IMG/VR virus record: IMGVR_UViG_3300013121_000046 | Strand: one strand, 5' to 3' | DNA length: 64,000 nucleotides | From: a virus | Taxonomy: Duplodnaviria; Caudoviricetes | In this document: positions 1 to 64,000 of the stretch, in pieces | Position numbering within the stretch: the first letter of the stretch is position 1 | How the letters are laid out: every line of letters starts with the position of its first letter | Made by a program: the position numbers and the translations under genes | Notes under the pieces: generated by a model | Databases searched by the model: none | The model's input: the letters and a program-made list of their open reading frames with translations, nothing else | What the model was told of the DNA's origin: nothing

Positions 1-285
1 AACCTCCCGGACGAAATTTCGAGCCGCCGTCAAGTGCAGCAACGACACCGCACCCTCTGTCGCATCCGCTGGCACAGCCAAGACCTGAACCTTCTTGGTC
101 CGACGCCGCTTCAGCTTCGACTTCGCCAGGCACCGAATCTGCGAGACGTACGTCGGAGTGACCCCCAAATCCTTCAAGGCTTCCGCCACCTCCTTCGGAG
201 TCGCCTTCGGATTCTGAGTCAAATACTCCCGAATCGCCTGCGAACGATTCGCCTTTTCCGTCTCCCGCACTTCCTTCGTAGCCAT
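1..285 (-). CDS. Small Planctomycete-type DNA-binding (nucleoid-associated-like) protein, 3' end outside window
   Basis: Not in ORF track. ATG at 285 with GGGAG SD; my translation MATKEVRETEKANRSQAIREYLTQNPKATPKEVAEALKDLGVTPTYVSQIR...LTAARNFVREV. Resembles the 'NKSQAIRDYL..NPKA.PKEV..AL...G....YVS.IK' small proteins I recall from Planctomycetes. Confidence 0.75.
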   Translation of the reverse strand, partial: MATKEVRETEKANRSQAIREYLTQNPKATPKEVAEALKDLGVTPTYVSQIRCLAKSKLKRRRTKKVQVLAVPADATEGAVSLLHLTAARNFVREV

Positions 286-422
286 TCCTATCTCCCAAAA
301 AGTTTGACCTACTCGGGTACCAAGAGTACCGTACTCTCTATTTAAGCCAGAACTAGACTAGACGATTTTAACCTCACGTATCGTCTAGTTCTGTATCCCC
401 TAAGTTGGTCGGTTGATACACT

Positions 423-436
423 AGTATACCCGAAAA
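423..436 (-). promoter_or_regulatory. Putative extended -10 promoter (TTTTCGGGTATACT)
   Basis: Intergenic, A/T tract upstream, same GGTATAHT motif at other operon heads. Confidence 0.5.
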
Positions 437-491
437 AAATTCCTTTTAACCCATAAGTAGAAAAATTTTTCAAATTACCCCAAAGGGGGGG

Positions 492-1028
492 CTACGCCAT
501 GCACAAAAATTGTCCCCCCAACTGTGTATTGTACTCGGTATGATTCGTAATCCAAGTCCAGTAATCCCAAATAGATAGGATATCTCTGTACAGAGCCACC
601 TCAACCTCCGAAAGCTGCCGTCGATGAGACCCTACCGAACCAATAATATCTGCCACTTCATAGGCTAACTTCGAGGCAGACACACCGGAAATGGGCGGCT
701 GGCCACATTTATCCCAGAGCATGGCCTCGCCCAAGGGGCGAAGTAGGGGGTCCCCCACTGCCTGCATAGCCACCTCCCGAAAATGCCCACCACGTTCTTC
801 CCACTGCCGCATTAGTTGGGGCCGAGATACCCTCGCAAAAGTCACCAGAGTGTCCAACAAGCTGGCCTGTAAATCCTCTACCTGTAGGGGAACCTCTGAA
901 GCCTTGGTACAATTTTTCTGTGCGTTTTGCCACCACTCCTTTCGCAGGGACTCCAACATACTTTCTGTGTATTCGAGTGCCTCTGGAGCCAAAACAGCCG
1001 ATACCGTTACTTTAGGTGTAGTGAACAT
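492..1028 (-). CDS. Hypothetical protein
   Basis: 178-aa ORF on coding strand, no recognisable motif. Confidence 0.6.
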   Translation of the reverse strand: MFTTPKVTVSAVLAPEALEYTESMLESLRKEWWQNAQKNCTKASEVPLQVEDLQASLLDTLVTFARVSRPQLMRQWEERGGHFREVAMQAVGDPLLRPLGEAMLWDKCGQPPISGVSASKLAYEVADIIGSVGSHRRQLSEVEVALYRDILSIWDYWTWITNHTEYNTQLGGQFLCMA

Positions 1029-1044
1029 TTAGGTACCCTAGCAA

Positions 1045-1212
1045 CTATCTGCGACGAAGAGCCCAGGGAATCGTACTTCGCTGTTCAGACTGATTTGCAT
1101 TACCCGTGGGGGGTTTTTTTCCGGATCGCCAAAGCCCGGAATAATCTTGTGGTGAAAAAATAAAAGGTGGTACGAATCTTATCGGTGTTCTCTGTGTATT
1201 TCTCGCCCGCAT
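1045..1212 (-). CDS. Putative small basic protein (55 aa)
   Basis: ATG 1212 with G-rich SD, TAG 1045; fills the gap between neighbours (MRARNTQRTPIRF...WALRRR). Confidence 0.35.
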   Translation of the reverse strand: MRARNTQRTPIRFVPPFIFSPQDYSGLWRSGKKPPTGNANQSEQRSTIPWALRRR

Positions 1213-1227
1213 ATCCCCACCCCCTCC

Positions 1228-1434
1228 TTAACTTGCTACAGGAACTTTAGCCAAAAATTTCCTACAGATATGACAACGAAGAATCAGAGAGCCTGAATCA
1301 GGTTGAAATATCACATCCAATCCTCCCTCTCGATGTTCTTTGCACTCAATCGTGATCCCATCCCCAGAGTCTAGATCATACTGTGTACATAGAGAATTCA
1401 GAGTGCCTAAGAAAAGAACAGAAGAACTAGCCAT
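1228..1434 (-). CDS. Small Zn-ribbon-like hypothetical protein
   Basis: CKEH ... CHIC; GGAG SD. Confidence 0.55.
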   Translation of the reverse strand: MASSSVLFLGTLNSLCTQYDLDSGDGITIECKEHREGGLDVIFQPDSGSLILRCHICRKFLAKVPVAS

Positions 1435-1445
1435 AGCTTCCGCTC

Positions 1446-1751
1446 CTAAGTATCTTCAATACCATCTCCATCACTGAAAATACCATTAAAGGGAGAATCC
1501 TCTACAGTATTAGCTGTCTTGATAATCTGAATAGTCTCAGACCAGTTTGAATTTTTAGGTATCGAAAACACTAAAGCAGGATTAACTGCTACAGAATTTT
1601 TATACCTAGCTGAAACCAACAGATTCCAACAATAACCCCCATCTCGTATCCCAGTAACTTTTCCGCCCCAATTTTGGCGGCTTCCCGAGAGACCATAAAC
1701 ATAATCCCCCACTTCAACCACCTCGGTTTTATTGCTTATCGTTCTGATTTC
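1446..1751 (-). CDS. Hypothetical protein (likely start MEIRTIS; track start 1829)
   Basis: ORF; downstream ATG minimises overlap with previous gene. Confidence 0.5.
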   Translation of the reverse strand, partial: EIRTISNKTEVVEVGDYVYGLSGSRQNWGGKVTGIRDGGYCWNLLVSARYKNSVAVNPALVFSIPKNSNWSETIQIIKTANTVEDSPFNGIFSDGDGIEDT

Positions 1752-2134
1752 CATTCTTGGGTACTCGATAGAAGTTTTTGAGTATTCTTGTGCATACCTC
1801 GCTCTGAAAGTACAACCCCCCTTCGCCATTGATCGTAATGCAGCACCTCATGGCAGAGAGTCTCTTTTAAGTCATCCAGTATAGCTTCCTCTTCACCACT
1901 CCCAGGATAGATTATATCTATACCTAACCTGGGAGAAAAAACCTTACCCAAGAAGGTGTATTTCCTATCAATATAGAACAAACCTCGATAAGGCTTTTCT
2001 TTTGTTACTCGTAAAACCCGCACAAATATCCTGTGTGATATTTTCTTACACCGATTCAATTCCGCCCCATAGCTCTTAAAGAAAAAGACATGTTTTGTTG
2101 GGATGCTTCGGTCGATAGAGAATACCAAACCCAT
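1736..2134 (-). CDS. Zincin-like HEXXH protein
   Basis: TLCHEVLHY motif. Confidence 0.55.
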   Translation of the reverse strand: MGLVFSIDRSIPTKHVFFFKSYGAELNRCKKISHRIFVRVLRVTKEKPYRGLFYIDRKYTFLGKVFSPRLGIDIIYPGSGEEEAILDDLKETLCHEVLHYDQWRRGVVLSERGMHKNTQKLLSSTQEWKSER

Positions 2135-2137
2135 CTA

Positions 2138-3829
2138 CTAACCTCCGGAATTTCTCCAAATTATATCAGAAGGCTCTCGTCGATTCTCCCCAACCTGATA
2201 CGGGTGGGCCTTATCCACCTTATACCGGCGATGTACGGAAGTTCCCTGCGAAGGAAATATCCAGTTTTGATTTCCACCTAAATCGGTACAGTTATCAAAG
2301 GCGAGAATTGAATTTCCCCCACTAGCATCACTGTCTTGAACGTTGACCCAGGCGACTGCTGACGTTCCCTCAACAATTAGCTCAAGGCCAGCACCAACCC
2401 ATTGAATAGTCTCACCAGAATTTCCCTGCGCCATAAATTCAGATGCTATAGTTAATGGGTTTCGATCAAGTCCAGTAGCCAAAAAGTCAAACTCTGAACT
2501 CTGTGTAACAGTTACTCCGGGTGCAACTGTCAAGTAGCCTATATTTCCACCCAGCAAGGTAACATCTGTTTGCAAAGAAACATTGGAAACAATATCTTCC
2601 GTAGCACTATAAAACTGGTTCGCAGCAATTCCTGGGTCATCTACATCCACAATTGTAACCATAGTACTTGGATTAGTCACAATAGAGTACGTCGTAGGAC
2701 TAAACCCATACCCCAGAACAAAATTAGAACTAGTTATGGCAGCCCCAGAGATATCTAATGTTACTGAGGGAGTATTCTCTGATGAAATTGCTAGGAAGGC
2801 TCTTGTGACTAAGCTTATCCCAGAAAAATCTAGCTCTCCCTTCCAATGATTTATCTGAAAATAATCAATCGTATACTCCCCATCCGCCCAACTCAGCACA
2901 TGTGGATCACTGCTGAATGCGTCGAAAACACTAACTACACCAGGATATACCCCGGGAGGGATAACAGTATCAATTACATACAAACCACCTGAGATAAGTA
3001 AATCCCCAAGATTAAATATCGAGGATTCTCCTCGGGTCATCGTACAACCCTGAGTCAAATACAACCCTGCACCAGAAAGAATATCCGGGTCTCTATCTTC
3101 CGGATCCGCTAGAGTCCCATCTAGTACAAAACTTGTCATTACCGAAAAAATTAAGTCCTGCCCAGAGTCTGCCCAATCCAAGCTAGGAGGGAGAAGGTAC
3201 AGAGTTGCCCCTTCAGCTATATACAGAGTCTGGGCACTGGCTAACCCAGCCTTACATGTGTACGAACCGAAGACATTCAAAGCATAAGGACCCGAACCAT
3301 CATTATCGGCATAGAGATACTTATCTATACCGTAGAGATTATAGTTTGCTGTAGAGGTTAGCTCACAATCATTAGTATCAATCGTAACATCGCCATAAAA
3401 ATTAAGCGTAGCATTCCCAGTACGAAGAGACACTGACCCGGAACTTCCACTAACCACCGGATCATATAAGAGTAGATTTCCTTGCACCGTAAGAACTGAA
3501 TCACCTAATTCAATTCTTACATCTTGCTGATCCTCTGCTGAGTCCACCCAATGGATATCTTCCGCCACATCAACAGAATACCCTAACGTAGTCAATACTA
3601 CATCTGTACCATGAACAAAAAGTATCTCATCTACAGAAATATCTGCTGTTAAAGAACATGTACCATTATCAGCCATTCGATACTCAAAGATTGCAACATC
3701 CCCTTCCTGAGGATACCTAGAGGCTGGCCCAGAACCCCCTGAAGATTCAGCCCAATTGGTAGCGTCCTGCCAAACACCACCGTTTACCGCCCAATAAAAA
3801 TTGGCCATTAGTTCCACACCCCCCTGCAC
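2138..3829 (-). CDS. Acidic beta-helix-like surface/virion protein
   Basis: N-term YWAVNGGVWQDATNWAESSGG...P..GDVAIF and C-term VNVQDSDASGG...DLGGNQNWIF; beta-rich. Confidence 0.6.
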   Translation of the reverse strand: MQGGVELMANFYWAVNGGVWQDATNWAESSGGSGPASRYPQEGDVAIFEYRMADNGTCSLTADISVDEILFVHGTDVVLTTLGYSVDVAEDIHWVDSAEDQQDVRIELGDSVLTVQGNLLLYDPVVSGSSGSVSLRTGNATLNFYGDVTIDTNDCELTSTANYNLYGIDKYLYADNDGSGPYALNVFGSYTCKAGLASAQTLYIAEGATLYLLPPSLDWADSGQDLIFSVMTSFVLDGTLADPEDRDPDILSGAGLYLTQGCTMTRGESSIFNLGDLLISGGLYVIDTVIPPGVYPGVVSVFDAFSSDPHVLSWADGEYTIDYFQINHWKGELDFSGISLVTRAFLAISSENTPSVTLDISGAAITSSNFVLGYGFSPTTYSIVTNPSTMVTIVDVDDPGIAANQFYSATEDIVSNVSLQTDVTLLGGNIGYLTVAPGVTVTQSSEFDFLATGLDRNPLTIASEFMAQGNSGETIQWVGAGLELIVEGTSAVAWVNVQDSDASGGNSILAFDNCTDLGGNQNWIFPSQGTSVHRRYKVDKAHPYQVGENRREPSDIIWRNSGG

Positions 3830-3846
3830 ACAAAATTAGTAAAATC

Positions 3847-5928
3847 CTACACAGGGCTAAACGCTAAGGTACTAGGAATATTGGCCACCGGTACAATAAT
3901 GTCGCTAAATCCTGGTATAGACAGCACAGCCGTGATTCGATTTACCCTATTAAAAGGTATCCCTGTACCTGATAGCTTATCCAGAGCATAGCTAATAACT
4001 GGCACAGTTGTTTTCCCAGCAGAGTCTACGGTGAAAGGGTAAGTTTCCAGGTCCTGGAAAGCCCCTGGCCCAGCCGAAAACCGGATCGTTCCAGATTTGC
4101 CTGCTACATTAGTAGAGCAGGTTAGAGTTTTACTGGTACCTATTTTAATACTCCTTGGAGAATCCCTCAGATTTTCAGCCGTTATGGTACCCAGATCAAA
4201 GGTAACTCCGGAGGTAGAAATCGTATCCAGAATAGTAATGACCTCCTTCACTCCCCAGTAACCGGTATACACCGAAACCTTACGGTAGCTATCGTCAGAA
4301 AACATAATCTTCGATGCTACCACAGTCACAATTTCCCGCCACCGATCTCGAACAATCTGAGAGTCCGGGAAGTTATTATTTATCCAAGTTACCGCTGCCC
4401 CGGACCACTGGGCAAACGCTGGCTGTGCCCCCAACCAATCACACTGATTCCCGACTAACGGGGTAAGTTGATAACAGCAGCTATCCCCCCCAGAGATACT
4501 AATAATCACGTTATTAGAGATAAACTTATTGCTATTAATCAGGTCTGTAGCCCCAATGTTGTTACCGGGCTTACCCTGATCCTCAAGAGTGATGGCATTA
4601 GCCCGCTGATCGTGTGTAGTATCTCCCGAAAGAATACTATATGAAGTATTCTCAGTAATAGTGTTCTGAAATTCGTAGTTCCCAAAGTATAACCCCGAAG
4701 CAGAACACCTATCACCACCCCCTAGGGCGAGGATAGTATTCCCTTTCACCAAGTTGTTTTTACACTCATACCGCATTCGGATCCCGGCAGCGTTCAACCC
4801 CCAACCATACTCCTCATTAGGAGAATCCCAAGCGAGGATCACATTCGATAATACCTTATTACCCTCCCCGGCATTCAACATAATCCCTCTACCATTCAGT
4901 GGGACTATCAAATTGTTCTGGAAGGTACTGCCATTTGACCTATACTCACCGATTCCATAACCATTTGTCGCATACGAATTATGCGAGATAAAGTTATACT
5001 CCACGCGACAGTTCTCTACCACATTTACTGCTAGATTCCCACCAATCAAAATATTATGATGGACATATGAGCCTCCACCAACATTTAATGATCCTGGTTG
5101 TGTGTGTCGATCTGCGGTTGCTGTACACAAATTATTGACAAACGAATTACTTACCGTAGAAGAACCCCAACGGAAAAATACACCACTCGAATCCGTACCA
5201 GAAACCTCCAACCTACAATTGTCTATAACAGCCTCATTACCACGGTAACCATAGATCGCATGGCATTTGTAGGGTTGGGCTCCCTTCGGGCCAGCATACA
5301 CAATCGCACCATTGATAATCTTAGCCCGAAAAGCCTCTGAAGAATCGGATATAGCATCTCGGTCTGAATCTGCCCAGTTCAAGTATAGGTGGATTCCATG
5401 TGCCTCACTAGTACTATTCACACCGTAGAAAATGGCATAACCATTCAGATCAATAGTCACATCCGGTCCCGCAATATAAATACCATCTCTGTCAAAACTC
5501 AAATTCTCTTGTAAAACATACTTTCCAGACCGGACAACAATGGGCTCTGATTTTCTCGCCCCGGGCCCTGGTAAGGGTGGTGGGGGTGAAATCGGGCTGG
5601 GGGGAGGCGAGACCGGTACGGGGGGCGGAGGAGGTGGAGATATCGGGGGAGGTGGAGATATCGGAGGAGGTGGAGATATCGGGGGAGGTGGAGATATCGG
5701 GGGAGGTGGAATCTCTAGCACAGCCACACGCTCTGCTAAACTTTTCAACTCTAACTCTAACTTAGCTACCTGCGAACTGAGGACAGTAAACAAATCCTTA
5801 GTCGCTCGATCATTCACATCAACCTGACTCAAGAGACCCGATACAGATCCTTGAAGAGCCTGTAAAGATTCCCCTAAGCTCTTAGTCTGCTTCTCAAGAC
5901 TAGTTAATCGTTGAGCTACCGTAGCCAT
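3847..5928 (-). CDS. Tailspike/depolymerase-like right-handed beta-helix protein with N-terminal coiled coil and Pro-rich linker
   Basis: SGKYVLQENL...GIYIAGPDVTIDLNGY cap, repeated N-x-I rungs, (PPPPIS)n. Confidence 0.75.
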   Translation of the reverse strand: MATVAQRLTSLEKQTKSLGESLQALQGSVSGLLSQVDVNDRATKDLFTVLSSQVAKLELELKSLAERVAVLEIPPPPISPPPPISPPPPISPPPPISPPPPPPVPVSPPPSPISPPPPLPGPGARKSEPIVVRSGKYVLQENLSFDRDGIYIAGPDVTIDLNGYAIFYGVNSTSEAHGIHLYLNWADSDRDAISDSSEAFRAKIINGAIVYAGPKGAQPYKCHAIYGYRGNEAVIDNCRLEVSGTDSSGVFFRWGSSTVSNSFVNNLCTATADRHTQPGSLNVGGGSYVHHNILIGGNLAVNVVENCRVEYNFISHNSYATNGYGIGEYRSNGSTFQNNLIVPLNGRGIMLNAGEGNKVLSNVILAWDSPNEEYGWGLNAAGIRMRYECKNNLVKGNTILALGGGDRCSASGLYFGNYEFQNTITENTSYSILSGDTTHDQRANAITLEDQGKPGNNIGATDLINSNKFISNNVIISISGGDSCCYQLTPLVGNQCDWLGAQPAFAQWSGAAVTWINNNFPDSQIVRDRWREIVTVVASKIMFSDDSYRKVSVYTGYWGVKEVITILDTISTSGVTFDLGTITAENLRDSPRSIKIGTSKTLTCSTNVAGKSGTIRFSAGPGAFQDLETYPFTVDSAGKTTVPVISYALDKLSGTGIPFNRVNRITAVLSIPGFSDIIVPVANIPSTLAFSPV
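5630..5710. repeat. 18-bp coding tandem repeat (PPPPIS x4)
   Basis: GGAGGTGGAGATATCGG(G/A) units. Confidence 0.9.
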
Positions 5929-5936
5929 AGTATATC

Positions 5937-6833
5937 CTAAATTTCATTGTTTATAACGATAACAGTATCATTTTTAGCTATATCTTGACCCAACAAGTAT
6001 TTCTCAAGCATGGAACCTAACATAATATTAAGTTGCTTATAAGCCCCACTACTCAACCACATCTTGGCATATCTAACACCAGCTATTTCTTGTAGCTCTA
6101 CAAACATATCTCTCAAGACAACTCCAGTTACAGTATTCCTGTGAATAACTAATTTTATTGAGGAAAGAGACAGGGTGAAATTAGTGTCTCCAGAATCCTG
6201 AGTAATATCATGCCCACTGTTTAAGTGTACCAAACCCTGGAATCTACCATGCACTTGCCCTTCCCAAAGCCTTCCGGGTCTTCCTAAAGCATCCAATAGA
6301 CTTTTCTGTATATAACCATCCCCCAGATAAAATTTACCCGATATATCAAAACCTAGGACTTTAACCTGAGCAGAACTATCAAAAGTTATTGGGTCAGACC
6401 CTTCTTCTCCAGGTTCTAAACCCCGTAACCCTAGAGAAACCCCTAAAACAGCCCCGGTACTATCGAGAGTAAGACCATCTACAAACTTAAAGTTTTTAAC
6501 AGTCCAATTCCCCCAACGATCATTAGTAATCCTCAATCCTGGGACAATGGCCTCCATCCAAGTTTTCGTTAATGGTGTATACCAGCCATTTGCCTCAAGA
6601 ATATACCTGTTGTTAGGCGTAATGGTAACAATGTCCGTAGCGTGCAACTGAAACACCATATTGCCGTCATCAAGCCTGAGTAGGCCATTAGTACCTAAAG
6701 GCTTACCCCGTTCTTTATTGCGAGCAGTTTTCCACAAAGCTTGGGCCTTTGACCAATTAAAAGGCCCAAGAGCCCGAACTGGGCCCCCATGCCAAGCTAA
6801 GCGTAAACTAGTATCTTCTGTAGCTCTAGGCAT
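5937..6833 (-). CDS. Hypothetical phage protein
   Basis: 298 aa, LHATDIVT...NGWYTPLTK N-terminal domain; coupled to upstream MTase. Confidence 0.6.
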   Translation of the reverse strand: MPRATEDTSLRLAWHGGPVRALGPFNWSKAQALWKTARNKERGKPLGTNGLLRLDDGNMVFQLHATDIVTITPNNRYILEANGWYTPLTKTWMEAIVPGLRITNDRWGNWTVKNFKFVDGLTLDSTGAVLGVSLGLRGLEPGEEGSDPITFDSSAQVKVLGFDISGKFYLGDGYIQKSLLDALGRPGRLWEGQVHGRFQGLVHLNSGHDITQDSGDTNFTLSLSSIKLVIHRNTVTGVVLRDMFVELQEIAGVRYAKMWLSSGAYKQLNIMLGSMLEKYLLGQDIAKNDTVIVINNEI

Positions 6834-7359
6834 TTTTAATCTTTCTATACGCTGCCCAAGTATCGCACCACTTAGTCCCCCACTCTGTTCCGGCCTCTAA
6901 ACAATCTACTTCAGCTATGTCCGAACAAAACTGAGGAAAACACCGCATTCCATCAGATAAGAATCGCCAGCAATCAATTGGGTGCTTATGTTCAGGTCCA
7001 CTGGCCGGTACTGTGATGAAAATAAGACCTTCGGGCTTAACAACACGAACCATCTCCCGCCAAACAGCCCAAGGATTCTCTGTGTGCTCTAACGTCTGAC
7101 CGGATATGACCAAGGAATAGGAGTCTGACGGTATCTCCAACCATCGAATAGGATTACCAACTACTAGGTCCACATTGGGTCCAGATCGCACATCGAGGCC
7201 CGTATAAGACCAATTATCAGTCTCAAATTCAGGTCTATGACAACCGTTAACCGAAAATGAACCTACATCAAGGATTCTTAGAGGAGTATCCCGACTAAGA
7301 TACTCATCCCGCATCTTAGTCATCTTTGCTAAAGCTGCTGCGTGCATCATCCCCCCCAT
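6826..7359 (-). CDS. Class I SAM-dependent methyltransferase
   Basis: ILDVGS, YTGLD..GPNVD, SGQTLEH, DCWRF. Confidence 0.85.
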   Translation of the reverse strand: MGGMMHAAALAKMTKMRDEYLSRDTPLRILDVGSFSVNGCHRPEFETDNWSYTGLDVRSGPNVDLVVGNPIRWLEIPSDSYSLVISGQTLEHTENPWAVWREMVRVVKPEGLIFITVPASGPEHKHPIDCWRFLSDGMRCFPQFCSDIAEVDCLEAGTEWGTKWCDTWAAYRKIKNA

Positions 7360-8030
7360 TTTTTCTTATAATAGGCTAAGGATCTCTCATTACGATCCGA
7401 ACTATCTGGAAGTGTCCCAGCCGTTGAGTGAATAAAGTGATGGACAATTGCATTAGTAATTCTTTTTGCTGGATGACCTAACTGACTCAACCTATTTCCA
7501 TAGTCATACTCAGAGAACCACAGGTCAAAATTTTCGTCATATCCACCAACAGTTTCCCAGGCAACTCGACTAAGCATAAAGCAACACCCGAGAATACCCC
7601 CTTCAGCATATTCTTGCGGCTTTTCTGATACTTCTTTTGCTAGCAAGTCCCAATTAGGCGGTGGGACCCAATCTGAAACCTGGGGGCTAACACACCATAG
7701 TTCGGAGTCAGCCTTCATCGCCGCTAACAGGTTATCCATAGCCCGATAACCAACCAAAATATCATTATTAACACAGACTACATAGGGAGTATCCGTCGAG
7801 TTTATACCAATATTAATACTTTCATTGATATTAGCGGTTTCCCGGGTAATCACTCTAGCCGGATGATCCGGAAGTTCTGTGTACGGATCATCTGAGGGGT
7901 TTTCTACAATCACTAAGTCATACTCACAAGCTGTTGAAGCTTTTAGGGTTCGCATCATTTGATGCGTTAAGCTTGTTTTCCCCCGCATTAACGTAACTAC
8001 AGAGAGTTCTGCCATTGCATATGTCCCCAC
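7347..8030 (-). CDS. Glycosyltransferase family 2
   Basis: VIVEN, CVNNDI, GCCFML, VGGYDENF, VHHF. Confidence 0.85.
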   Translation of the reverse strand: MGTYAMAELSVVTLMRGKTSLTHQMMRTLKASTACEYDLVIVENPSDDPYTELPDHPARVITRETANINESINIGINSTDTPYVVCVNNDILVGYRAMDNLLAAMKADSELWCVSPQVSDWVPPPNWDLLAKEVSEKPQEYAEGGILGCCFMLSRVAWETVGGYDENFDLWFSEYDYGNRLSQLGHPAKRITNAIVHHFIHSTAGTLPDSSDRNERSLAYYKKKWGG

Positions 8031-8740
8031 TTCTCAGGTACTGTGCTCATTGAACCCCGCATACTAAACATTTTTTGATACTCCTCTCGCATTACAATCT
8101 GTAACGGAGATCTTACTGCCTGATCTACCATAATATTTTCTGAATCCGTACTCCCAAAAAAATTAAGATTTGCTTGATAGGAACTATACCGCCCAGTTTT
8201 TTCCCTCCATACCCTATGTTGCAGATGCGGAGCATCCGAATAACAATAAGGCACAGTTTTAGGAACCACTCTTAAACGATTTTGAGGTAAAGCATAACCT
8301 TCCTCAGGCCAACTAGCGAACATTTGATCCTCATAGGGGTACCGTACAATTCCAACCCTATCTTTATGACTCATCAAGAAAGATACTTCCTCGAAAAGCC
8401 CTGTAATAGAGCCTACTGGAAAATAGTCATCCTGGATATAAAAAACCACATCGGCCAATTTATAAGACTGGTCCAGGGCAAAGTTCAGGTGATTTCCTAA
8501 ATGCGCCGGAGCTTTATGCTCAATTACTGTGTAACCGAAATCCCTCGCTAAAGCAGCCACCGGAGCAAACCTCTCAACAGTCTCCCCTTGAGTCTCAATG
8601 GAAAGTAACCTGTGGACTCTTAAATCAGTAAAATCAACCCGATCCTTGACCGTCTTAAAATTATTTTCAAGGTACTCCTTCCGCTCAGGAAAACGACCCC
8701 AATAAGTGGTGAGAAGAACCAAGTCCAGAGGGGAATTCAT
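7997..8740 (-). CDS. GT-A fold glycosyltransferase-like protein
   Basis: LLTTY..R, FYIQDDY (DxD-like), YSDAPHL. Confidence 0.65.
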   Translation of the reverse strand: MNSPLDLVLLTTYWGRFPERKEYLENNFKTVKDRVDFTDLRVHRLLSIETQGETVERFAPVAALARDFGYTVIEHKAPAHLGNHLNFALDQSYKLADVVFYIQDDYFPVGSITGLFEEVSFLMSHKDRVGIVRYPYEDQMFASWPEEGYALPQNRLRVVPKTVPYCYSDAPHLQHRVWREKTGRYSSYQANLNFFGSTDSENIMVDQAVRSPLQIVMREEYQKMFSMRGSMSTVPEKWGHMQWQNSL

Positions 8741-8751
8741 GCTAACCCCAT

Positions 8752-8787
8752 AAAAAAACCCCAGGAGAGTGAGTCACTCTCCTGGGG
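8752..8787 (-). terminator. Rho-independent terminator
   Basis: 14-bp inverted repeat CCCCAGGAGAGTGA/TCACTCTCCTGGGG then T7 on minus strand. Confidence 0.85.
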
Positions 8788-8825
8788 AAACGGATTAAAC
8801 TAGACCCCTCACGGGGCTACAACAT

Positions 8826-9323
8826 CTATGGCGAAGGGGCGGGGCCTATATCTGAAGTCCAAGGTGGGCACGGCTCTTCGCCGGCTGCCTTGAAACAATT
8901 TATCCCCAAAGTCACCCAATAGACTTCCCGAGCCTCCGGAGGAAGCCCCAGGGAAATAGGGTAAAGATTATGGTTAAAAGCATTTGCTGAAGCCATTTGA
9001 GCCCGCATTACCTCTTGCGTAAACTCTATGGGGGAGGAAAAAAGTTTAGCTACATTCTGTGGCAAGCTAAGGAAACCCCCTATAATCTGGTGATCTTCAC
9101 CCTCTGTTGGGGGGGATAAACCTATCTTGCCAGAAGATTTTTCAGCTAAAAACTTAGCCAAATCTTTAGCTGAACCCGACTTTTTCTCAGGTGCCGGAGC
9201 ATCAGTAACCAAGGAGAGGTCAGCTAGAGTCTTTCGAGCAGCCTGAATCTGCAACTCCAGATTCTCCAACAGTTGCTTTTTAAGACTTAACTCTTGATAC
9301 AGCAGATCTTTTGGAACACTAAT
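8826..9323 (-). CDS. Hypothetical protein with N-terminal coiled coil (possible ATT start at 9323; track TTG start 9269)
   Basis: Frame open to 9338; the only strong SD precedes ATT. Confidence 0.55.
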   Translation of the reverse strand: MSVPKDLLYQELSLKKQLLENLELQIQAARKTLADLSLVTDAPAPEKKSGSAKDLAKFLAEKSSGKIGLSPPTEGEDHQIIGGFLSLPQNVAKLFSSPIEFTQEVMRAQMASANAFNHNLYPISLGLPPEAREVYWVTLGINCFKAAGEEPCPPWTSDIGPAPSP

Positions 9324-9338
9324 GGTACAACCCCCCCT

Positions 9339-9629
9339 TTATTCCTCGTCAGCGAAGTCATCTCCGCTATCTTCCCAATCATCCTCATCTTCTTCGTCTA
9401 ACCAATCCCCGTCTTCATCTTCCTCATCATCCCAATCCTCTTCTTCGTCATCCCAATCTTCGTCGTCCCCATCCTCATCCTCGTCTTCACCATCCCCGGC
9501 TTCGTCTTCCTCATCTTCATCCGCACCCTGATTCCACATATTTGGAAAACCCGGAATAGTTGTATCCGAGTTTTCCAAAGTCGCTGAATCAGAAAGAACT
9601 ACTTGAAAATCAGTAAAAATCACAGACAT
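9339..9629 (-). CDS. Extremely acidic Asp/Glu-rich small protein
   Basis: AGGAGG SD; ~60-residue D/E tail with spaced Trp. Confidence 0.75.
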   Translation of the reverse strand: MSVIFTDFQVVLSDSATLENSDTTIPGFPNMWNQGADEDEEDEAGDGEDEDEDGDDEDWDDEEEDWDDEEDEDGDWLDEEDEDDWEDSGDDFADEE

Positions 9630-9654
9630 AGAACCCTCCTAGGTTTAATCTACC

Positions 9655-9855
9655 TCAAGATTGATGAACCACTTCTGGGTGCGCTAAAACTTTCTCAACC
9701 AACTTACCCAACTCTGATCGACTCAAAATCACATGGGCTACATACCCCTGACTCTCCGTAGTCAACACCGCTCCGCGAGGATTTAACGAAAAGAAAAAAT
9801 CCCCGGAAATAACACGTTGCCTACCTGTATCCATAGACTTCTGAATTACACGCAC
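9655..9855 (-). CDS. Hypothetical protein
   Basis: 66 aa, AGGAG SD, GTG start. Confidence 0.55.
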   Translation of the reverse strand: MRVIQKSMDTGRQRVISGDFFFSLNPRGAVLTTESQGYVAHVILSRSELGKLVEKVLAHPEVVHQS

Positions 9856-9869
9856 AAAACACTCCTGTC

Positions 9870-10625
9870 TTAAAGTAAAATCCCAAAGTTAACTCCAGTA
9901 TCCTCCAAAGGGGGCTTCCGATACCGATTATCACAAGCTTGCTGAAACTCACACTGAGAACATACCCCGGAAGCGGGGGTAGCCTCCCTATTGCCCAAAC
10001 TCCAAGCTGCTAGTACCTGGGGTATTGTACCCCAAAATCCAGAAGCCATAGCTTTTTCGTGGGTGATAAATCGAACATCCCCCGTCCGCACCCAGAAATA
10101 CCCACCCCGACAGGGGGTGGAATTAACCAAGCCTAACAAATACTGTAACTGGGTATTACCCCCAGGGCGAGGCCTTAATGACGTACGACAAAGCCATACG
10201 CTCACTCCGTCGTCCTCCTCCAGAACAAAATCGGCTGTTCCCGACAACCAGCAGCCCTCAACCTCTCGTTGATAGGTTGTAACCCCTCGATACTTCCGCT
10301 CAAGCAAAAACGATTGGAGATTCTTAATTCCAACTGCTACTTCTCCGACTAAAATAGAACTACTTAAAGAACAAATAGCTCCCGTGTAGGCCTTAGCTAA
10401 CACCAAACTCTGGTCAACCAAAACCTCCAATTCATTTGTCTTTACTGGAGTACATAAATCCTGATCTCGGGACTTCAACCACTCTTTCAGCAAAAAACGA
10501 TAAGCTAGATACTTCGCATCTGCTCCCCTAGAAGGTCGTACCTGTATTTTATTCTCAAACCTAAATTGATATTTTTTAGGGCAAGTTAAGTACTCTTCTA
10601 ATTGATCCCAATCTATTGAGGGCAT
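9870..10625 (-). CDS. Cas4/AddB-like PD-(D/E)XK Fe-S protein, motif III degenerate
   Basis: YLTCP; GTAD; QLQY; CSQCEFQQAC; expected DyKT reads LCRT. Confidence 0.75.
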   Translation of the reverse strand: MPSIDWDQLEEYLTCPKKYQFRFENKIQVRPSRGADAKYLAYRFLLKEWLKSRDQDLCTPVKTNELEVLVDQSLVLAKAYTGAICSLSSSILVGEVAVGIKNLQSFLLERKYRGVTTYQREVEGCWLSGTADFVLEEDDGVSVWLCRTSLRPRPGGNTQLQYLLGLVNSTPCRGGYFWVRTGDVRFITHEKAMASGFWGTIPQVLAAWSLGNREATPASGVCSQCEFQQACDNRYRKPPLEDTGVNFGILL

Positions 10626-11713
10626 TCAACCAACTCCCGCTCTATGCTAGGAAGCTCCGCCTCTGCCCTAAGTAAAAGCTTCTGTGTCATATCTAACACT
10701 TTTTGCGGTGTTGTTCCCTGCGACCTAAGATTACTAAGAATATCTTCCACGGAAACTACCTCAGAACTCATTTTTTTAAGTTCTGATACAAACCGTTCCT
10801 CACGCACTGTTGCCTCTTTTACTCTTCTATGTTCGGCCAAGTCAAAAACTTCCTCATACGGTTGATGAGGAAGTTTCACATTCAAAACCTCATGTACCCC
10901 GGATGAATGAAAGCAGCATAAAGACACTTTTGGTTCACGATTTATATCTACAGAGCCTAGAGTCCCTCTAATCATCGCTCCGGGCTCGGAAATATAGTGC
11001 GGACCATCCTCATCGTGAACACAAACAATCCCACCATCCCTATGGGGGTGCCCAGATACCACAATATCAACCCCAGTCCCCTTAACAACATTATGCCCAA
11101 CTACAGGGTCCGAACCCTGATATTCCCCCTCCTGAGGACCCCAAAAACAGTGAGTTAGGGCCAAAGCCTTGGTCGCCCCCGTTTCCTTTTTTAACCTACT
11201 TATCTCTTTAGTAACAGATAATACCTTAAACCAGTTTCCAGGCCCTTCCGAAGTATACTCCTTCCCTAATAATAAAACCTTCGGAGAATCCTTTGTTGGC
11301 CCTTGAATCACGGCATACTCAGGCCAATGGATAGTTTGGATAGTACCACTAGCCACTAAAATACCAAAGGGATGCGTCTCTAAATCTGAGATTCTATTAT
11401 ACTCCATATCGTGATTACCGGCGATAGCAAAAACAGGACAAGGAAATTCCCTTAACTTTTGGATCAAGAGTCTAGTCAAAGAGTGTGATACTGATTTACC
11501 CCTTGGATGATGGAACAAATCTCCCGCAATCAAAAGCCCTGCCACCGGAGTCTTTTCTGTAGCATCGGCTGGCCAACGAACACCCTCAGTTAACTTTCTA
11601 ACCGCTTCGATCTTAGCTAACTGAGTCTCTAAGAAGTCTCGATCTTTTCTGGAAGCGGGTTTACGATCCGAGAAATGTGGATCACAGATTGCTAATAAGT
11701 AGGTGCCAGACAT
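10613..11713 (-). CDS. Mre11/SbcD-like metallophosphoesterase nuclease
   Basis: DPH, AGDLF, GNHD, GHPH, EPGAMIR. Confidence 0.85.
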   Translation of the reverse strand: MSGTYLLAICDPHFSDRKPASRKDRDFLETQLAKIEAVRKLTEGVRWPADATEKTPVAGLLIAGDLFHHPRGKSVSHSLTRLLIQKLREFPCPVFAIAGNHDMEYNRISDLETHPFGILVASGTIQTIHWPEYAVIQGPTKDSPKVLLLGKEYTSEGPGNWFKVLSVTKEISRLKKETGATKALALTHCFWGPQEGEYQGSDPVVGHNVVKGTGVDIVVSGHPHRDGGIVCVHDEDGPHYISEPGAMIRGTLGSVDINREPKVSLCCFHSSGVHEVLNVKLPHQPYEEVFDLAEHRRVKEATVREERFVSELKKMSSEVVSVEDILSNLRSQGTTPQKVLDMTQKLLLRAEAELPSIERELVECPQ

Positions 11714-11724
11714 AAGAAATTCCC

Positions 11725-11979
11725 TTAAAGGGTCACACCCAATTCCGCCCGACGATCTAGGGAGGATATCATAAATCTTCTCTGATCTTTGCTCGTAACA
11801 GTCATTGCGGATAGTCCAATAGTCGTTAATACCTCGAAAGTCTTGCCCATATCTGGGTGTGCCATACCATCTTTAATTGCTTCTAACTTAGCCCAGACAG
11901 TCGAAGGTAAAGTCACAAACCTAGTATCCAGTTCCGCACTATCTGCTGATTCAGTCATTATTTTTTCCTTGTTTTCCAC
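11725..11979 (-). CDS. Small hypothetical protein (possible ribbon-helix-helix)
   Basis: RFVTLPSTVWAKLEAIK pattern. Confidence 0.45.
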   Translation of the reverse strand: MENKEKIMTESADSAELDTRFVTLPSTVWAKLEAIKDGMAHPDMGKTFEVLTTIGLSAMTVTSKDQRRFMISSLDRRAELGVTL

Positions 11980-13090
11980 AGACAGGGCAATACCCCAAAG
12001 TCTGGAGAGTTGCTCTAGTTTCTCTTTCCGTCTTTGCTAGATCTACTCGGGCTTCATCAGATTCCCGAAATAATTTTTCTTTTTCTTTCAGGATGCCCCT
12101 TCGCCTATCTCGTAACCGAGTGAGACAACTCAACCGGTTGGTGCTCAATTGGATAGTCGGTATTTCACACTTGGGCGAAGATAGCCCAGAAACCTTTCCC
12201 AGTCTATTAGAGATACCCTTTACCTTGAAGTACCGGCCTCCCACACCCAAGGGTGAAGGTACTGTCCATGTACTTACCTGAGCTTGTACTCTAAGACCTA
12301 CTTGCACCCTTAGGTATCTTTTTAGTATACTGACTCGCATCCAAGATCGGTCAAAATCTACCTTAGCCGGAACCCTCTGGGTCTTCACAGCCATAAGAAT
12401 TGTCTGACTACGCAGAGCCTCTCGCATTCTACCTTTGAGCACACGTAATTTTTCTAACCGATTTCTACTGACTTTAATCCTATCCCCCAATTCCTGGAGG
12501 GTCTTTAACCTCTCAGACAGACTGCCAGAAAAAGTCTGAAGAGCAGATAACCTAACTGTCACTGAATCCAGTTGTTCATTCAATACCCTTAACTCAACTT
12601 TTCTATCTCGCAAATCTTTCTGGCCTACTTTGACTGCGAGGGACACTTTCTGAGAAGCCTGTGTCGCAGCCAATAGCTCAGCCGTTACCGCAGGTGAATC
12701 CTCACCAAGAATGAACAAAGAGTCATGCTGCCTAGCAACTTGAGGATAGTACTTTTTACCTCCTACCGACAAACTTTGAATTCCCAAGGACTCAACTTCC
12801 CTTGGGATGGTCCTACCAATTTTTTCTATAGTTTTCCCATCCACATCATACTGCACCCCAGCCGAAGTTCTAGCCCACCGTACCTGTTTTCCCGGAACGG
12901 ATAGAACAACGTCAGCAAAAGACTCCCCCTTTTTAATACAGGAACTGCCCCCGGAATTTAATAGTGCAGATCGAATAGCTCTGAGAATTGCAGACTTACC
13001 TCGATTACTCTCCCCTGTAATCGCTGTGAATCCAGAAATATCTAATTCTGCGGATTCAATAGCCTGGTAATTTCTAATCTTAACTTTCAC
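11951..13090 (-). CDS. Rad50/SbcC N-terminal half (Walker A, Q-loop, coiled coil, zinc hook)
   Basis: IRNYQAI, GESNRGKS, RQHD, terminal CPVCG; no signature or Walker B. Confidence 0.8.
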   Translation of the reverse strand: MKVKIRNYQAIESAELDISGFTAITGESNRGKSAILRAIRSALLNSGGSSCIKKGESFADVVLSVPGKQVRWARTSAGVQYDVDGKTIEKIGRTIPREVESLGIQSLSVGGKKYYPQVARQHDSLFILGEDSPAVTAELLAATQASQKVSLAVKVGQKDLRDRKVELRVLNEQLDSVTVRLSALQTFSGSLSERLKTLQELGDRIKVSRNRLEKLRVLKGRMREALRSQTILMAVKTQRVPAKVDFDRSWMRVSILKRYLRVQVGLRVQAQVSTWTVPSPLGVGGRYFKVKGISNRLGKVSGLSSPKCEIPTIQLSTNRLSCLTRLRDRRRGILKEKEKLFRESDEARVDLAKTERETRATLQTLGYCPVCGKQGKNND

Positions 13091-13343
13091 TGGAAAGCTT
13101 CTCCGTAAATATACAACCTGCTTTTTTCATTGCAGTGTAAACCGAAAGAGCTACCGAAGTTCTATGTAACTCAACCTGCGTAACTATTCCTGACCATTCA
13201 TCCTGTGATACTGGGGGTAAACCACAAGAGGCTAATACTCGATCTATTACCCTCTTCGCCTCATCTCGATCCCCCGGGGTTTTAGCCACTACACCGTAGT
13301 GTAGAAGAATAATCTCTCTTCTTGTCAAGCTATTGAGAGTCAT
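13080..13343 (-). CDS. Hypothetical protein (likely start MTLNSL)
   Basis: Short ORF between DUF6065 gene and SbcC half. Confidence 0.5.
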   Translation of the reverse strand: MTLNSLTRREIILLHYGVVAKTPGDRDEAKRVIDRVLASCGLPPVSQDEWSGIVTQVELHRTSVALSVYTAMKKAGCIFTEKLSSES

Positions 13344-14217
13344 GTCCGGATTTTTCTTCTTTCGGAACACTAGAAACAAAGAAGGTCTTTTTTCTACCCC
13401 CTTCACCATAGATGGTTATCGGTCGATGCTTAGAGTCTGGGGCCTCATACTTTTGTTGCTTAACTGGACGAAGATCCTCAAAAGACCTAACATCCAACTT
13501 TGTTTGATGTTCAGCATAGACAGTATCATCCCCAACATGTTTACCCTGAAAGTAAGTTTTCTGCCAGGATTGCTGTGCCGCCTCACTACCTGGAATAGTC
13601 AAATCCGAATTGAACTTATCCCGAGACTTACTCCATGTCTTGTACTGCTTTGCTAAAACTGGATCGTCCTCCACCAACCTTAGTTCCGGTTTTAGAGATT
13701 CTGATAGACCTCGGGTCATCGGCACAATAACACACATAGGCTCCCCTGCCTCGAATATCACCTCTCCTGGTCGAGTGAACTTCCAGTTCATAGTAAAAGA
13801 ACTGGAAGCCCAGTCTGTTTCCACAACCCCTTCTAAGGCAGCTATACCATCCTTTGGAGAATTAGCCGGCCCCTTAACCCAAAGATTTACATTTTTGGGG
13901 GTCCGAAAAACATAACCAATGGAAAAGGTCAATACACCCCCACCGAAATGCGAAGTAGGTAGCTGAGATGCCTTATCCCAAAACCGTATCTTGATAGCCC
14001 CCTTATCCATCTTACCATTCCAATGGGCGGTGAAACTAGCCGGATTTAGTATCTCCCACCCTTCGAGGTTTGCTATATTCAACGGCAAACACCGATAGGG
14101 AACCCTCTCGTGAAATGCTTCCATCCAATATCGAGAAAGTTGGGCTGGACGAACCACCGGTGGTTCAGAGATCACCGCATAGGCAAATATTTTTTGCTCT
14201 CCGGAGGCATCAGACAT
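13330..14217 (-). CDS. DUF6065-family protein
   Basis: RYWM...YRCLPL.IAN..GWEIL, SHFGGGVLTF, GP.N.PKDGI..LEGVVETDW...FTMNWKFTRP. Confidence 0.75.
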   Translation of the reverse strand: MSDASGEQKIFAYAVISEPPVVRPAQLSRYWMEAFHERVPYRCLPLNIANLEGWEILNPASFTAHWNGKMDKGAIKIRFWDKASQLPTSHFGGGVLTFSIGYVFRTPKNVNLWVKGPANSPKDGIAALEGVVETDWASSSFTMNWKFTRPGEVIFEAGEPMCVIVPMTRGLSESLKPELRLVEDDPVLAKQYKTWSKSRDKFNSDLTIPGSEAAQQSWQKTYFQGKHVGDDTVYAEHQTKLDVRSFEDLRPVKQQKYEAPDSKHRPITIYGEGGRKKTFFVSSVPKEEKSGHDSQ

Positions 14218-15685
14218 TGAGTAGTTCCTTACTGGGGGCTTCTTCCTTAGACTTACTGACTTCCTCAGACTCCAATTTCTCCAATCGCTTAATCAATCTA
14301 GTTACCTCATCCACCAAGTACTTTTTATCCGCAACACTAACCCTTAATTCAAACTTCTCCAATTCTCTGACCCGATAGGTATCCTCTTCCCCATCGAAGG
14401 TGTACCCAGTGCCGGACTCTTCCTCGATCAAACCCAGAAGTAAACCCTGCTCATAGATCGAACTAGCCTGGCTCAACTGCGCCAAAGTTAGTCCCTTACC
14501 CAGCTTAAGCTCGAACTTTGTATCATTACTCATCATCCCAGTATCTATATCCAGAGTAACCACATTTAGCTGCTCCTTACCGATGGCTTCCGCCGAATCC
14601 CATTGTAGTACCTTCTTAAGGTACTCCTGGGCCTCTCGATCATCTCTCAAAGCGTCAATAAATTTCTTCTCCCCCTGAGATTTAAGCACCCGATGAGGCA
14701 TTTCTATCGAGTAGTAACCACCTCTTGCAGACTTCTGGATAAGAAACTTGCCCCCACCCAGGTCTTTAATTAGGGCTAACTCTACCAAAGTTCTCAGGGA
14801 ATCAATCCCTCGACCAAACTCAATGTAGAACAGCGCACTACGATAGGGCTCAGCACATTTGTTTTTCCAGGTTATAGCTCGTACCACACTAGCAAAAGGC
14901 CGAGACTCAATTTCCCCAGACATGGGGTTGGCAACCTCAGCAGCTAAGACTTTCTTTACCGCTAAACGAATTCGTAAAGAGCAATAGAAGGGTAGTGCTC
15001 TACCGCCAGGAGTAACATCCTTATCAGATCCGGGCAGGCCTGGGATTCCCTTATTATGATCGAACTTATTCATCGAGATATAGGCTCGAAGCTGATTCAA
15101 AAGTAAGAAAGTGGTATTATGATCTGCCGCATACTTCGACCACCGAGGCAACAGATCAGCAATTCCCCGAGCCTGTAGTCCTGGTTGTGGACTTGAATCT
15201 TCATCTCGTGACTCAAAGGCCTTCATCGGAGTCATGGCTGGAACAGAATCTACCACAATAATAGCCGGGCAAAGTTTCTTAGCGAACATCTCCCGAACAA
15301 CTTCGTCTCCCTGACCAATAGTATCCGGCCTAAAGACTAAAAAACGATTTTCAACTACGTACTTAGCCAACTGAAGAGTCTCTAAGTACTCTTTTGTGAT
15401 GGTTCTCTCATAATCCAAAATGACACAGAGAGAATCTGGGTTACGAGATAGCTCCTTTTCGCACAACTGTAAAGCAACGGTCGTCTTTCCAGACGACTCA
15501 TGCCCCGACAACTCCACAATCCGACCCCTAGGTATCCCCCCAACCCCGGTTATATAATCTAAGGGGGGACAATCCGTGGAAATCACCTCAACTTTTGTCG
15601 AGTTGATATCATGGAATATCTTCTGCTTGCCATAGAAGGAAATAAAGCTATCCAAGGCATTTCTATCAATCATTATTTTCCCCAA
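14210..15685 (-). CDS. recA: RecA recombinase with long C-terminal extension
   Basis: GGIPRGRIVELSGHESSGKTT, VVDSV, GLQAR, NQLR, TPGGRAL.FY, KNK. Confidence 0.92.
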   Translation of the reverse strand: MGKIMIDRNALDSFISFYGKQKIFHDINSTKVEVISTDCPPLDYITGVGGIPRGRIVELSGHESSGKTTVALQLCEKELSRNPDSLCVILDYERTITKEYLETLQLAKYVVENRFLVFRPDTIGQGDEVVREMFAKKLCPAIIVVDSVPAMTPMKAFESRDEDSSPQPGLQARGIADLLPRWSKYAADHNTTFLLLNQLRAYISMNKFDHNKGIPGLPGSDKDVTPGGRALPFYCSLRIRLAVKKVLAAEVANPMSGEIESRPFASVVRAITWKNKCAEPYRSALFYIEFGRGIDSLRTLVELALIKDLGGGKFLIQKSARGGYYSIEMPHRVLKSQGEKKFIDALRDDREAQEYLKKVLQWDSAEAIGKEQLNVVTLDIDTGMMSNDTKFELKLGKGLTLAQLSQASSIYEQGLLLGLIEEESGTGYTFDGEEDTYRVRELEKFELRVSVADKKYLVDEVTRLIKRLEKLESEEVSKSKEEAPSKELLNV

Positions 15686-16961
15686 GAATCGGCGTGACTA
15701 GTCCATTAAGAATAAAAGTTTCCCCCACTAGCCCAGACAAGACGGCATTGGGGGTACTATTTTTCTTTTTCTCTGTACCAATAACTCGATCAGTACTCAC
15801 CCCTGGAACACCCATATGATACAGAGTTTCCCAAGCTGCAATTGCATTCTTTGTTTTAGCCCAAGGTCGGATTTGTGCTGCCGCAGCACTTAAGTTCTCT
15901 GGAGAAATGTCCTCAGAATCAAAATCAACTCGGATTCCCAAAGACACTAGTAAATCTCTACCCTCTCGTAAGGGATTTACTAGTGTGGGGTGTGTAGGAA
16001 GTTCTTCCTTAACTGACCTTCCCCCCCAAAAGGGTGGGAGTTTAATACTTGAAAAGAATATCTTTAGCAGACTCTGATAATCTGCTTGCGACCTTAGGAA
16101 GAGTTTCCATCGAGGTTCCCCGAAAGTATTCAGGGTCGCATATCGACCCCACCGAACTCCAAAGTTCGCACAAACCAATTGGACCGTCTCACTAACTTCA
16201 CTATTTTCCAGTTCCAACTCAAAATCCCTAACCGTCCATTGACCATTGGCAAGCACTAATCCGGTAATCCAAGCTTTCTGAATTTCTTCTGTAGCCTCTC
16301 GAATGTACCGAGGAATTTTGTGGTTAGCCTCATGTACCAAAAACCTCATTTCAGAACGAATAACAGCTAGACCAGTGAACTTCATGTAGGCAGAGTTTGC
16401 AGCAAAAATAGATTGCTTTGTGGCGTCCAAAGCCCATTGGCGGACTCGGTTTCTCTGGATCGCGCTACTCGTAGGAAGGACGAGCTTATCACCCCGCAAT
16501 TCAGCCCCCACCAGAGCCCCGTAGAGGCTAGCCTCAGCCTCCGACACCTCGTCCCCCTCACCAAAGCACCGATGCCCCGCCTTGACTACCACGATCATAC
16601 CAGGGCGTAGGCTCTGGGCCTGGCACCAAGATCCATGCCCGGTCTTATTAAGGGTGAGTATCCGACTATCCGGAGTGGCCAAAATATTATGCCCACACTC
16701 CGTTCGCACCTGAGTCAGAAAACTATCGTTATAATGCAAACCTAAAGCCAGGGTCCGGGAATCCATACTCTGAATTGGTATTGCTGTAGGTCGCTTATCC
16801 GCAGTCAAAAATCGACCCAATTGGCCCTTAAGAATTTCTCCTTCAGAATTTCTAACCCAATAGGCCTCTGAAACTAGGTCTGACAATTTCAGTATTCCCC
16901 GATCAGGTGAAAACACATAGCTATCCAAGCTAAAGCCGGCTATTTTGAGTGTCGGACCCAC
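15666..16961 (-). CDS. Free-standing inactivated intein-like protein (Hint + LAGLIDADG); likely GTG start 16961 (track start 17045)
   Basis: Intein blocks in order: GFSLDSYVFSPDRGILKLSDL; VRTECGHNILATPDS; LYGALVGAE; IPRYI..AWITGLVLANG; DRV...TFILNGLVTP. Confidence 0.75.
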   Translation of the reverse strand: MGPTLKIAGFSLDSYVFSPDRGILKLSDLVSEAYWVRNSEGEILKGQLGRFLTADKRPTAIPIQSMDSRTLALGLHYNDSFLTQVRTECGHNILATPDSRILTLNKTGHGSWCQAQSLRPGMIVVVKAGHRCFGEGDEVSEAEASLYGALVGAELRGDKLVLPTSSAIQRNRVRQWALDATKQSIFAANSAYMKFTGLAVIRSEMRFLVHEANHKIPRYIREATEEIQKAWITGLVLANGQWTVRDFELELENSEVSETVQLVCANFGVRWGRYATLNTFGEPRWKLFLRSQADYQSLLKIFFSSIKLPPFWGGRSVKEELPTHPTLVNPLREGRDLLVSLGIRVDFDSEDISPENLSAAAAQIRPWAKTKNAIAAWETLYHMGVPGVSTDRVIGTEKKKNSTPNAVLSGLVGETFILNGLVTPILGENND

Positions 16962-16998
16962 CTGGACTCCCTTCCAAACTATGGGTGAAGGAAACTGA

Positions 16999-17277
16999 TT
17001 ACCACTCTGAAGCACGCTTAGGCTTCGGACAAACTTTTTTACCATTGGAGTCTACTCGATGCTGCTTCACCGGGAAACCACAAGTAGTGCAAACGTCTAA
17101 GGTTTCCTCGGAACTTGCCTTAACCGGCTCTATTACTTTCTTACGAAGCATTGTTCTGGACCCAGGAACCGGACATATTTTTCTACCTCGTACTGATTTA
17201 TGAAGCTTTCCGGGAAACCCACAGGACATACAGATATGCTGGTCAGCTTCATTCCCTGGGGCTGGTTTAGGAGGCAT
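16999..17277 (-). CDS. Tandem Zn-finger protein
   Basis: Two CxxCGFPxKxH-x(5-6)-GxKxCP units. Confidence 0.7.
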   Translation of the reverse strand: MPPKPAPGNEADQHICMSCGFPGKLHKSVRGRKICPVPGSRTMLRKKVIEPVKASSEETLDVCTTCGFPVKQHRVDSNGKKVCPKPKRASEW

Positions 17278-17491
17278 TGAAATTCCTATCTTGCCACGAT
17301 TTCCAAGCCAAGGAGGCTCGAATTATTAGGTAGCACGACAAAGGGATTAACCCCCAAAGATTATTCTGGTAGGCCATCTGCAAATAAAAAATTTGGCCTA
17401 AAACACAAACCAACCAGCCGGAAGCTTTGTGCCTAGCTGTTAACTCCATTGAAAGGACTGTGCAAATAGCTGCTAACCAACTTATTAACAT
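17267..17491 (-). CDS. Small PnuC-like membrane protein
   Basis: About three hydrophobic segments, GWL..VLGQ, terminal W..W. Confidence 0.55.
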   Translation of the reverse strand: MLISWLAAICTVLSMELTARHKASGWLVCVLGQIFYLQMAYQNNLWGLIPLSCYLIIRASLAWKSWQDRNFNAS

Positions 17492-17492
17492 C

Positions 17493-17780
17493 CTAAAAAT
17501 TCCGAGCTATAAATCTACGCAATAAACGAGGATGCCTAACATTAGTTGACTCATCTAAAATGATTGCTGTGAGTAGCTTACGGTAGTCAGGCCCCAATTT
17601 TTTCTTGACATAGATAAAAAACTTTTTACGGAGTTTAGGGTTCTCACTCATCTCAGAGAGGAAGGGTCCCACGAAAGTATCCAAAAATTCCTCGGGAGGA
17701 TCCTTAAATATCTCGGGGTCTAAACCAAAGAGGGAGGCTAAAGGGGGATTCATTAGAAATTTTCTAGAGAAAAGCTTCAA
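17493..17780 (-). CDS. Hypothetical protein
   Basis: 95-aa ORF in operon. Confidence 0.5.
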   Translation of the reverse strand: MKLFSRKFLMNPPLASLFGLDPEIFKDPPEEFLDTFVGPFLSEMSENPKLRKKFFIYVKKKLGPDYRKLLTAIILDESTNVRHPRLLRRFIARNF

Positions 17781-18036
17781 ACTGGCCCAAATTTTGAACT
17801 ATCACAGGTAATCCTTCCCACGAACCACTTCCTACTAAGTCTCGAAAAATAACTGCCGCTTTACCCCGAGGGGTTCTCCTTAGATATACTACCAGAACTA
17901 ATAGCTTTCTACCACTTACTTGACAGAAATTTACCCCTAAGTTGTAGAACCAACCATACGGAGCGAGTATCCCCAATAATCGAGAGATGCTCTCAGCATC
18001 TTTCTTGGAAACACAGGGAACAGTTTTTTTTGACAC
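17764..18036 (-). CDS. Hypothetical protein (likely GTG start 18036)
   Basis: ORF in operon; start chosen to avoid long overlap. Confidence 0.45.
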   Translation of the reverse strand: MSKKTVPCVSKKDAESISRLLGILAPYGWFYNLGVNFCQVSGRKLLVLVVYLRRTPRGKAAVIFRDLVGSGSWEGLPVIVQNLGQFEAFL

Positions 18037-18053
18037 AGGATCAAACCCAGGGG

Positions 18054-18470
18054 TTACTGCAATAGATGTAGAACCCAATCTACTGCCTCTCGGAGAACTG
18101 AAGTTTGAAACCAAGCTATTTCTCCAAGGATTTCTTGATCGTAGGGATTTCCTCCTAACTCTCTGCACACCACTATAGGTTTTCCTAAAGACTTAGCTAA
18201 AGAAATCTCTAATACGGTCCAGAGATCAATCTTTTTAGCCCCCAACAAATTAACAAGAAAGGCATCACATTTAGATATTTGCCATTGAGATACTCGGAGA
18301 AGACTACCGATTAAGGGGGAAGACCCCTCCTCATCCTCAACTTTTCCATAGGGCGAGACACAATTAAAATACTCTGGAACTAAACTTTCGACTTCTTCCT
18401 TCCAACCAGTAAGACCTGAGGGGTCTTTTATGTTTAATCCAGCTAGGTAAACAGTATATCCATGAGACAT
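18054..18470 (-). CDS. Nucleoside 2-deoxyribosyltransferase-like protein, divergent
   Basis: VYLAG, ISKCDAFLVNL, TVLEI..A...GKPIVV. Confidence 0.7.
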   Translation of the reverse strand: MSHGYTVYLAGLNIKDPSGLTGWKEEVESLVPEYFNCVSPYGKVEDEEGSSPLIGSLLRVSQWQISKCDAFLVNLLGAKKIDLWTVLEISLAKSLGKPIVVCRELGGNPYDQEILGEIAWFQTSVLREAVDWVLHLLQ

Positions 18471-18847
18471 AACACTAACTACCCTTTCTCAAGATAACTA
18501 AAATATTAGGTTAAGCCAAGGGTCATTGCAGGATTATGCTTAGACACTAATCCTCTGAGGTAGGCCAGGTCTCAGAGGAGATAAAATACATATATATGTT
18601 TGTGTTCTTCTTTTTTTCTGGAATTGATTGTTGAGGTTTTGGATAGGGTTGAGGTGGTGAGTGTTATAGCTACTAGGGTAAGCAAAGGCTGTCCAGCCAC
18701 GGTGGACTTCAGAATCCTTAATTTCTAGGTTACTCTGGAATAAAGATTCTGAAGGCTCTATAGGGTTTTTTTGCCTCCTGTCTGTGAGGCGGTTCTTTGG
18801 TCGATTGTCGAGTCGTTCTCCCGCTCGCCTAAAACGAAGTCAGAAAG

Positions 18848-19387
18848 TTAAGCTTTTTCTGAGAGTCTTAGGTATTCAGCGATTAGTAAGGCGTCGGCTA
18901 TCCCTTTCTGCTTGGCTTGAGCGAAGTTTGACCATGTGACTGATGGAAATCGGTTAAGAGCAACTCTTAAGCTCTCCTCCTTACCCAGGCCGGTTCCGGC
19001 TAGGAATTTTTTTTGCCAAGCTTGAGGTGTAACTTCTTGAAAAGGTATGTCGCAGCAGATCAGACCCATTTTTAATGCGACATAATTTCCCCCAAAGTTG
19101 AACATAGCAGTTACACCCTGCTTAGGCATGGCGTGAACTTTTTCAACACAGGCTCGAACTCTGTATCTTACTCGAAGTTCCCTTAGGGAGTCTCTTATCG
19201 CCAGTAAGTCCAGGGTACTTTTGTCTGACTTATTAGTTCGGATTTGTAGCGTTGGCATAGGAAGTACAAAAATGGCTGTACCCGCTCTATCCACCCCGGC
19301 TAGGGCACCACTTAGACCCGGGTCTAACCCCAAGTAAAGTTCCGAGGAGGGACTCTCGGGTAGAACCTCTGCTTGACCGGAAGTCAT
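18848..19387 (-). CDS. RuvC-like Holliday junction resolvase
   Basis: LGLDPGLSGA, VEKVHAMPKQGV..MFNFG, VTPQAWQK, ADALLIA. Confidence 0.88.
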   Translation of the reverse strand: MTSGQAEVLPESPSSELYLGLDPGLSGALAGVDRAGTAIFVLPMPTLQIRTNKSDKSTLDLLAIRDSLRELRVRYRVRACVEKVHAMPKQGVTAMFNFGGNYVALKMGLICCDIPFQEVTPQAWQKKFLAGTGLGKEESLRVALNRFPSVTWSNFAQAKQKGIADALLIAEYLRLSEKA

Positions 19388-19389
19388 TT

Positions 19390-19653
19390 TTATCCCTCAA
19401 GATTTCTTTCTTTTGTCTGATCCTTAACTCCCACCTTGTCTCGATCCGCAGCTAGTTTTATGGCTTGTGTAAAACACGCCCCAAACCAACCTATAGAGCC
19501 TATCAGCATAGCTAGCAGTACTATTACGGCCATACCCTTATCTAACTCATTCTCAAAATCCCTTTGGAGAATGATGAGTATTCCACTACTCAGGATACCG
19601 CAAATACTTAAACTTAAGATAGTCCCAGATACTAACAATTTGAATTGATTCAT
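19390..19653 (-). CDS. Two-TM membrane protein
   Basis: Two hydrophobic helices, charged tail. Confidence 0.65.
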   Translation of the reverse strand: MNQFKLLVSGTILSLSICGILSSGILIILQRDFENELDKGMAVIVLLAMLIGSIGWFGACFTQAIKLAADRDKVGVKDQTKERNLEG

Positions 19654-19663
19654 CTGATTAGTC

Positions 19664-19798
19664 CTATCCTTTTCCTTTAAGGAAATTTATGAAGCAGGTT
19701 TGCTGTGTTTTGCCAGAATTTTTTGAGCTAATGACAAACTGTAGCCGGTTCTGCTTGCAAAATTTTGACTGGAAAATAAACAATATTTGGGTTGTCAT
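19664..19798 (-). CDS. Putative 44-aa peptide
   Basis: TGATG coupling to upstream peptide; ends 10 nt before next gene. Confidence 0.3.
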   Translation of the reverse strand: MTTQILFIFQSKFCKQNRLQFVISSKNSGKTQQTCFINFLKGKG

Positions 19799-19902
19799 CA
19801 CTGGTCGGCTCTTGGGTATTTGTTTTGGTAATAAGGATCATATTTGGCAAAATATACTATGATTAATATACCTAACAACAACCCCAATATTACGTCTAAC
19901 AT
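19798..19902 (-). CDS. 34-aa single-TM micropeptide
   Basis: AAGGAG SD; MLDVILGLLLGILIIVYFAKYDPYYQNKYPRADQ; not in track. Confidence 0.65.
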   Translation of the reverse strand: MLDVILGLLLGILIIVYFAKYDPYYQNKYPRADQ

Positions 19903-19917
19903 AGTGTCTCCTTATGT

Positions 19918-19939
19918 AGTATACCACTATATGTTGTGG
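19918..19939 (-). promoter_or_regulatory. Extended -10 (TGGTATACT) overlapped by an NrdR-box-like palindrome
   Basis: CCACTATATGTTGTGG at 19924-19939 vs NrdR consensus acaCwAtATaTwGtg. Confidence 0.5.
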
Positions 19940-20076
19940 TTTTACCTATTTTAACATCACATGATGGGTTTGAGCGGTATTATGGTATACTCCTTAGTAG
20001 TAAAACTTTATTAACCTCCTATACATCTGAAAATCTTCATAATTGGGAAAATGGCCAAAAAACGTCAAATGTAATT

Positions 20077-20122
20077 AAAAAAATAAGAAGTAGCCTCGGT
20101 GAACCAAGACTACTTCTTATTT
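20077..20122 (-). terminator. Terminator after ssb (possibly bidirectional)
   Basis: Minus: AATAAGAAGTAGTCTTGG-TTCA-CCGAGGCTACTTCTTATT then T run. Confidence 0.8.
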
Positions 20123-20141
20123 ATTACTCACTTTGATCCCA

Positions 20142-20972
20142 CTAGATATTCAGTAAGGAACCATAGTCTTCCTCTGAACGACCTGGAGGGGTGCCTTGCC
20201 CAAATAAGGTGGCAATTTCTGGTACAGAGTAATCCTTCTGGGCCAACCCACGATAGATTTTCGCAAAAAGAGGTAAACCCTCACGAATAATCCTCCGCTG
20301 AACCTCCAAACCCCGAGATCTCCATAGACATTTGGGGGTATTGGAAACCTTCAGCCTTTCCATCTTACCAGAGGGTTCCATCCCCACGATATAGTCACTG
20401 AAAATAGGGGGGTACTGACTGTGTGATTCTTTGAAGGCCCTCATCTTAGCCTCTGTCAAATTCCAAATTTGAAGAGAGTAGTTGAAATCCAGCTTCCCAT
20501 CCGCAGTCACCTCAGGATTTGCCCTAGCTACCGGGTCCCCGTTTACATCCGTTTGATAGACAATGGCAATCAGACCGTATGCCATTGCTTTCTCTTTCGA
20601 CGAACGTTCGCAGCAACAAGCGCCCTCTGTCGCCTTGCAGAAGAACGGCCCAGAGTCATGCCAATGGATGTAGGCGGCCTCTACCTTGGAGTAAAGGTAC
20701 CCCTCTTCACCCTTATCGTTCGTCCACTTCTGTGTAGAGGGGGCTTCTCTCTCCAAGCCCTTTTGGATCAACTCGTGCATTCGCTTCCGTTGGGCAGCCT
20801 CTGCGGCAACCTTAGGGTCCTTCTTAGCCAATTCCTCCATTTCAGGGGAAACAGTCAAATCTGCTAAGCTAATGAAGCCTGGCAGAATAGATATCCGATT
20901 CTTAACATTCAGGGCCGGCTTAAACCAACCCGAACCACCACTACCAACTGTCGGATCATCAAGAATATACAT
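20142..20972 (-). CDS. gp32-like single-stranded DNA-binding protein
   Basis: WFKP....NRISILP, H..C..CCC Zn ligands, IAIVYQTD, QIW, acidic C-terminus. Confidence 0.7.
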   Translation of the reverse strand: MYILDDPTVGSGGSGWFKPALNVKNRISILPGFISLADLTVSPEMEELAKKDPKVAAEAAQRKRMHELIQKGLEREAPSTQKWTNDKGEEGYLYSKVEAAYIHWHDSGPFFCKATEGACCCERSSKEKAMAYGLIAIVYQTDVNGDPVARANPEVTADGKLDFNYSLQIWNLTEAKMRAFKESHSQYPPIFSDYIVGMEPSGKMERLKVSNTPKCLWRSRGLEVQRRIIREGLPLFAKIYRGLAQKDYSVPEIATLFGQGTPPGRSEEDYGSLLNI

Positions 20973-21121
20973 AACTTACTCCCAAAAAGGTATTAGACCC
21001 TCATTTTTAGTCGGAGACTGAATCTAATTAGATTCTTTGTCTTTGACCCACATCTGATGCCAAGGGCAAACATCAAAAGTGTACTGAGTCTCAACCTATT
21101 AAGTTGAGTTATCTGTTATAG

Positions 21122-21766
21122 CTATTCCCGAAAGTTTCCAGTGTCTAACGCACTAAAAACGGCTGGGGAAATATCTTCAGAAGAGTGGGTGGGCTTCTTC
21201 TTAGGGGGTCTACCTGGGCCTCGACTAAGACCTAGGGCCTTAAGCTCTAATCCAATAGCAGCATTCTGAAGCCGTATGGCTGAATCTTTCTTACCCAAAG
21301 TTTCAATTTTTGTTTGAATAGCCTTATCTAAAAGACTAAGCTCTACTAACTCATTCTCAGTCTTCAACATTCTTTGTTCAAATGTATCCTGAGCCTGCTC
21401 TAACTCAGCAACGGTCTTACCCTCATTACTTGCTATATTCTGTGTTAAGTAAGTATTGGCTTGAAGTTCTGCCTTTGCCCATAATAATCTTTGGGTCAAC
21501 CCTACACGATCCGCTGTAGGCATATTAACAGCGAAGTGACGTACTGCCTCTTCCCACATAGTTTTCAACTGAATCTTCAATACTTTTCTGGCGGCTAACT
21601 CCTTTTTAACTTCTACATTAAGGCTATTGCAACTTTCTAAGGATGCCTGAACCTGAGCTATTTTTTCACAGATATAAGTAGCAGACTGTGTTCGAGGATC
21701 TGAGTGAAGGGGCACATCAACAGAGGTTAAAGCTTGGTATATCTCAGCAACTCGTTCTGGTGTCAT
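21122..21766 (-). CDS. Coiled-coil protein with AT-hook-like GRPPKKK motif
   Basis: Helical heptads; RGPGRPPKKK. Confidence 0.6.
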   Translation of the reverse strand: MTPERVAEIYQALTSVDVPLHSDPRTQSATYICEKIAQVQASLESCNSLNVEVKKELAARKVLKIQLKTMWEEAVRHFAVNMPTADRVGLTQRLLWAKAELQANTYLTQNIASNEGKTVAELEQAQDTFEQRMLKTENELVELSLLDKAIQTKIETLGKKDSAIRLQNAAIGLELKALGLSRGPGRPPKKKPTHSSEDISPAVFSALDTGNFRE

Positions 21767-22076
21767 CTTGGGACTCCAAAGGCTTGCGGGTCAGACTGGA
21801 GATAATTACATCATACTCGACGATGGCTAATTTCTCCCGATCCGGTGGGGCAATCCCCCTGGCAGCTAAATCTGCCATTAATAGCTGTTGCAAATTCTTA
21901 CGGACTTTGACCGCAACAAGCTTAGCCTCTTCCGGTGACCAAACTTCGCCCTGATTACTCGGGACAACAGTCATGCTGACCTTAGACCCGGAAGATTCCC
22001 CTGAGATATCTTGAGATCGCCAACCCTTATATTCAGCAGATACCTCAATTTGTTGTACTGAAAAACCATTTGTCAT
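21744..22076 (-). CDS. Hypothetical protein
   Basis: ATGA-coupled to groES. Confidence 0.6.
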   Translation of the reverse strand: MTNGFSVQQIEVSAEYKGWRSQDISGESSGSKVSMTVVPSNQGEVWSPEEAKLVAVKVRKNLQQLLMADLAARGIAPPDREKLAIVEYDVIISSLTRKPLESQDDTRTSC

Positions 22077-22492
22077 CCTGTGAAATCCCCAGATAACAGT
22101 CTTTCCTTTAACTCCGCATCTATGATTCTACAGACCACATCCCGCTCTCGAATTAAATAAATCTTACCAAGATCGTCCCCAATATCCCGTAACCCCAACT
22201 CCCGATAAAATTCACTAGTCAACTCTAGCCCAGCAGCGCCAGAGAATAGCACAATATCTCCCGGAATTACATCCATCTTCTTCTGTGACCCATCATCAAA
22301 GTACCGCCCTTCTCCTACCGCCAAAACGTATCCTTTGGTAACCAACTTCGCTCTCTTTTCATCCGAGGCTAAAATAATTCCTCCAGCAGTCTTACGAGTT
22401 TCGATATGCCGAATCAATAAAGAGTCATCACAGCACTTAAGTTTTCCGGAGAAAACGCTGATTTCCTCAAGGTAGCCATCTTTCTTAGCCAT
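22073..22492 (-). CDS. groES: GroES/Cpn10 co-chaperonin
   Basis: KTAGGIIL, G.VLAVGEGR, MDVIPGDIVLF, YLIRERDV. Confidence 0.88.
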   Translation of the reverse strand: MAKKDGYLEEISVFSGKLKCCDDSLLIRHIETRKTAGGIILASDEKRAKLVTKGYVLAVGEGRYFDDGSQKKMDVIPGDIVLFSGAAGLELTSEFYRELGLRDIGDDLGKIYLIRERDVVCRIIDAELKERLLSGDFTG

Positions 22493-22509
22493 CAGATTGT
22501 CCTTGGTTT

Positions 22510-22929
22510 CTACGGTTCAGGTATTAACTGAAGTTTGTCTTTAGGTATAAAACCCATCAAGAATCTTGGGGGTGTTCCATTATACTGAGCATCGGGAATC
22601 AAGACGGGAACTTCGTCCTCGCTTTGAGGTAATGCCCGATACAAATTTTGACCTATGGTGAATACATGTCCAGAAGAAAACTTCTTTGGGGTACAACCAA
22701 CCATAATCTCAACATCTTCAAGTAGAGTCACCCTACTCTGATAGCAAAACAGTTCCCCTCGACTCTCTTGTCTGGTAACTATAGCTACCGAGTATAAAGT
22801 GCGACACAGTGGACAGCGAAAAGAGTTCCCAGAAATACTTACCGAAGACTGCTGTCCACAACAAGAAAAAGTAATCGTCCCCTCTACATTTGGGGGTATT
22901 ACAGTGGTAGAATTAGGATCTTTTGGCAC
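22510..22929 (-). CDS. Zn-ribbon hypothetical protein
   Basis: SCCG ... CPLC. Confidence 0.55.
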   Translation of the reverse strand: MPKDPNSTTVIPPNVEGTITFSCCGQQSSVSISGNSFRCPLCRTLYSVAIVTRQESRGELFCYQSRVTLLEDVEIMVGCTPKKFSSGHVFTIGQNLYRALPQSEDEVPVLIPDAQYNGTPPRFLMGFIPKDKLQLIPEP

Positions 22930-23410
22930 GAGATTTTGTTGCCTTTGAAGATTTCACAGTTGAAGTCTTCTTTGCTTTTACCTTAGAGGCCGACTTAGTT
23001 TCCCTTGTAGTCTTAGTTACTTTTTTCGTGACCTTCTTGTCCTTAGCCTTCTCTGAAAACTTTCGCAAATTATCCTCAATAACTTTCTGCTCCTCTCTAA
23101 GAGCCAGCATTCCACTCAACACACCCTCTACTCGACCTAAGGAGATGAGGCTCTTGTGAAAAACCTCCATTGTTTGTTGAGTACAATTCGCTGTCCAATC
23201 CTTACCGGCCTCAACAACCCTGGATCTTAGCATTATATACAAAGGGATAATGTATTGAAGAATCTCAGGGGAATTCTCTATGTCCTTCTGGGTCTCTGCA
23301 ATTAAATCTGAGATATCATCTGTCACACGTTTCTTGTATACGGCTTCCGCCGCATTGAAAAATTGAGTCATCGAAGGGTAAACAAGTAACAACTTTTCAG
23401 ACATTACCAA
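22913..23410 (-). CDS. Protein with Lys-rich histone-H1-like tail
   Basis: KKVTKKVTKTT...KAKKTSTVKSSKATKSRAKRS. Confidence 0.6.
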   Translation of the reverse strand: MVMSEKLLLVYPSMTQFFNAAEAVYKKRVTDDISDLIAETQKDIENSPEILQYIIPLYIMLRSRVVEAGKDWTANCTQQTMEVFHKSLISLGRVEGVLSGMLALREEQKVIEDNLRKFSEKAKDKKVTKKVTKTTRETKSASKVKAKKTSTVKSSKATKSRAKRS

Positions 23411-24182
23411 ATTCCTTTTGTACTACCGTGTCTCCCCAGAATTTACCACCTGTGACAGTCAATCTTATCGAGGAATCTCCCGCAACCAATAACTCCTCCC
23501 GAAGCACCTGAAACAACTCATCTGTAGTGTCGGAAACTTGAAGCAGCACTCCCCGAGGCAATACGGCAAGGATTCTTCCCCGTAAACGCTTAAAATTTTC
23601 TGAGTGCCACAAGTTCAAAATTCCGGAGTAACAAACTCCGCCAATATCCTTGGAAGGTTGCGGGAGTATCTCTACAATACCAAGGTGGGAAGAAATTCCG
23701 GAGAATATTTTCCCACCCTCAAATCCCAAGAATTCACACATCAGGATATTTTGATCGGGAATTCGGATCAGAGGCCAAAGATGCGATTTCCAGAAAAAAA
23801 CAGCACTAGCCGGACATTCTCCGAGGGAATCTAAGGAGCGAATAACTGCCCTAACCTCCCGTAGCTGTATGGTTAGATTTCGCAGAGACCAAAGCTCAGC
23901 CATAGCTGAGGAGGCTACATTCGGTAACTGCTCAGGTAGCACCAGCCTCCCTGAGACCGTTCTAGGGAGTATAACCCCAGCCTCTTGCGTCAGTTTCTCC
24001 CAACTCTCGATACTCAGGGGATTTAGATATCGACCCTGACTCTGAGCCAATCGGCTACTTCCCTCAGCAAGGTTCTTGGCTAATTTAGTATCTAGCTGAG
24101 CCCCAAAATGCAAAGAACACCTCAATTTTTGACGATTGAGGTGTTCCAGAATGTGCCGAATTTGACCCAGTACTGAGGTCAA
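23397..24182 (-). CDS. Degenerate, catalytically dead family-A polymerase paralogue (thumb + palm); likely TTG start 24182
   Basis: LNPLS..W, LPRTVSGR, ELWSLRNL, ILMCEFLGFE, RILAVLPRGVLLQV, LTVTGGKFWGD follow PolA motif order. Confidence 0.6.
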   Translation of the reverse strand: MTSVLGQIRHILEHLNRQKLRCSLHFGAQLDTKLAKNLAEGSSRLAQSQGRYLNPLSIESWEKLTQEAGVILPRTVSGRLVLPEQLPNVASSAMAELWSLRNLTIQLREVRAVIRSLDSLGECPASAVFFWKSHLWPLIRIPDQNILMCEFLGFEGGKIFSGISSHLGIVEILPQPSKDIGGVCYSGILNLWHSENFKRLRGRILAVLPRGVLLQVSDTTDELFQVLREELLVAGDSSIRLTVTGGKFWGDTVVQKEFGNV

Positions 24183-24796
24183 TACCTCTTCAGAGTCACG
24201 GTCTGATTGAAGCCCATCTCGGTCAGCGACAGGGCCGCTTCGGGATTTTTCCAAACCCATTTAGCGAGATCCTTCTTCGCCGTAATACTCCGAGTGTAGG
24301 AGAAAATCTCCTGAAATCGCTCTTGACCCAATGCGGTGGCTAACTCGGCCACCAGCTTCAAAAGGGCTGTCTCATCTTCCAACAGAGGGGGCTTAACCGT
24401 GAGAGAGGAAACCTCACAAAAAAATTCTGAATACGCTTCCTCACCCACCGCCTCAACCAAGGCTTCCCTCTGATTCTCCCCCATTACGGGGTACCGAGCC
24501 TGAAACTGAACCTGAGCCTTTTCCCCATTTGGGGTTAGCAGGTCTACGGTTCGACAATACTCCTCTTGCTTATCCCGAAATACTTCTGCGAGCATCTTCA
24601 CCGGCGGCTTGGTTTTCTCACAAGCAGTATTAGCAGTCTTCAGCTTTTTATCCGCTGCCAAAAATTGATTCACAACCGCTAACTGCTTGTCGGACAAATC
24701 AGAAACTACCAGGGTCTCAGAGACTTCCTTTTCTACTGCGGCATCCTCTTTTACAGAGTTGAGCAACTTCGCAGCTTTTGCAAGAGAGACCGCCAT
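24179..24796 (-). CDS. Hypothetical (probably early) protein
   Basis: AGGAGG SD, own promoter. Confidence 0.7.
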   Translation of the reverse strand: MAVSLAKAAKLLNSVKEDAAVEKEVSETLVVSDLSDKQLAVVNQFLAADKKLKTANTACEKTKPPVKMLAEVFRDKQEEYCRTVDLLTPNGEKAQVQFQARYPVMGENQREALVEAVGEEAYSEFFCEVSSLTVKPPLLEDETALLKLVAELATALGQERFQEIFSYTRSITAKKDLAKWVWKNPEAALSLTEMGFNQTVTLKRY

Positions 24797-24840
24797 GATA
24801 TCTTCCCTCCTATCCTGTTGGAGAATTTTTCTGCTAGGTT

Positions 24841-24854
24841 AATATACCCCAAAA
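24841..24854 (-). promoter_or_regulatory. Putative promoter TTTTGGGGTATATT
   Basis: Shared GGTATAHT motif about 45 nt upstream of ATG. Confidence 0.5.
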
Positions 24855-24873
24855 ATGTTTCTTCTGGTACCCC

Positions 24874-25017
24874 CTACCTAAAATTTTCTCTAGTTTTGGG
24901 TTGAATGACTAGATTCATCCCCCCCACTACTTGGGGGTGGATATATTGGATGGATAGCTGCGTCGTTGTCTCGCAGCCGGAGCAAAAAATCAAAAAGCAT
25001 CCTACCCATTTCCACAT
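24874..25017 (-). CDS. 47-aa putative lipoprotein
   Basis: AAGGA SD; MWKWVGCFLIFCSGC lipobox-like; not in track. Confidence 0.55.
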   Translation of the reverse strand: MWKWVGCFLIFCSGCETTTQLSIQYIHPQVVGGMNLVIQPKTRENFR

Positions 25018-25045
25018 ATCAAATCCTTTTTCGAGTCAAAGCTTC

Positions 25046-25264
25046 CTATCTAAAACCAACTGACTCCAAATACTTCTTAGCCTGAATACAGGCGCTAGTT
25101 CTACTCTGTTCCGGTGCTTCCAATAGTACCTTCTCACCACACATAGGACAGTATGCAACGACCTCTGAAACCATCGGTGCTGATTCTTCGAGTTGTCCTC
25201 CATGACAACTTGGGCAAGAAAAGATGTACACCTGTTTGACTTGAACTAATCGCCCAGCGACCAT
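25046..25264 (-). CDS. Small Zn-ribbon protein
   Basis: CPSC ... CPMC; GGGAG SD. Confidence 0.65.
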   Translation of the reverse strand: MVAGRLVQVKQVYIFSCPSCHGGQLEESAPMVSEVVAYCPMCGEKVLLEAPEQSRTSACIQAKKYLESVGFR

Positions 25265-25354
25265 AAAAATCTCCCATTAGACAGAGGACCTTGGGATCAT
25301 TCGCCCCCAATCTACCAGAGCCATCTACTACGAAGAGCCGAAATTTTGAACTCT

Positions 25355-26500
25355 TTAACAGCAATAGTAGAGCTTACTCTCTGCCCTAGTTACAGCAGTA
25401 TACCGCCACCTAATGGGATCCCAGGAATTTCTCTTTCTACCTAATTCGTCAAAAACTAATACAGACTTGAATGAATCTGCTTGCGCCTTATGACAGGTTA
25501 TTGCATAACCATAATCGCATTGAACCATCTCTTTTCCAACTTCATCCAAAGTCTTGGGGCTATTGAATTGCGCCTTCCAAAGGGGCAAATCACCAACTGC
25601 TACACCTAACTCATCCACAGCCTTAATTACCACAACTTCGTCATTCTCAAAAATTTTATCCTCGACAAACAATATCTGCCCATTATAAACCTGATAAGTA
25701 GAGTTATTTCTCAAGCAAACCAAACGTTCCCCAATGGAGACGGAGCCACTGAATCCTTTTGCCTTTCGTATTTCGTAATTGAACCTCTGCCTCGTTGTAT
25801 TATAGGCACAAATAATCTGGTCTACCTCTAAAGCTATTGATCGAATTCCACCAGAATATGGCAGAACCTTACTTGCCTCCAGTATCTTAATGTCTTGGGC
25901 TTTTCGCCATCGGTCTGGCTTAAACAAACCCCACCGAATTTCACAGGAGAGTTTTATGATCTCAGAGTCTTTTGCCTGACGAAAAATGGTCTCTAAGCGA
26001 AAGTCCGGATTTTCCATTAAGGAAACATGTTCACCGATAGGCTGAAGCTGTCCATGATCCCCTACATACAGTACGGGCCGATTGAAGGAAATTAAATCCT
26101 GATAATTCCTGCGGGAAATCATAGAGGCTTCGTCAACAATTATTCTTACATCCTCAGGAAGGTACGGAACCTTCACAAACACTGGTTCCCTTAACCGCTT
26201 AGTTTCCTCAGCATCTAAGTAATAAATTAGTTGATGGACTGTACTGGCCCGAAAGACACCTTTTCTTTTAAGCACTGACACAGCTTTCCCTGTATAGGCA
26301 ATAACCCGAACATCCCCTTCTATTTTTTTAAGCAAAGCCTTAATTACATGTGTCTTTCCGGTACCTGCATAACCCCCCAAAACAAACTGACTGTATTCAT
26401 TTTGTTTAGTCCTATCAAACCAATCCATTATCTCTGTCTGTGCGGCCATTTGAGCCTCAGACAATTCAATCTGTTCCGTTGGCCGAGACACCTCTTCCAT
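25355..26500 (-). CDS. Dda/RecD2-like SF1B DNA helicase
   Basis: GYAGTGKT, AYTGKA, DEASM, GDHGQL, RQA, YAITCHKAQ, YTAVTRA. Confidence 0.9.
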   Translation of the reverse strand: MEEVSRPTEQIELSEAQMAAQTEIMDWFDRTKQNEYSQFVLGGYAGTGKTHVIKALLKKIEGDVRVIAYTGKAVSVLKRKGVFRASTVHQLIYYLDAEETKRLREPVFVKVPYLPEDVRIIVDEASMISRRNYQDLISFNRPVLYVGDHGQLQPIGEHVSLMENPDFRLETIFRQAKDSEIIKLSCEIRWGLFKPDRWRKAQDIKILEASKVLPYSGGIRSIALEVDQIICAYNTTRQRFNYEIRKAKGFSGSVSIGERLVCLRNNSTYQVYNGQILFVEDKIFENDEVVVIKAVDELGVAVGDLPLWKAQFNSPKTLDEVGKEMVQCDYGYAITCHKAQADSFKSVLVFDELGRKRNSWDPIRWRYTAVTRAESKLYYCC

Positions 26501-26513
26501 CCTATCCCCCTAT

Positions 26514-26548
26514 AAAAAAACCTCGGAGAGACTGGAATCCCCCCGAGG
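26514..26548 (-). terminator. Rho-independent terminator
   Basis: CCTCGGGGGGA...TCTCTCCGAGG + T7. Confidence 0.75.
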
Positions 26549-26570
26549 TCCTGTGGTTGAGTAAACTCAA

Positions 26571-27005
26571 CTATGGCGAAGTTTCACTCACGACTCGAAT
26601 ACCCAATTCCCCCGGATTCGGAGGGGGGATAGTGTCAGTCAGCACGCCGGAAAGTACCGAAGGAATTTTTGAACGATTCCCAGCGTCGTCGATGTAGACA
26701 AATGATAACTGGTACTTGGCTCCCTGCGGACCAGTTAAACCAGTTACCTCAGTCTGCTCGGGCGTAGTGGGGAATATCTGCTCTTCTCCAGTACCGATTT
26801 TAACCCTAAGTTCACCCCCAACAATATCCGATCCCGGAGCCCTAGGCACACTCACTTCAAAACCAAGTTGATCCATGTTTTCTCCCTTGACGGTTAAAGA
26901 AATACTAGTAGGGTTAGGCGTTCGGTAGGAGAACAACTTCTTTATTAGTCGTTCCAAATGATCCAATCTACTTCCTAGAGGGGGTGAGATATCTTTTTTA
27001 GGCAT
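26571..27005 (-). CDS. Small Ig/FN3-like beta-sandwich protein
   Basis: YIDDAGNRS ... DTIPPPNPG. Confidence 0.55.
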   Translation of the reverse strand: MPKKDISPPLGSRLDHLERLIKKLFSYRTPNPTSISLTVKGENMDQLGFEVSVPRAPGSDIVGGELRVKIGTGEEQIFPTTPEQTEVTGLTGPQGAKYQLSFVYIDDAGNRSKIPSVLSGVLTDTIPPPNPGELGIRVVSETSP

Positions 27006-27067
27006 CTCAATCCTCCCAAGGCGGTAGGTTGGTAAATTTTTCCACCCTACTATTATACTGGATAGAT

Positions 27068-28348
27068 TCAGACCGCCACAGGAAAATACTTTCCGTATTT
27101 CAACTGCACCAAGATTTTAGCCAAAACAGCCTTAGTGCCCTTAGCGCACCCTCCCAGACTCAGCACGGCATTCTGCAATTCTTGCTTGCTAGCCTTTACC
27201 AACTGATCTTCCAAATCCTCAGGAGACTCCAAAATGGCTACCCTCTTCAGCAGGGTGGACTTGACCCCTCGGTATTCCCGATGCTGAGAAACCTTACCAT
27301 AGAGCAGAAAAACATCCCCAATCTTTTTGTTCTCGGGGATATCATAGGAAGAGAAGACATTCCCTTCAGGGGATTCAAAAAGGTAGATACACCCGAACGT
27401 TGTACCAAGGATCTTTTTCAGCGTGACTTGATTCAGAAGATTTTCCCCAAGGGTCCCCTGCCACTCACTCACAGAAACTACCGCAGCTTCCTGCTCAAAA
27501 TTGTAAGCGACCGGGATTGATACCGCCAGACCCATCTGCCGACAAGGTACCACTCCATTTTGTACCACCGTAGAGATATTGTGCTGATACTCATTTAGGG
27601 TCATCCGACTCTTCAACTCCATCGCCCAAGCTAGGATTTTTTCAGCCTGAGCATACTCAGTTGGATGAGTCTCACGAGTTATCGACTGACCTGTATAGCG
27701 ATCCCCCGAAGCAATACAGCATCGAACATCGCTCACCGTGGAATTTTCTTGGGTACTTTTCCGAAAACCATACCGAGAAATACTCAGCACAGCAACGGCC
27801 AAGACCTGCAAAATATCCCACCCAAGGTACTCTTGATTCCGGGACAACCCAGCAGGCTTCTGATTAAAGGTCTCCAAATCGTCGAGGAGGTCAAAAACTG
27901 AGAGGACTTTCTCAGGATCTGTGCCAGGAAGAAAATCCTTCACACATCCTGCCCCAATCTGCCGGTAACCTTCCTCGGGATTAAACACGATGTAGGAACT
28001 TTTCCGCCTACGGAGTGTATGGCAATGGTCACAGTTGTCCCCGGAACAGTGCCGGAACTTGGAAGGCAACTCCGCTATTCCGGGAGCCTTCCGTATGATA
28101 TTACCCTCTGGGGTATGGTCAACCTTTGCCTCAAAGGTCCAATTCTCTAACTTCAAGGGCTCAAATTCCACATCGAAGGGGGTCACTTCCACATACTCTG
28201 CTCCGGAACCGCTCTTAACCCAGCCCTTGGGCCCTTCCTTGACCGAGAACCGCAGGTCTAGCTTTTCGGCCTTTCGAGTCAAAGTAGCTACCAAACGGCG
28301 AAAAGCCAACAAATTCCCAGAGTAGATTTGGTAGGTGACCGTATTCAT
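27068..28348 (-). CDS. Phage protein with Cys4 Zn site and OB-like C-terminus (start MNTVTY)
   Basis: CDHCHTLRRRK...QIGAGCVKDF; GKVSQHREYRGVKSTLL; GGAG SD at 28348. Confidence 0.7.
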   Translation of the reverse strand: MNTVTYQIYSGNLLAFRRLVATLTRKAEKLDLRFSVKEGPKGWVKSGSGAEYVEVTPFDVEFEPLKLENWTFEAKVDHTPEGNIIRKAPGIAELPSKFRHCSGDNCDHCHTLRRRKSSYIVFNPEEGYRQIGAGCVKDFLPGTDPEKVLSVFDLLDDLETFNQKPAGLSRNQEYLGWDILQVLAVAVLSISRYGFRKSTQENSTVSDVRCCIASGDRYTGQSITRETHPTEYAQAEKILAWAMELKSRMTLNEYQHNISTVVQNGVVPCRQMGLAVSIPVAYNFEQEAAVVSVSEWQGTLGENLLNQVTLKKILGTTFGCIYLFESPEGNVFSSYDIPENKKIGDVFLLYGKVSQHREYRGVKSTLLKRVAILESPEDLEDQLVKASKQELQNAVLSLGGCAKGTKAVLAKILVQLKYGKYFPVAV

Positions 28349-28487
28349 TTTTCGCTCCAAAAAGAAAAATCGCCCTAACCCTGGAGTCACTAATCGCAGT
28401 TAGGCTGGACTTTTACCCTCAAAAGTTTGAGCAAGTACCTGATTATAGATTATATACCTCAAAAGTTGGAAGAAACACAAAAATAAT

Positions 28488-28532
28488 AAAAAAACCCACC
28501 ATACCCAGCTAAAGAGTGGGTATGGTGGGTTT
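28488..28532 (-). terminator. Rho-independent terminator
   Basis: AAACCCACCATACCCA/TGGGTATGGTGGGTTT stem + T run. Confidence 0.85.
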
Positions 28533-28548
28533 AGCTGTTAGAGATAAA

Positions 28549-28592
28549 GTTGACTATTCCGCCAAAACTGGTTGACTATTCCGCCAAAACTG
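28549..28592. repeat. Exact 22-bp tandem duplication
   Basis: GTTGACTATTCCGCCAAAACTG x2. Confidence 0.95.
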
Positions 28593-29053
28593 TTTGTGAG
28601 ACTCCGGTGGCCTGGGGGGCCATTACGGTCACTGGGGGGGTGCTTGAAACCGGTACCGGCTCAGCGACAGCATCCGTAGCCACAGAGTCTGTAGGAGCCG
28701 GAGTATCCATCAGCAACCGTACATCTTTCGGGTGGGCTCGGTATTCAGAGCCGTCCGCCCGAGTCGCCAACACCCAATAATTACCACCGCGAGCCCGCTT
28801 CGCCCGGGAAATGGTATACTCGTGTCTTCGACAAGTGAAGGTTTGGCCAATCTCGAACCCGTCTCTCTTCAGCCACTCATCCACCAGACCCTGACGCACT
28901 GCCCGCACTGAAAATCGCACACCATCCTCACCACGAGACCCGGTAATACTACCGTCCAAAGTCAAACCAAACTCCGCCAACACCGGCCCAATTTGAGCCG
29001 CAATTTTCTGCGACAACTCCACCGCTTGCTGCAACGAGAGCATAGCTTCCATC
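28576..29053 (-). CDS. Hypothetical early protein (start MEAML)
   Basis: GGAG SD; upstream GGTATAAT at about 29117-29124. Confidence 0.6.
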
Positions 29054-29182
29054 GGATTCTCCACACCAAAAAATAAGTTAAAAACCTCGGATTGTCCTCC
29101 AACCGAGATACACCCTATTATACCGTATTTTCGGTAGACCCAACTGGGAATTTTCCAAAAATTATCTTTTATCACCCCCCCA

Positions 29183-31864
29183 CTATGGGTTAGGTATTAC
29201 CCCCCGATAATGGATTCGCCGAAATAGGTCAAAGAAATCCAGGCTTCGAGCCCGCCAATCCCAGGATTGTATTCTCTTCTGCATGTTGGAGGTGAGTCTA
29301 TCAAAGTCCTCAATTGATGCCTGAATCGCAGAAAAGAAGGCCTCAACTGTTCGATCCACCAAATACCCATTTTCCCCTGGAACAATAAGTTCTGGCATAT
29401 TACCCACTGGAGTAGAGATAACCACACAACCGCAAGCAGCAGACTCTAAAGCGGGGTTGGGAGTACCTTCTGATTCAGAAGCGCAAACATATATCGTCCC
29501 AGAATTGTACCACTCTCGCATTTGAGCGGAAGTCAAAATATGTGGGGAGTGCGAGTCTACAAGCTTCAAATCAGTTTCTACCCCAATTTCCTTTAATCTC
29601 TCTGCCAAAGGCTTCAAAATTGATTTATATCCTTTCAACTCAGCATGGTAGATTGAACCGGTCCAAAGAACCTTGTGCTTTCTTCCTTGGGGTGGCCTAG
29701 TGCAATAAAATGTTGAAAGGTCTACACCATTTGCTAGGGGGACTGTGTTGTTAAGCTTTCCTGACCGCTCCCAACAGTCGAGATTGTTTATTACCACCAA
29801 ATCAGAAGAGTGAATACTTTGTTTAAGATACTCCATCCTTCTGCCATAACCTACATTATAGGAGGTAATAAGCTTTGCTTCTGGGTTTTTAGCCCTAATC
29901 GCGTCTCTTGCTCCAGGAGAATTGCCGTAAGGTAGGAGAAATACAACATCACTCGGGTAATTACCTACATCAGACCCAATGGTAACAAAAAAATCCTCGG
30001 GAGCGTACTTTTGCAGAGCCAAAGCTCGTTTATGGTAAGCCCACCCAGGTACATCATACACTATATGGAGTCTGATCTTATCCGAAGTCTTGAGGGGAGA
30101 ACCCCCTAAACTTTCTACGTATCGGTTTGGATTTCCATAAGTCTTGCGACTCAAATCTGCCAATTTACTAAGTTCAGAGTTAGACAATCTCATATACTTA
30201 GTAAGCAGATTATAATTCATCTTCACCGCCCAATCTTCTTCTGGATTACCTCGTGGGTGCCAAAGATGGTACAGCCCAGGATCTATACCCTTAAAGCTTG
30301 CCACTTTCCCAAGTCGAGTGATTTTCCAAAAGAAAGCATCATCCTCAGCCCCCCAGCCCTCAAATCGCTCATCAAAACCACCAACATGGTCAAAAAAGTC
30401 TCGTCGTATTAACAAGGAACCTCCATGCACATTCAAACTGGTATAGACCAAGGTGCAATTATATTTATCAGAGGGCCATTCTGTAGAAGTCTCTTCGTCT
30501 AAATAGTGGATTTTGCTCCAAGGTTTAACTGCATCAAAACCATTTATTCTTCGGAGACCCCAGGTTAAGTACTGAGAAGGGACACAAATATCATTGTCAT
30601 GCAGTAAAAGATACTCTGTCTTCGCCCTACGAGAACCTACATTAAATGCCCAACCCCGATTGTAGGGTCTATTCGAGTGACAAAATACGTAATCATCTAC
30701 TTGATCCGCTATATCTGCAACTTTCGGCGTCTCGTCCTGCTCAACCAGGACAACATAAACATCTTCTGTCTGGGACCATATATGTCTTAACACCTTCTCT
30801 AAGTTTCTTCTCCGAGGGCCCTCTCCCCGATGCCCAATAATAACCGTGACCTTAGCTTCTGTTGTTCTCTCCTTAGGGACTACTGCGGACATAAAAGTAA
30901 ATTCCTGGTCCGGGAACAGACTGTGTTGATTACGAAATCTTCTATATGAAGATTTCCCATGCGCTGGAATCCTTGAGCAACTTACATCACATTCTATTAG
31001 ACCCGATTGCCAGTTTGTTTGATCTTTTTTTTCTGCGTAGCTTTTTCTTATGCTACGTTCTACCGGAGTTTCTTGCAACCTATCTAAGGAGACTATCTCA
31101 CCAATAGTGGAAGCATCTAAAAAAAAGTACTCTTTACCCCACTTAAAATGCCTATATGCTCGCTGAATAAAAAGAGGTATGGCCTTATCTAACTCTATCT
31201 TTGGATCAAAGTATCCCACCTGTGAAAAAACTTCCCGGGTACCCCATAAACATGGGAGGGAGGCCACTTCGGTGCTCGTTGAATAGCTACCCCCACTTAC
31301 TACTTTCTCTGACCCTAAAGCAGTTCCAAAAAGACCTATCCCAGTCTCTCGATAACTTTCCCGAATACTCCTTCGCCACCCAGGATTCAAAAAAACTGAT
31401 CCTGAAGATATGAATAGTATCTCAGATAGTGCAGTCTCACCTAAAAAATACTTTACACCCCGGTTCCAATTTATGCTCCCCCCTTGACTTGGGCCACTTA
31501 TGCAAGTTACAGCTAGAGCTTGATTCTTTACTAAAGATTTCTGAATGTCAGAAATCTTAGAGACTTCTGTGGGATTGCTCTGATCTAAAACTAAAGTCAG
31601 AGCTAGTTTACTCAGATCCACATCTGCTAAACAGTCAAGAAGGGTATCCACCGTCCCCCTAATATTTACAAGCTCTCGACCACAAATGACTACCAGTAGC
31701 TTGGGGAACTCCTGGATAGGGCTGATTGCCGGAGCCGTTGGAACACTGACAAAAGTTGGTTTGACCGGAGTAAAAATTTCCGGTGGGATTCTTCGGGCCT
31801 CAATGGGGAGTTTTGTCTGCGGGATGCGAGATCGAGACTTAGGATATTCACTAGGTTTCCTCAT
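29183..31864 (-). CDS. Three-domain glycosyltransferase (degenerate GT2 + GT2/GT7-like + GT4)
   Basis: LHDND, GGFDERFEGWGAEDD, HLWH; EGTPNPALESAACG, TPVGNMPE. Confidence 0.85.
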   Translation of the reverse strand: MRKPSEYPKSRSRIPQTKLPIEARRIPPEIFTPVKPTFVSVPTAPAISPIQEFPKLLVVICGRELVNIRGTVDTLLDCLADVDLSKLALTLVLDQSNPTEVSKISDIQKSLVKNQALAVTCISGPSQGGSINWNRGVKYFLGETALSEILFISSGSVFLNPGWRRSIRESYRETGIGLFGTALGSEKVVSGGSYSTSTEVASLPCLWGTREVFSQVGYFDPKIELDKAIPLFIQRAYRHFKWGKEYFFLDASTIGEIVSLDRLQETPVERSIRKSYAEKKDQTNWQSGLIECDVSCSRIPAHGKSSYRRFRNQHSLFPDQEFTFMSAVVPKERTTEAKVTVIIGHRGEGPRRRNLEKVLRHIWSQTEDVYVVLVEQDETPKVADIADQVDDYVFCHSNRPYNRGWAFNVGSRRAKTEYLLLHDNDICVPSQYLTWGLRRINGFDAVKPWSKIHYLDEETSTEWPSDKYNCTLVYTSLNVHGGSLLIRRDFFDHVGGFDERFEGWGAEDDAFFWKITRLGKVASFKGIDPGLYHLWHPRGNPEEDWAVKMNYNLLTKYMRLSNSELSKLADLSRKTYGNPNRYVESLGGSPLKTSDKIRLHIVYDVPGWAYHKRALALQKYAPEDFFVTIGSDVGNYPSDVVFLLPYGNSPGARDAIRAKNPEAKLITSYNVGYGRRMEYLKQSIHSSDLVVINNLDCWERSGKLNNTVPLANGVDLSTFYCTRPPQGRKHKVLWTGSIYHAELKGYKSILKPLAERLKEIGVETDLKLVDSHSPHILTSAQMREWYNSGTIYVCASESEGTPNPALESAACGCVVISTPVGNMPELIVPGENGYLVDRTVEAFFSAIQASIEDFDRLTSNMQKRIQSWDWRARSLDFFDLFRRIHYRGVIPNP

Positions 31865-32145
31865 GTCTGACTCAAAACTAAAACCTGACCTTGAGGTTTT
31901 TCTCCCACTCGTAGTGCCACACGAATCAGCTTTGCCAACACTCTAAAATTTTCTTTACTTTCCATATCCAAAACAATGTCTCCAGGTCTCGCGAAACGAC
32001 AAACTAAGTCACTGCACAGAAGCGTCACCACCCCCGGAAATAGAGCATCAACAGCATAACCAGACCAGGTTCTTCCTGAGGATAAGTACTGAATAGTCAT
32101 TCCCCGCACTTCAGTAGTAGTAATTACCCAGCCAGGTGTACCCAT
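31861..32145 (-). CDS. Hypothetical protein
   Basis: Coupled ORF. Confidence 0.5.
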   Translation of the reverse strand: MGTPGWVITTTEVRGMTIQYLSSGRTWSGYAVDALFPGVVTLLCSDLVCRFARPGDIVLDMESKENFRVLAKLIRVALRVGEKPQGQVLVLSQT

Positions 32146-32146
32146 C

Positions 32147-32695
32147 TTAAAAGGTCTTTCTAAGATGGAATCTTAAGCTAGCCAATCTGTAATCCCTTGG
32201 CTTAGCCTCATCACGGATTATACGTTGTATTAAATCACCTACAAAGTCCGGACCAAATTTCTGACTAGCATGAATCCAAATTCGAGCCGCTGCCGGTCGA
32301 AAGTGCTCCACTTTCTGCTCATCAGTTAATCCCTGTCTGTGGGAGAGCAACCAATAGTATAGAGACAGTAAAGTCTTCTCTAACACTCCCCAGAATAGGT
32401 CCCCATGCTGCAACAAATTTTTTTCTAATCTGAAAATATCCCCGGACACAAAGTACTGTAGGACTTCCAACTCCGTAGGTAAAATTGCTCGATCAATTGC
32501 TTTTGTATCTACAAGATCGGCTCTATACTCAAGCAAATCTCCTCTAGCTATCCCCAATAATTCCACAGCCGGAGCTAGCTCTTCACGCTTCTGCAATTGA
32601 CTGACTGCCTCTGCGGAGGCTACAACCCCCCGAGCATCTAAAGCCTTGGTGACTGTACTCTCCTGGTGTCTGGCTATTGACATAGGAGCCTGCAC
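32147..32695 (-). CDS. Hypothetical protein
   Basis: Helical ORF in operon. Confidence 0.55.
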   Translation of the reverse strand: MQAPMSIARHQESTVTKALDARGVVASAEAVSQLQKREELAPAVELLGIARGDLLEYRADLVDTKAIDRAILPTELEVLQYFVSGDIFRLEKNLLQHGDLFWGVLEKTLLSLYYWLLSHRQGLTDEQKVEHFRPAAARIWIHASQKFGPDFVGDLIQRIIRDEAKPRDYRLASLRFHLRKTF

Positions 32696-32922
32696 ACATG
32701 GTAAAAATCTCTTTGGATAGCCAAATCCGAGGAAGTACTAGTCAAACCTCGAAGTGCTAAAAGTACATTCTCGGAACCAGGCACTTTCGCTAGAGCGGTT
32801 ATAAGTGCATTTCGGTCCTCCGAGGCAGTAAAAATGTTTTGCGCTTGTGGGATTAAAAATGTATACCCTGAAAGTATACGTTCCCACAAAGATATCCAAG
32901 TAGAAACAGTATCTGCGACCAT
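32674..32922 (-). CDS. Hypothetical protein
   Basis: ORF in operon. Confidence 0.5.
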   Translation of the reverse strand: MVADTVSTWISLWERILSGYTFLIPQAQNIFTASEDRNALITALAKVPGSENVLLALRGLTSTSSDLAIQRDFYHVCRLLCQ

Positions 32923-32925
32923 GTG

Positions 32926-33585
32926 TTACTCCAAAATTCCTGTGTATCGAGACTGTCCTTCCGGAATAATAGGTTCCGGTATATATCTTCTCGGACATGC
33001 TTTCCAAAAGCATGTCGGGCAATGCATATGGTTTACTGGAAATTGCTCATTTTCCCGTTCTTGGTCTATACGTTTAACCCAAGCACGAGCAGCGTATAAA
33101 TCTCGTTGACTGTAGTCCTCTAATCTCAACCATTCAGAACCATCCTCTGGTTGAACTACAACTTTAGTCCTATCCTCTGCTCCGCCTACGGTTATAAGTT
33201 TACGAAACTCGCATAGAAAGATAGCCAGGTATCTCTCATAGTTTCTTCGGGTCTCATCATACAATCTTCTGGGGTTTCTATATATAGTCCATATTCCAGT
33301 ACTGTCAGTACAGATTTTTGTTACTGGCAAAGAGAAGATAATCTCAATCCCAGAGACTTCAACTGGAAGCCAAAAAGCAGTTCCTGAGTAAGGCAAAGCC
33401 GTTAGAATTTCTTCCGAGGTATCTAAATAAACCTTCTCAGAAGATCTCCTCCGATGAAATACCCCAGTAATATCTTCCCAAATAGTTGTTCCCCAATCGG
33501 GGATTATTCGTTTATCTTTACCTTGGGGTTCCAATACAGAATATGGACACCAAGCATAGTCATTCACAAACTTTTCGGTAAGCAT
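32926..33585 (-). CDS. Highly degenerate Cas4-like Fe-S protein
   Basis: N-term DYAWCP, C-term HCPTCFWKAC; no PD-(D/E)XK visible. Confidence 0.45.
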   Translation of the reverse strand: MLTEKFVNDYAWCPYSVLEPQGKDKRIIPDWGTTIWEDITGVFHRRRSSEKVYLDTSEEILTALPYSGTAFWLPVEVSGIEIIFSLPVTKICTDSTGIWTIYRNPRRLYDETRRNYERYLAIFLCEFRKLITVGGAEDRTKVVVQPEDGSEWLRLEDYSQRDLYAARAWVKRIDQERENEQFPVNHMHCPTCFWKACPRRYIPEPIIPEGQSRYTGILE

Positions 33586-34189
33586 CTTGACTTCCTGTTA
33601 GACTAACCTTGTCTCTATCCAATTTATCCCTGTACCATTGTACTGGATCATGCCCGGTCCTTTCCCCTAAAATTTGAATAATGTCTTCTTCCGAATAAGG
33701 TATAGGCTCACCATATCGAAGGATGGCTGTATCAACCCCCACATCCATAGACCTTCTCTCCGGAAAAATGGTGGACATGGTTTCCTCTCTTTGACCATGT
33801 AGGTGCCCATACAGATGATAGGACCCATAATGAGAGGCAGGCCAAAAGAAGTGCGGATAATGAGAGAGAAAACACTTCTCACCTCGAACTTTTACTTCCT
33901 TAGTATCCACTACCTGAGAAAATACCCCTGGAACCATCCAGTTCTTCACAATATCGTGATTTCCTCGAATTAATACCACCTCGCTACAGATAATCCGCTT
34001 CCTATGCGCCTCAATATCCCCAAAACTAAAGTCTCCCAGGATGTACAGCCTGTCTCTGTATTTAACCCGACTGTTAATCCCAGCCAGAACTGCGGTATCA
34101 TGATCTTCTATGGAATCATACGGTCTTTGAGTTATCGCTAAAATCTTCTTATGACTTAGATGAGTATCGGCAATAAACCACTTTCTCAT
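33560..34189 (-). CDS. Calcineurin-like metallophosphoesterase (start MRKWF)
   Basis: ADTH, LGDF, GNHD, SHYP, GHLH, DVGVD. Confidence 0.85.
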   Translation of the reverse strand: MRKWFIADTHLSHKKILAITQRPYDSIEDHDTAVLAGINSRVKYRDRLYILGDFSFGDIEAHRKRIICSEVVLIRGNHDIVKNWMVPGVFSQVVDTKEVKVRGEKCFLSHYPHFFWPASHYGSYHLYGHLHGQREETMSTIFPERRSMDVGVDTAILRYGEPIPYSEEDIIQILGERTGHDPVQWYRDKLDRDKVSLTGSQDAYRKVCE

Positions 34190-34206
34190 ACACTCGATAC
34201 TCCTTT

Positions 34207-34866
34207 TTATGGACCAACCACAATTAGCATATCTGGGACATTTACCTGAACACTCTGGACTCTTGGGTGGGTCCTTAACCAATCTAAGTACTGTTGATCC
34301 TTTAGAATGCTAACCCCCAATACCGGGTGATTAAAGTTGTGAGAGAAGAATATTCTTCCCCCAGTTTTTGATATCCGATTTATTAAATCCTGAGTAAAAA
34401 ACTCCCACTCAGGAAATCCCCAGGACACTAACTCTTCGCCCACTCGATCCTTATCAAAACCAGTCCCCATTATGGTAATTAAGTCAAACTCAGCTATCTC
34501 TGAGGGTAACGGCTGTCTAGCCAGTATCTTGAAATCTATTGCCGGTAAACCCACACCTCTCAAAACATCCATACAAATTGGGTGGTTATCTAGGCATAGT
34601 ACTTCGTGACCTAAGGTTCGGAGTAGGAAAGAAAATATCCCAAAACCCGCGCCAATGTCAAAGGCTCGAAGCCTAGGCACCTCGGTTATACCTAAACGAT
34701 AAGCATACTCAGACACTCTAGGGAACTGATAGTCAAAATCAAAGAATTTAGTAAAGCCATTAGGATCAAACCCATATTTTTCTCGCAGTTGATCTGATAT
34801 CTTATTGGGCCAAGCTGCTCTTAACCGATTAGCTAATTCAGTGACCTGAGCTTCCTTTGAAGGCAT
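34207..34866 (-). CDS. Class I SAM-dependent methyltransferase
   Basis: FDIGAGFG, FDLIT. Confidence 0.8.
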   Translation of the reverse strand: MPSKEAQVTELANRLRAAWPNKISDQLREKYGFDPNGFTKFFDFDYQFPRVSEYAYRLGITEVPRLRAFDIGAGFGIFSFLLRTLGHEVLCLDNHPICMDVLRGVGLPAIDFKILARQPLPSEIAEFDLITIMGTGFDKDRVGEELVSWGFPEWEFFTQDLINRISKTGGRIFFSHNFNHPVLGVSILKDQQYLDWLRTHPRVQSVQVNVPDMLIVVGP

Positions 34867-35855
34867 CGAGAAAATATCTCCGAAAGTTTTTGGCAGATTA
34901 CAACCGGTCTCCTTGCTTCTCGGACTTTCTCCGAATTACGCAAACGAAACTCGCTTAAACTTTCCCAATGATTTAACACATTCTGTATTACAGAGGATAA
35001 ATCTCGCCAATCCGGGGAGCAGGAGATAAGTGATCCGTCCCTAAAAATGTCCGGATCACTCTTCACATACTCATTGCTGGGCTTAATGACAATACAGCCG
35101 GTGGCTAATGCCTCATAATCCCGGTAACAAGCTTCGCCGTAACCCCAAGGGGAAACACAAATTTTTGACTTAACCAGTAGATTAGCGTACTCAGTATTAT
35201 GGACAAACCGCTGTCCCTCACAAATACCTGGCCAATCTGTAAAAGTGCTCAGTTTCGTCAACAAGCTTCTTCTGTGTGAAGTTACAGACTCTTCCCCATA
35301 GTTCACAGTCCCCATGAAACAATACACGTTAGGGCGTGTATCCTCGACCTTCCAAGGAACGTCAAAACAAGCTCCTAGTCGCTCATAAGCACAATAACTA
35401 TATCCAAGTTCTATTTTAGCTAGGTCTTTCTCCGTTAGCTGTGGGTTAGGAATTCTATTCTCTAGTTTCGGAAGTCCCATAGTGTCTCTGTATATGTCTA
35501 CGTGGTGTCTACCTCCCCATTGATTATGTTTTTGGGGGTCAACAAAAGTGGTATTCTTTATCACACCTAACACTTTAGGGTGAGATAAAAATCTACGCGA
35601 AGTCCCTAACTGTGCCCCATCTATTCGCTCAAGAATAATCACTGGGGCTTGTGTAGATTCAAGCATCCCGACAGATACTAACTCTTGGTGTACCAAAACA
35701 AAATCTACCCCAACCCCTAAAGGCTGAGGTAGATTTTCAGGGTTTTGATACTGTTCGTAACCGACTAACTCATAATCAAAATCAGCCAGCCTATCCTTAT
35801 TACTCCAAATAGGCTGAGGCTGATTCGGATCCTTATAATACAATTTGAACTTCAT
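34833..35855 (-). CDS. GT-B/exostosin-like glycosyltransferase
   Basis: SKICVSPWGYGEACYRDYEALATGCIVIKP. Confidence 0.75.
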   Translation of the reverse strand: MKFKLYYKDPNQPQPIWSNKDRLADFDYELVGYEQYQNPENLPQPLGVGVDFVLVHQELVSVGMLESTQAPVIILERIDGAQLGTSRRFLSHPKVLGVIKNTTFVDPQKHNQWGGRHHVDIYRDTMGLPKLENRIPNPQLTEKDLAKIELGYSYCAYERLGACFDVPWKVEDTRPNVYCFMGTVNYGEESVTSHRRSLLTKLSTFTDWPGICEGQRFVHNTEYANLLVKSKICVSPWGYGEACYRDYEALATGCIVIKPSNEYVKSDPDIFRDGSLISCSPDWRDLSSVIQNVLNHWESLSEFRLRNSEKVREARRPVVICQKLSEIFSRCLQRKLRSLN

Positions 35856-35889
35856 ATTGCTGTCTATCTTTAAGAAAAATCAAGTAGAA

Positions 35890-38751
35890 CTATGCCCCTT
35901 GGGCATCTAAGGCTTCCCGAAATTCCTTAGAGAGTTTTCCTTCAGGAATTCCCAAGGTTTTTATTAGCTTAAGGAATTCAGGATTAGAAACCGCTTGCTG
36001 TATGGCTTTCTGCTGCCTCTTATCAACTATTTTTTTAATCTCAGTTGGAGAAAGGTTAGGATTTTCCTTACGAAGTCTCTCCGGAAGCTTAAAGTTAAAG
36101 TATATGGCCTTAAGATGAGTCAAGGCCGCTATAATATATTCATATTGGGGCAGTGATTCTGGGGTAACTGAAATAAGATATCTACCCATTGTTTCTGGGC
36201 TTGTCTTAGCTAAAAGGGGCTCAACCTTAGGCCAGCGGGACCCCGAAGCGCCCTCCAAATCTACAGTGTTTTTATCTACCAATGAACTTAGATACCCAGG
36301 GATGATTCGAGAAAATTTATCCTTAGTGGTGACCGAGAGTCTGGGATTAGACAGAGTTGCTAGTATTGTTTTCTCCAGAGGTTCCCAATGACTCCCCTGT
36401 AGCCCTGAGTCTCGATAGTACTGGTCAATCAATTCAGGATTACGATTGGCCAAAATAGCAGCCTCAGCTTCTGGCCAAGCTACATTAAAGGTAGATACAT
36501 ATCGTAGAATATCCGGAAGTACTTTTTTAGCCTCCCTACTCTTTAGGACCGAGTTAATCATAGATAGCAGAGGGCTATTTTTCGAGAAGGGTACCCTCGC
36601 TACCGTAATAGCATAATTTATGGCCTCGGAGGTATTCTTCTTCGTAACTAGAACTTTTTCCAATTCAGGCCACTCTGGTAACTTCAATATTTGTACGTAC
36701 TTATACGCTGAAGAATAATTACCGGAGCTAGCCTGTCCCAACAAAATTTTCTCTAACTCAGGCCAGCGAGCCTTTCTTACCTCGGTTAAATACTTGAGAG
36801 GGAAGGTCAAGTCTCCACTAGCTGCTTGTTGTAACACCCCTCGCTCAAGCGCAGGATACGGTTTGCCACCCAAAAACATTACCGCGTATGTATAAGCCTC
36901 TTCCGGACTTTCCGTCGCTAAAGCGACTAACTCCCGATCATCCAGTAGACCCTGTTTTGCAATTTCCCTACAATATTTAGCATATAGTTTAACACTTTTT
37001 TCCTTAATGACCGCAATGCACTTCTCCTGCTCCTCCTCTGAAATTTGCTTAGATAGCAGCATGGCATAAGCTATCCCAGGATCATCTGCATAATTCTTAA
37101 ACAAAATACTAGCAGAGGCCTTATCAGTTTTTAGTACATGCTGAATTAGATTTTTGACATTATCGCCCAAAGCATAGTCACGAATCAAACCCCCAGCAAC
37201 TAGAGCCTCCCAAACAGGATGGTCAGCCGGAATCATTTGCACTTGATTCCGAAGATTGTGCATCTGTCCACCAATAACGTATGGACCCATTAGAATCATA
37301 GGTACATTATTTCGATACAGTAGATATAAAGGTCTCTTAGGCCCAACAGCATAACCAGAAGAATCTCGATAAGTCTTGTGCTTCATACATACAGTAGAAC
37401 CAATACCAGATAACAATCCCGGCTCCTGCCCCTCTTCACCACAAACATCACCATCCTTAATTTTTACCAGCATATAAACCACGGGTTTAGCTGGGCCTTT
37501 TACCCAATTCTCTAGCTTTGAACTTAAGGCCCCACTGACCCAAGTATATGGATCAGAAAGAGTATCCTTAAAGGTAATCTCTATTGCATCCTGTAAATTA
37601 AGTTTTCGTTCATTAGTCTCTGGATCTATCTTATAGAATTTATCCGAGAAAGATAGTTCAGTAATGTCCTTATCTGAAAGAGATTCCTTCTTCTTACTTA
37701 GTAATTTCTTTACTTGGTTTGCATATGGTCCAAGGAGTTCTTCACCTCTTTCTTTTACGTACTCTCTAAGTTCCCCTCTAGCTTTTTCGGAGCTTCTGAG
37801 AACAGAATCCGCATCCATCCCAGGGTATCTCTGGGACATAAACTCATTCTTAGCCACCTGAAATAAAGTTGAAGCCTTATCAGCTAACCCCCAAAGCATG
37901 GTCGTATATTTTGACATTACCCCTAAGAAATCCTGATAGGTGGTAATACTGTTAGGTTGGGGATTAATATTTAACTCAAGAGGTTGTCCCTGGGCATCTC
38001 TAAAGAAAGGTAAACTCCGAAGGCGATCAAATCTCTCCAAATCCTTCCTAACTTCTTCTTCATCTGTGTGTAAGTCTAGATCCACCCCACCAATCGAAGA
38101 AGGTAATAGAGAAGTCTGAAAAACCCAGTCAATGTGTCCTGGAGAGACTCGATCACTAACAGTAATCCGTTGAATCACTGGAGGCATAAGTTCAGATGCC
38201 ACTTCCAACACCATCTTAGCCAGTTCCGGTCCTGTTGCTTTAGAGACTCCTTCCGCAGCTATATGTACCTTTCGGGTATAGAAATTGACCTTAATACTAG
38301 AAACTCGGAAAGGATTCTCCGGAGATTCCGGTAAGAAAGTTTCCCCTTTGGGGTCGCTAAAATCTTCTGATGCTTCGGGAACATCCTTGTTAACTTCTTC
38401 CTCAAGTGGGCTCAAATCCTGAGGCTGCTGTTTACGACTGGATTGTAATCTCTTAACAAAAGCCTCGGTACTAATGGGGGGAGAACCTCCCTTAACCCAG
38501 ACTAAATTTTGAACATAGGTACCACTTCCCGCGTCCTTAGTAGGTTGAATAGTTATGCTGTACCCGGTTGCAAGTTGAATTTCCGACAATAAACCCTTTA
38601 AGGCTCTCGCATTGTTACCGTCTCGGTGTCTGGAGGCATTTTCCAGATACCAATCTATCAATTGGAGTATCTTGGTGGTAGTCAAGGCGGCAACTCTTGT
38701 ACGAGCTTGGGGTATAAAAAACTTTACCCCAAAATTAGTCCTCTGAACCAT
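35890..38751 (-). CDS. Large protein with helical Y..(R)WPE.E..I repeats; probable internal virion protein
   Basis: PYPALE, RWPELE, EWPELE, AWPEAE, HWEPLE, RWPKVE. Confidence 0.65.
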   Translation of the reverse strand: MVQRTNFGVKFFIPQARTRVAALTTTKILQLIDWYLENASRHRDGNNARALKGLLSEIQLATGYSITIQPTKDAGSGTYVQNLVWVKGGSPPISTEAFVKRLQSSRKQQPQDLSPLEEEVNKDVPEASEDFSDPKGETFLPESPENPFRVSSIKVNFYTRKVHIAAEGVSKATGPELAKMVLEVASELMPPVIQRITVSDRVSPGHIDWVFQTSLLPSSIGGVDLDLHTDEEEVRKDLERFDRLRSLPFFRDAQGQPLELNINPQPNSITTYQDFLGVMSKYTTMLWGLADKASTLFQVAKNEFMSQRYPGMDADSVLRSSEKARGELREYVKERGEELLGPYANQVKKLLSKKKESLSDKDITELSFSDKFYKIDPETNERKLNLQDAIEITFKDTLSDPYTWVSGALSSKLENWVKGPAKPVVYMLVKIKDGDVCGEEGQEPGLLSGIGSTVCMKHKTYRDSSGYAVGPKRPLYLLYRNNVPMILMGPYVIGGQMHNLRNQVQMIPADHPVWEALVAGGLIRDYALGDNVKNLIQHVLKTDKASASILFKNYADDPGIAYAMLLSKQISEEEQEKCIAVIKEKSVKLYAKYCREIAKQGLLDDRELVALATESPEEAYTYAVMFLGGKPYPALERGVLQQAASGDLTFPLKYLTEVRKARWPELEKILLGQASSGNYSSAYKYVQILKLPEWPELEKVLVTKKNTSEAINYAITVARVPFSKNSPLLSMINSVLKSREAKKVLPDILRYVSTFNVAWPEAEAAILANRNPELIDQYYRDSGLQGSHWEPLEKTILATLSNPRLSVTTKDKFSRIIPGYLSSLVDKNTVDLEGASGSRWPKVEPLLAKTSPETMGRYLISVTPESLPQYEYIIAALTHLKAIYFNFKLPERLRKENPNLSPTEIKKIVDKRQQKAIQQAVSNPEFLKLIKTLGIPEGKLSKEFREALDAQGA

Positions 38752-38754
38752 AGT

Positions 38755-39102
38755 CTAGCTCCAAAATATCTGATCTTTAGCCTTGAGGGGAATACCCGTA
38801 AATCTTTCGTAAATTCTTTTCCATTTAGGGTACAAGTCTCGCTTTTCCATACCACCGTATTTTTCCTGCACAGCTAGTAAAGCATCCAACCAAGACTCTT
38901 GGGGAGTCAGTTTTTCCTCCGTAAGCCCACGCCCTACACTGTCGAGCAGTAAAGACTCTATCTCCAGAGCCTCCTGCTTATACCTGGTATCAATTTCCTC
39001 CGGAGTATACTCCGATCTAGGAGCAGCCTCCAGCAAGGCTGTAGCTAGTCTCCAACGTCGGGTTGCGTCCATACTAGTAACTTGTCTTAGTATACCCACC
39101 AC
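38755..39102 (-). CDS. Hypothetical protein
   Basis: ORF in operon; likely start MDATRR. Confidence 0.55.
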   Translation of the reverse strand: MVGILRQVTSMDATRRWRLATALLEAAPRSEYTPEEIDTRYKQEALEIESLLLDSVGRGLTEEKLTPQESWLDALLAVQEKYGGMEKRDLYPKWKRIYERFTGIPLKAKDQIFWS

Positions 39103-40756
39103 TAGAAGAACTTCCAGAAGGGGTTGTGAGTTTGGCTACATCATTCGGATTCTGTGTTGTAATGTCTACAGTCCCACCAGGACCAGGGGAAACCTTAGCT
39201 CCTGGTCCCATTTCCTGTCTAATCTTTTGCGCCGACGGCGGAGTGACTGTAACATTAAGCTCAGGGGCAGTAGGATTAGTCTGCCCTGAAACACTGGCCA
39301 GAAGATTATACCTGTCAATGAATTTAGTGTTGAAACCATACTTACATAATCGTCTGCCCAATTTACCCAGAAGCTTCGTGTCCAGAGAACAAATCCTCGA
39401 AGCCCTTCTGGATTGAATAGACACCTCTACCGAATCCGTAATACCCAAAGAAGAAACGATCTCTCTAACCGTACGATGGACCGTATTTTTCTCGCCACTA
39501 GGCAAATCTGGCTCATCTTTTCCCAAGGGTCCCAGGTAATCTTTTTCTGTGTCCACAGGTTGATTCAGTGCAAAATTTGCATAATCAGGACTTTTCTGTA
39601 GGGCTAAATGCCAAACTGCTTCCCAAGCTGGGGTAGAATCTTTATATATGCCGGTCTCTTCGGCTATATCCTCCGGATTCTGTTCCTCCGCCTCCTCTTG
39701 CTCTCGGTAACTTCCTTTCTCCCCAGCTTGAAGTTTTTTAGAGGCTTGTCTTGGTGGTTGTAACCAAGCTTGTACGTTAGCCTGAAGTTGCTGTGGGTTT
39801 ATTTCAACACCGAAAACTCCAGCAGCTACCAAGGCCTTAAATTCAACGTTACTTAGCCTGAAGGCTATCGCTAGTTTATTTGGTGACCAACCCGACCGAG
39901 TTTTAAGTAAGGTCGGAGAAGACGTTAATTTAATCAGACCTGAGATCAGCGGGGGTCTTTCATTAGCTACAGCCTTCCTTACTTCTACCTTTTTCAGCTT
40001 TTTATAGTATCGAGGATCTTCCGTAAGATGATCTCGCACAATATCCTCAGCAATTGCGAGATCATCTGTATGCTCCGTCTCTACAGATAAACCTTCCGCT
40101 ACCTCCTCAGGATCAAAATCCCCCAAAGAAGTATCATCGCCTTTTCCTCCCGGAAGATCATCATACCAGGGAGTCTTGGTTTCACTCATAGCTTTCACCA
40201 AAGCCTTGGGTTTAGAATTAGCTTGACTCTTCCCTAAGTACCTTACACTGTCTTCCCTAAATAGATTTGCGGTAATTATCCTAAGCTCTCTTACAAAATC
40301 TTCTGGGGTTGGATATCGTTTCAGTATCTTAAGCTTACTTCGATCCAACCAGACTGCTAAGTCATGCTCCTTTTCCTCAAGTCGAAACCTACCTCCAGTA
40401 ATTACCCCCCGAAGCATGACACCATACTTACCATCCGGAGTCTTAAAAAAGACTCTTCTTCCCTGAATAATCTTAACCTCATAACCTGTTTCTTCCTGAA
40501 CCTCCCTAATCCCGGCCTGTTCTAATGTTTCTCCGGGCTCCCTATGCCCCCCAGGAGTTTCCCACTGCCCAGTCTTATCATCAGCTTCTGATCTTCGGAC
40601 AACTAGGATTCTCCCAGAAGAATCTTGTATGACTACTACAACAATCTGTATGTCTTTATCCTTAAGTGGACGTACTACTTTTTTACCCTTTTCCCTTACC
40701 TCTACTCGATTCGGGTTTTTTATATGCTTTGCTAGGATTGTAGCTAGTCTAAACAT
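39074..40756 (-). CDS. NUDIX hydrolase + DUF5661-like multidomain protein
   Basis: GGHREPGETLEQAGIREVQEETG; GGKGD...GLSVETEHT...DHLTEDPRYY. Confidence 0.8.
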   Translation of the reverse strand: MFRLATILAKHIKNPNRVEVREKGKKVVRPLKDKDIQIVVVVIQDSSGRILVVRRSEADDKTGQWETPGGHREPGETLEQAGIREVQEETGYEVKIIQGRRVFFKTPDGKYGVMLRGVITGGRFRLEEKEHDLAVWLDRSKLKILKRYPTPEDFVRELRIITANLFREDSVRYLGKSQANSKPKALVKAMSETKTPWYDDLPGGKGDDTSLGDFDPEEVAEGLSVETEHTDDLAIAEDIVRDHLTEDPRYYKKLKKVEVRKAVANERPPLISGLIKLTSSPTLLKTRSGWSPNKLAIAFRLSNVEFKALVAAGVFGVEINPQQLQANVQAWLQPPRQASKKLQAGEKGSYREQEEAEEQNPEDIAEETGIYKDSTPAWEAVWHLALQKSPDYANFALNQPVDTEKDYLGPLGKDEPDLPSGEKNTVHRTVREIVSSLGITDSVEVSIQSRRASRICSLDTKLLGKLGRRLCKYGFNTKFIDRYNLLASVSGQTNPTAPELNVTVTPPSAQKIRQEMGPGAKVSPGPGGTVDITTQNPNDVAKLTTPSGSSSSGGYTKTSY

Positions 40757-40762
40757 TTTTAA

Positions 40763-43405
40763 TTATTTCCACCAATCCTGATCCTCATCGGACTCCTCAT
40801 TCTGCTCGTAATCAAGTAAATCATCATTTTCTGGCGTCTCTTCTGCTAAGGGGGCCAGCAATCGAGACAACTCCCGCTGAGCTTCCGGAGACCTACTGGC
40901 TACCAGGGAGAATATTCTCTGAACCGTCCCAGGGGAAGCCTGTGTTAAGGCATAATATAGTTTAGTATAATCTACTCCCTCGGGAGCCAATCGCAATAAC
41001 CTCCGCCAAAATTCAGGACCAACTTGGATATCTGGAATTTCTTGCTCAGCGGCGTCCGCCCAGAACATTACCTTCTGAGCCTGGTCCTTTGGGAGAGAAC
41101 CAACATGGTGCATCGAGATGAGTTGAGTCACCCCCTTAGATAACTCCTGTACCAATACCGGGAAAGTCATAGCTTTGGCCACAACTTTCATTACTGGAGA
41201 ATCTGAGTCTACAGTTTCTTGTTCCGTATCATAGTCAGTAGCATCTTCTGCCTCATCATCCTCCCACCACTCCTCCATATTACGTTCTTTTTTACTTTCA
41301 GGATATTCCATCTCCAATTTAACACTACCAGATTGACCCAAACCCCCAACAGCTTCCGATCCTAACATCCAGTAGTAAGAATGTGCTACACTTGATAATT
41401 TTTGATAAAGAGCTACTAACTCTGGGTTCACAGTCTTAAGGGCATCCTGGGCCATATGACCAATATGAAGCATCTCATGGACGCCCGCTCCTTGAGATAG
41501 TTGATTCAGGTTTATCCGCTTAAATACCTCATCTTTCATATCTTTGGGCAATTGATTAAAGTTAGCTTCTCCCTGAGGTGCTAACCGTGTCACCGTATCG
41601 TTTGGATCTATTCGGTTCATCTGGTCGAAAGAAACAATCAATTCTCCCGACAGGAGTGAGGGAGATATTCCCCAGGCTTCCGAAACTATACTTACTGCTA
41701 ACTGTTCTAACTGTCTCTTGTGCTGAGCTTCAATTTGTAGTATTTTATGCACCAAAGTTTGCGGCAAAAGCGAACTGGCACCTCTCTGTTGATTTAATCT
41801 TTGCGTATACTCCCAAGATGCTCTTGAAAGCTGATCGCCATACTCCCGCATTCCAGGATGCTGGCCATACACAGGATGCTGGCCATTATACCAATTGGCT
41901 GTATCGGGATGGACCTCATCATCATAGGCAGCTAGTCTCTTACCCCGTTTAGCCTGTCTGAAATAGCTAAACTTAGGGGGCCTATCCCCGTAAACATCAT
42001 GTACAGTAAGTCGCTCCTCATTCAGTAGGGGAGTAACGGTTGCCCGAGGAGCCGGTTGGGGATGTTCCTTAGGGAACCTAGGCCGGAAAGGATCAGTTTT
42101 TGGTGGTGTCTGTGGTTTAGGTGGGGACTTTACCGGGGTCGGCTTTTCCCCTTCCGCCCGAGGAGCCGGTTGAGGATGTTCCTTAGGGAATCTAGGCCGG
42201 AAAGGATCAGTTTTTGGCGGCGTCTGGGGCTTAGGGGGAGCCTTTACTGGAACAGGTTTCTCAGCCCGGACCTTTCTTCTGGCTGTGATTCTCTGTACCA
42301 TTTTATGGATAAGTTCAGCATCATCTGAAGACTTACCCAAAGTCTTCAGATATTTCAACACATCATGCTTAGTTATTTTTTTAGGATGCTTGTCGGCGGC
42401 ATACTCCTCAATACAACCCTCGACTAAATCCAAAATGGGCCCCTGCTCAGAATTTTCATCCGTCTTACTAGCCTTTTTACTTACCGAATCTTCGCCAGAA
42501 AAAATATCCTCAGCCCAGGACATATCCTCACTAGACTCTGGCACAGAAAAATCCGGAGTTTCATCTAAGTCTGGCCTTGATAGACCAAACCACTCCTCTC
42601 TAAGTTCCTGTATAGCTTGCTTCCAGGCTTGGACCGATTCGACATACTCTTGATCCGGTGTGTACCACCCATCAAAAACTGAGTTTAACTTGTTCTCCCA
42701 CTGACTCAAGTCCGCATCAGTAAGCTCTGGATGGTCAACTCGATAATCCTCTAAGTATTCCTTAGCCGATATAGTCAAATGCTGCGGGGCCTTCATCGAC
42801 TGTTGAGTATCCTCTTTAAGCTCATCTATTTTTTTCTTAGCCACTGGCAATCGACTGAGAGTTGGCTTATTCAAAGGAATCTTATCCCCAGCCAACCGGG
42901 CTAAAAGTTTCCTTGCAGCTATCTGATCGCCACTTCTAGCCGTTTTTTCTAAGGCTTGAGCCAAGACCTGAAGGGTTACAGATGAACTCTGTTTGGCTAA
43001 TTTCTTAGTTGTTTTAGCCAACGATGCAGTGGCTTGAATCGGGGTGTGCGTTTTCAGCAATTGATCTACCCGAGCCCGTAACCCTTTTGAAGCTTTCCTA
43101 TAGCCGTAATCCGTTGATCCTTCCAGCATAGCTTGCCATTTCTTAACCATCTTCCTAGCAACCACAAGCGCCTCCGCCTCAGAAGCTATAACATCCCCCG
43201 AACCAGCCTCAAAAACCTCGACCATCGCCGCTCCAATGGGTCGAGTAGCGAGTTTAGCGACTCGCAAAGTTTTATTGATTCGAGGCAGTACTTCCGGATT
43301 CAACGGGGTGATTATCGTTGAAAACTTCCCACCCTTCGAGATAAGTACCGAATTAAGAAGGCCCGAGGAAGCCAAAATTTCTGAGAGTTTTTTATCGAAA
43401 CTCAT
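40763..43405 (-). CDS. Large modular probable internal head protein
   Basis: Alternating basic and acidic segments, Pro-rich duplicated linker, folded C-terminal domain. Confidence 0.65.
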   Translation of the reverse strand: MSFDKKLSEILASSGLLNSVLISKGGKFSTIITPLNPEVLPRINKTLRVAKLATRPIGAAMVEVFEAGSGDVIASEAEALVVARKMVKKWQAMLEGSTDYGYRKASKGLRARVDQLLKTHTPIQATASLAKTTKKLAKQSSSVTLQVLAQALEKTARSGDQIAARKLLARLAGDKIPLNKPTLSRLPVAKKKIDELKEDTQQSMKAPQHLTISAKEYLEDYRVDHPELTDADLSQWENKLNSVFDGWYTPDQEYVESVQAWKQAIQELREEWFGLSRPDLDETPDFSVPESSEDMSWAEDIFSGEDSVSKKASKTDENSEQGPILDLVEGCIEEYAADKHPKKITKHDVLKYLKTLGKSSDDAELIHKMVQRITARRKVRAEKPVPVKAPPKPQTPPKTDPFRPRFPKEHPQPAPRAEGEKPTPVKSPPKPQTPPKTDPFRPRFPKEHPQPAPRATVTPLLNEERLTVHDVYGDRPPKFSYFRQAKRGKRLAAYDDEVHPDTANWYNGQHPVYGQHPGMREYGDQLSRASWEYTQRLNQQRGASSLLPQTLVHKILQIEAQHKRQLEQLAVSIVSEAWGISPSLLSGELIVSFDQMNRIDPNDTVTRLAPQGEANFNQLPKDMKDEVFKRINLNQLSQGAGVHEMLHIGHMAQDALKTVNPELVALYQKLSSVAHSYYWMLGSEAVGGLGQSGSVKLEMEYPESKKERNMEEWWEDDEAEDATDYDTEQETVDSDSPVMKVVAKAMTFPVLVQELSKGVTQLISMHHVGSLPKDQAQKVMFWADAAEQEIPDIQVGPEFWRRLLRLAPEGVDYTKLYYALTQASPGTVQRIFSLVASRSPEAQRELSRLLAPLAEETPENDDLLDYEQNEESDEDQDWWK
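42042..42265. repeat. 114-bp period coding duplication (PPKPQTPPKTDPFRPRFPKEHPQPAPRA x2)
   Basis: Two near-identical units, mostly synonymous differences. Confidence 0.9.
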
Positions 43406-43473
43406 TAGCTAATCCTCGCTATAGAATTTAATCCCTACCCATTTCCACGGAGTAGCGATTAAAAAATGATAAT

Positions 43474-43512
43474 AAAAAAACCCAGGGAATGCGGTTAACT
43501 CCCCGGGTTTTT
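43474..43512 (-). terminator. Terminator, possibly bidirectional
   Basis: AAAAACCCGGGGAG...TTCCCTGGGTTTTTTT on minus strand. Confidence 0.75.
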
Positions 43513-43599
43513 ACTCAACCCCCCAGTTATAATTTATTTGGGTACTCTACGAGCAGATCGAATGAATCCTAATAAAAACAAAGCTGAACGGTGACGGAC

Positions 43600-46197
43600 T
43601 TAAGCTTCTTCGGTTGGGCAGCTTAGGCGTCCCACTAGGGACTTCGCTAGGAATCGCTCGCAGGGTGGGACGTGAGTCGTTACTCGTCCGATTACCGGAC
43701 GTGCTGGGGGTGGTGAAGGAGGCGGTGAAGGAGGCGGTGAAGGAGGTGGAGATGGAGGTGGAGATGGAGGCGGTGAAGGAGGTGGTGGCGGTGAAGGGGC
43801 TTCTTCTCCGGTTCCCTGAATCGTAAAATCGTATGGGTTTTCGTCCGAATCGTCATTCTCTATAGATATCGTCGCTGATCGAAGGCCCGCTGCACTAGGG
43901 GTGAACGTGATCGTGAAATCAGAGGTATTTCCGGCTGATATGGTCCCTGAGGGGGCCACTGCTAACGTAAAATCTGCGGCATGGGCTCCTCCTATTGCTA
44001 CTTTTGGAGTCCCCGACAGAGTTAGAATTTGGTTCCCCGTGTTGGCCACGGTGAAAATCTGGTTCGACGGAACCCCTACCGTGACGGACCCGAAATCGGT
44101 CCCGTCTGTCACGGTAGGGGTTGTATCTCCATCAGAAATTGGGTTCCCGTCTCCCGACACTGAAATTTCCGGGGCGAGTAGGAGATAAGCTAATGCTCCG
44201 ATAGTCCCTGCGTCGTGGGCTGCCCCGTCTAGTAGGACGTTTGTCGGTCTCCATCCTTCTCGGACCCAAGCATGGACGGCCTTAGTATAAGAGGCTGAGG
44301 ATAAACTCAAGTCAGAATCAGTGATCGTCAACCCGTTGATGGCGGCTTGCCTGATCCTGAAGTAGGATGCTAGCTCCCAGTTTGTGCGAAAACTGCTGGC
44401 CACCCCGGGCTTGCCATTGGTCGCATGGCCTGAAACGCTCGTGTGAGCGGTCACACAACGGTAGTTGACCGACTGTCCTCCGTAAAAACCCGAGTCACTG
44501 GCCGAGACCATATCCCCCACTGCGTAGACCGTCGCGTCAGCCCAGGCGGAGGGGGAGTTTCCAAGGTATGCAGAGTCAAACGTCGCAAAGCAACGCGCCG
44601 GGTCATAGAACATCGGTCCTTCGGTCTGTTCATTTGACCCATCTGCGAGCGTCACGTCGTTTGCGGCGATTGCCTGGTTCGAGAGCCTGAAGCCCTGATA
44701 ACCTCTCTTAGTCTGACCACCTGCCCCACTGCTGTTGTAGACCGTACCATCGTTCAAGTTGTAGTTGGCGTTGTAATTTAGTCCGGACGGGGTTGCCACG
44801 TCCGTCACGGTCCCGGTTGCATCGTAGATCGTCCACCCGTCTTGACTGGGCCTAGATTTTGCCCAGACCAGGTTGGACCTACAATAGGAGATCATGTTCG
44901 CATGGCCGGCATACCCTGATCCGCTGTAAAATGCGGCATCGCCAGTCCCACCGCCTGGCTGGCGACTGACCATAGTGTTGTGTTCGTACTCTAAGGTGAC
45001 ATTGGCGTTGCCGTGAGCGGTGTGATTACCGGTCATGTAGCCGGCAGAATTCGGTAGGGCCAAACCCCTGATGTGCCGGATCGTTATTGCTACCGATGGT
45101 AGCAGGGCTTGAGAGAGGTCACTGTCAATGTTGTTCCCGGTGTTCTCGTACACGAACCCGTCGTAGATAACACGGCCGCCTGAACCTGTTGTGTAACCAA
45201 AAACCCCCAGATAACCGGATTCTCCCCCGGTATCATTCACCAGGTAGTTGTCCAGGACGGTGCCGGTCGGCTCTCCTATATGTCCCGTCTGTAAAACCCT
45301 CTGTAGCCAGAGATTGTTCTGGCACGAGGTCATCACGTCGTTGCTCGTGACCGTACTGTATAATGTGGCCCCGAAGACGTTGTTCTCACAGACAAAATTC
45401 TTCACTGTCGTCGCGAAGATGCACAGTCGTGTTTGTGAGGGGTGATAGAAAACGTTCCTCGTCAGGACTCGCTGACCGGTCGTCGCTGAAGCTGTCGTCA
45501 GCCACAGGTCATATTTGCTTGAATTAATCCCCGAGTCAAACAGACAGTTCGTGATCGAGAGGTTGTTCCCCGCGAGACAGTTCATACATTCGACCAGTCC
45601 ACAACGGGTAAACGTGCAGTGGTCGAAGATACATTCAGTTGTCGCCCCGTTGGCGTTGATCTCTATAGCTTGGTTATCATAGTTAATAGTGGTTTTCCCT
45701 AGGTCGGAGAAGTCTGTGTATGCAGCGTTGATGTTACACCAAGCGGTGACACCGTTGGCGTACCGACCGATCAGACCGTTTTGAGACCCTACAGCCTTCC
45801 GGAATGTCACACGAGACACGCCCGTGCCGTTGCAGATGATCTTCGATCCGGCTTGGCTGCTTCCGGAACTGAACCTAATTTTGTAGTAAGGTGTTCCAGC
45901 CGCCAGGGAAGAGTCGAACTCATAGGTGGAGCCGGCAGCCATTGTCAAAGTGCCGTTCTCCAGTCGAGTATCCCCCCGAACAGTGAGTACGACCCCCGAA
46001 CTCACTGTCAGGTTTTTAGCACTTGCGATCTGAATCACGAGCGTGCCGGCAGCACCTGACGTTCCCACCGTGGTATTAGTATCCACGACAACGTTGTGAT
46101 TGATCGTGACAGTATCACCGTTGCCTGGTACGACCCCACCGGTCCATGTACTGGTACTCGACCAGTTGCCTGCTTGCGCTGTGGTGATCGCCGCCAT
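43600..46197 (-). CDS. G8-like/beta-helix + CBM5/12-like + ASH/choice-of-anchor-D Ig surface protein with (SPPP)n tail
   Basis: [21 protein letters not shown]; [11 protein letters not shown]...YRCVTAHTS; DGTDFGSV...[16 protein letters not shown]. Confidence 0.8.
43707..43795. repeat. Coding (SPPP)n repeat
   Basis: GGTGAAGGAGGC-type 12-bp units. Confidence 0.85.
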
Positions 46198-46223
46198 CTC
46201 GCCCTGCTCTCGCTGGGATGAGT

Positions 46224-46703
46224 TTAGATTATCTTGACCTGAAGAGTCGTCGTCGCAGTGTCCTCACCCGCAGCGGGCTGAGTCACTACTGCTACCACAT
46301 ATCGGTGACCTTTGAGGTCCACTTCTTTCCAGGACGAGAATTGCCACCCGTTCCAAATCAGGTCTGCCTCAGCATCTCTAGTCAGGGATAAATCTGTTAC
46401 GCCCTCTGGGTCTGGTAGTTTCGCCCCGTTCCCCTCTGTCTGACCCGGAGTCGGAGGTACATCGGTTCCTAAGAAGTAAAAACCCGGTTCCGTGTCAAAG
46501 GTGGCTTCCGGATCATATTTCAACCGAAACATTAGAGTCGTGCCCTGTCCCGCCGTGTCTAGGTAATTCGACCCCTCCCGATCCGGTGGGATCACTTCGT
46601 CCTCCTCTTCCACGGTCGCTAGGTCTTGCCAAGAGCTAAGGATCGAGACCGGGACTGTTAGCCGGCTTTTGCTGTCACCCGACCTGTTCGTGATCTTGAC
46701 CAT
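46224..46703 (-). CDS. Hypothetical beta-sandwich protein
   Basis: 159 aa, GC-rich like its neighbour. Confidence 0.6.
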
Positions 46704-46820
46704 TTTTCACCCCTGGTCCTGTTGATGTTTAATGATTCGGAAGGGCCGGGTTTCCCCGGTGGGTTGGAATCCCCCACCTTCCGCTCTTTTCTTTTTTCCT
46801 AATGTTTCCGCCATGACAAA

Positions 46821-46854
46821 CTGGCCCCTGCACACACTACTGGGCAGGGGCCAG
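46821..46854 (-). terminator. GC-rich hairpin, probable terminator
   Basis: CTGGCCCCTGC/GCAGGGGCCAG; only a short T tail. Confidence 0.55.
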
Positions 46855-46876
46855 AGGGACACTAACAAACCTTTAC

Positions 46877-47254
46877 CTACCCATTCGGTAAACTACCACC
46901 CATGAGAGCCATAAAGTCAGAAGCAGATAACACTGTTGGTAATCTACCCATTTTTTTAGTCAACTTTCTCCCAGAATACCGCTTAGCGAATCTAACCCCA
47001 GCAGATTCCCCGGATGAAGTTGGCCAATTCTCCCAAGACCTATTATTCATTGGGTAAATTAGTGGCCCAGGCTCAGAAGTCTTGGGACTACTCTCCCCAA
47101 TATCCGCCACAATCTCCTGCATCTGAGACATGGTTGATATCGTTCGACTATACAAATCCCCATCCTGTGGTACATCCGCAATAACTAAAGCGTCTAGAAG
47201 GGCCTCCTGCACCCTGAATAACGCTTGCTCAGCCCTTTCAATAGGACTACGCAT
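46877..47254 (-). CDS. Hypothetical protein
   Basis: 125-aa ORF. Confidence 0.55.
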   Translation of the reverse strand: MRSPIERAEQALFRVQEALLDALVIADVPQDGDLYSRTISTMSQMQEIVADIGESSPKTSEPGPLIYPMNNRSWENWPTSSGESAGVRFAKRYSGRKLTKKMGRLPTVLSASDFMALMGGSLPNG

Positions 47255-47271
47255 GGAAGTATCTCTCTTTG

Positions 47272-48288
47272 TTAGTAAGCATAAACATACGTACTGCCAA
47301 TCCGGGTCAATCTGCCCGACCGCAATTCCTCCGTGTTCACAACATGACTCAGCCCCGACTCTTGCCGCTGTTTGGGGGTCATTCCTTGATATGCTGGAAG
47401 GTTCTCGCTGAACACAATCCGAGTATTGTATCGCCCCTGATGCACCACTACTACTTCTCGGCTATCCGTATCCCCCTCCTGAAACTCTTTAGGGACCTGA
47501 ACAAAAAAAGTCCGCTGCTGTTTTTTCACGGGCTTAACCCGAGCCGGCCGCTTAAACTGGTCAGTCAAGCCTCGATAGATATCCTGGAGGCCCGGGTTTG
47601 CAGCCATAAACCGGGTAAAGGAAATTTTCAAGTGATTCAGCAAAACTCGGACTGAACCCCTCTCCCAGGGGACTCGACTCATCGGAGGGACTTCAGCAGC
47701 AACCAATTCTTCCGCCAACTCAGCTACCGAAACCCCAGAGAGCAAAAGGTCAAGGGCACTAGCCATAGCCCGGCCGTGAGCCTGAGACAGGAGGTATCGA
47801 CGAAATTTTGGGGTAAAATCGGTATCAAACAACTTTTCGGATAGCGAAACATCCGGTACATCCAAAGTATTGCTTTTTGCATACGACTCTGCCCCAGAAC
47901 CATCCCCTGCATCCTGCTGTTGCAGCAGATACAGTTTCCGATCCTTCTTCGCCTGCATAGCTCGCAGACTTATCGCTCGCTGAATTACCCGATGGAAGAA
48001 GAACAGATCGAACGGTACCCCCCTCTGGGGGTCATACTGATCGAAAATGGACGTTTCGCCCAGAAACAAACGGACACACAAATCCTGAAGCAAATCTCCG
48101 GGAGGCAATGTAGTCTTCGAGCTTTTCAAATGATACCTGAGCCCCTTCCCCCAGTCAATATCCGGAGAAGAACAGAACGATAACAGGGACCTACCCCCCA
48201 AATAGGGCCGAGGCGCTTTCACCTGTGCAGATATCCACTCCCCAATGTCCTGAAATTGTTTTGCATCAATGGGCTGAAACTGCAACAT
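47272..48288 (-). CDS. Sigma70-like factor
   Basis: Region 2-like DLLQDLCVRLF...QYDPQRGVPFDLFF; HTH-like LLLSGVSVAELAEEL. Confidence 0.65.
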   Translation of the reverse strand: MLQFQPIDAKQFQDIGEWISAQVKAPRPYLGGRSLLSFCSSPDIDWGKGLRYHLKSSKTTLPPGDLLQDLCVRLFLGETSIFDQYDPQRGVPFDLFFFHRVIQRAISLRAMQAKKDRKLYLLQQQDAGDGSGAESYAKSNTLDVPDVSLSEKLFDTDFTPKFRRYLLSQAHGRAMASALDLLLSGVSVAELAEELVAAEVPPMSRVPWERGSVRVLLNHLKISFTRFMAANPGLQDIYRGLTDQFKRPARVKPVKKQQRTFFVQVPKEFQEGDTDSREVVVVHQGRYNTRIVFSENLPAYQGMTPKQRQESGLSHVVNTEELRSGRLTRIGSTYVYAY

Positions 48289-48340
48289 CCGAATCTCCCT
48301 TACTCAGAACTAGCACTGTCCTATATGTGCCGCCCTAATA

Positions 48341-48369
48341 ATAATACCATAATCGGTTTTTGCTGTCAA
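48341..48369 (-). promoter_or_regulatory. Consensus host sigma70 promoter
   Basis: TTGACA-N17-TATTAT with TGn extension. Confidence 0.8.
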
Positions 48370-48437
48370 TATCCTTTTCTAAAACTATTCCGAAACCAAA
48401 AAACTCCAATAGCCTTCTGTATACCCTAAAAAACGCA

Positions 48438-49058
48438 TCATTCGGACAGAATTCCAGATATCAGGCACAATTGGGACCAATTTTCATAGCTTTCAATATC
48501 CCCCATATGGGTGGATATTGACGCAAATTCCGGCTCACACATCTCTACCTCCAAAGGGCAGACTTCGGGAGAATCCAATTCCACCAAATGCACAATTCCC
48601 AGATGTACCTTTCCAACCAGGGTCGAATCTTCATTGACCAGACCGACCACCTTTACTCGATAGGGGACTTGAATTGACACTTCCTCGAATAGTTCTCTCT
48701 GTAGCCCGGCATAATAACTGGCTGCGGATGGGATTTCGCCATCCTTTCTTGATACGTGCCCTCCTATACCAAGACTTCTCTTGAAGTGCAAACGGGATTC
48801 TTGTCCCGCTACCCCCCTTCGATACCGGAATACAGTTGAATTTCCTGCGGTGTCTCGGGAAAACAAAATCAAATATGGTATGAGTTGTTTGAAATTGGGG
48901 TCTTGTTCTACCAATTCTCGACGCAAATAGGTTAACTCGGAGGTCTCCAGTAGAGCCGGAAAATATTTATCTACTTCAGAAGTGAACCCTTGAAAACTGC
49001 CCAGGGCAGTAAAAACCGAACTTGGGACAACTAAAACTTCCTCACTTAGATCACCCAT
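48438..49058 (-). CDS. COG4112-type NUDIX-family phosphoesterase
   Basis: EQDPNFKQLIPY, ESRLH...SLGIGGH, RELFEEV, VGKVHLG, YENWSQ. Confidence 0.85.
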   Translation of the reverse strand: MGDLSEEVLVVPSSVFTALGSFQGFTSEVDKYFPALLETSELTYLRRELVEQDPNFKQLIPYLILFSRDTAGNSTVFRYRRGVAGQESRLHFKRSLGIGGHVSRKDGEIPSAASYYAGLQRELFEEVSIQVPYRVKVVGLVNEDSTLVGKVHLGIVHLVELDSPEVCPLEVEMCEPEFASISTHMGDIESYENWSQLCLISGILSE

Positions 49059-49068
49059 GATTAACTCA

Positions 49069-50241
49069 CTATAAAGTTATGGTACACTGTGGGATTCGCC
49101 AGTTTGGCTCTCGCTTAGAGGACACGCATTTCCACGGAGGGGGTGGAACAACTTCTTCTGGAAAGGTGGTCTGATACCAAGTATTCCAAGTCTTGGTAAG
49201 GAACGTAATCTGCTCACTCACTACCCAAGTTGGGAGACCCAACTCCGCAGAAATTTCAAATACTTTTTGAGGACATTCCATTAAATAATAGTACAAATCT
49301 AACAAAGACTTGTATGAAGATTTACATTTAGTCACCCGATTTGGGCCAAGGTTCTTTGTCAGAGTGCTTGGCCACAATACTCGGTGATCCTGAAGATAGA
49401 TTGAGTACTGCAAAAAACTTTCACCTGTCGTTCTTGCATTTTCTATCTTACCATTCCGCACAAATCTAACCATATCTGAGGATACCCACTCAACTGAATT
49501 ATTCAACACCAAAGTTTCTGTTCCATCCAATAATTGAATCGGCAACCAGTACTTCTTAGGTAGTGTTTTTAGCGGAACAATTTTTTCCTCCGTTAGAGAA
49601 TATCTAGAGATTCCGGGGGGTAAAAGGGTAATTTGATAGGGCGGAATAGAGAATTTTTTACCTGCTCCCTTAGCTAGTATCTGCCTAAGATGCTCCGGAA
49701 ATCGCTGAAGAATCTCATCTAGTTGTTGTAAAACCCAAGGTGGCACTTGTCCCGAATCTACCAAGTGTCTCTGTATCCCTCTAGAATTATGGAGAGAAAC
49801 CATATCCGCCGAGTATCGGGAAGTTCCGGATCTATGACTAGTTAGCCATCGCCAAGTAGCAGTGTAGACATAGGTATTCCATCCAGCCTTAAGGGGATTA
49901 AACTTATCCATACACCGGGACTTAAGCCACTTTAGTAACAATGTCTGTACATAATCTTCAATATCTTGCGGTGAGCACCCCATCTTAGTTAGAAGAGCCG
50001 ATACATACTTACGAGTATTTTCCTCTGCCCAAATGGCATCTCCCTTTGTATACTGCTCCCAATTTATATCTACTCTATGTAAACAAGCCCGGATCGCTGA
50101 ATCTGACGAAATATCATCTATACCAAACTTCTTTACCACAGTAAAGAATCTTTCGGATGTTTGTTCATACGTATCCGGGAAAGCCTGTTTCGCTATAGTT
50201 TTAACTCTAGAAATAAACTCTAAATCCATGTCATCCTCCAT
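49069..50241 (-). CDS. Second sigma70-like factor with large central insertion
   Basis: DIEDYVQ...DKFNPLKAGWNTYVY; C-terminal EISAELGLP..VV HTH. Confidence 0.6.
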   Translation of the reverse strand: MEDDMDLEFISRVKTIAKQAFPDTYEQTSERFFTVVKKFGIDDISSDSAIRACLHRVDINWEQYTKGDAIWAEENTRKYVSALLTKMGCSPQDIEDYVQTLLLKWLKSRCMDKFNPLKAGWNTYVYTATWRWLTSHRSGTSRYSADMVSLHNSRGIQRHLVDSGQVPPWVLQQLDEILQRFPEHLRQILAKGAGKKFSIPPYQITLLPPGISRYSLTEEKIVPLKTLPKKYWLPIQLLDGTETLVLNNSVEWVSSDMVRFVRNGKIENARTTGESFLQYSIYLQDHRVLWPSTLTKNLGPNRVTKCKSSYKSLLDLYYYLMECPQKVFEISAELGLPTWVVSEQITFLTKTWNTWYQTTFPEEVVPPPPWKCVSSKREPNWRIPQCTITL

Positions 50242-50255
50242 GCAATAGAATGAAA

Positions 50256-51512
50256 CTATCCAATTGCTACTCCGGGGATATCGAGAAGCTTAACCTGTTT
50301 TCTCAATCTCCCCGGTGAAACTTTTCGAGGCAACCTTTCCCTTTGTGGTTGATTCAGATACTCCAGGTAGAGGGGGATATTCAGTTGACCTGGAACTTCT
50401 GAGGATATGAGTACCGCTTTTTGCAACTTACCCCATTGTTCAGCAGTAAGTGGAGACCGAACAATCAAAAGAATTTCAGATACATCACTAGGTTGTTTCA
50501 CAACCTTAATTTTGTCCTCCGAAGTCACTGGTTCCGAACATACATCCGGAAAATATTCTTTTTTGAAGTCTTCTAGGCTAACTAACTCACCCCAGTTATC
50601 TCCAACTTCTATATCTGTCTCTATCGGTACATCCCAGTTTTTTTGGTTGTTGGGAAAGGTCATTAACTCAGAAAGCTTCTGACAATTATCTACGAACTTA
50701 TCATCCAAGTGAATCTCAAAAACCAATTCATCATGGACATTCAACAAAAGCTTAACTTGTACGTCGGGATTAGTTAAGAGCCATTCTTGTATCCGACACA
50801 TCGCAATTTTTAGGATATCAGCGCTGGTCCCCTGGATAGGAGAGTTGCTGGCTGAATTAGATAGATAACTCTCCCAACGATTCCGTTCTTTTTGTGTTTG
50901 TGCCTTCTGTATCTCTCGTATAATATGTCCGACATTCCGTACCCGACCATAGAAAGTTGTAACTCGGCCCTCGTTTTTAGCTCGCATGGTTTGAAGATCA
51001 AACCATCTGCGATAGGCCGGGAGATTTTCCCACCAGGTAGAATGGAGAGCGACTGCTTCTGGTAAAGTTAGGTCGCTTTGTCGGTATAGGGTACGAGCGG
51101 TACCCCCGTAAAGATTGCCGAAATTGGCTGCTTTGGCCGCATCTCGTTGTTCTTTGGTGGGCTTATCTGTCTTGTAGGCCACCTTTGCCATTTCGGAATG
51201 TAGGTCTCGCCCTTCTCTAAAAGCTGCTATCCAAACTTGTTCCTGTGATAACTGGGCGGCTACTCGAAGCTCGATGGCCTTATAGTCAATCGAAACTATC
51301 TTCCAGCCAGGTCGAGACCGAAAGGCTCGTCGAATATTAGTTCCAGGACCAATTTTTAGACTTGCTTCTTCCCAAGAACAAGCCTTTACCCACTTACATT
51401 TTTCACAGGAACTTCTAAAACAGTATGTAATGCCACCCTCTCGCCAAAATTGCCCTAATTCCATTACGGCCGGGACATAGCCGGGGGTACCTATTGGTGG
51501 TAATTCAGGCAC
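50256..51512 (-). CDS. DNA polymerase A, C-terminal subunit (palm/fingers)
   Basis: IRRAF, DYKAIELR, RDAAKAANFGNLYG, NSPIQGTSAD, VHDELVFE. Confidence 0.92.
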   Translation of the reverse strand: MPELPPIGTPGYVPAVMELGQFWREGGITYCFRSSCEKCKWVKACSWEEASLKIGPGTNIRRAFRSRPGWKIVSIDYKAIELRVAAQLSQEQVWIAAFREGRDLHSEMAKVAYKTDKPTKEQRDAAKAANFGNLYGGTARTLYRQSDLTLPEAVALHSTWWENLPAYRRWFDLQTMRAKNEGRVTTFYGRVRNVGHIIREIQKAQTQKERNRWESYLSNSASNSPIQGTSADILKIAMCRIQEWLLTNPDVQVKLLLNVHDELVFEIHLDDKFVDNCQKLSELMTFPNNQKNWDVPIETDIEVGDNWGELVSLEDFKKEYFPDVCSEPVTSEDKIKVVKQPSDVSEILLIVRSPLTAEQWGKLQKAVLISSEVPGQLNIPLYLEYLNQPQRERLPRKVSPGRLRKQVKLLDIPGVAIG

Positions 51513-52080
51513 GACGATAACTTCTCCAAATCTCTAAATCCATTTCTGCGGGAGATAAGTTACTGTTAGCGATATGGGATAAAAAAACACGCTCCAATTC
51601 TAGGTATCGTTTCCCCGTCGGGGTGTTCTTCGGAGCAGATATGCCCAGACTATTGATATACTTCAAAATGTGCGTATCCAACACCGCGAAATGCTGATTT
51701 TTTCTTGAGTGCAAAATAAATGCCCGAGAAGTCTTTGGCCCTATACCATAAATTGCCTCTAACTCAACAACTGAACAAGTCTGTAAGTCAATTCCTGAGT
51801 TAGATATATCTAAAAAGGTTTTTGCCTTTGCCCGAGAGCAACCCATACCTGCCCACTTTAATCGAACAGCAATCTCTTCATGAGAGAAGTCTTTTATCTG
51901 TAAAAAAGGGCTGTCCGCCTTAGGCAGATGCTCTAAAAATTCCTCCACTACTCTGGCGGCTAATTTTGCTGTTTTTCCAGCGGCACAAATCCAAAACAGT
52001 ATCGTCTTCTCTAATTCTGGAACACTTTGATTAAACTGAGTAATATTATCCGGATCAATCCTAGGCATACTTAACCTCAT
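51505..52080 (-). CDS. HhH-superfamily DNA glycosylase/AP lyase (OGG2-like)
   Basis: GIGPKT (Lys), VLDTHI (Asp), YLELE, DLEIW. Confidence 0.75.
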   Translation of the reverse strand: MRLSMPRIDPDNITQFNQSVPELEKTILFWICAAGKTAKLAARVVEEFLEHLPKADSPFLQIKDFSHEEIAVRLKWAGMGCSRAKAKTFLDISNSGIDLQTCSVVELEAIYGIGPKTSRAFILHSRKNQHFAVLDTHILKYINSLGISAPKNTPTGKRYLELERVFLSHIANSNLSPAEMDLEIWRSYRRA

Positions 52081-53324
52081 TCGTGATTCAATTCTGCTGG
52101 GGGTACCTTAATCTTTCTGCACTTTGCTAAACGGTATTTAGAGGCCGATGGAATAGATTGAACGTTCATCGCGGTATAGAATTCTCCTTTAGAACCACCA
52201 CCGGAGGAGAGTCGGCCTGTCGGGGCTCCCACAGAGGAGAACTTAAAGTGAGCATATGGATCGTCATCTGTAGTAGACTCTAATAATCTTCCGACGTAGG
52301 TAGATCTCTCTTTACACAGTTTTCTATATAACACAATCTTAGCCGCTATCGGACTAACCTCTGCCAATATCTCTAACTCAGCCTCACCTAAGTTAGGATT
52401 ACCTTTTTCTGTTTTAGAGAAGGCTATACCATTTTCAGTAAAATACTTAGCCAATTGCTTACTACTCAGCAAATTGAAAGGTCCCCCGGCTGCCTCATAC
52501 ACTTCCTTCTCCACCTGACAGATCAGACGCTCTAAGGTCTTATCCGCCTCACGAAGAATAGTCCTGTCCATCAATACACCAGATTCCTCCATGCTCAAAA
52601 GACTCTCGATAAGATTGTGCTCTACCTGACAAATCAAAGCCTGTTCTGCCTCAACTTTTTCTTCCGTAGCTCGATATACCTTGATAGTCATCACTGGGTC
52701 AGCCGCCGCATACAAAGTAGCCTGTTCAGGATCTGTATAAGAAAAGTCTATCTCACCCCGCATCTTTTTATCTCTAGCTGCTCCAGGTACCTCTCGAATA
52801 TCCAACATCTGTAACTCTGGATGAAACCACTGAATTGCTGATTTCAGGCCCACCTTTTCTACCTTCTCGTTGCTATTCCATAACCAAGCATAGACTAAAG
52901 CATCCCTCAGTATTGAGTATGAAGCCCGTCTATTCACTCCACACTGCCTTAAAAACCTACCCTCAAACTTATAGTTATACACCAACAAAATTCTAGGCGG
53001 AGCTATCACCTCCTGTATGATTTTCCAAACAATATCTGGATCAAGATTCTGCTCTGGCTTGACTTTGTGTCTTACTGGACAATAGACCCCTTCATCCGAA
53101 GAAAAAGCCAAGCAGTGCCCTACAACATCTTGCTCTTTTGGATCTAGATTTGTAGTCTCAATGTCCCATGAGACCAGATTTTGAGTTCTATTAGCCTCAA
53201 CATAGTCTCGTAACTCTTGTATGGAGCCTATCTGTCGAAGTCGAATTTGACTCATCCAAGGCTTCCAAAGAGGGCTATCCTGATATGCTATTCGAGTTTC
53301 CAAGGAGGCTGTATCTGTGGGCAT
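52077..53324 (-). CDS. DNA polymerase A, N-terminal subunit (3'-5' exonuclease + thumb)
   Basis: WDIETT, YNYKFE, YAAAD, FNLLSSKQL, KTEKG, TGRLSS, NVQSIP. Confidence 0.9.
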   Translation of the reverse strand: MPTDTASLETRIAYQDSPLWKPWMSQIRLRQIGSIQELRDYVEANRTQNLVSWDIETTNLDPKEQDVVGHCLAFSSDEGVYCPVRHKVKPEQNLDPDIVWKIIQEVIAPPRILLVYNYKFEGRFLRQCGVNRRASYSILRDALVYAWLWNSNEKVEKVGLKSAIQWFHPELQMLDIREVPGAARDKKMRGEIDFSYTDPEQATLYAAADPVMTIKVYRATEEKVEAEQALICQVEHNLIESLLSMEESGVLMDRTILREADKTLERLICQVEKEVYEAAGGPFNLLSSKQLAKYFTENGIAFSKTEKGNPNLGEAELEILAEVSPIAAKIVLYRKLCKERSTYVGRLLESTTDDDPYAHFKFSSVGAPTGRLSSGGGSKGEFYTAMNVQSIPSASKYRLAKCRKIKVPPAELNHE

Positions 53325-53334
53325 AGCAGACTAC

Positions 53335-53775
53335 TTAATTGAAAGAGAAGGGCATGTATATACGATTATAGTTCAAATTACCCCGAGAGAAATCCATAAT
53401 AATACCCATAATCTCCTTAGGAGTTGAACCCTGGAATAATTCCGGGTTCGCAACACTTGGGAGAAGACACCCCAGACTGAACCGATAAATGTCCAGTACC
53501 GATTCTAGGGTGACCCGAGTACACAAAACAGAACGAATATTCTGGGTGCCTAAAGAAACCCAGATTTTATGTCTCTCGTTGATATCCTGTTCCCAGGAAC
53601 GCTTAAGGGAATCATAAACCCCCCCATCAACTACCCCATGAGGTTTACAGTGTGCCCAGCAACCCCACCAATGTATACTAGCAGTTGACTGTAATCTATG
53701 TCCAGCTTTTTCGTATTTAAGATACTGGAAAAGCCACGACACTACCATCTTTTTTACTTCGTAAGTAGCGGACAT
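53335..53775 (-). CDS. Hypothetical protein
   Basis: ORF between primase Zn finger and pol; CxxC. Confidence 0.5.
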   Translation of the reverse strand: MSATYEVKKMVVSWLFQYLKYEKAGHRLQSTASIHWWGCWAHCKPHGVVDGGVYDSLKRSWEQDINERHKIWVSLGTQNIRSVLCTRVTLESVLDIYRFSLGCLLPSVANPELFQGSTPKEIMGIIMDFSRGNLNYNRIYMPFSFN

Positions 53776-54325
53776 TCTGTAAGTCCCTTTTCAAAGCATC
53801 CACAAAAGCTGTGTAACCTCTTTTCTGATCCTCCTTAGGGATTGAAAGCAATAGCTCCAAAAGGCCATCTACTTTTTTAGCCCAACTGGAATAGGTATCC
53901 AATGAGACTTTTCCGCGAAACTCTTTTAGTTCTTTTTCTGCCATAAGAAAAAAAGTATGGCTTATCGTAGCTATTTCAGGAACAGTTGCTCCAGAAATAG
54001 CTAGTTGAACTGCTTCTGCTGATGGTGGCCATCTCTGAAGAAGTCTTGCAGCCACCTCTCCCGCAGAACCACCCCAATGCGCCTCAGCAATTTCTACTGG
54101 ACGATACTGTTTTCCGCAGAAAAAACAAAAGACAAAATTGTCTGCATACACTCTAGCAGAAGGGTGTGACTCTGTTCCAGGACCACGATCTCCGTGTACC
54201 GGGCATTTAATTTGACAAGGGAATCTTCCCTGATGGAATATGCCCAGAAGGGAAAGAAGTTCTAGAATAGGTACAGTAGCATTGGCGACTACTACGTCCT
54301 GCCATTCCCGTTTTGATTGTAGCAT
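53717..54325 (-). CDS. Stand-alone CHC2 primase zinc-binding domain protein
   Basis: CPVH...ESHPS..VY...FCFFCG; no TOPRIM. Confidence 0.8.
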   Translation of the reverse strand: MLQSKREWQDVVVANATVPILELLSLLGIFHQGRFPCQIKCPVHGDRGPGTESHPSARVYADNFVFCFFCGKQYRPVEIAEAHWGGSAGEVAARLLQRWPPSAEAVQLAISGATVPEIATISHTFFLMAEKELKEFRGKVSLDTYSSWAKKVDGLLELLLSIPKEDQKRGYTAFVDALKRDLQNVRYLRSKKDGSVVAFPVS

Positions 54326-54531
54326 GTCTTATTTCTACTCTCAATGGGGTCTTCCGGGTGAATCTTTCTATAAACTTCCCCACGATGAATATCAATATCT
54401 CTGCGTGCAGCAAAACCCAACTTAACTCCATCCTGATCGTACCCTAGGATTTTCATTACCACCTTATCTGGACCAGACCCAATAACCACAGTATCAGTGG
54501 CTTCCCTCGCATCTCTGTGTAAGATCAACAC
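54292..54531 (-). CDS. csrA: Carbon storage regulator CsrA/RsmA homologue
   Basis: MLILHR...VVIG...VKLGFAARRDIDIHRGEVY. Confidence 0.85.
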   Translation of the reverse strand: MLILHRDAREATDTVVIGSGPDKVVMKILGYDQDGVKLGFAARRDIDIHRGEVYRKIHPEDPIESRNKTCYNQNGNGRT

Positions 54532-54545
54532 GGTATTTTCCCATA

Positions 54546-55985
54546 CTAGATAGACAGAAGATTAGACAACTCATCACTATCAATTCCCCGTAGCTCATTA
54601 ATTAGGCGATGCTCTTTTGAGTAGAAAACTTTGAAAGGCAAAATAAGCTTAGAATCACGCGACTTAATGTGGGTAATCAAAGATTCTCTCTGCTGCTCCA
54701 TCGCAGAATCCTGGTACATAGCGAAAATTACATCGCTAGACCTTTCTGCTTCATTAGCGTCTGCCAAAGCCAAGGCCGTGTACACTCCCCCCGTTTCCTG
54801 AGCTTCTTTGTGACCTTGGCGATTAATCTGATGTGGGCTAACCACTAAAACCCCAGAACCTCTATCAAAATCCGTTGCCATTACCTTCGCAGCAACGATA
54901 TTTCTGTTTATTGCTTCATTGCGACTGGCGTGTTTCTGGCCTGGATCAGGAGCTACTAACCCCAAGTAATCAATCAAAACCATGTCTAGAGGGAACTGTT
55001 GGTTAATAGCCTCCGCCTTTGCTCGAATATGGGCCATCGTAGTCCCATTTTCTGAGGGTGTTTCTAGATGAATATGCCCATGATCGCCACTTCTGAGATC
55101 CTCCAAGACCTCCTGTAAAAACTGATCCTCATCTTCTGGAGAAGCAATCGCACCAGACTTAATCTCATCATATTTAATGGGAACAGTCCGACCGAATTTT
55201 GGGTGTGCTGAGTGGATACAGGCTAACATTCTCCAAACTGCATCCTCTTTCATCTCGAAAGTGTAGATAAAAATATTAAATTTACCGTCAACTGCGGCAT
55301 TCTTAGCCCAATTTAGGCACCAGGTAGACTTTCCTACTGAGGTAAAGCCGGCCACCAACCATAGTTCTTTAGCCTGCCCCCCTCTGGTGGTTTCATCAAT
55401 GGGCCCAATCCCAGTTGTTACTCCATAAGACAAATGTGGATTGCTTTTCTTTAATAAATAATCCTCATAGAGAGCTTGCATACCCTCCTGCATTGAGGAC
55501 AGTCGTTTGTTTGGGCTCTTTCGTTCTTGAATTCGATTACAGCCAGAAAGCAGATGCCCAATTGCGTCTCCTAACCCACGGCTAACCTTCCCCTTCTCAG
55601 TACGGCCCTCTGTAAGTACCTGGTGTGCTTCTGTCAGCAGGGTCCGTAGCTCTTCTCCACCAGCCCGCTCTCGCCACTGATCTACCAAGGCGGTAAAGTT
55701 GGGTCCCCAAAGGGGTATAACATTTTTCAATCCCTCCAAAAAAACCAGCAACTCTACCTGCGATTCCGGTATCCCTAAAACTAACGAAGCTATAGTTGGA
55801 GCCCCACCTTGATTCAAATAAAAATCTGATACCACTTTAACTGCTAGCCCGGAAATGCCCCCGAATCTGAGAGAGTTTAATTGAACCTTACCAAAATTAT
55901 CTAAAGCGGTACTGCTTTCGTTAGCAGATTCGGCACAAAAGGACCGCAGAATCTGCATTTCCATCTCTGCTAAAGTCACCGACAC
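54546..55985 (-). CDS. dnaB: DnaB-like replicative helicase
   Basis: AGFTSVGKST, FEM, IDYLGL, HQINR, ERSSD, KSRD. Confidence 0.88.
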   Translation of the reverse strand: MSVTLAEMEMQILRSFCAESANESSTALDNFGKVQLNSLRFGGISGLAVKVVSDFYLNQGGAPTIASLVLGIPESQVELLVFLEGLKNVIPLWGPNFTALVDQWRERAGGEELRTLLTEAHQVLTEGRTEKGKVSRGLGDAIGHLLSGCNRIQERKSPNKRLSSMQEGMQALYEDYLLKKSNPHLSYGVTTGIGPIDETTRGGQAKELWLVAGFTSVGKSTWCLNWAKNAAVDGKFNIFIYTFEMKEDAVWRMLACIHSAHPKFGRTVPIKYDEIKSGAIASPEDEDQFLQEVLEDLRSGDHGHIHLETPSENGTTMAHIRAKAEAINQQFPLDMVLIDYLGLVAPDPGQKHASRNEAINRNIVAAKVMATDFDRGSGVLVVSPHQINRQGHKEAQETGGVYTALALADANEAERSSDVIFAMYQDSAMEQQRESLITHIKSRDSKLILPFKVFYSKEHRLINELRGIDSDELSNLLSI

Positions 55986-55995
55986 ACCTCCCTGT

Positions 55996-56643
55996 TCAAG
56001 ATTTCCGAGATGAAAAACCTAGTCTAGTTACAGGACCTGTCTGTCCCGGTGTTTCTGGAAGAGTGACCACAGGAATGTAATCCAGATTTCTAAGAGCATC
56101 CCCTCCAGGGAATGTCGATACATATTGAGCCAAAGTCTGGGGAGCAAATACCCAACAATGAAGATCCCTAGTATGTCGCCTATTTACAACCTCCGCTAGT
56201 AGGGCTGGAGAAAAACTAGAGGGACTCTCAGAGAATCCGAAGCAAAGAAATAATAATGGGTACTCACTATAGACTTGCTCTTTCTTTTGTATACGATCAT
56301 CCACCAACTCTGAAGCAGAATCTATAAGCTTATATCTCTGTGTATCCTCTCGAAGCTTTGCAGAAATGATACTCTTAGCCATCGGTAAGCTTCCAATGAG
56401 TATCAACTGTTTAGCTTTCTGCTTAAACACTAACTCTCTAACGGGAGCATTGGCCCGGGGTACGTCATAAAATAGTCCCAGTCGTTGCTTTTTCACTAGT
56501 TCATTAGCACAGACGCACCTTTCCCATATCTTTCTAGTCACCTTTACCGGTTGATGCTTTCGATCAAAAATATCACACTCCACTAGCCTACAAACGTGAC
56601 CTAATCCTTGACAGACCTCACAAATATTCTCACTAGTACCCAT
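55996..56643 (-). CDS. Degenerate DnaC/DnaI-like helicase loader
   Basis: CEVCQG.G...CVC; Walker A and B eroded; EVVNRR; next to dnaB. Confidence 0.6.
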   Translation of the reverse strand: MGTSENICEVCQGLGHVCRLVECDIFDRKHQPVKVTRKIWERCVCANELVKKQRLGLFYDVPRANAPVRELVFKQKAKQLILIGSLPMAKSIISAKLREDTQRYKLIDSASELVDDRIQKKEQVYSEYPLLFLCFGFSESPSSFSPALLAEVVNRRHTRDLHCWVFAPQTLAQYVSTFPGGDALRNLDYIPVVTLPETPGQTGPVTRLGFSSRKS

Positions 56644-56644
56644 T

Positions 56645-58249
56645 TCAAAATTCCTGTATCTGCTTCAGCCGAGTAGCCTTTACACGAGTCTTAAACAGTT
56701 CCCGAGCAATATCTATCGGGGATACCTCAGAATCTGTCAAAGACATTTCTCCCCGACTAGCTAAGTTAGATAGTGATCCGAACTTAGCTGTAAGTACTGA
56801 ATCCACATATTCATCTAAAGAGTCTTCACAGCTTAAATGCCAAACGCAAATAAATGAGTGGTTCGAGCCAAACCTGCGAGCCCTACCTACCACCTGAGTG
56901 TACTGTCCGGGAGACCAAGGCCTGGAAATAAAGATCAAATGCTTGGCAACCTGCAAGTTCAACCCCTCTCCACCAGCGTCCGTCAACAAAATGATTTGTC
57001 TTTCCCCAGCCAAAAATTGACTTTTTGCTAGTTCTCTGCTCTTTTCTGAATCCTTTCCTGTAATACGAGCACATGAGAATTGATCCTTACATAGCTGTTC
57101 ATAATAGGCATCTATTGTATCAGAATAAGGACAATAACATATCACTTGTTCATCCACAATATCCTCCCTAAGTACGTCTAATAGAAGATCATACTTAGGA
57201 TTATTTTCGCTGTATTCTTTCTTAGGAGAATTCAATATCTGCTGTGCCTGAGATAGGATTGGTGCCACATCCTTTTCTTCCATATCTTTATCTAAGAGAC
57301 CCGCCTCAACTTTCTGATAGACTTCCCTATGATTCAACCCTATCTCACAAGTCCTAACCAACAGACTAATTTGAGGACGAGTCTTACCAATTTCCGTATC
57401 CATTCTTCCTAAGAATATGGGACTAATTCTTTCTCGATACTCCTCTAAATTTTTATACTTCAGAAATTTCTTAACCCAAACACCTTGAGGATGGTAGGTT
57501 GTTCTACCATTCCTACCTCGAAGATAGTAGGTTAACTCTTTCCCATATTCACAGTACAGAGATTCAAATACTTGCAATGAGCATAACTCGGGTACAAAAG
57601 CTGAGACAACAGCCTGAGCATTATGGGCTCGATTCTTTGCTAAGGTTGCCGTTAAGCCGTGTGCCCTATCGGCCAGAGCAATGATCTCCCCCCCAATCTT
57701 ATGCGTCTTTGTTCCGGGATTACCTAATTTTTGAGCCTCATCAAAAGTCACCTGAGTATTACATAACCAATCCACTCCATATCTTTCTTTGAAGACTTCC
57801 CAATTGAGTACCATCTGTGCCCAATTACTTATAAGAACACTACCTGGAGTGTTGACAAATTCTTCAAATATCTGTAGTCTCTGATGTTTGTTCAAGCTGA
57901 CTTGACTCTTAGATCGTAAAGCAAAAACATTAGCCTTGGGTATAAACCTAAGTATCTCTTCTTGCCACTGTTTAACTACAGACTTCGGTGTTATCACCCA
58001 TAGGCTGAGAGGGGGTAACCCTTTGTTTTGCCTATTCTGACTACACAATACCCAAGCAAATAACTCCTGAATGGTTTTTCCAGCCCCAACCGGATCACCT
58101 AGAATAAACACTTTCTGAGTAGAAAGATGGGCTACCCCAACTCGTTGGAATGGATACAGAACATACTCGGGATTCCAACACTCAGGCACCGGTAAATTTG
58201 GCGCATCCCCAGCAGTACGAATCTGACTTAACACTTCCGCTAAGCTCAT
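56645..58249 (-). CDS. SNF2-family helicase
   Basis: GDPVGAGKT, DEAQ, TAT, GGEGLNLQ, QVVGRARR. Confidence 0.9.
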   Translation of the reverse strand: MSLAEVLSQIRTAGDAPNLPVPECWNPEYVLYPFQRVGVAHLSTQKVFILGDPVGAGKTIQELFAWVLCSQNRQNKGLPPLSLWVITPKSVVKQWQEEILRFIPKANVFALRSKSQVSLNKHQRLQIFEEFVNTPGSVLISNWAQMVLNWEVFKERYGVDWLCNTQVTFDEAQKLGNPGTKTHKIGGEIIALADRAHGLTATLAKNRAHNAQAVVSAFVPELCSLQVFESLYCEYGKELTYYLRGRNGRTTYHPQGVWVKKFLKYKNLEEYRERISPIFLGRMDTEIGKTRPQISLLVRTCEIGLNHREVYQKVEAGLLDKDMEEKDVAPILSQAQQILNSPKKEYSENNPKYDLLLDVLREDIVDEQVICYCPYSDTIDAYYEQLCKDQFSCARITGKDSEKSRELAKSQFLAGERQIILLTDAGGEGLNLQVAKHLIFISRPWSPGQYTQVVGRARRFGSNHSFICVWHLSCEDSLDEYVDSVLTAKFGSLSNLASRGEMSLTDSEVSPIDIARELFKTRVKATRLKQIQEF

Positions 58250-59589
58250 GCCTGGTTAGGTCCTAACTCCGCTGAGATTAAGGCCTCTGCTAAACTAACA
58301 GGGAATCCCACTGGGAATAGTAAAGTCTGCTGCGGATGATACGGGGGTGTTTGAGTATAAACAGCATCCGGAAGATTTGCTGCCCGATTCACATCATTAA
58401 AAACATGGTGCGGACTGTGTACAGTGAAATCTACCTGAGGATTACCCACAGTTAGTGTGGTAGAACAAACTGTGGGATACTCATAACCCAAAGCGGCAGT
58501 AATAAAAACATCCCCAGAATCCAGAAAACTAGTTAGTTTAGCCTTACGTACTACCGTTTTATTTATACCCCTGGGTAAACCTAAAATAGGGCGGGGCGGC
58601 GAGACCACTAAATAGGCACAGGGAGAGATTATAGGTTCTCCATTTTCTCTTCTGGCCTGTAAAACTCTCAGATCCCCATACGTGTACATCAAAACCCGAG
58701 TACACCGGCTCAGTTTTCCAAGCCTCCCCCAAGCCAAATCATAATCTATAACCGTAGCTGCCTCAGCCAAACTTAATCCAGTAATATCCCGACCCGTCTC
58801 CGGAATAGTGACCGGGACTTTTTGAAAAACTTCTCGTAGATACTCAGCAAACTCATTCCTAGGAAAGAACCAATCCTCTGGGCCTAACCCAGAACCACTG
58901 TCCAAATTATACTGGAACAAGAAGGCATCGGACCAAGGAGCAACCCAAAACCTAGTTAAGTCAAAAGGGCCAATTCTCCCAAAGTCACCAGAGTACTCCG
59001 GAACATCTCGAACCGTAGTATAAATTTCATTTTCTGGCTGGAGGTCAGAGTAAGTATCATCTTGTCGATAATCTACGTCTTCATCTGTAGGATCGAATGC
59101 TGGTGATACACCAGGGAAAACACTTTCCCCTATCCCTTCCGAGCTATAATAGATCGTGGGAGGTGAACCTACGGTAGGGGGTGAACCACCTGAATCTGCC
59201 CCTTGGGTAGGGCTCCAAGCATTGACCCAATAGAAAAGCACATATCTGCCTGAGGTGGGATCAAATAGCAAGGTAGGATCGCTGGCTGACTCAAGATAGC
59301 TGGCAGCATGGGGAACCCCACCTTTTTGCCCATGTGTCAAACAAATTACCGGAATCTTACTTACCCCAGATTGCCTCTGACAGGTGTTCCACAAAGATAA
59401 TATTCTGGTACCAGCCCCATAAATAAACGGAGTTGTAGCTTGAGAAACTCTACAAAAAGGTAAAAGGTTATCCCCGGCCTCATCTACCAAAATATAGGGT
59501 TCTGTGGGGGTAGATAGAAAACTAACTCCCACAGAAAAATTCTCTCCGTTAACTGCTACTGTTGAAGATATTTTTCTAAATGTGGTCAT
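58246..59589 (-). CDS. Putative virion structural protein (paralogue 1)
   Basis: Shares PH...DP...YWVNAWSP, FD..RFW.AP and HSPH motifs with neighbour. Confidence 0.6.
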   Translation of the reverse strand: MTTFRKISSTVAVNGENFSVGVSFLSTPTEPYILVDEAGDNLLPFCRVSQATTPFIYGAGTRILSLWNTCQRQSGVSKIPVICLTHGQKGGVPHAASYLESASDPTLLFDPTSGRYVLFYWVNAWSPTQGADSGGSPPTVGSPPTIYYSSEGIGESVFPGVSPAFDPTDEDVDYRQDDTYSDLQPENEIYTTVRDVPEYSGDFGRIGPFDLTRFWVAPWSDAFLFQYNLDSGSGLGPEDWFFPRNEFAEYLREVFQKVPVTIPETGRDITGLSLAEAATVIDYDLAWGRLGKLSRCTRVLMYTYGDLRVLQARRENGEPIISPCAYLVVSPPRPILGLPRGINKTVVRKAKLTSFLDSGDVFITAALGYEYPTVCSTTLTVGNPQVDFTVHSPHHVFNDVNRAANLPDAVYTQTPPYHPQQTLLFPVGFPVSLAEALISAELGPNQA

Positions 59590-61046
59590 ATCGAAGTCCT
59601 ATCGCATTTCGCGGCTAAGACTTCAGAAAGAAAACAATCTACTGGATCCCCTAAGACAAAATCTGTGTGAGGACTGAACTGTCGGTATCCCGTAGAACCT
59701 ATACCTGAATATTCCAAGACACCCATCTGAAAAGAGGTTTCCGAGTAGTCCTGAGCCGGATACAGGACTCGATCCGGACTGGTCATAAACCTATAATTGG
59801 TACTTAGTTTATTCCAAAATATGGGTTTAGGATGCTCCAAGACTAAAACCTCTCTTACAGCACCAGTTAAAGGTAGTGCAGGCCAAGGGGGCCTGTCTGT
59901 AGTATCCCCAGGTATACTTAACTTTTTAGGCTCTATCTGAAAGCTTCCGGACTCTAATTTACCCCGGGCGTGCATCAAAACCGGAGTAGCCATAACCAAA
60001 GATCTATGGTCAACATGAGCCCTAAGGGCCTTTATACACACAGCAAAATCCTGAATCGTAGCCGTTTCAGGCAGGGTTTCTAGCTCACCAGGAAGTGAAA
60101 AAATCCCACCCCTAATTGGGGCAGTAGAATTCTCCTCCCCAGGTGCAGCAGGAGTGAACTCAGGAAAATCTTTAGCCGAAGCTAGCCTAAGATACTCCCC
60201 CGCTGCGACAATTCCGCCACGATAAACCCAGTTACTAGGATTCCCTTGACCGAACCCTAAAAAATCCCCACTAGTTAACTCCGGTTCTTCCGCTAAATTA
60301 TTAGGGTTTGGATAATCCAAGATACCTCTTCTTACCATATCCCGTAAAAGTCTACCTCCAGGAGAATCAGGAATTCTCTGTGGGCCATCCAACAGACTCT
60401 CCCCCCTAGTTAAACAATGGGGCCAACCAGGTAGAGCATCAAATAAATAGCCCTCAGAAAGTGGTGCAATCCAAAAGGGCCTACGTGGATCAAACTCTCC
60501 GGGTAACACATTGGGTGCTAAACTCTTAAAATACGGCATATTCCTTGGGTGCGGTACCCCATGTTCCATGTATTTATTTAATGGGGGTGCCGGGAGGGAT
60601 ACAGTCTGTAACTCCGGGGGGATAACATTCACTGAACCTGGCGGACTAGGAGTCTGTGATATCTCGACATAAGGAATCAACCAATCTGGACTCCAAGCGT
60701 TCCACCACCAATAGCAATGCACTGTCTCTGTGGCTCGATCAAAAGCAGCCGACACCTGCACGGCGTTGTGTAGCGGGTATACAAAGTGAGGAGCCGAGCC
60801 TAAGTCCCTACCCTTTACTAGAACCGGAACTATGTCTCGCCTACTCTGCTGCTCGGGAAAGGAAACACTAAATACCACTCTAGTCCCTAAGGGGACTACT
60901 TCTGTAATCCGATATTCCGGGAGTGACCCGTTCTCAGGAATAAAAACCGAAGGGGGGATTGAGTATGGTGCAGCTTCAGATAGCAGCACCACCGGGTCTC
61001 CACCCAGTCTACCTATTGCAGTAACGTTTTTTCCTACAACAGCCAT
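59586..61046 (-). CDS. Putative virion structural protein (paralogue 2)
   Basis: PHF...WWWNAWSP, FDPRRPFWIAP, FSPH. Confidence 0.6.
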   Translation of the reverse strand: MAVVGKNVTAIGRLGGDPVVLLSEAAPYSIPPSVFIPENGSLPEYRITEVVPLGTRVVFSVSFPEQQSRRDIVPVLVKGRDLGSAPHFVYPLHNAVQVSAAFDRATETVHCYWWWNAWSPDWLIPYVEISQTPSPPGSVNVIPPELQTVSLPAPPLNKYMEHGVPHPRNMPYFKSLAPNVLPGEFDPRRPFWIAPLSEGYLFDALPGWPHCLTRGESLLDGPQRIPDSPGGRLLRDMVRRGILDYPNPNNLAEEPELTSGDFLGFGQGNPSNWVYRGGIVAAGEYLRLASAKDFPEFTPAAPGEENSTAPIRGGIFSLPGELETLPETATIQDFAVCIKALRAHVDHRSLVMATPVLMHARGKLESGSFQIEPKKLSIPGDTTDRPPWPALPLTGAVREVLVLEHPKPIFWNKLSTNYRFMTSPDRVLYPAQDYSETSFQMGVLEYSGIGSTGYRQFSPHTDFVLGDPVDCFLSEVLAAKCDRTSI

Positions 61047-61049
61047 AAA

Positions 61050-64000
61050 TCACACAGGCCATAGGGGACGAATTCTTTTACCAACGGGGGTCATGGCATC
61101 AATGTTGGCATAATTTTCAGCTACATCAACATAACCTAGGCCCTTTGTACTCTCCACCACAGACACTGTTGCATTAAGATCCTCTCCGGGCACTATTTCC
61201 AATGTGTCCACATCAGTATTAGCAAGGTCACCTATAAAATTAACCGCAACTGAACTATTCGAGATTCCAGTTACCGTAGAATTTCCAACCCCTAAAATTG
61301 TGTCCAAGGCTGTCTGTAAAACAGTTACAGAGGCATTGACTTCAGTCTCATCGTATAGTAGGGGACCCGCCACCATATCTTGATACCTAACGTGATAACT
61401 CCCATACACGGAAGATCCCAGAAACTGAAGTTGCTGAAGGTTTCCAGTGATTCGTCGGATAGATACCTTTCCAGGAATAGCCGCCGCTGCTAACACTGAA
61501 AGATCCGGGCTACTCTCCAAAGTCGTCAGTAAATAGGACCCATCAGTCGATGGGTTGACTACTACGGCCCTAAATTGTGCTGCATAAGTCGAACTTAGAT
61601 TCATCGCGATAGGAGTACTGGCTGCTTGACGAATAGCCAACTGAATTTGTTCTGCAAAATAAATAGGATCAATCCCCTCCGCATAGGATATGGGTTCAGT
61701 CTTTACATCAATCAAAGGTCCTCCGGAGATAGCTCCGGTAAAGAGCTTTATTTTGAAAGTACCACTTCCATTAAGACTAGGAACTACTGTAAAAGTAATC
61801 GTCTGAACTTCAGTCTGATTCCTTAAATCCGGTAGTGACGGTTCTGGTTCCGGAGGCTCACCAGCATAGGGATCCTCTCGGTCGTCCACTAGATCAAAGA
61901 AATCACAAGGGTTACTAGTAGTCCAGTCTAAGGCGGGATTCCCTGTGTATGTGGCTTGGGGTATAGCCCTTAACAATGAGGCATTGAATTGCATCCCCGG
62001 AACTAAACTCGTAATCGGAGAGGGGTCCAACACTGCACTGTTAAATCCCGCCAGGGAGTATGGTGCTGAGCCTCCCAATACAGTATTTTCCCCCGAGTTT
62101 TCAGAACTTACCGGGGTAGGATAATCAAGAACTAAGTATGTTGCTGAGTGCTGAGTTGATTCGGCCTCTGGTATGGGTATACCACTAGTGTCAGTTTGAA
62201 CAGAACCACAAGTAATTGCGGGGACACCTAAAACTAACGTTAGCACTTTCCTAGTACAAAGACCCGTGGAAGTGTCTGTGACTTGAATCTGAAAAGCCCA
62301 GACTCCTGGAGAATTGGATACAGTTTCCGACTCTAATCCTATTCGTCCAGTGGTCGTATCCAGAGTTAGGCCTGAAGGTGGTATACCTTCTCCCTCGATA
62401 CTCCACACATAGGGCCCAGTACCATTTACAACTTCTGGGTGTAGCACAAAGATTGCTTCTTCACCCGAATCCACGACAAACTCTGAATCTAATTCTATGC
62501 GAAGAGGGGAGTCTACCGTATCTGGTATCTCACAAGGTAATTGTGTTGTCGGCTCCTCACTACCATAAATTCCCCCCAAAATTTCTATGTGTAAGGTCTT
62601 TTCGATTCCCACCCCCTGCGCATCTGTGATCTGTACCCGAAATAGAAAAGACCCAGATACATCGGGCCTACCATAGAAGAAACCAGAAGAATGCAAAAAT
62701 AACCCCGCAGGTACACCACCACCCTGTAAAACTTGATTTGCGTTCGGTAGTAAATCACCCGTAACAGGATCACTGTAATCAGACGCATCTCTAACTATAT
62801 CTGTTCCACCCAACTGCCTTAAACCGAAAGAGAATGGAGGTGTACCTCCCAAGGGTAAGAGCACCTGTCCGATCTCACCTTGAGTCAAAAGAAAGTATCC
62901 GGGTAAACCTAAACCTGGGACAGCAACTATCTCAGAATCAATTGCCTCTAGACGATTATCACCAGCGTACACTACCCACTGTATTCCGGGTCTTAGGTCC
63001 TCTAAACTTAGCCGCAACTGACCGAAGAAAGCCTCCCCTCTCGCAGAAGAAAATTCCTCAGTAACAGTCAGTAGTTCAATCTTCCCAGTCGCGAGCATTA
63101 AGGTCCTAGTGCTGACTCCGAGCGCCTGTACCTCTCTTTGCATATACAGATGGTTTGTGTGGGATTGCTGATCGGATTCTGCTAGATTTCTAAAACTTAC
63201 CAGATTTCCCCGATCTTGGATTGTCTCCATTGAGACATAGCCTGGTATCGGGGGGAGAGACAGATGGTGACCTTCCTCTTGGAGAGGGTCCCGTAATTTA
63301 CCTTCCGCTGTACCCCCAGCATTCAACGTCTTATCTAAGGAGAAGCGGTTAAACACTCCTGCGGGAGTGTGGGTGGGCGGATCACCTACTTCATGCCGAG
63401 CCGCCCCATACTGTGTTACTGCTGAGGAGTGTGGTTCAGAGGGGGGAACTGTCAAGCCAGCCCCCGTTGGTGTATCCCTATCGGGCTCTAATTGAAAAGG
63501 ATTCTCTAACCTCTTAAACACAATTAAAAGCTTACCACTTCCTTCCCAGCTAAGTATTATCTCCCCATAAAAAGTACTCCCTACCGAAATTTCTAGAGAC
63601 TGTGGCTCTAAGACAGTATTTACTACATAGGAAAAGGCCGTTACGGTCTGTACTTCCACGGCAAATTCTAAACCATACAGAAATGTTAGAACGTCTGATA
63701 TAGTATCTTGTATATGATCGCTATCCTCGGTGGATAGAAATACCTTACGGCTAATACTATTCAAAGTAAAAGTTACATCCCCACTTAAGGGATCCAAAAG
63801 ACTTGGAATAGGCGTAAACCTATTTTCCCACCACCAAACCAGTACCTCTTGTGTAACATTATTATATGTGACGTGCGGATCAATTACATTTCTTAAGTAA
63901 TGCACAATATGAGGAGAAGCCCCTGAAACTGTGTCCCGATCTCTAACTATTACTGGAGTAAAACTCTCATGGACACCAGAAATACTTTCAGAAAACCAAA
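61050..64000 (-). CDS. Large tail/baseplate-like protein with putative Ig (He_PIG-like) domains; 5' end outside window
   Basis: Frame open from 63905 to window end; GGTPPF, PAGL.L, GTGPYVWS, F.VQITD. Confidence 0.7.
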   Translation of the reverse strand, partial: WFSESISGVHESFTPVIVRDRDTVSGASPHIVHYLRNVIDPHVTYNNVTQEVLVWWWENRFTPIPSLLDPLSGDVTFTLNSISRKVFLSTEDSDHIQDTISDVLTFLYGLEFAVEVQTVTAFSYVVNTVLEPQSLEISVGSTFYGEIILSWEGSGKLLIVFKRLENPFQLEPDRDTPTGAGLTVPPSEPHSSAVTQYGAARHEVGDPPTHTPAGVFNRFSLDKTLNAGGTAEGKLRDPLQEEGHHLSLPPIPGYVSMETIQDRGNLVSFRNLAESDQQSHTNHLYMQREVQALGVSTRTLMLATGKIELLTVTEEFSSARGEAFFGQLRLSLEDLRPGIQWVVYAGDNRLEAIDSEIVAVPGLGLPGYFLLTQGEIGQVLLPLGGTPPFSFGLRQLGGTDIVRDASDYSDPVTGDLLPNANQVLQGGGVPAGLFLHSSGFFYGRPDVSGSFLFRVQITDAQGVGIEKTLHIEILGGIYGSEEPTTQLPCEIPDTVDSPLRIELDSEFVVDSGEEAIFVLHPEVVNGTGPYVWSIEGEGIPPSGLTLDTTTGRIGLESETVSNSPGVWAFQIQVTDTSTGLCTRKVLTLVLGVPAITCGSVQTDTSGIPIPEAESTQHSATYLVLDYPTPVSSENSGENTVLGGSAPYSLAGFNSAVLDPSPITSLVPGMQFNASLLRAIPQATYTGNPALDWTTSNPCDFFDLVDDREDPYAGEPPEPEPSLPDLRNQTEVQTITFTVVPSLNGSGTFKIKLFTGAISGGPLIDVKTEPISYAEGIDPIYFAEQIQLAIRQAASTPIAMNLSSTYAAQFRAVVVNPSTDGSYLLTTLESSPDLSVLAAAAIPGKVSIRRITGNLQQLQFLGSSVYGSYHVRYQDMVAGPLLYDETEVNASVTVLQTALDTILGVGNSTVTGISNSSVAVNFIGDLANTDVDTLEIVPGEDLNATVSVVESTKGLGYVDVAENYANIDAMTPVGKRIRPLWPV

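Follow-up and report, generated by a model that had tools for sequence, protein, structure and literature searches.

As usually described, an intein either spreads, decays to a mini-intein or is lost. To our knowledge, the HO/WHO genes of yeast are the only well-studied case in which an intein has survived outside its host gene. The window analyzed here, a stretch of 64,000 nucleotides from a virus of the Caudoviricetes (IMG/VR record IMGVR_UViG_3300013121_000046), raises the question of whether phages hold a comparable case. Immediately upstream of an uninterrupted recA it encodes a protein built like an entire intein, but with no host protein around it. What does such a gene descend from, which of its ancestral activities has it lost, and what is it kept for?

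The gene lies at 15666..16961 on the minus strand, as delineated from the ORF list, the sequence, its homology to RecA inteins and its whole-intein fold. Its frame runs uninterrupted through 459 codons (15666-17045(-)). It can be read from ATG 17045 (459 aa), but a GTG at 16961 with GGGAG 5-6 nt upstream gives a protein of 431 aa – the intact, extein-less product with a Shine-Dalgarno-supported start proposed by an earlier reading of the letters (the sequence-only reading). An AF2 model of this ORF reached pLDDT 94.1 and pTM 0.92, and AF2 supplied with the six free-standing sequences alone still gave pLDDT 87. The Foldseek check for Hint and LAGLIDADG folds that had been proposed returned whole inteins with a LAGLIDADG endonuclease as best matches: TliVMA (7qss, E 1e-18), followed by PI-PfuI, PI-SceI and I-DmoI. 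VIA-align superposed model residues 9..425 on the TliVMA intein from its residue 1 to its end (Z 27.2), in agreement with the earlier claim that the whole intein architecture is present in order.

The predicted structure is a Hint fold whose N and C parts are separated by an endonuclease. Alignment with 20 embedded inteins placed the Hint N-terminal part (residues 9-128, 16578..16937(-)); for the Hint C-terminal part (residues 386-425, 15687..15806(-)) structural alignment was used as well. Between them lie a LAGLIDADG endonuclease-type core (residues 136-305, 16047..16556(-)), identified from an I-DmoI profile match and conservation, and a helical accessory region (residues 306-385, 15807..16046(-)) with modeled helices at 325-340, 354-367 and 371-383. 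The profile of residues 136-305 matches I-DmoI 92-154 (E 5e-4), and I-DmoI structures match the model (Foldseek E 2e-6, TM 0.6 by target) with two pseudo-symmetric LAGLIDADG subdomains. The intein-equivalent span is preceded by 8 residues and followed by 6; the earlier count of about 8 leader residues holds, and its tail of 7 is shortened by one. There is no N- or C-extein, and the downstream recA is uninterrupted.

We found no Cys-rich domain or fused C-terminal zinc finger in the protein and no second copy of the gene within the window. Residues 9-37 of the long frame from ATG 17045 resemble RecA N-exteins by eye only; an HMM built from 15 N-exteins gave ≤0 bits in every frame ahead of five free copies, and an N-extein remnant is rejected. 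A double zinc-ribbon ORF of 92 aa (16999..17277(-)) lies directly upstream in a separate frame. A frameshift fusion with it at GGTAAAAAAG near 17040 is unsupported; the two frames are offset by +1 in the window and are offset in the related locus L001 too.

Residue comparisons across the 26 members available to us (20 embedded, six free-standing) indicate that the splicing machinery has been dismantled. Gly9 (16935-16937) occupies the Cys1 position, Ser99 of TPDS (16665-16676) replaces the histidine of the block-B TxxH, and Val407 replaces the block-F aspartate; the embedded homologues are 100% conserved at all three. The first two substitutions had been read from the letters and stand in the alignment to the 20 embedded homologues. 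At the terminal Ser-His-Asn we identified Thr-Pro-Ile (residues 423-425, 15687-15695) followed by Leu, so that His-Asn aligns to Pro-Ile and not, as first read, to Thr-Pro. The protein thus lacks the position-1 nucleophile, block-B His, block-F Asp, His-Asn pair and +1 nucleophile of a splicing intein, and we regard it as practically certain, judging from these residues, that the product of ORF 15666-16961(-) cannot splice. Most splice residues are lost in all six free copies, though Cys1, block-B His and penultimate His survive in P0013, as does the block-F Asp in P0006.

Profile libraries follow the same division, with NCBIfam intein_Nterm and intein_Cterm matching embedded members and no free ones. 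Searched with the window's protein, Pfam returned Intein_splicing alone (E 0.075), PHROGs and NCBIfam gave no match (intein_Nterm and intein_Cterm being silent), and a single-sequence search of the PDB gave nothing significant. Since these curated libraries are blind to such proteins, genes of this kind are annotated as hypothetical.

The relatives of the gene point to its origin. An exhaustive search of 1.84 billion representatives yielded 34 matches, most of them true inteins with Cys1, block-B His, block-F Asp and His-Asn followed by Ser, inserted after the Walker-A lysine; matches of 860-980 aa are RecA proteins carrying this intein after GxxxxGK. With phmmer, the RecA-embedded inteins aligned over residues ~40-455 of the 459-aa ORF, nearly the whole intein (E 4e-53 to 1e-30), and the matched proteins themselves carry Pfam RecA and Intein_splicing. 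Members embedded in phage RecA/UvsX-like proteins (P0003, P0008, P0009, P0010 and other metagenome sequences) share the site ...GxESSGK/C...SHN/STLA... (slashes mark the junctions). They resemble the window gene in identity (30-36%), length (~420 aa), order of Hint, LAGLIDADG and helical accessory parts, non-acidic LAGLIDADG helices and recA neighborhood. Unlike the window gene, which has its own start and stop and none of the splice residues, they lie in frame within recA and retain them. The sequence-only reading had missed these same-family inteins in the recA P-loop of related phages.

We conclude that the window gene very probably descends from an intein in the recA P-loop codons of related phages. 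Embedded forms and extein-less, splicing-dead forms co-exist within this one phage intein family, of which only six free copies are known, the window's included. Beyond P0024 and a few distant RecAs at 31-35% identity, word-index searches retrieved nothing but proteins of the window itself; scans of IMG/VR and JGI with the intein, P0007 and recA found no relatives, and 35 IMG/VR recA loci gathered by C-extein alignment contained no member of the family.

The neighboring recA/UvsX-like recombinase gene (14210..15673(-); Pfam RecA 2e-35 over model positions 7-262; PHROG 97, UvsX-like) is whole. The stop codon of the intein-derived gene overlaps its start by 8 nt (ATGATTGA) if recA begins at ATG 15673, and by the 20 nt given in the sequence-only reading only if it begins at TTG 15685. 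On either count the coupling to recA proposed there stands, and the two genes are very probably co-transcribed and translationally coupled. The recA P-loop, GHESSGKT, lies at 15482-15505; junction comparison places the ancestral intein site after Lys63 of recA, between nt 15485 and 15484, ~180 nt beyond the stop codon of the intein-derived gene. A split-intein or trans-splicing arrangement is rejected because recA is undivided and the residues at the junctions have been lost.

A synteny check in relatives, as had been suggested, showed an intact recA downstream of the free copy in 6/6 loci, with the copy 0-1 gene upstream of it; in loci L004 and L002 a gene lies in between. Copy P0013 is a discrete unit occupying an intergenic gap of 20 nt that separates two unrelated genes. 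Separate upstream zinc-ribbon ORFs occur in 2/6 free-copy loci: L001 has a homologue in the same place as the window (BLASTP E 2e-15 to L001:588-833), the order zinc-ribbon, intein, recA is common to both, and their recA genes are sisters (support 95). Across the deep divergence among the window, P0002 and L001, the position of the gene is unchanged.

Adjacency to recA is by itself no argument for domestication, because selfish phage endonuclease genes normally adjoin their targets. The gene could be a selfish homing element: an escaped intein that nicks or atypically cleaves the recA P-loop of co-infecting phages lacking it, after which, by intronless homing or marker exclusion, repair would copy the gene along with its resistant recA allele. 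The sequence-only reading had missed this live alternative to domestication, which we consider unlikely though the strongest rival. Its appeal lies in the layout, with the gene so close to recA in every locus and to the ancestral cut site here. Such geometry is usual for free-standing homing endonuclease genes of phages (mobE, PMC2790892), and the yeast WHO genes are extein-less, intein-derived and situated beside their target FBA1 (PMC7282813). The discrete P0013 unit likewise resembles a mobile insertion. On the other side, the loci are free of the pseudogene relics and tandem clusters typical of WHO elements, and the window, P0002 and L001 hold the gene at one place.

Phylogenies bear on how often the intein left recA and on how it has travelled. 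In the intein tree the free copy P0013 groups with the embedded members P0009 and P0005 (support 99/97 and 98/98), and the AU test rejects monophyly of the six free copies (p = 0.00077); the recA tree agrees with independent origins. Because P0013 nests among embedded members and a single free clade is rejected, the trees indicate that escape from recA has happened at least twice in this family. Intein and extein trees are broadly congruent, which suggests long vertical inheritance and argues against active spread of a selfish element.

Whether the protein could still cut DNA depends on its two LAGLIDADG helices, block C (LYGALVGAE, 16500-16526(-)) and block E (WITGLVLANGQW, 16236-16271(-)), both within the core. 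The canonical block-C position is Ala153; block-E Asn239 takes the place of the TliVMA Asp and of catalytic E117 in I-DmoI, whose K120 corresponds to Trp242. The LAGLIDADG acids are absent, as first read, but this is a family-wide trait: both positions are non-acidic throughout, splicing-competent embedded members included, and block E is Lys/Arg in 21/26 members. Acid loss is therefore not a consequence of the free-standing state. The endonuclease of the PhoVMA intein is inactive without these acids and becomes active again once they are grafted back (PMC8966425). Against a selfish cutter stand the lack of a canonical acid in either helix, with Lys, Arg or Asn in block E across the family and Trp at the I-DmoI lysine position, and the inactivation of PhoVMA by such losses.

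One acidic residue remains, however. Glu154, one residue past the canonical block-C position, is kept in 21/26 members and, together with Arg156, in 5/6 free copies amid variable flanking residues (Glu154 is lost in P0024). The description of the element as "fully inactivated" accordingly holds for splicing and goes too far for the nuclease. Retention of this pair would fit a homing element that still nicks, and homing driven by nicking endonucleases is known from phages (PMC3428280). Within the main clade, the members without Glu154 (P0020, P0024) have also lost the block-E Lys/Arg (Fisher p about 0.04, phylogeny uncorrected), which hints that a salt bridge replaces the metal site.

Conservation is concentrated in the same core. 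Free-to-embedded identity in the LAGLIDADG core is 0.33, against 0.34 among embedded members. The Hint-N part is relaxed, because the corresponding values are 0.26 and 0.365, and Hint-C falls to 0.22-0.32 against 0.43. By these identities, the Hint halves of free copies are relaxed and the core is not. The residues G148, R156, G197, R221, Q228, W242, E248, E250, N266, G268 and K286 are kept in 6/6 free copies, as are P309 and W312 just past residue 305; W176 is kept in 5/6 (Ile in P0024). This persists among free copies that are 28-35% identical to each other (their recA genes, 27-52%). That the core is conserved to the degree seen in embedded members is also what a selfish endonuclease would show.

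For the window and L001, core identity at codon positions 1, 2 and 3 is 0.55, 0.64 and 0.32 in an alignment made on proteins. Third positions are saturated and first and second are not, which argues for selection and not decay. The dN/dS check that had been proposed gave dN of 0.61 in the core and 0.99-1.18 in the Hint parts of this pair, with dS saturated. Elsewhere L002 and L003 are identical in DNA, L005 and L006 differ by one base outside the intein gene, and all other pairs are synonymously saturated. The codon-position pattern and the core conservation make purifying selection on the gene highly likely and bear out the view that it is kept by selection, although, outside the window/L001 pair, some of this conservation may date from the embedded state.

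These data weigh against a functionless relic – the leftover of a rearranged intein-containing recA, kept for recA's promoter, ribosome loading or translational coupling – which we hold to be improbable. The overlap of its stop with the recA start fits a relic, as do the loss of every splicing catalytic residue, the further loss of Glu154 in P0024 and terminal branches about twice as long in free copies (0.93-2.58) as in embedded ones (median 0.82). Coupling, though, requires only a translated frame and no conserved protein, whereas about a dozen polar or aromatic core residues persist in all six free copies (in one case five), the core matches embedded inteins in conservation, the fold is confident from free copies alone, and only third codon positions are saturated. 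In L004 and L002, where a gene separates the free copy from recA, coupling cannot explain retention.

The sequence-only reading put forward three candidate roles: regulator, RecA partner and protector against homing endonucleases. The distribution of conservation also speaks to whether the product is a partner of RecA, a former insert retaining affinity for the RecA ATPase core and modulating filament formation or ATPase activity. The shared operon and likely stoichiometric co-translation with RecA would suit such a role, and in the RadA intein of P. horikoshii intein-extein contacts control RadA (PMC4760082; PMC5790916). The Hint halves, which are the extein-contacting parts, are nonetheless the most relaxed, and conservation resides in the endonuclease domain, which faces away from the splice junction. 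We consider a RecA partner very improbable.

We tentatively favor, at roughly 45%, a protein that has been retained for sequence-specific DNA binding, is co-translated with RecA and cannot make the canonical double-strand cut. What selection retains would then be DNA recognition by the LAGLIDADG domain on its Hint scaffold. The protein would bind a specific DNA site, most likely without a canonical double-strand cut because both canonical metal-binding acids are absent. Its most probable target would be the ancestral homing site – the recA P-loop codons – or a drifted derivative, where it could act as a shield or regulator of the locus or guide recombination. The retention of Glu154 and Arg156 would also fit a nickase with one surviving active site, which would count against the non-cleaving form of this reading. 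In the AF2 model the predicted DNA-binding saddle has short beta strands, and strong DNA binding is therefore not assured.

Several characterized systems share features with the window gene. Yeast HO and WHO are intein-derived LAGLIDADG proteins without exteins or motif G (Coughlan et al. 2020, eLife 9:e55336, PMC7282813). The window gene resembles them in lacking both, in belonging to a divergent family and in adjoining a presumptive target without residing in it, as WHO genes do at FBA1; by analogy, this makes it a phage counterpart of HO/WHO. The likeness is one of architecture; HO/WHO genes are eukaryotic, nuclease-active, fused to a zinc finger, clustered with pseudogenes and downstream of their target, whereas the window gene is single-copy, upstream of recA and devoid of both canonical acids. 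T4 mobE (PMC2790892) and seg genes (PMC2988022) likewise stand alone between genes near their targets, a layout common in large phages, but encode GIY-YIG or HNH enzymes without intein ancestry. PhoVMA (Beyer et al. 2022, PMC8966425) keeps the LAGLIDADG architecture without catalytic acids and is experimentally inactive, yet remains an embedded, splicing intein. WhiA/DUF199 offers a parallel by description, as given by Kaiser et al. 2009 via PMC7282813: a LAGLIDADG fold used for DNA binding after loss of catalytic acids, but in a transcription factor without Hint, with an added HTH, encoded by a conserved bacterial gene. In fractured genes with split inteins (Dassa et al. 2009, PMC2677866) an endonuclease gene is also freed from an intein in phage-like DNA. 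There, however, each extein of a divided host gene keeps its Hint half for splicing in trans, and the endonuclease gene lies between the two parts; in the window recA is undivided and both Hint halves accompany the endonuclease. Our literature search found no free-standing phage gene with a complete Hint scaffold.

With embedded and escaped forms co-existing, at least two escapes and selection shifted to the LAGLIDADG domain, this family makes it testable what an endonuclease domain is used for once splicing is irrelevant. If the free copies are selfish elements after the manner of WHO, this co-existence would show a transition in progress, toward spread independent of protein splicing. If the recA P-loop codons are still recognized, the protein would be a natural specific binder or nickase of that sequence, and may also offer a handle on how co-infecting phages compete at the recombinase locus.

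The gene occupies an open frame on the minus strand (17045 to 15666), within which a GTG at 16961, with GGGAG 5′ of it, gives a 431-aa product. The public gene call (P0001, 15666-16598) takes Met150 of the long frame as its first residue, yields only 310 aa and drops most of the N-terminal part of the Hint splicing fold; such a call would conceal the intein architecture from annotation. Downstream lies a complete RecA/UvsX-like recombinase (14210-15673/15685, minus strand; Pfam RecA 2e-35, model positions 7-262; PHROG 97), whose start overlaps the intein-gene stop by 8 nt if ATG or 20 nt if TTG.

Against Pfam the window protein matched Intein_splicing at E 0.075 only, and PHROGs and NCBIfam gave no match. 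Searched exhaustively with phmmer, 1.84 billion representatives yielded 34 relatives. Those of 860-980 aa are RecA proteins with an ~420-aa insert immediately past the Walker-A lysine – beginning with Cys, ending in Ser-His-Asn and followed by Ser-Thr-Leu-Ala – that is matched by NCBIfam intein_Nterm and intein_Cterm. These embedded relatives are, by sequence, ordinary inteins. One of them (P0015, 1342 aa) carries, in addition to its P-loop intein, a second intein with Pfam LAGLIDADG_3 further into recA (residues about 626-1024).

The sequence-only reading had described a whole intein architecture and proposed structural comparison, and the predicted fold bears this out. An AlphaFold model built on the alignment of the phmmer relatives (pLDDT 94.1, pTM 0.92) finds whole inteins with a LAGLIDADG endonuclease as its best Foldseek matches (TliVMA, E 1e-18, then PI-PfuI and PI-SceI), and its inner domain matches I-DmoI. 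In VIA-align (Z 27), residues 9..425 span an intein from first to last residue. The six free-standing sequences alone gave the same fold (pLDDT 87).

All 20 embedded members have Cys1, the block-B His, the block-F Asp and the terminal His-Asn (100% conservation at each). The window protein has Gly9, Ser99 (motif TPDS), Val407 and Pro-Ile at these positions. The first two replacements are as originally read; the terminal pair is indeed lost, though to Pro-Ile rather than Thr-Pro. Because the catalytic residues are replaced, splicing by the window protein is excluded as judged from its sequence, and it has nothing to splice. Another free copy, P0013, retains Cys1, the block-B His and the penultimate His.

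Besides the window protein, five relatives lack exteins (P0002, P0006, P0007, P0013 and P0024; 374-432 aa, with leaders of 2-5 and tails of 0-6 residues). The synteny with recA that the earlier reading had proposed to examine holds in 5/5: each precedes an uninterrupted recA in the same orientation, by 74 nt in P0002 and by 10 nt in both P0006 and P0024, with one small ORF in between in P0007 and an epimerase gene in P0013. That the product is a RecA-binding partner is very improbable. At locus L002, part of the intein-derived gene is repeated in reverse orientation at the JGI contig end (3576-3887); since this repeat is most likely an assembly chimera, the recA fragment there should be read only up to about 3575.

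Directly upstream of the window gene is a 92-aa zinc-ribbon protein with two CxxC...C units (16999-17277, minus strand), and a homologue (588-833, plus strand; E 2e-15) directly precedes P0006 at its locus, L001. The 3′ end of the window's zinc-ribbon ORF overlaps the long (ATG 17045) intein frame, near a GGTAAAAAAG run. The protein resembles the zinc finger that yeast HO/WHO carry as a fusion, a likeness that may be coincidental.

Beyond recA and one small ORF lies a DUF6065 gene (13330-14217 region, minus strand; Pfam E 2e-94), part of a conserved recombination block. The P0002 contig likewise has DUF6065 after recA and one small ORF, together with an AAA_23 gene. In the window, the AAA_23/SbcC-like ORF (11951-13090, minus strand; 379 aa) ends shortly past its CPVC motif and, with a nearby calcineurin-like phosphoesterase (10613-11713, minus strand), resembles an SbcCD/Mre11-Rad50-like pair whose ATPase gene is short. 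The family-A DNA polymerase is split over two minus-strand ORFs (50256-53324), one encoding the exonuclease plus the first part of the polymerase domain (52077-53324) and one covering Pfam DNA_pol_A positions 138-381 (50256-51512), with a 191-aa Ogg-HhH/HhH-GPD glycosylase-like ORF between them (51505-52080, minus strand). The minus strand carries all large ORFs of the window, many of them for phage-type replication/recombination proteins. The source record is a 236-kb contig from an uncultured large phage, and a search of GenBank phages found no close relative.

HO/WHO are the published precedent for extein-less intein-derived genes; our full-text literature search turned up no account of whole inteins without exteins from phages or prokaryotes. 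In a maximum-likelihood tree built on the intein parts, P0013 falls inside embedded members (joined by P0009 at 99/97 and next by P0005 at 98/98), and the window protein groups with P0002 (84/88). A single clade of all six free copies was rejected (AU p = 0.00077); one of five, without P0013, was allowed (p = 0.23). The recA tree agrees, pairing the window and P0006-locus genes as sisters (95) and placing the P0013-locus recA beside the P0003 and P0010 exteins (97). Taken together, these trees show at least two escapes from recA, an old one and a more recent one.

Terminal branches are longer in free copies (0.93-2.58 versus a median of 0.82 for embedded ones), and the relaxation is domain-specific. 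Free-to-embedded identity falls below embedded-to-embedded identity in Hint-N (0.26 versus 0.365) and Hint-C (0.22-0.32 versus 0.43), with near parity in the endonuclease core (0.33 versus 0.34). All six free copies share G148, R156, G197, R221, Q228, W242, E248, E250, N266, G268, K286, P309 and W312, and five keep W176 (Ile in P0024), at identities of 28-35% (27-52% for the adjoining recA genes). That the common ancestor of the window and L001 copies was already free-standing is implied by their shared synteny and sister recA genes. Between these two, identity by codon position is 0.47 / 0.56 / 0.29 overall and 0.55 / 0.64 / 0.32 in the core, and dN is 0.61 in the core versus 0.99-1.18 in the Hint parts, with dS saturated; no known free copies form a close pair suited to proper dN/dS. 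A functionless relic is improbable: over this distance, a neutral sequence would not have kept 400 codons open and its core conserved.

When residues 136-305 are used as a profile, they align to I-DmoI 92-154, with Asn239 opposite the catalytic residue E117 and Trp242 opposite K120; the TliVMA Asp falls in the Asn239 column. This block-E position is Lys/Arg in 21/26 family members, splicing-competent ones included, and the canonical block-C position is acidic in no member examined. Glu154, one residue past it, is kept in 21/26. The canonical LAGLIDADG acids are therefore absent as first read, but this is a trait of the whole family: splicing-competent embedded members also lack them, so escape from recA was not the cause. 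Both main-clade members without Glu154 also lack the block-E basic residue, a possible sign that an ion pair takes the place of the metal site found in other enzymes. The PhoVMA intein endonuclease, inactive after losing these acids, regained cleavage when they were grafted back (PMC8966425).

Yeast WHO genes – extein-less, intein-derived endonuclease genes beside their target gene – home without splicing (PMC7282813). The main rival reading, which we consider rather unlikely, is that the window gene is a selfish element of this kind. In its favour are the gene's location beside recA, the way P0013 sits as a discrete insertion between genes, and the conservation of Glu154-x-Arg156; nicking or atypical catalysis would be required. 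The core is conserved though splicing cannot account for this, which suggests that the LAGLIDADG domain has its own job in the free state. The established activity of the fold is sequence-specific DNA recognition, cleaving or not. Because both canonical acids are absent, we tentatively favour a non-cleaving DNA binder (probability about 0.45). Such a protein would be made together with RecA, and its target would probably be the former homing site, at the P-loop codons of recA (15482-15505), or some derivative of that site.

Follow-up and report, generated by a model that had tools for sequence, protein, structure and literature searches.

The 64,000-nt stretch of viral DNA analysed here (the window) very probably codes for a replicative DNA polymerase of family A in two subunits, split within a lineage-specific insert by a break ancestral to its clade, with a DNA glycosylase gene between the halves as accessory cargo. 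Three genes, PolA-N, the glycosylase and PolA-C, are tightly packed on the minus strand, with the following features:

52077..53324, minus strand: PolA-N, 415 aa; Pfam PF01612 (DNA_pol_A_exo1) plus positions 3-148 out of 381 of PF00476 (DNA_pol_A); phrog_17 positions 656-990
52080..52148, minus strand: tail of PolA-N, the 23 aa after NVQSIP, SASKYRLAKCRKIKVPPAELNHE (alignment A2 and comparison with fused relatives)
52077..52080, minus strand: first junction, ATGA, shared by the stop codon of PolA-N and the first ATG of the glycosylase ORF
51505..52080, minus strand: Ogg2-type HhH-GPD glycosylase/AP lyase, 191 aa (187 aa from the ATG at 52068); PF22175, 5.5e-8
51505..51512, minus strand: second junction, GTGCCTGA, where the GTG start of PolA-C overlaps the glycosylase stop over 8 nt
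50256..51512, minus strand: PolA-C, 418 aa; PF00476 positions 138-381, E 6.3e-59; phrog_17 positions 995-1250
51336..51512, minus strand: leader of PolA-C, 59 aa, conserved across the 21-sequence C-half alignment A1
51378..51422, minus strand: Cys4 putative metal-binding site, C-x4-C-x2-C-x5-C (C31, C36, C39, C45)
50259..50555, minus strand: C-terminal appendage of PolA-C, about 100 aa after GDNWGE (alignment A1, columns about 540-710)

Across the two polymerase ORFs no segment of a proofreading family A enzyme (PF00476) is missing: every exonuclease motif (I-III) and polymerase motif (A, B and C) is intact, and the halves are contiguous in both the Pfam and the phrog_17 profiles. PolA-N holds the 3'-5' exonuclease and the thumb up to the NVQSIP motif, with the invariant residues of alignment A2 at D54/E56 (ExoI), F120-E121 (ExoII) and Y205/D209 (ExoIII). 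In PolA-C, the invariant residues of alignment A1 include D76, E81 and R83 of palm motif A, R123, K127 and F131 of fingers motif B, and H260-D261-E262 of palm motif C. The homology E-values are such that these gene identities are not a matter of chance. In the arrangement we propose, PolA-N would supply the proofreading exonuclease and the thumb, and PolA-C the Cys4 module together with the catalytic palm and fingers. The C-terminal appendage of PolA-C is conserved in the clade (A1), yet it has no match in Pfam.

The initial annotation had placed the stop of PolA-N 23 aa past NVQSIP, which is exact, and had described a leader of about 59 aa carrying the four cysteines ahead of IRRAF, which is indeed present, with IRRAF starting at residue 60 of PolA-C. 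The GTG start of PolA-C was kept in preference to the later ATG chosen by the gene caller (402 aa), since G8 and P14, both upstream of that ATG, are conserved in relatives.

In line with a single enzyme made as two polypeptides, the predicted complex of PolA-N and PolA-C reached an ipSAE of 0.86, compared with 0.09 for the best of three controls; of 80 solved complexes 58 attain the ipSAE mark applied, as do 2 of 110 mismatched pairs. At least 82% of contacts are common to the runs, partner pLDDT is at least 77, and the modelled interface takes in residues 388-412 of PolA-N and residues 4-67 of PolA-C, that is, nearly the whole leader. This outcome partly mirrors known structures, because many structures have been solved for the fold to which both halves belong, and their predicted binding is what one expects of pieces of one fold. 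Most likely, as judged from the model, the two polypeptides would come together again without a covalent bond, and the tail and the Cys4 leader would make up part of the seam between them. The heterodimer joined through a metal-binding insert that had been proposed at the outset thus holds as regards the two polypeptides, the conserved Cys4 module at the break and the modelled pairing, with metal binding itself still putative.

The same break recurs in relatives. An exhaustive profile search recovered about 22 metagenomic clusters (at 50% identity) whose match to the C-half begins at residue 1 and includes the same Cys4 leader; 20 C-half relatives, at 34-47% identity, begin with this leader. 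At seven related loci the N-half gene lies directly ahead of the C-half gene, with nothing or unrelated cargo between them: four have no gene at the junction (gaps of 2-102 nt, the smallest being 2 nt at one locus), two have small ORFs of no assigned function, and one (L006) has a GIY-YIG/NUMOD3 homing endonuclease (phrog_314, 2e-26) together with a small ORF. The split, marked by a stop codon and a start codon of its own, occurs in at least seven independent contigs from different samples, and the contigs of the split clade, all from uncultured phages, reach 236 kb. In a quick tree the 17 rows of the window's clade are all split (SH-aLRT 95); its deep branches are weak as evidence on a single origin and on the direction of change (split or re-fusion). 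The glycosylase was found at none of these seven junctions, contrary to the initial picture of a polymerase split around a glycosylase. Since the C-halves of the recovered clusters start at the same place and with the same leader, we infer that the split is older than the glycosylase insertion, and that the glycosylase is a later, one-off, lineage-specific passenger. The varied occupants mark the junction as an insertion hot spot.

Unsplit relatives were recovered as well, so that the search for fused or same-site split forms suggested by the initial annotation returned both. In fused PolAs, which are 712-1098 aa long, the same Cys4 module occurs at the equivalent position, and 97-160 aa separate NxQxxP from the end of motif A, compared with 38-41 aa in canonical PolAs. 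About 60-120 aa long, the insert lies between NxQxIP and motif A and runs from a basic strand through a variable acidic linker and a helix to the Cys4 knot; the split falls in the acidic linker. In this regard, the PolA-N tail SASKYRLAKCRKIKVPPAELNHE corresponds to the basic first part of the insert, the acidic extension that ends the N-halves of most relatives being missing from it (alignment A2), and the PolA-C leader is homologous to the second half. An earlier word-based search for fused forms, with leader residues 1-100 against longer proteins, had returned none, which was weak evidence; the exhaustive profile search later recovered them. The window phage has no close relative in the databases, C-half identity being at most 47%: a pattern scan of IMG/VR found no close relatives, and both halves and two relatives, used as queries against GenBank phages, gave matches of no more than about 36% identity, and among them no cultured phage belonging to the clade.

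The enzyme lodged between the halves is a complete HhH glycosylase/lyase, as first annotated. Besides Pfam Ogg-HhH (PF22175), it matches phrog_11575 (1.1e-39) and PDB entries 9o00 (2.7e-8), 3fhf and 3knt, and it has some 200 homologues spanning 95% of its length. All family-invariant residues are kept, including GIGPK116T and LD135TH (alignment A4); by family it is of the 8-oxoguanine type, with Lys116 and Asp135 as its predicted catalytic residues. It has the length of the known Ogg2 proteins (PDB 3KNT, 3FHF, 9O00; PF22175), and shares with them the HhH-GPD motif with catalytic Lys and Asp, the conserved AEMDLxIW end and the absence of an Fe-S motif. In contrast to archaeal and thermostable Ogg2, the enzyme of the window is phage-encoded and sits between two polymerase genes. 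Its Ogg2 homologues come from archaea and from other large phages, in the latter within replication regions, and none of five homologue loci examined lies inside a PolA. Its codon usage is not foreign and its composition is fully ameliorated. The resemblance of its C-terminus, PAEMDLEIWRSY, to the leader sequence PAVMELGQFWREG raised the idea of a duplication or of a broken EndoIII-like gene, which was rejected because PAEMDLEIWRSY is a feature of the Ogg2 family and because relatives have the leader without any glycosylase.

Overlaps at both junctions had been claimed from the start. The sequences ATGA and GTGCCTGA are there, but the first overlap depends on which start codon is used. A GAGG Shine-Dalgarno sequence at 52075-52078 is positioned for the second ATG (52068) and glycosylase homologues start with MIDP, which makes the second ATG the likelier start; the first junction would then be an 8-nt spacer rather than an overlap, with coupling still tight. 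At the second junction the geometry of the GTGCCTGA overlap would allow translational coupling; given this overlap between its stop and the start of PolA-C, the glycosylase is probably translated together with the polymerase halves. It probably serves the replication module as an accessory enzyme of repair and is unlikely to belong structurally to the polymerase. As a separate observation, overlaps this tight could mean more than passive insertion.

Essential enzymes encoded in two pieces have been described before. The "genes-in-pieces" comprise nrdA-a/mobE/nrdA-b of Aeromonas phage Aeh1 and gene 43A/43B, a family B polymerase, of phages 25 and 44RR (PMC2988022). There, as in our proposal, an essential single-chain enzyme comes from two separately translated genes and is reassembled without splicing, and the junction holds a homing endonuclease in some relatives and a short intercistronic gap in others (PMC2988022). 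The window's lineage likewise shows separate ORFs with their own stop and start, conservation in relatives and the existence of unsplit homologues. As for the junction, it holds a homing endonuclease in L006, is empty in four relatives and is occupied by the glycosylase in the window. It differs in that the polymerase belongs to family A, the break lies in a Cys4-bearing insert, the occupant is a repair glycosylase and not a nuclease, and reassembly is here a modelled one.

Closer in polymerase family are the OM43 phages MEP401 and MEP402, whose PolA is split inside the polymerase domain (PMC10580990; OP830906). The initial annotation named no PolA split inside the palm; the break of these phages is located only a few residues away from that of the window. 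It, too, falls in the stretch from the NLQN motif to motif A, but some 14 residues further downstream, directly before motif A. Their PolA has neither insert nor Cys4 module, the wedge is a 77-aa ORF without assigned function, and the phages themselves are 43-kb podoviruses only distantly related to the window phage; their authors left an intron open as a possibility (PMC10580990). [quoted passage not shown] Cys-rich inserts have a precedent in the PolA of HMO-2011-type phages, which carries a partial DnaJ central (Zn-binding) domain (PMC9038755), likewise a presumably metal-binding module inserted in a phage family A polymerase. That module has two CXXCXGXG motifs, is reported between the exonuclease and polymerase domains and belongs to an unsplit gene, whereas the window has a single C-x4-C-x2-C-x5-C knot between NxQxIP and motif A, and CxxCxGxG is absent from the leader sequences of the window and its relatives. 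Split phage polymerases and Cys-rich PolA inserts are thus already documented, and the surprise is moderate. What the window adds is a conserved clade of split family A polymerases, probably natural heterodimers with a seam through a putative metal-binding insert, which would offer a test case for the reassembly of split replicases and for the role of the insert in docking, DNA contact or redox sensing.

The gene between the halves invites other explanations. It might be a true third subunit, recruited by the Cys4 leader or the tail, so that repair is physically coupled to the split polymerase; its wedged position with no non-coding DNA and with its stop overlapping the PolA-C start, its fully ameliorated composition and the location of Ogg2 homologues of other large phages in replication modules would all suit such a role. 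Nevertheless, none of the seven related split loci has a glycosylase at the junction, none of the five Ogg2 loci places it inside PolA, and the Cys4 leader and tail are conserved where the glycosylase is absent, which makes a third subunit improbable. For the same reasons, the single complex including the glycosylase that was initially envisaged finds no comparative support. Less probable still is that the intervening gene belongs to an intron or intein, or that the split is an assembly or frameshift artefact hiding a single-chain PolA. Phage polymerase genes commonly carry introns and inteins, and PolA-N is read in the same frame as PolA-C, with the glycosylase in another one. Real inteins bearing LAGLIDADG are found elsewhere in several C-halves of the polymerase family, so that selfish elements do target the PolA-C gene. 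Against this stand the conservation of the split in independent contigs, one with a gap of just 2 nt, which argues against misassembly, and the lack of non-coding DNA for a group I or II intron at either junction, together with an Rfam scan of 49500-54000 that gave no family match at E <= 1. Even together, the tail (23 aa) and the leader (59 aa) are far too short for an intein, the leader has no His-Asn pair and hence no HN-Cys/Ser/Thr junction, and the junction segments have no Pfam intein match, so that the original statement on introns and inteins proved sound. Degenerate split-intein clasps at the break were rejected on the same grounds and because both segments are ordinary insert in unsplit relatives.

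The origin of the split, which would be ancestral to this clade of uncultured phages, is a separate matter. By analogy with the published cases and from the occupied junction of L006, the split most likely began with invasion by a free-standing homing endonuclease, after which the junction would have stayed a landing site for varied cargo. Alternatively, no mobile element may have been involved; a stop/start mutation in a tolerant linker, for instance, would have produced the split, and ordinary illegitimate recombination would later have brought in cargo. Four of the seven related junctions are gene-free, and a variable acidic linker such as the one that holds the break should withstand interruption; even so, we regard this course as rather unlikely, given the classic free-standing endonuclease exactly at the L006 junction, the heavy colonisation of the polymerase family by homing elements and the mixture of endonuclease-occupied and empty junctions in published cases (PMC2988022). 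A junction probably opened by a selfish endonuclease would thus be reusable as an expression slot for useful cargo, in the window a predicted 8-oxoguanine repair enzyme probably tied to the replicase by translation. The halves of such polymerases are prone to being mislabelled as truncated polymerases or suspected introns, and the present evidence speaks against both.

The Cys4 knot is found across a broad, undescribed group of phage family A polymerases, both split and unsplit. In the leader, a conserved G/P-rich start is followed by the helix VMELGQFWR, the knot and GPG-NIRRAF; C31, C36 and C45 are invariant in alignment A1 and C39 is kept in at least 90% of its 21 sequences. As these positions are kept among sequences averaging 36% column identity, their conservation is not due to chance. 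The leader and all 21 C-halves matched DNA_pol_A and no other Pfam family at E <= 10; the leader folded alone had a mean pLDDT of 51, too low to support a fold search, and its look-alikes in the protein atlas, with scores of at most 0.88, were uninformative. The metal of the site may be Zn or Fe-S. It is conceivable, if doubtful, that the knot, which an aromatic helix precedes, would hold a [4Fe-4S] cluster in the manner of the EndoIII/MutY loop, whose spacing is C-x6-C-x2-C-x5-C compared with C-x4-C-x2-C-x5-C in the leader. Alignment of the leader profile with E. coli EndoIII by hhalign covered residues 176-206 with all four Cys aligned, at a probability of 1.1% and an E-value of 0.047, short of significance, and the leader did not match the Pfam model of the Endonuclease III Fe-S binding domain. 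We know of no iron-sulfur family A DNA polymerase described before, and the Cys4 group would be the first if this reading is true. The cluster loop would then lie at the two-subunit seam, beside the exiting duplex, and in the window phage a cluster-bearing polymerase would be made beside an oxidative-damage glycosylase.

Three open reading frames abut at 50256-53324 of the window, which is part of a 236-kb contig of phage-like DNA with all its genes on the minus strand:

52077-53324, minus strand: PolA-N, exonuclease and thumb half of a family A DNA polymerase, 415 aa (Pfam DNA_pol_A_exo1 and DNA_pol_A profile positions 3-148 of 381)
51505-52080, minus strand: glycosylase, 191 aa (Pfam Ogg-HhH)
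50256-51512, minus strand: PolA-C, leader plus palm and fingers half, 418 aa (DNA_pol_A 138-381, E 6.3e-59)

On the PHROG polymerase profile the halves span 656-990 and 995-1250, with no part of the fold absent. PolA-N stops 23 aa past NVQSIP (the tail), and PolA-C carries 59 residues ahead of IRRAF (the leader) containing C31-x4-C36-x2-C39-x5-C45, a Cys4 module. The junction sequences are ATGA and GTGCCTGA; the two halves share a reading frame and the glycosylase lies in another. On re-reading, the ORF extents, the 23 aa after NVQSIP, the 59-aa Cys4 leader and the junction overlaps all proved to be as the initial annotation had described them. Since homologues of the glycosylase begin MIDP, its start is probably the second ATG (52068), which follows a GAGG, and conservation of the residues ahead of the next ATG argues for GTG as the correct start of PolA-C.

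The split is shared by relatives. A word-based search recovered about 20 metagenomic proteins (409-567 aa, 34-47% identity to PolA-C), all with the same start position and the same leader, in which C31, C36 and C45 never vary and C39 hardly does; searching 1.84 billion representatives exhaustively with a profile yielded about 22 clusters matching from residue 1. The N-halves of the relatives all stop soon after NxQxIP and bear a partly conserved basic stretch, in most cases also an acidic tail. Genomic context was recovered for seven split-PolA relatives, in which the following separates the N-half from the C-half:

L001: 102-nt gap
L002/L003: 2-nt gap
L005: 92-nt gap
51-kb JGI contig: 68-nt gap
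L004: two small ORFs without family match
18-kb JGI contig: one 117-aa ORF
L006:2762-3956, plus strand: 57-aa MazE/AbrB-like ORF (Pfam E 6e-4, below cut-off), then a 339-aa GIY-YIG/NUMOD3/AP2 homing endonuclease (phrog_314, 2e-26)

None of these seven junctions holds a glycosylase; therefore, the gene was not split "around" the glycosylase, as had initially been proposed. Comparison of the loci indicates that the split is older than the glycosylase insertion and that, in a gene divided beforehand, the junction is a landing site for varied cargo. A plant-type ferredoxin (Fer2) is encoded a few kb downstream of the split polymerase at L001:11544-11861 and L006:9297-9623, a possible hint of Fe-S metabolism or of a phototrophic host.

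A second tier of the exhaustive search consists of unsplit PolAs of 712-1098 aa, in which the profile match begins within the leader and falls at residue ~410-630 of the full-length chain. In these unsplit PolAs 97-160 residues lie between NxQxxP and the end of motif A, compared with 38-41 in canonical PolAs, and the additional residues have the layout of the window's tail plus leader: first a basic strand (A-K/R-K-I/V-x-x-P), next a linker that varies and is often acidic, after it an aromatic helix and finally a Cys4 knot, mostly spaced C-x4-C-x2-C-x3/5-C. The cut point of the split forms corresponds to the acidic linker, and the break would accordingly sit in a pre-existing insert. Further split sub-families with different Cys spacings exist. 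In a quick maximum-likelihood tree, whose deep branches are weak and in which one split row, P0372, is possibly a truncated ORF, the clade holding the window's sequence (SH-aLRT 95) has 17 rows, all of them split; well-supported branches require two or more changes of split state, and the best tree has seven.

The earlier reading that the junctions leave no space for an intron and carry no split-intein motifs is borne out. No non-coding DNA is present at either window junction, no Rfam match was found at E <= 1 across 49500-54000, and the spacing between halves in relatives goes down to 2 nt. As for an intein, tail and leader together amount to 82 aa, which is too short, lack a terminal signature and match no intein model. 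Inteins do occur elsewhere in the group: in four PolA-C relatives (P0241, P0244, P0247 and P0276) other sites are occupied by one or two inteins bearing LAGLIDADG domains, P0016 shows, directly ahead of motif C, an intein-like insert without its own Pfam hit, and for the DnaB (907 aa) of the 18-kb JGI contig the listed Pfam hits include intein and LAGLIDADG. Inteins in several C-halves and in a relative's DnaB therefore indicate that in this phage group selfish elements target replication genes, which they have colonised heavily.

A modelled complex of PolA-N and PolA-C, zinc ion included, reached an ipSAE of 0.86 against 0.09 for the best of three controls, the mark used being attained by 58/80 solved complexes and 2/110 mismatched pairs. 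Runs share at least 82% of contacts and partner pLDDT is at least 77. The confident interface comprises the N-half tail (388-412) and nearly the whole leader (4-67), together with the thumb/palm packing expected of PolA. The model thus supports binding between the halves, its pass being partly a likeness effect, since the fold of which they are parts is represented by many solved structures.

The motif C-x2-C-x5-C recurs in [4Fe-4S] sites (EndoIII/MutY, AddB/Cas4, WhiB). In this regard, a comparison of the leader profile with E. coli EndoIII picked the cluster loop (residues 176-206) and aligned the four cysteines across a 2-residue gap, at a probability of only 1.1% and an E-value of 0.047. 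The leader has no Pfam match and folds poorly alone (pLDDT 51). A compact Cys4 zinc knuckle is just as possible as a [4Fe-4S] site, and we regard an iron-sulfur cluster at the seam of the two halves as improbable. Separately, a single 1758-aa PolA ORF of a 485-kb uncultured phage (LR745208.1; L015:3968-9244, plus strand) has two intein-like inserts, each ending in HN then Ser or Thr, and a CxxC...CxxC ribbon directly after motif A, with no Cys4 module between NxQxIP and motif A; the ribbon marks another place at which phage PolAs have gained a cysteine-rich insert.

By its sequence, the glycosylase is a complete Ogg2-type HhH-GPD enzyme. It matches archaeal 8-oxoguanine glycosylase/lyases in the PDB (9o00, 2.7e-8; 3fhf; 3knt) and phrog_11575 (1.1e-39; annotated as function unknown), retains every family-invariant residue, including GIGPK116T and LD135TH, and has about 200 homologues at 40-55% identity over 95% of its length. 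Homologues lie in the following loci, in none of which (0/5) is the gene inside a PolA:

L008: archaeal contig, beside Cdc6 and PolD
L009: T4-like phage replication module
L007: 239-kb contig
L012, L013: two short phage-like contigs

Its composition resembles that of neighbouring genes, and our interpretation is that it serves as an accessory repair gene, having either landed in a well-expressed slot or been recruited to one.

The split is real and well conserved, and is not a new principle. In genes-in-pieces, known from Aeh1 nrdA/mobE and from gene 43 in phages 25 and 44RR, a free-standing homing endonuclease has split the enzyme's gene and the pieces reassemble without splicing; there, as here, an endonuclease occupies the junction in some relatives and only a short gap in others (PMC2988022). 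Family A polymerases with a separate exonuclease occur in LUZ24 and in clade B T7-like cyanophages (PMC12695635). The nearest case is that of OM43 phages MEP401/402, whose first ORF ends ...NLQNFDGEIKTLFLSRYGE and whose second begins at motif A, the two being separated by a 77-aa ORF (PMC10580990); however, their break lies ~14 residues downstream of the window's, and they lack the Cys4 insert. The DnaJ-like cysteine-rich insert in the PolA of HMO-2011-type phages (PMC9038755) also differs from it. Three things appear to be new: an uncharacterised PolA group whose members have a Cys4 insert located between NxQxIP and motif A, a clade whose subunits are divided within this insert, and the occupation of the junction by a repair glycosylase.

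Several neighbouring features are also of note. After GDNWGE, PolA-C bears a C-terminal appendage of ~100 aa (50259-50555, minus strand; consensus ...VKVPL...G..Y...KV.E..LR...IPGV) without Pfam match, kept across the split clade. The interval from dnaB to PolA-N contains a 202-aa protein (53717-54325, minus strand) whose cysteine/histidine pattern is CHC2-like and which has no Pfam match, and a 79-aa ORF (54292-54531, minus strand). Downstream of PolA-C the stretches 47272-48288 and 49069-50241 (minus strand) stand out; the 390-aa protein directly next to PolA-C matches sigma-70 region 2 weakly (Pfam E 0.0038, below cut-off), and in relatives the same position after the C-half is taken by 424-484-aa genes without Pfam match.
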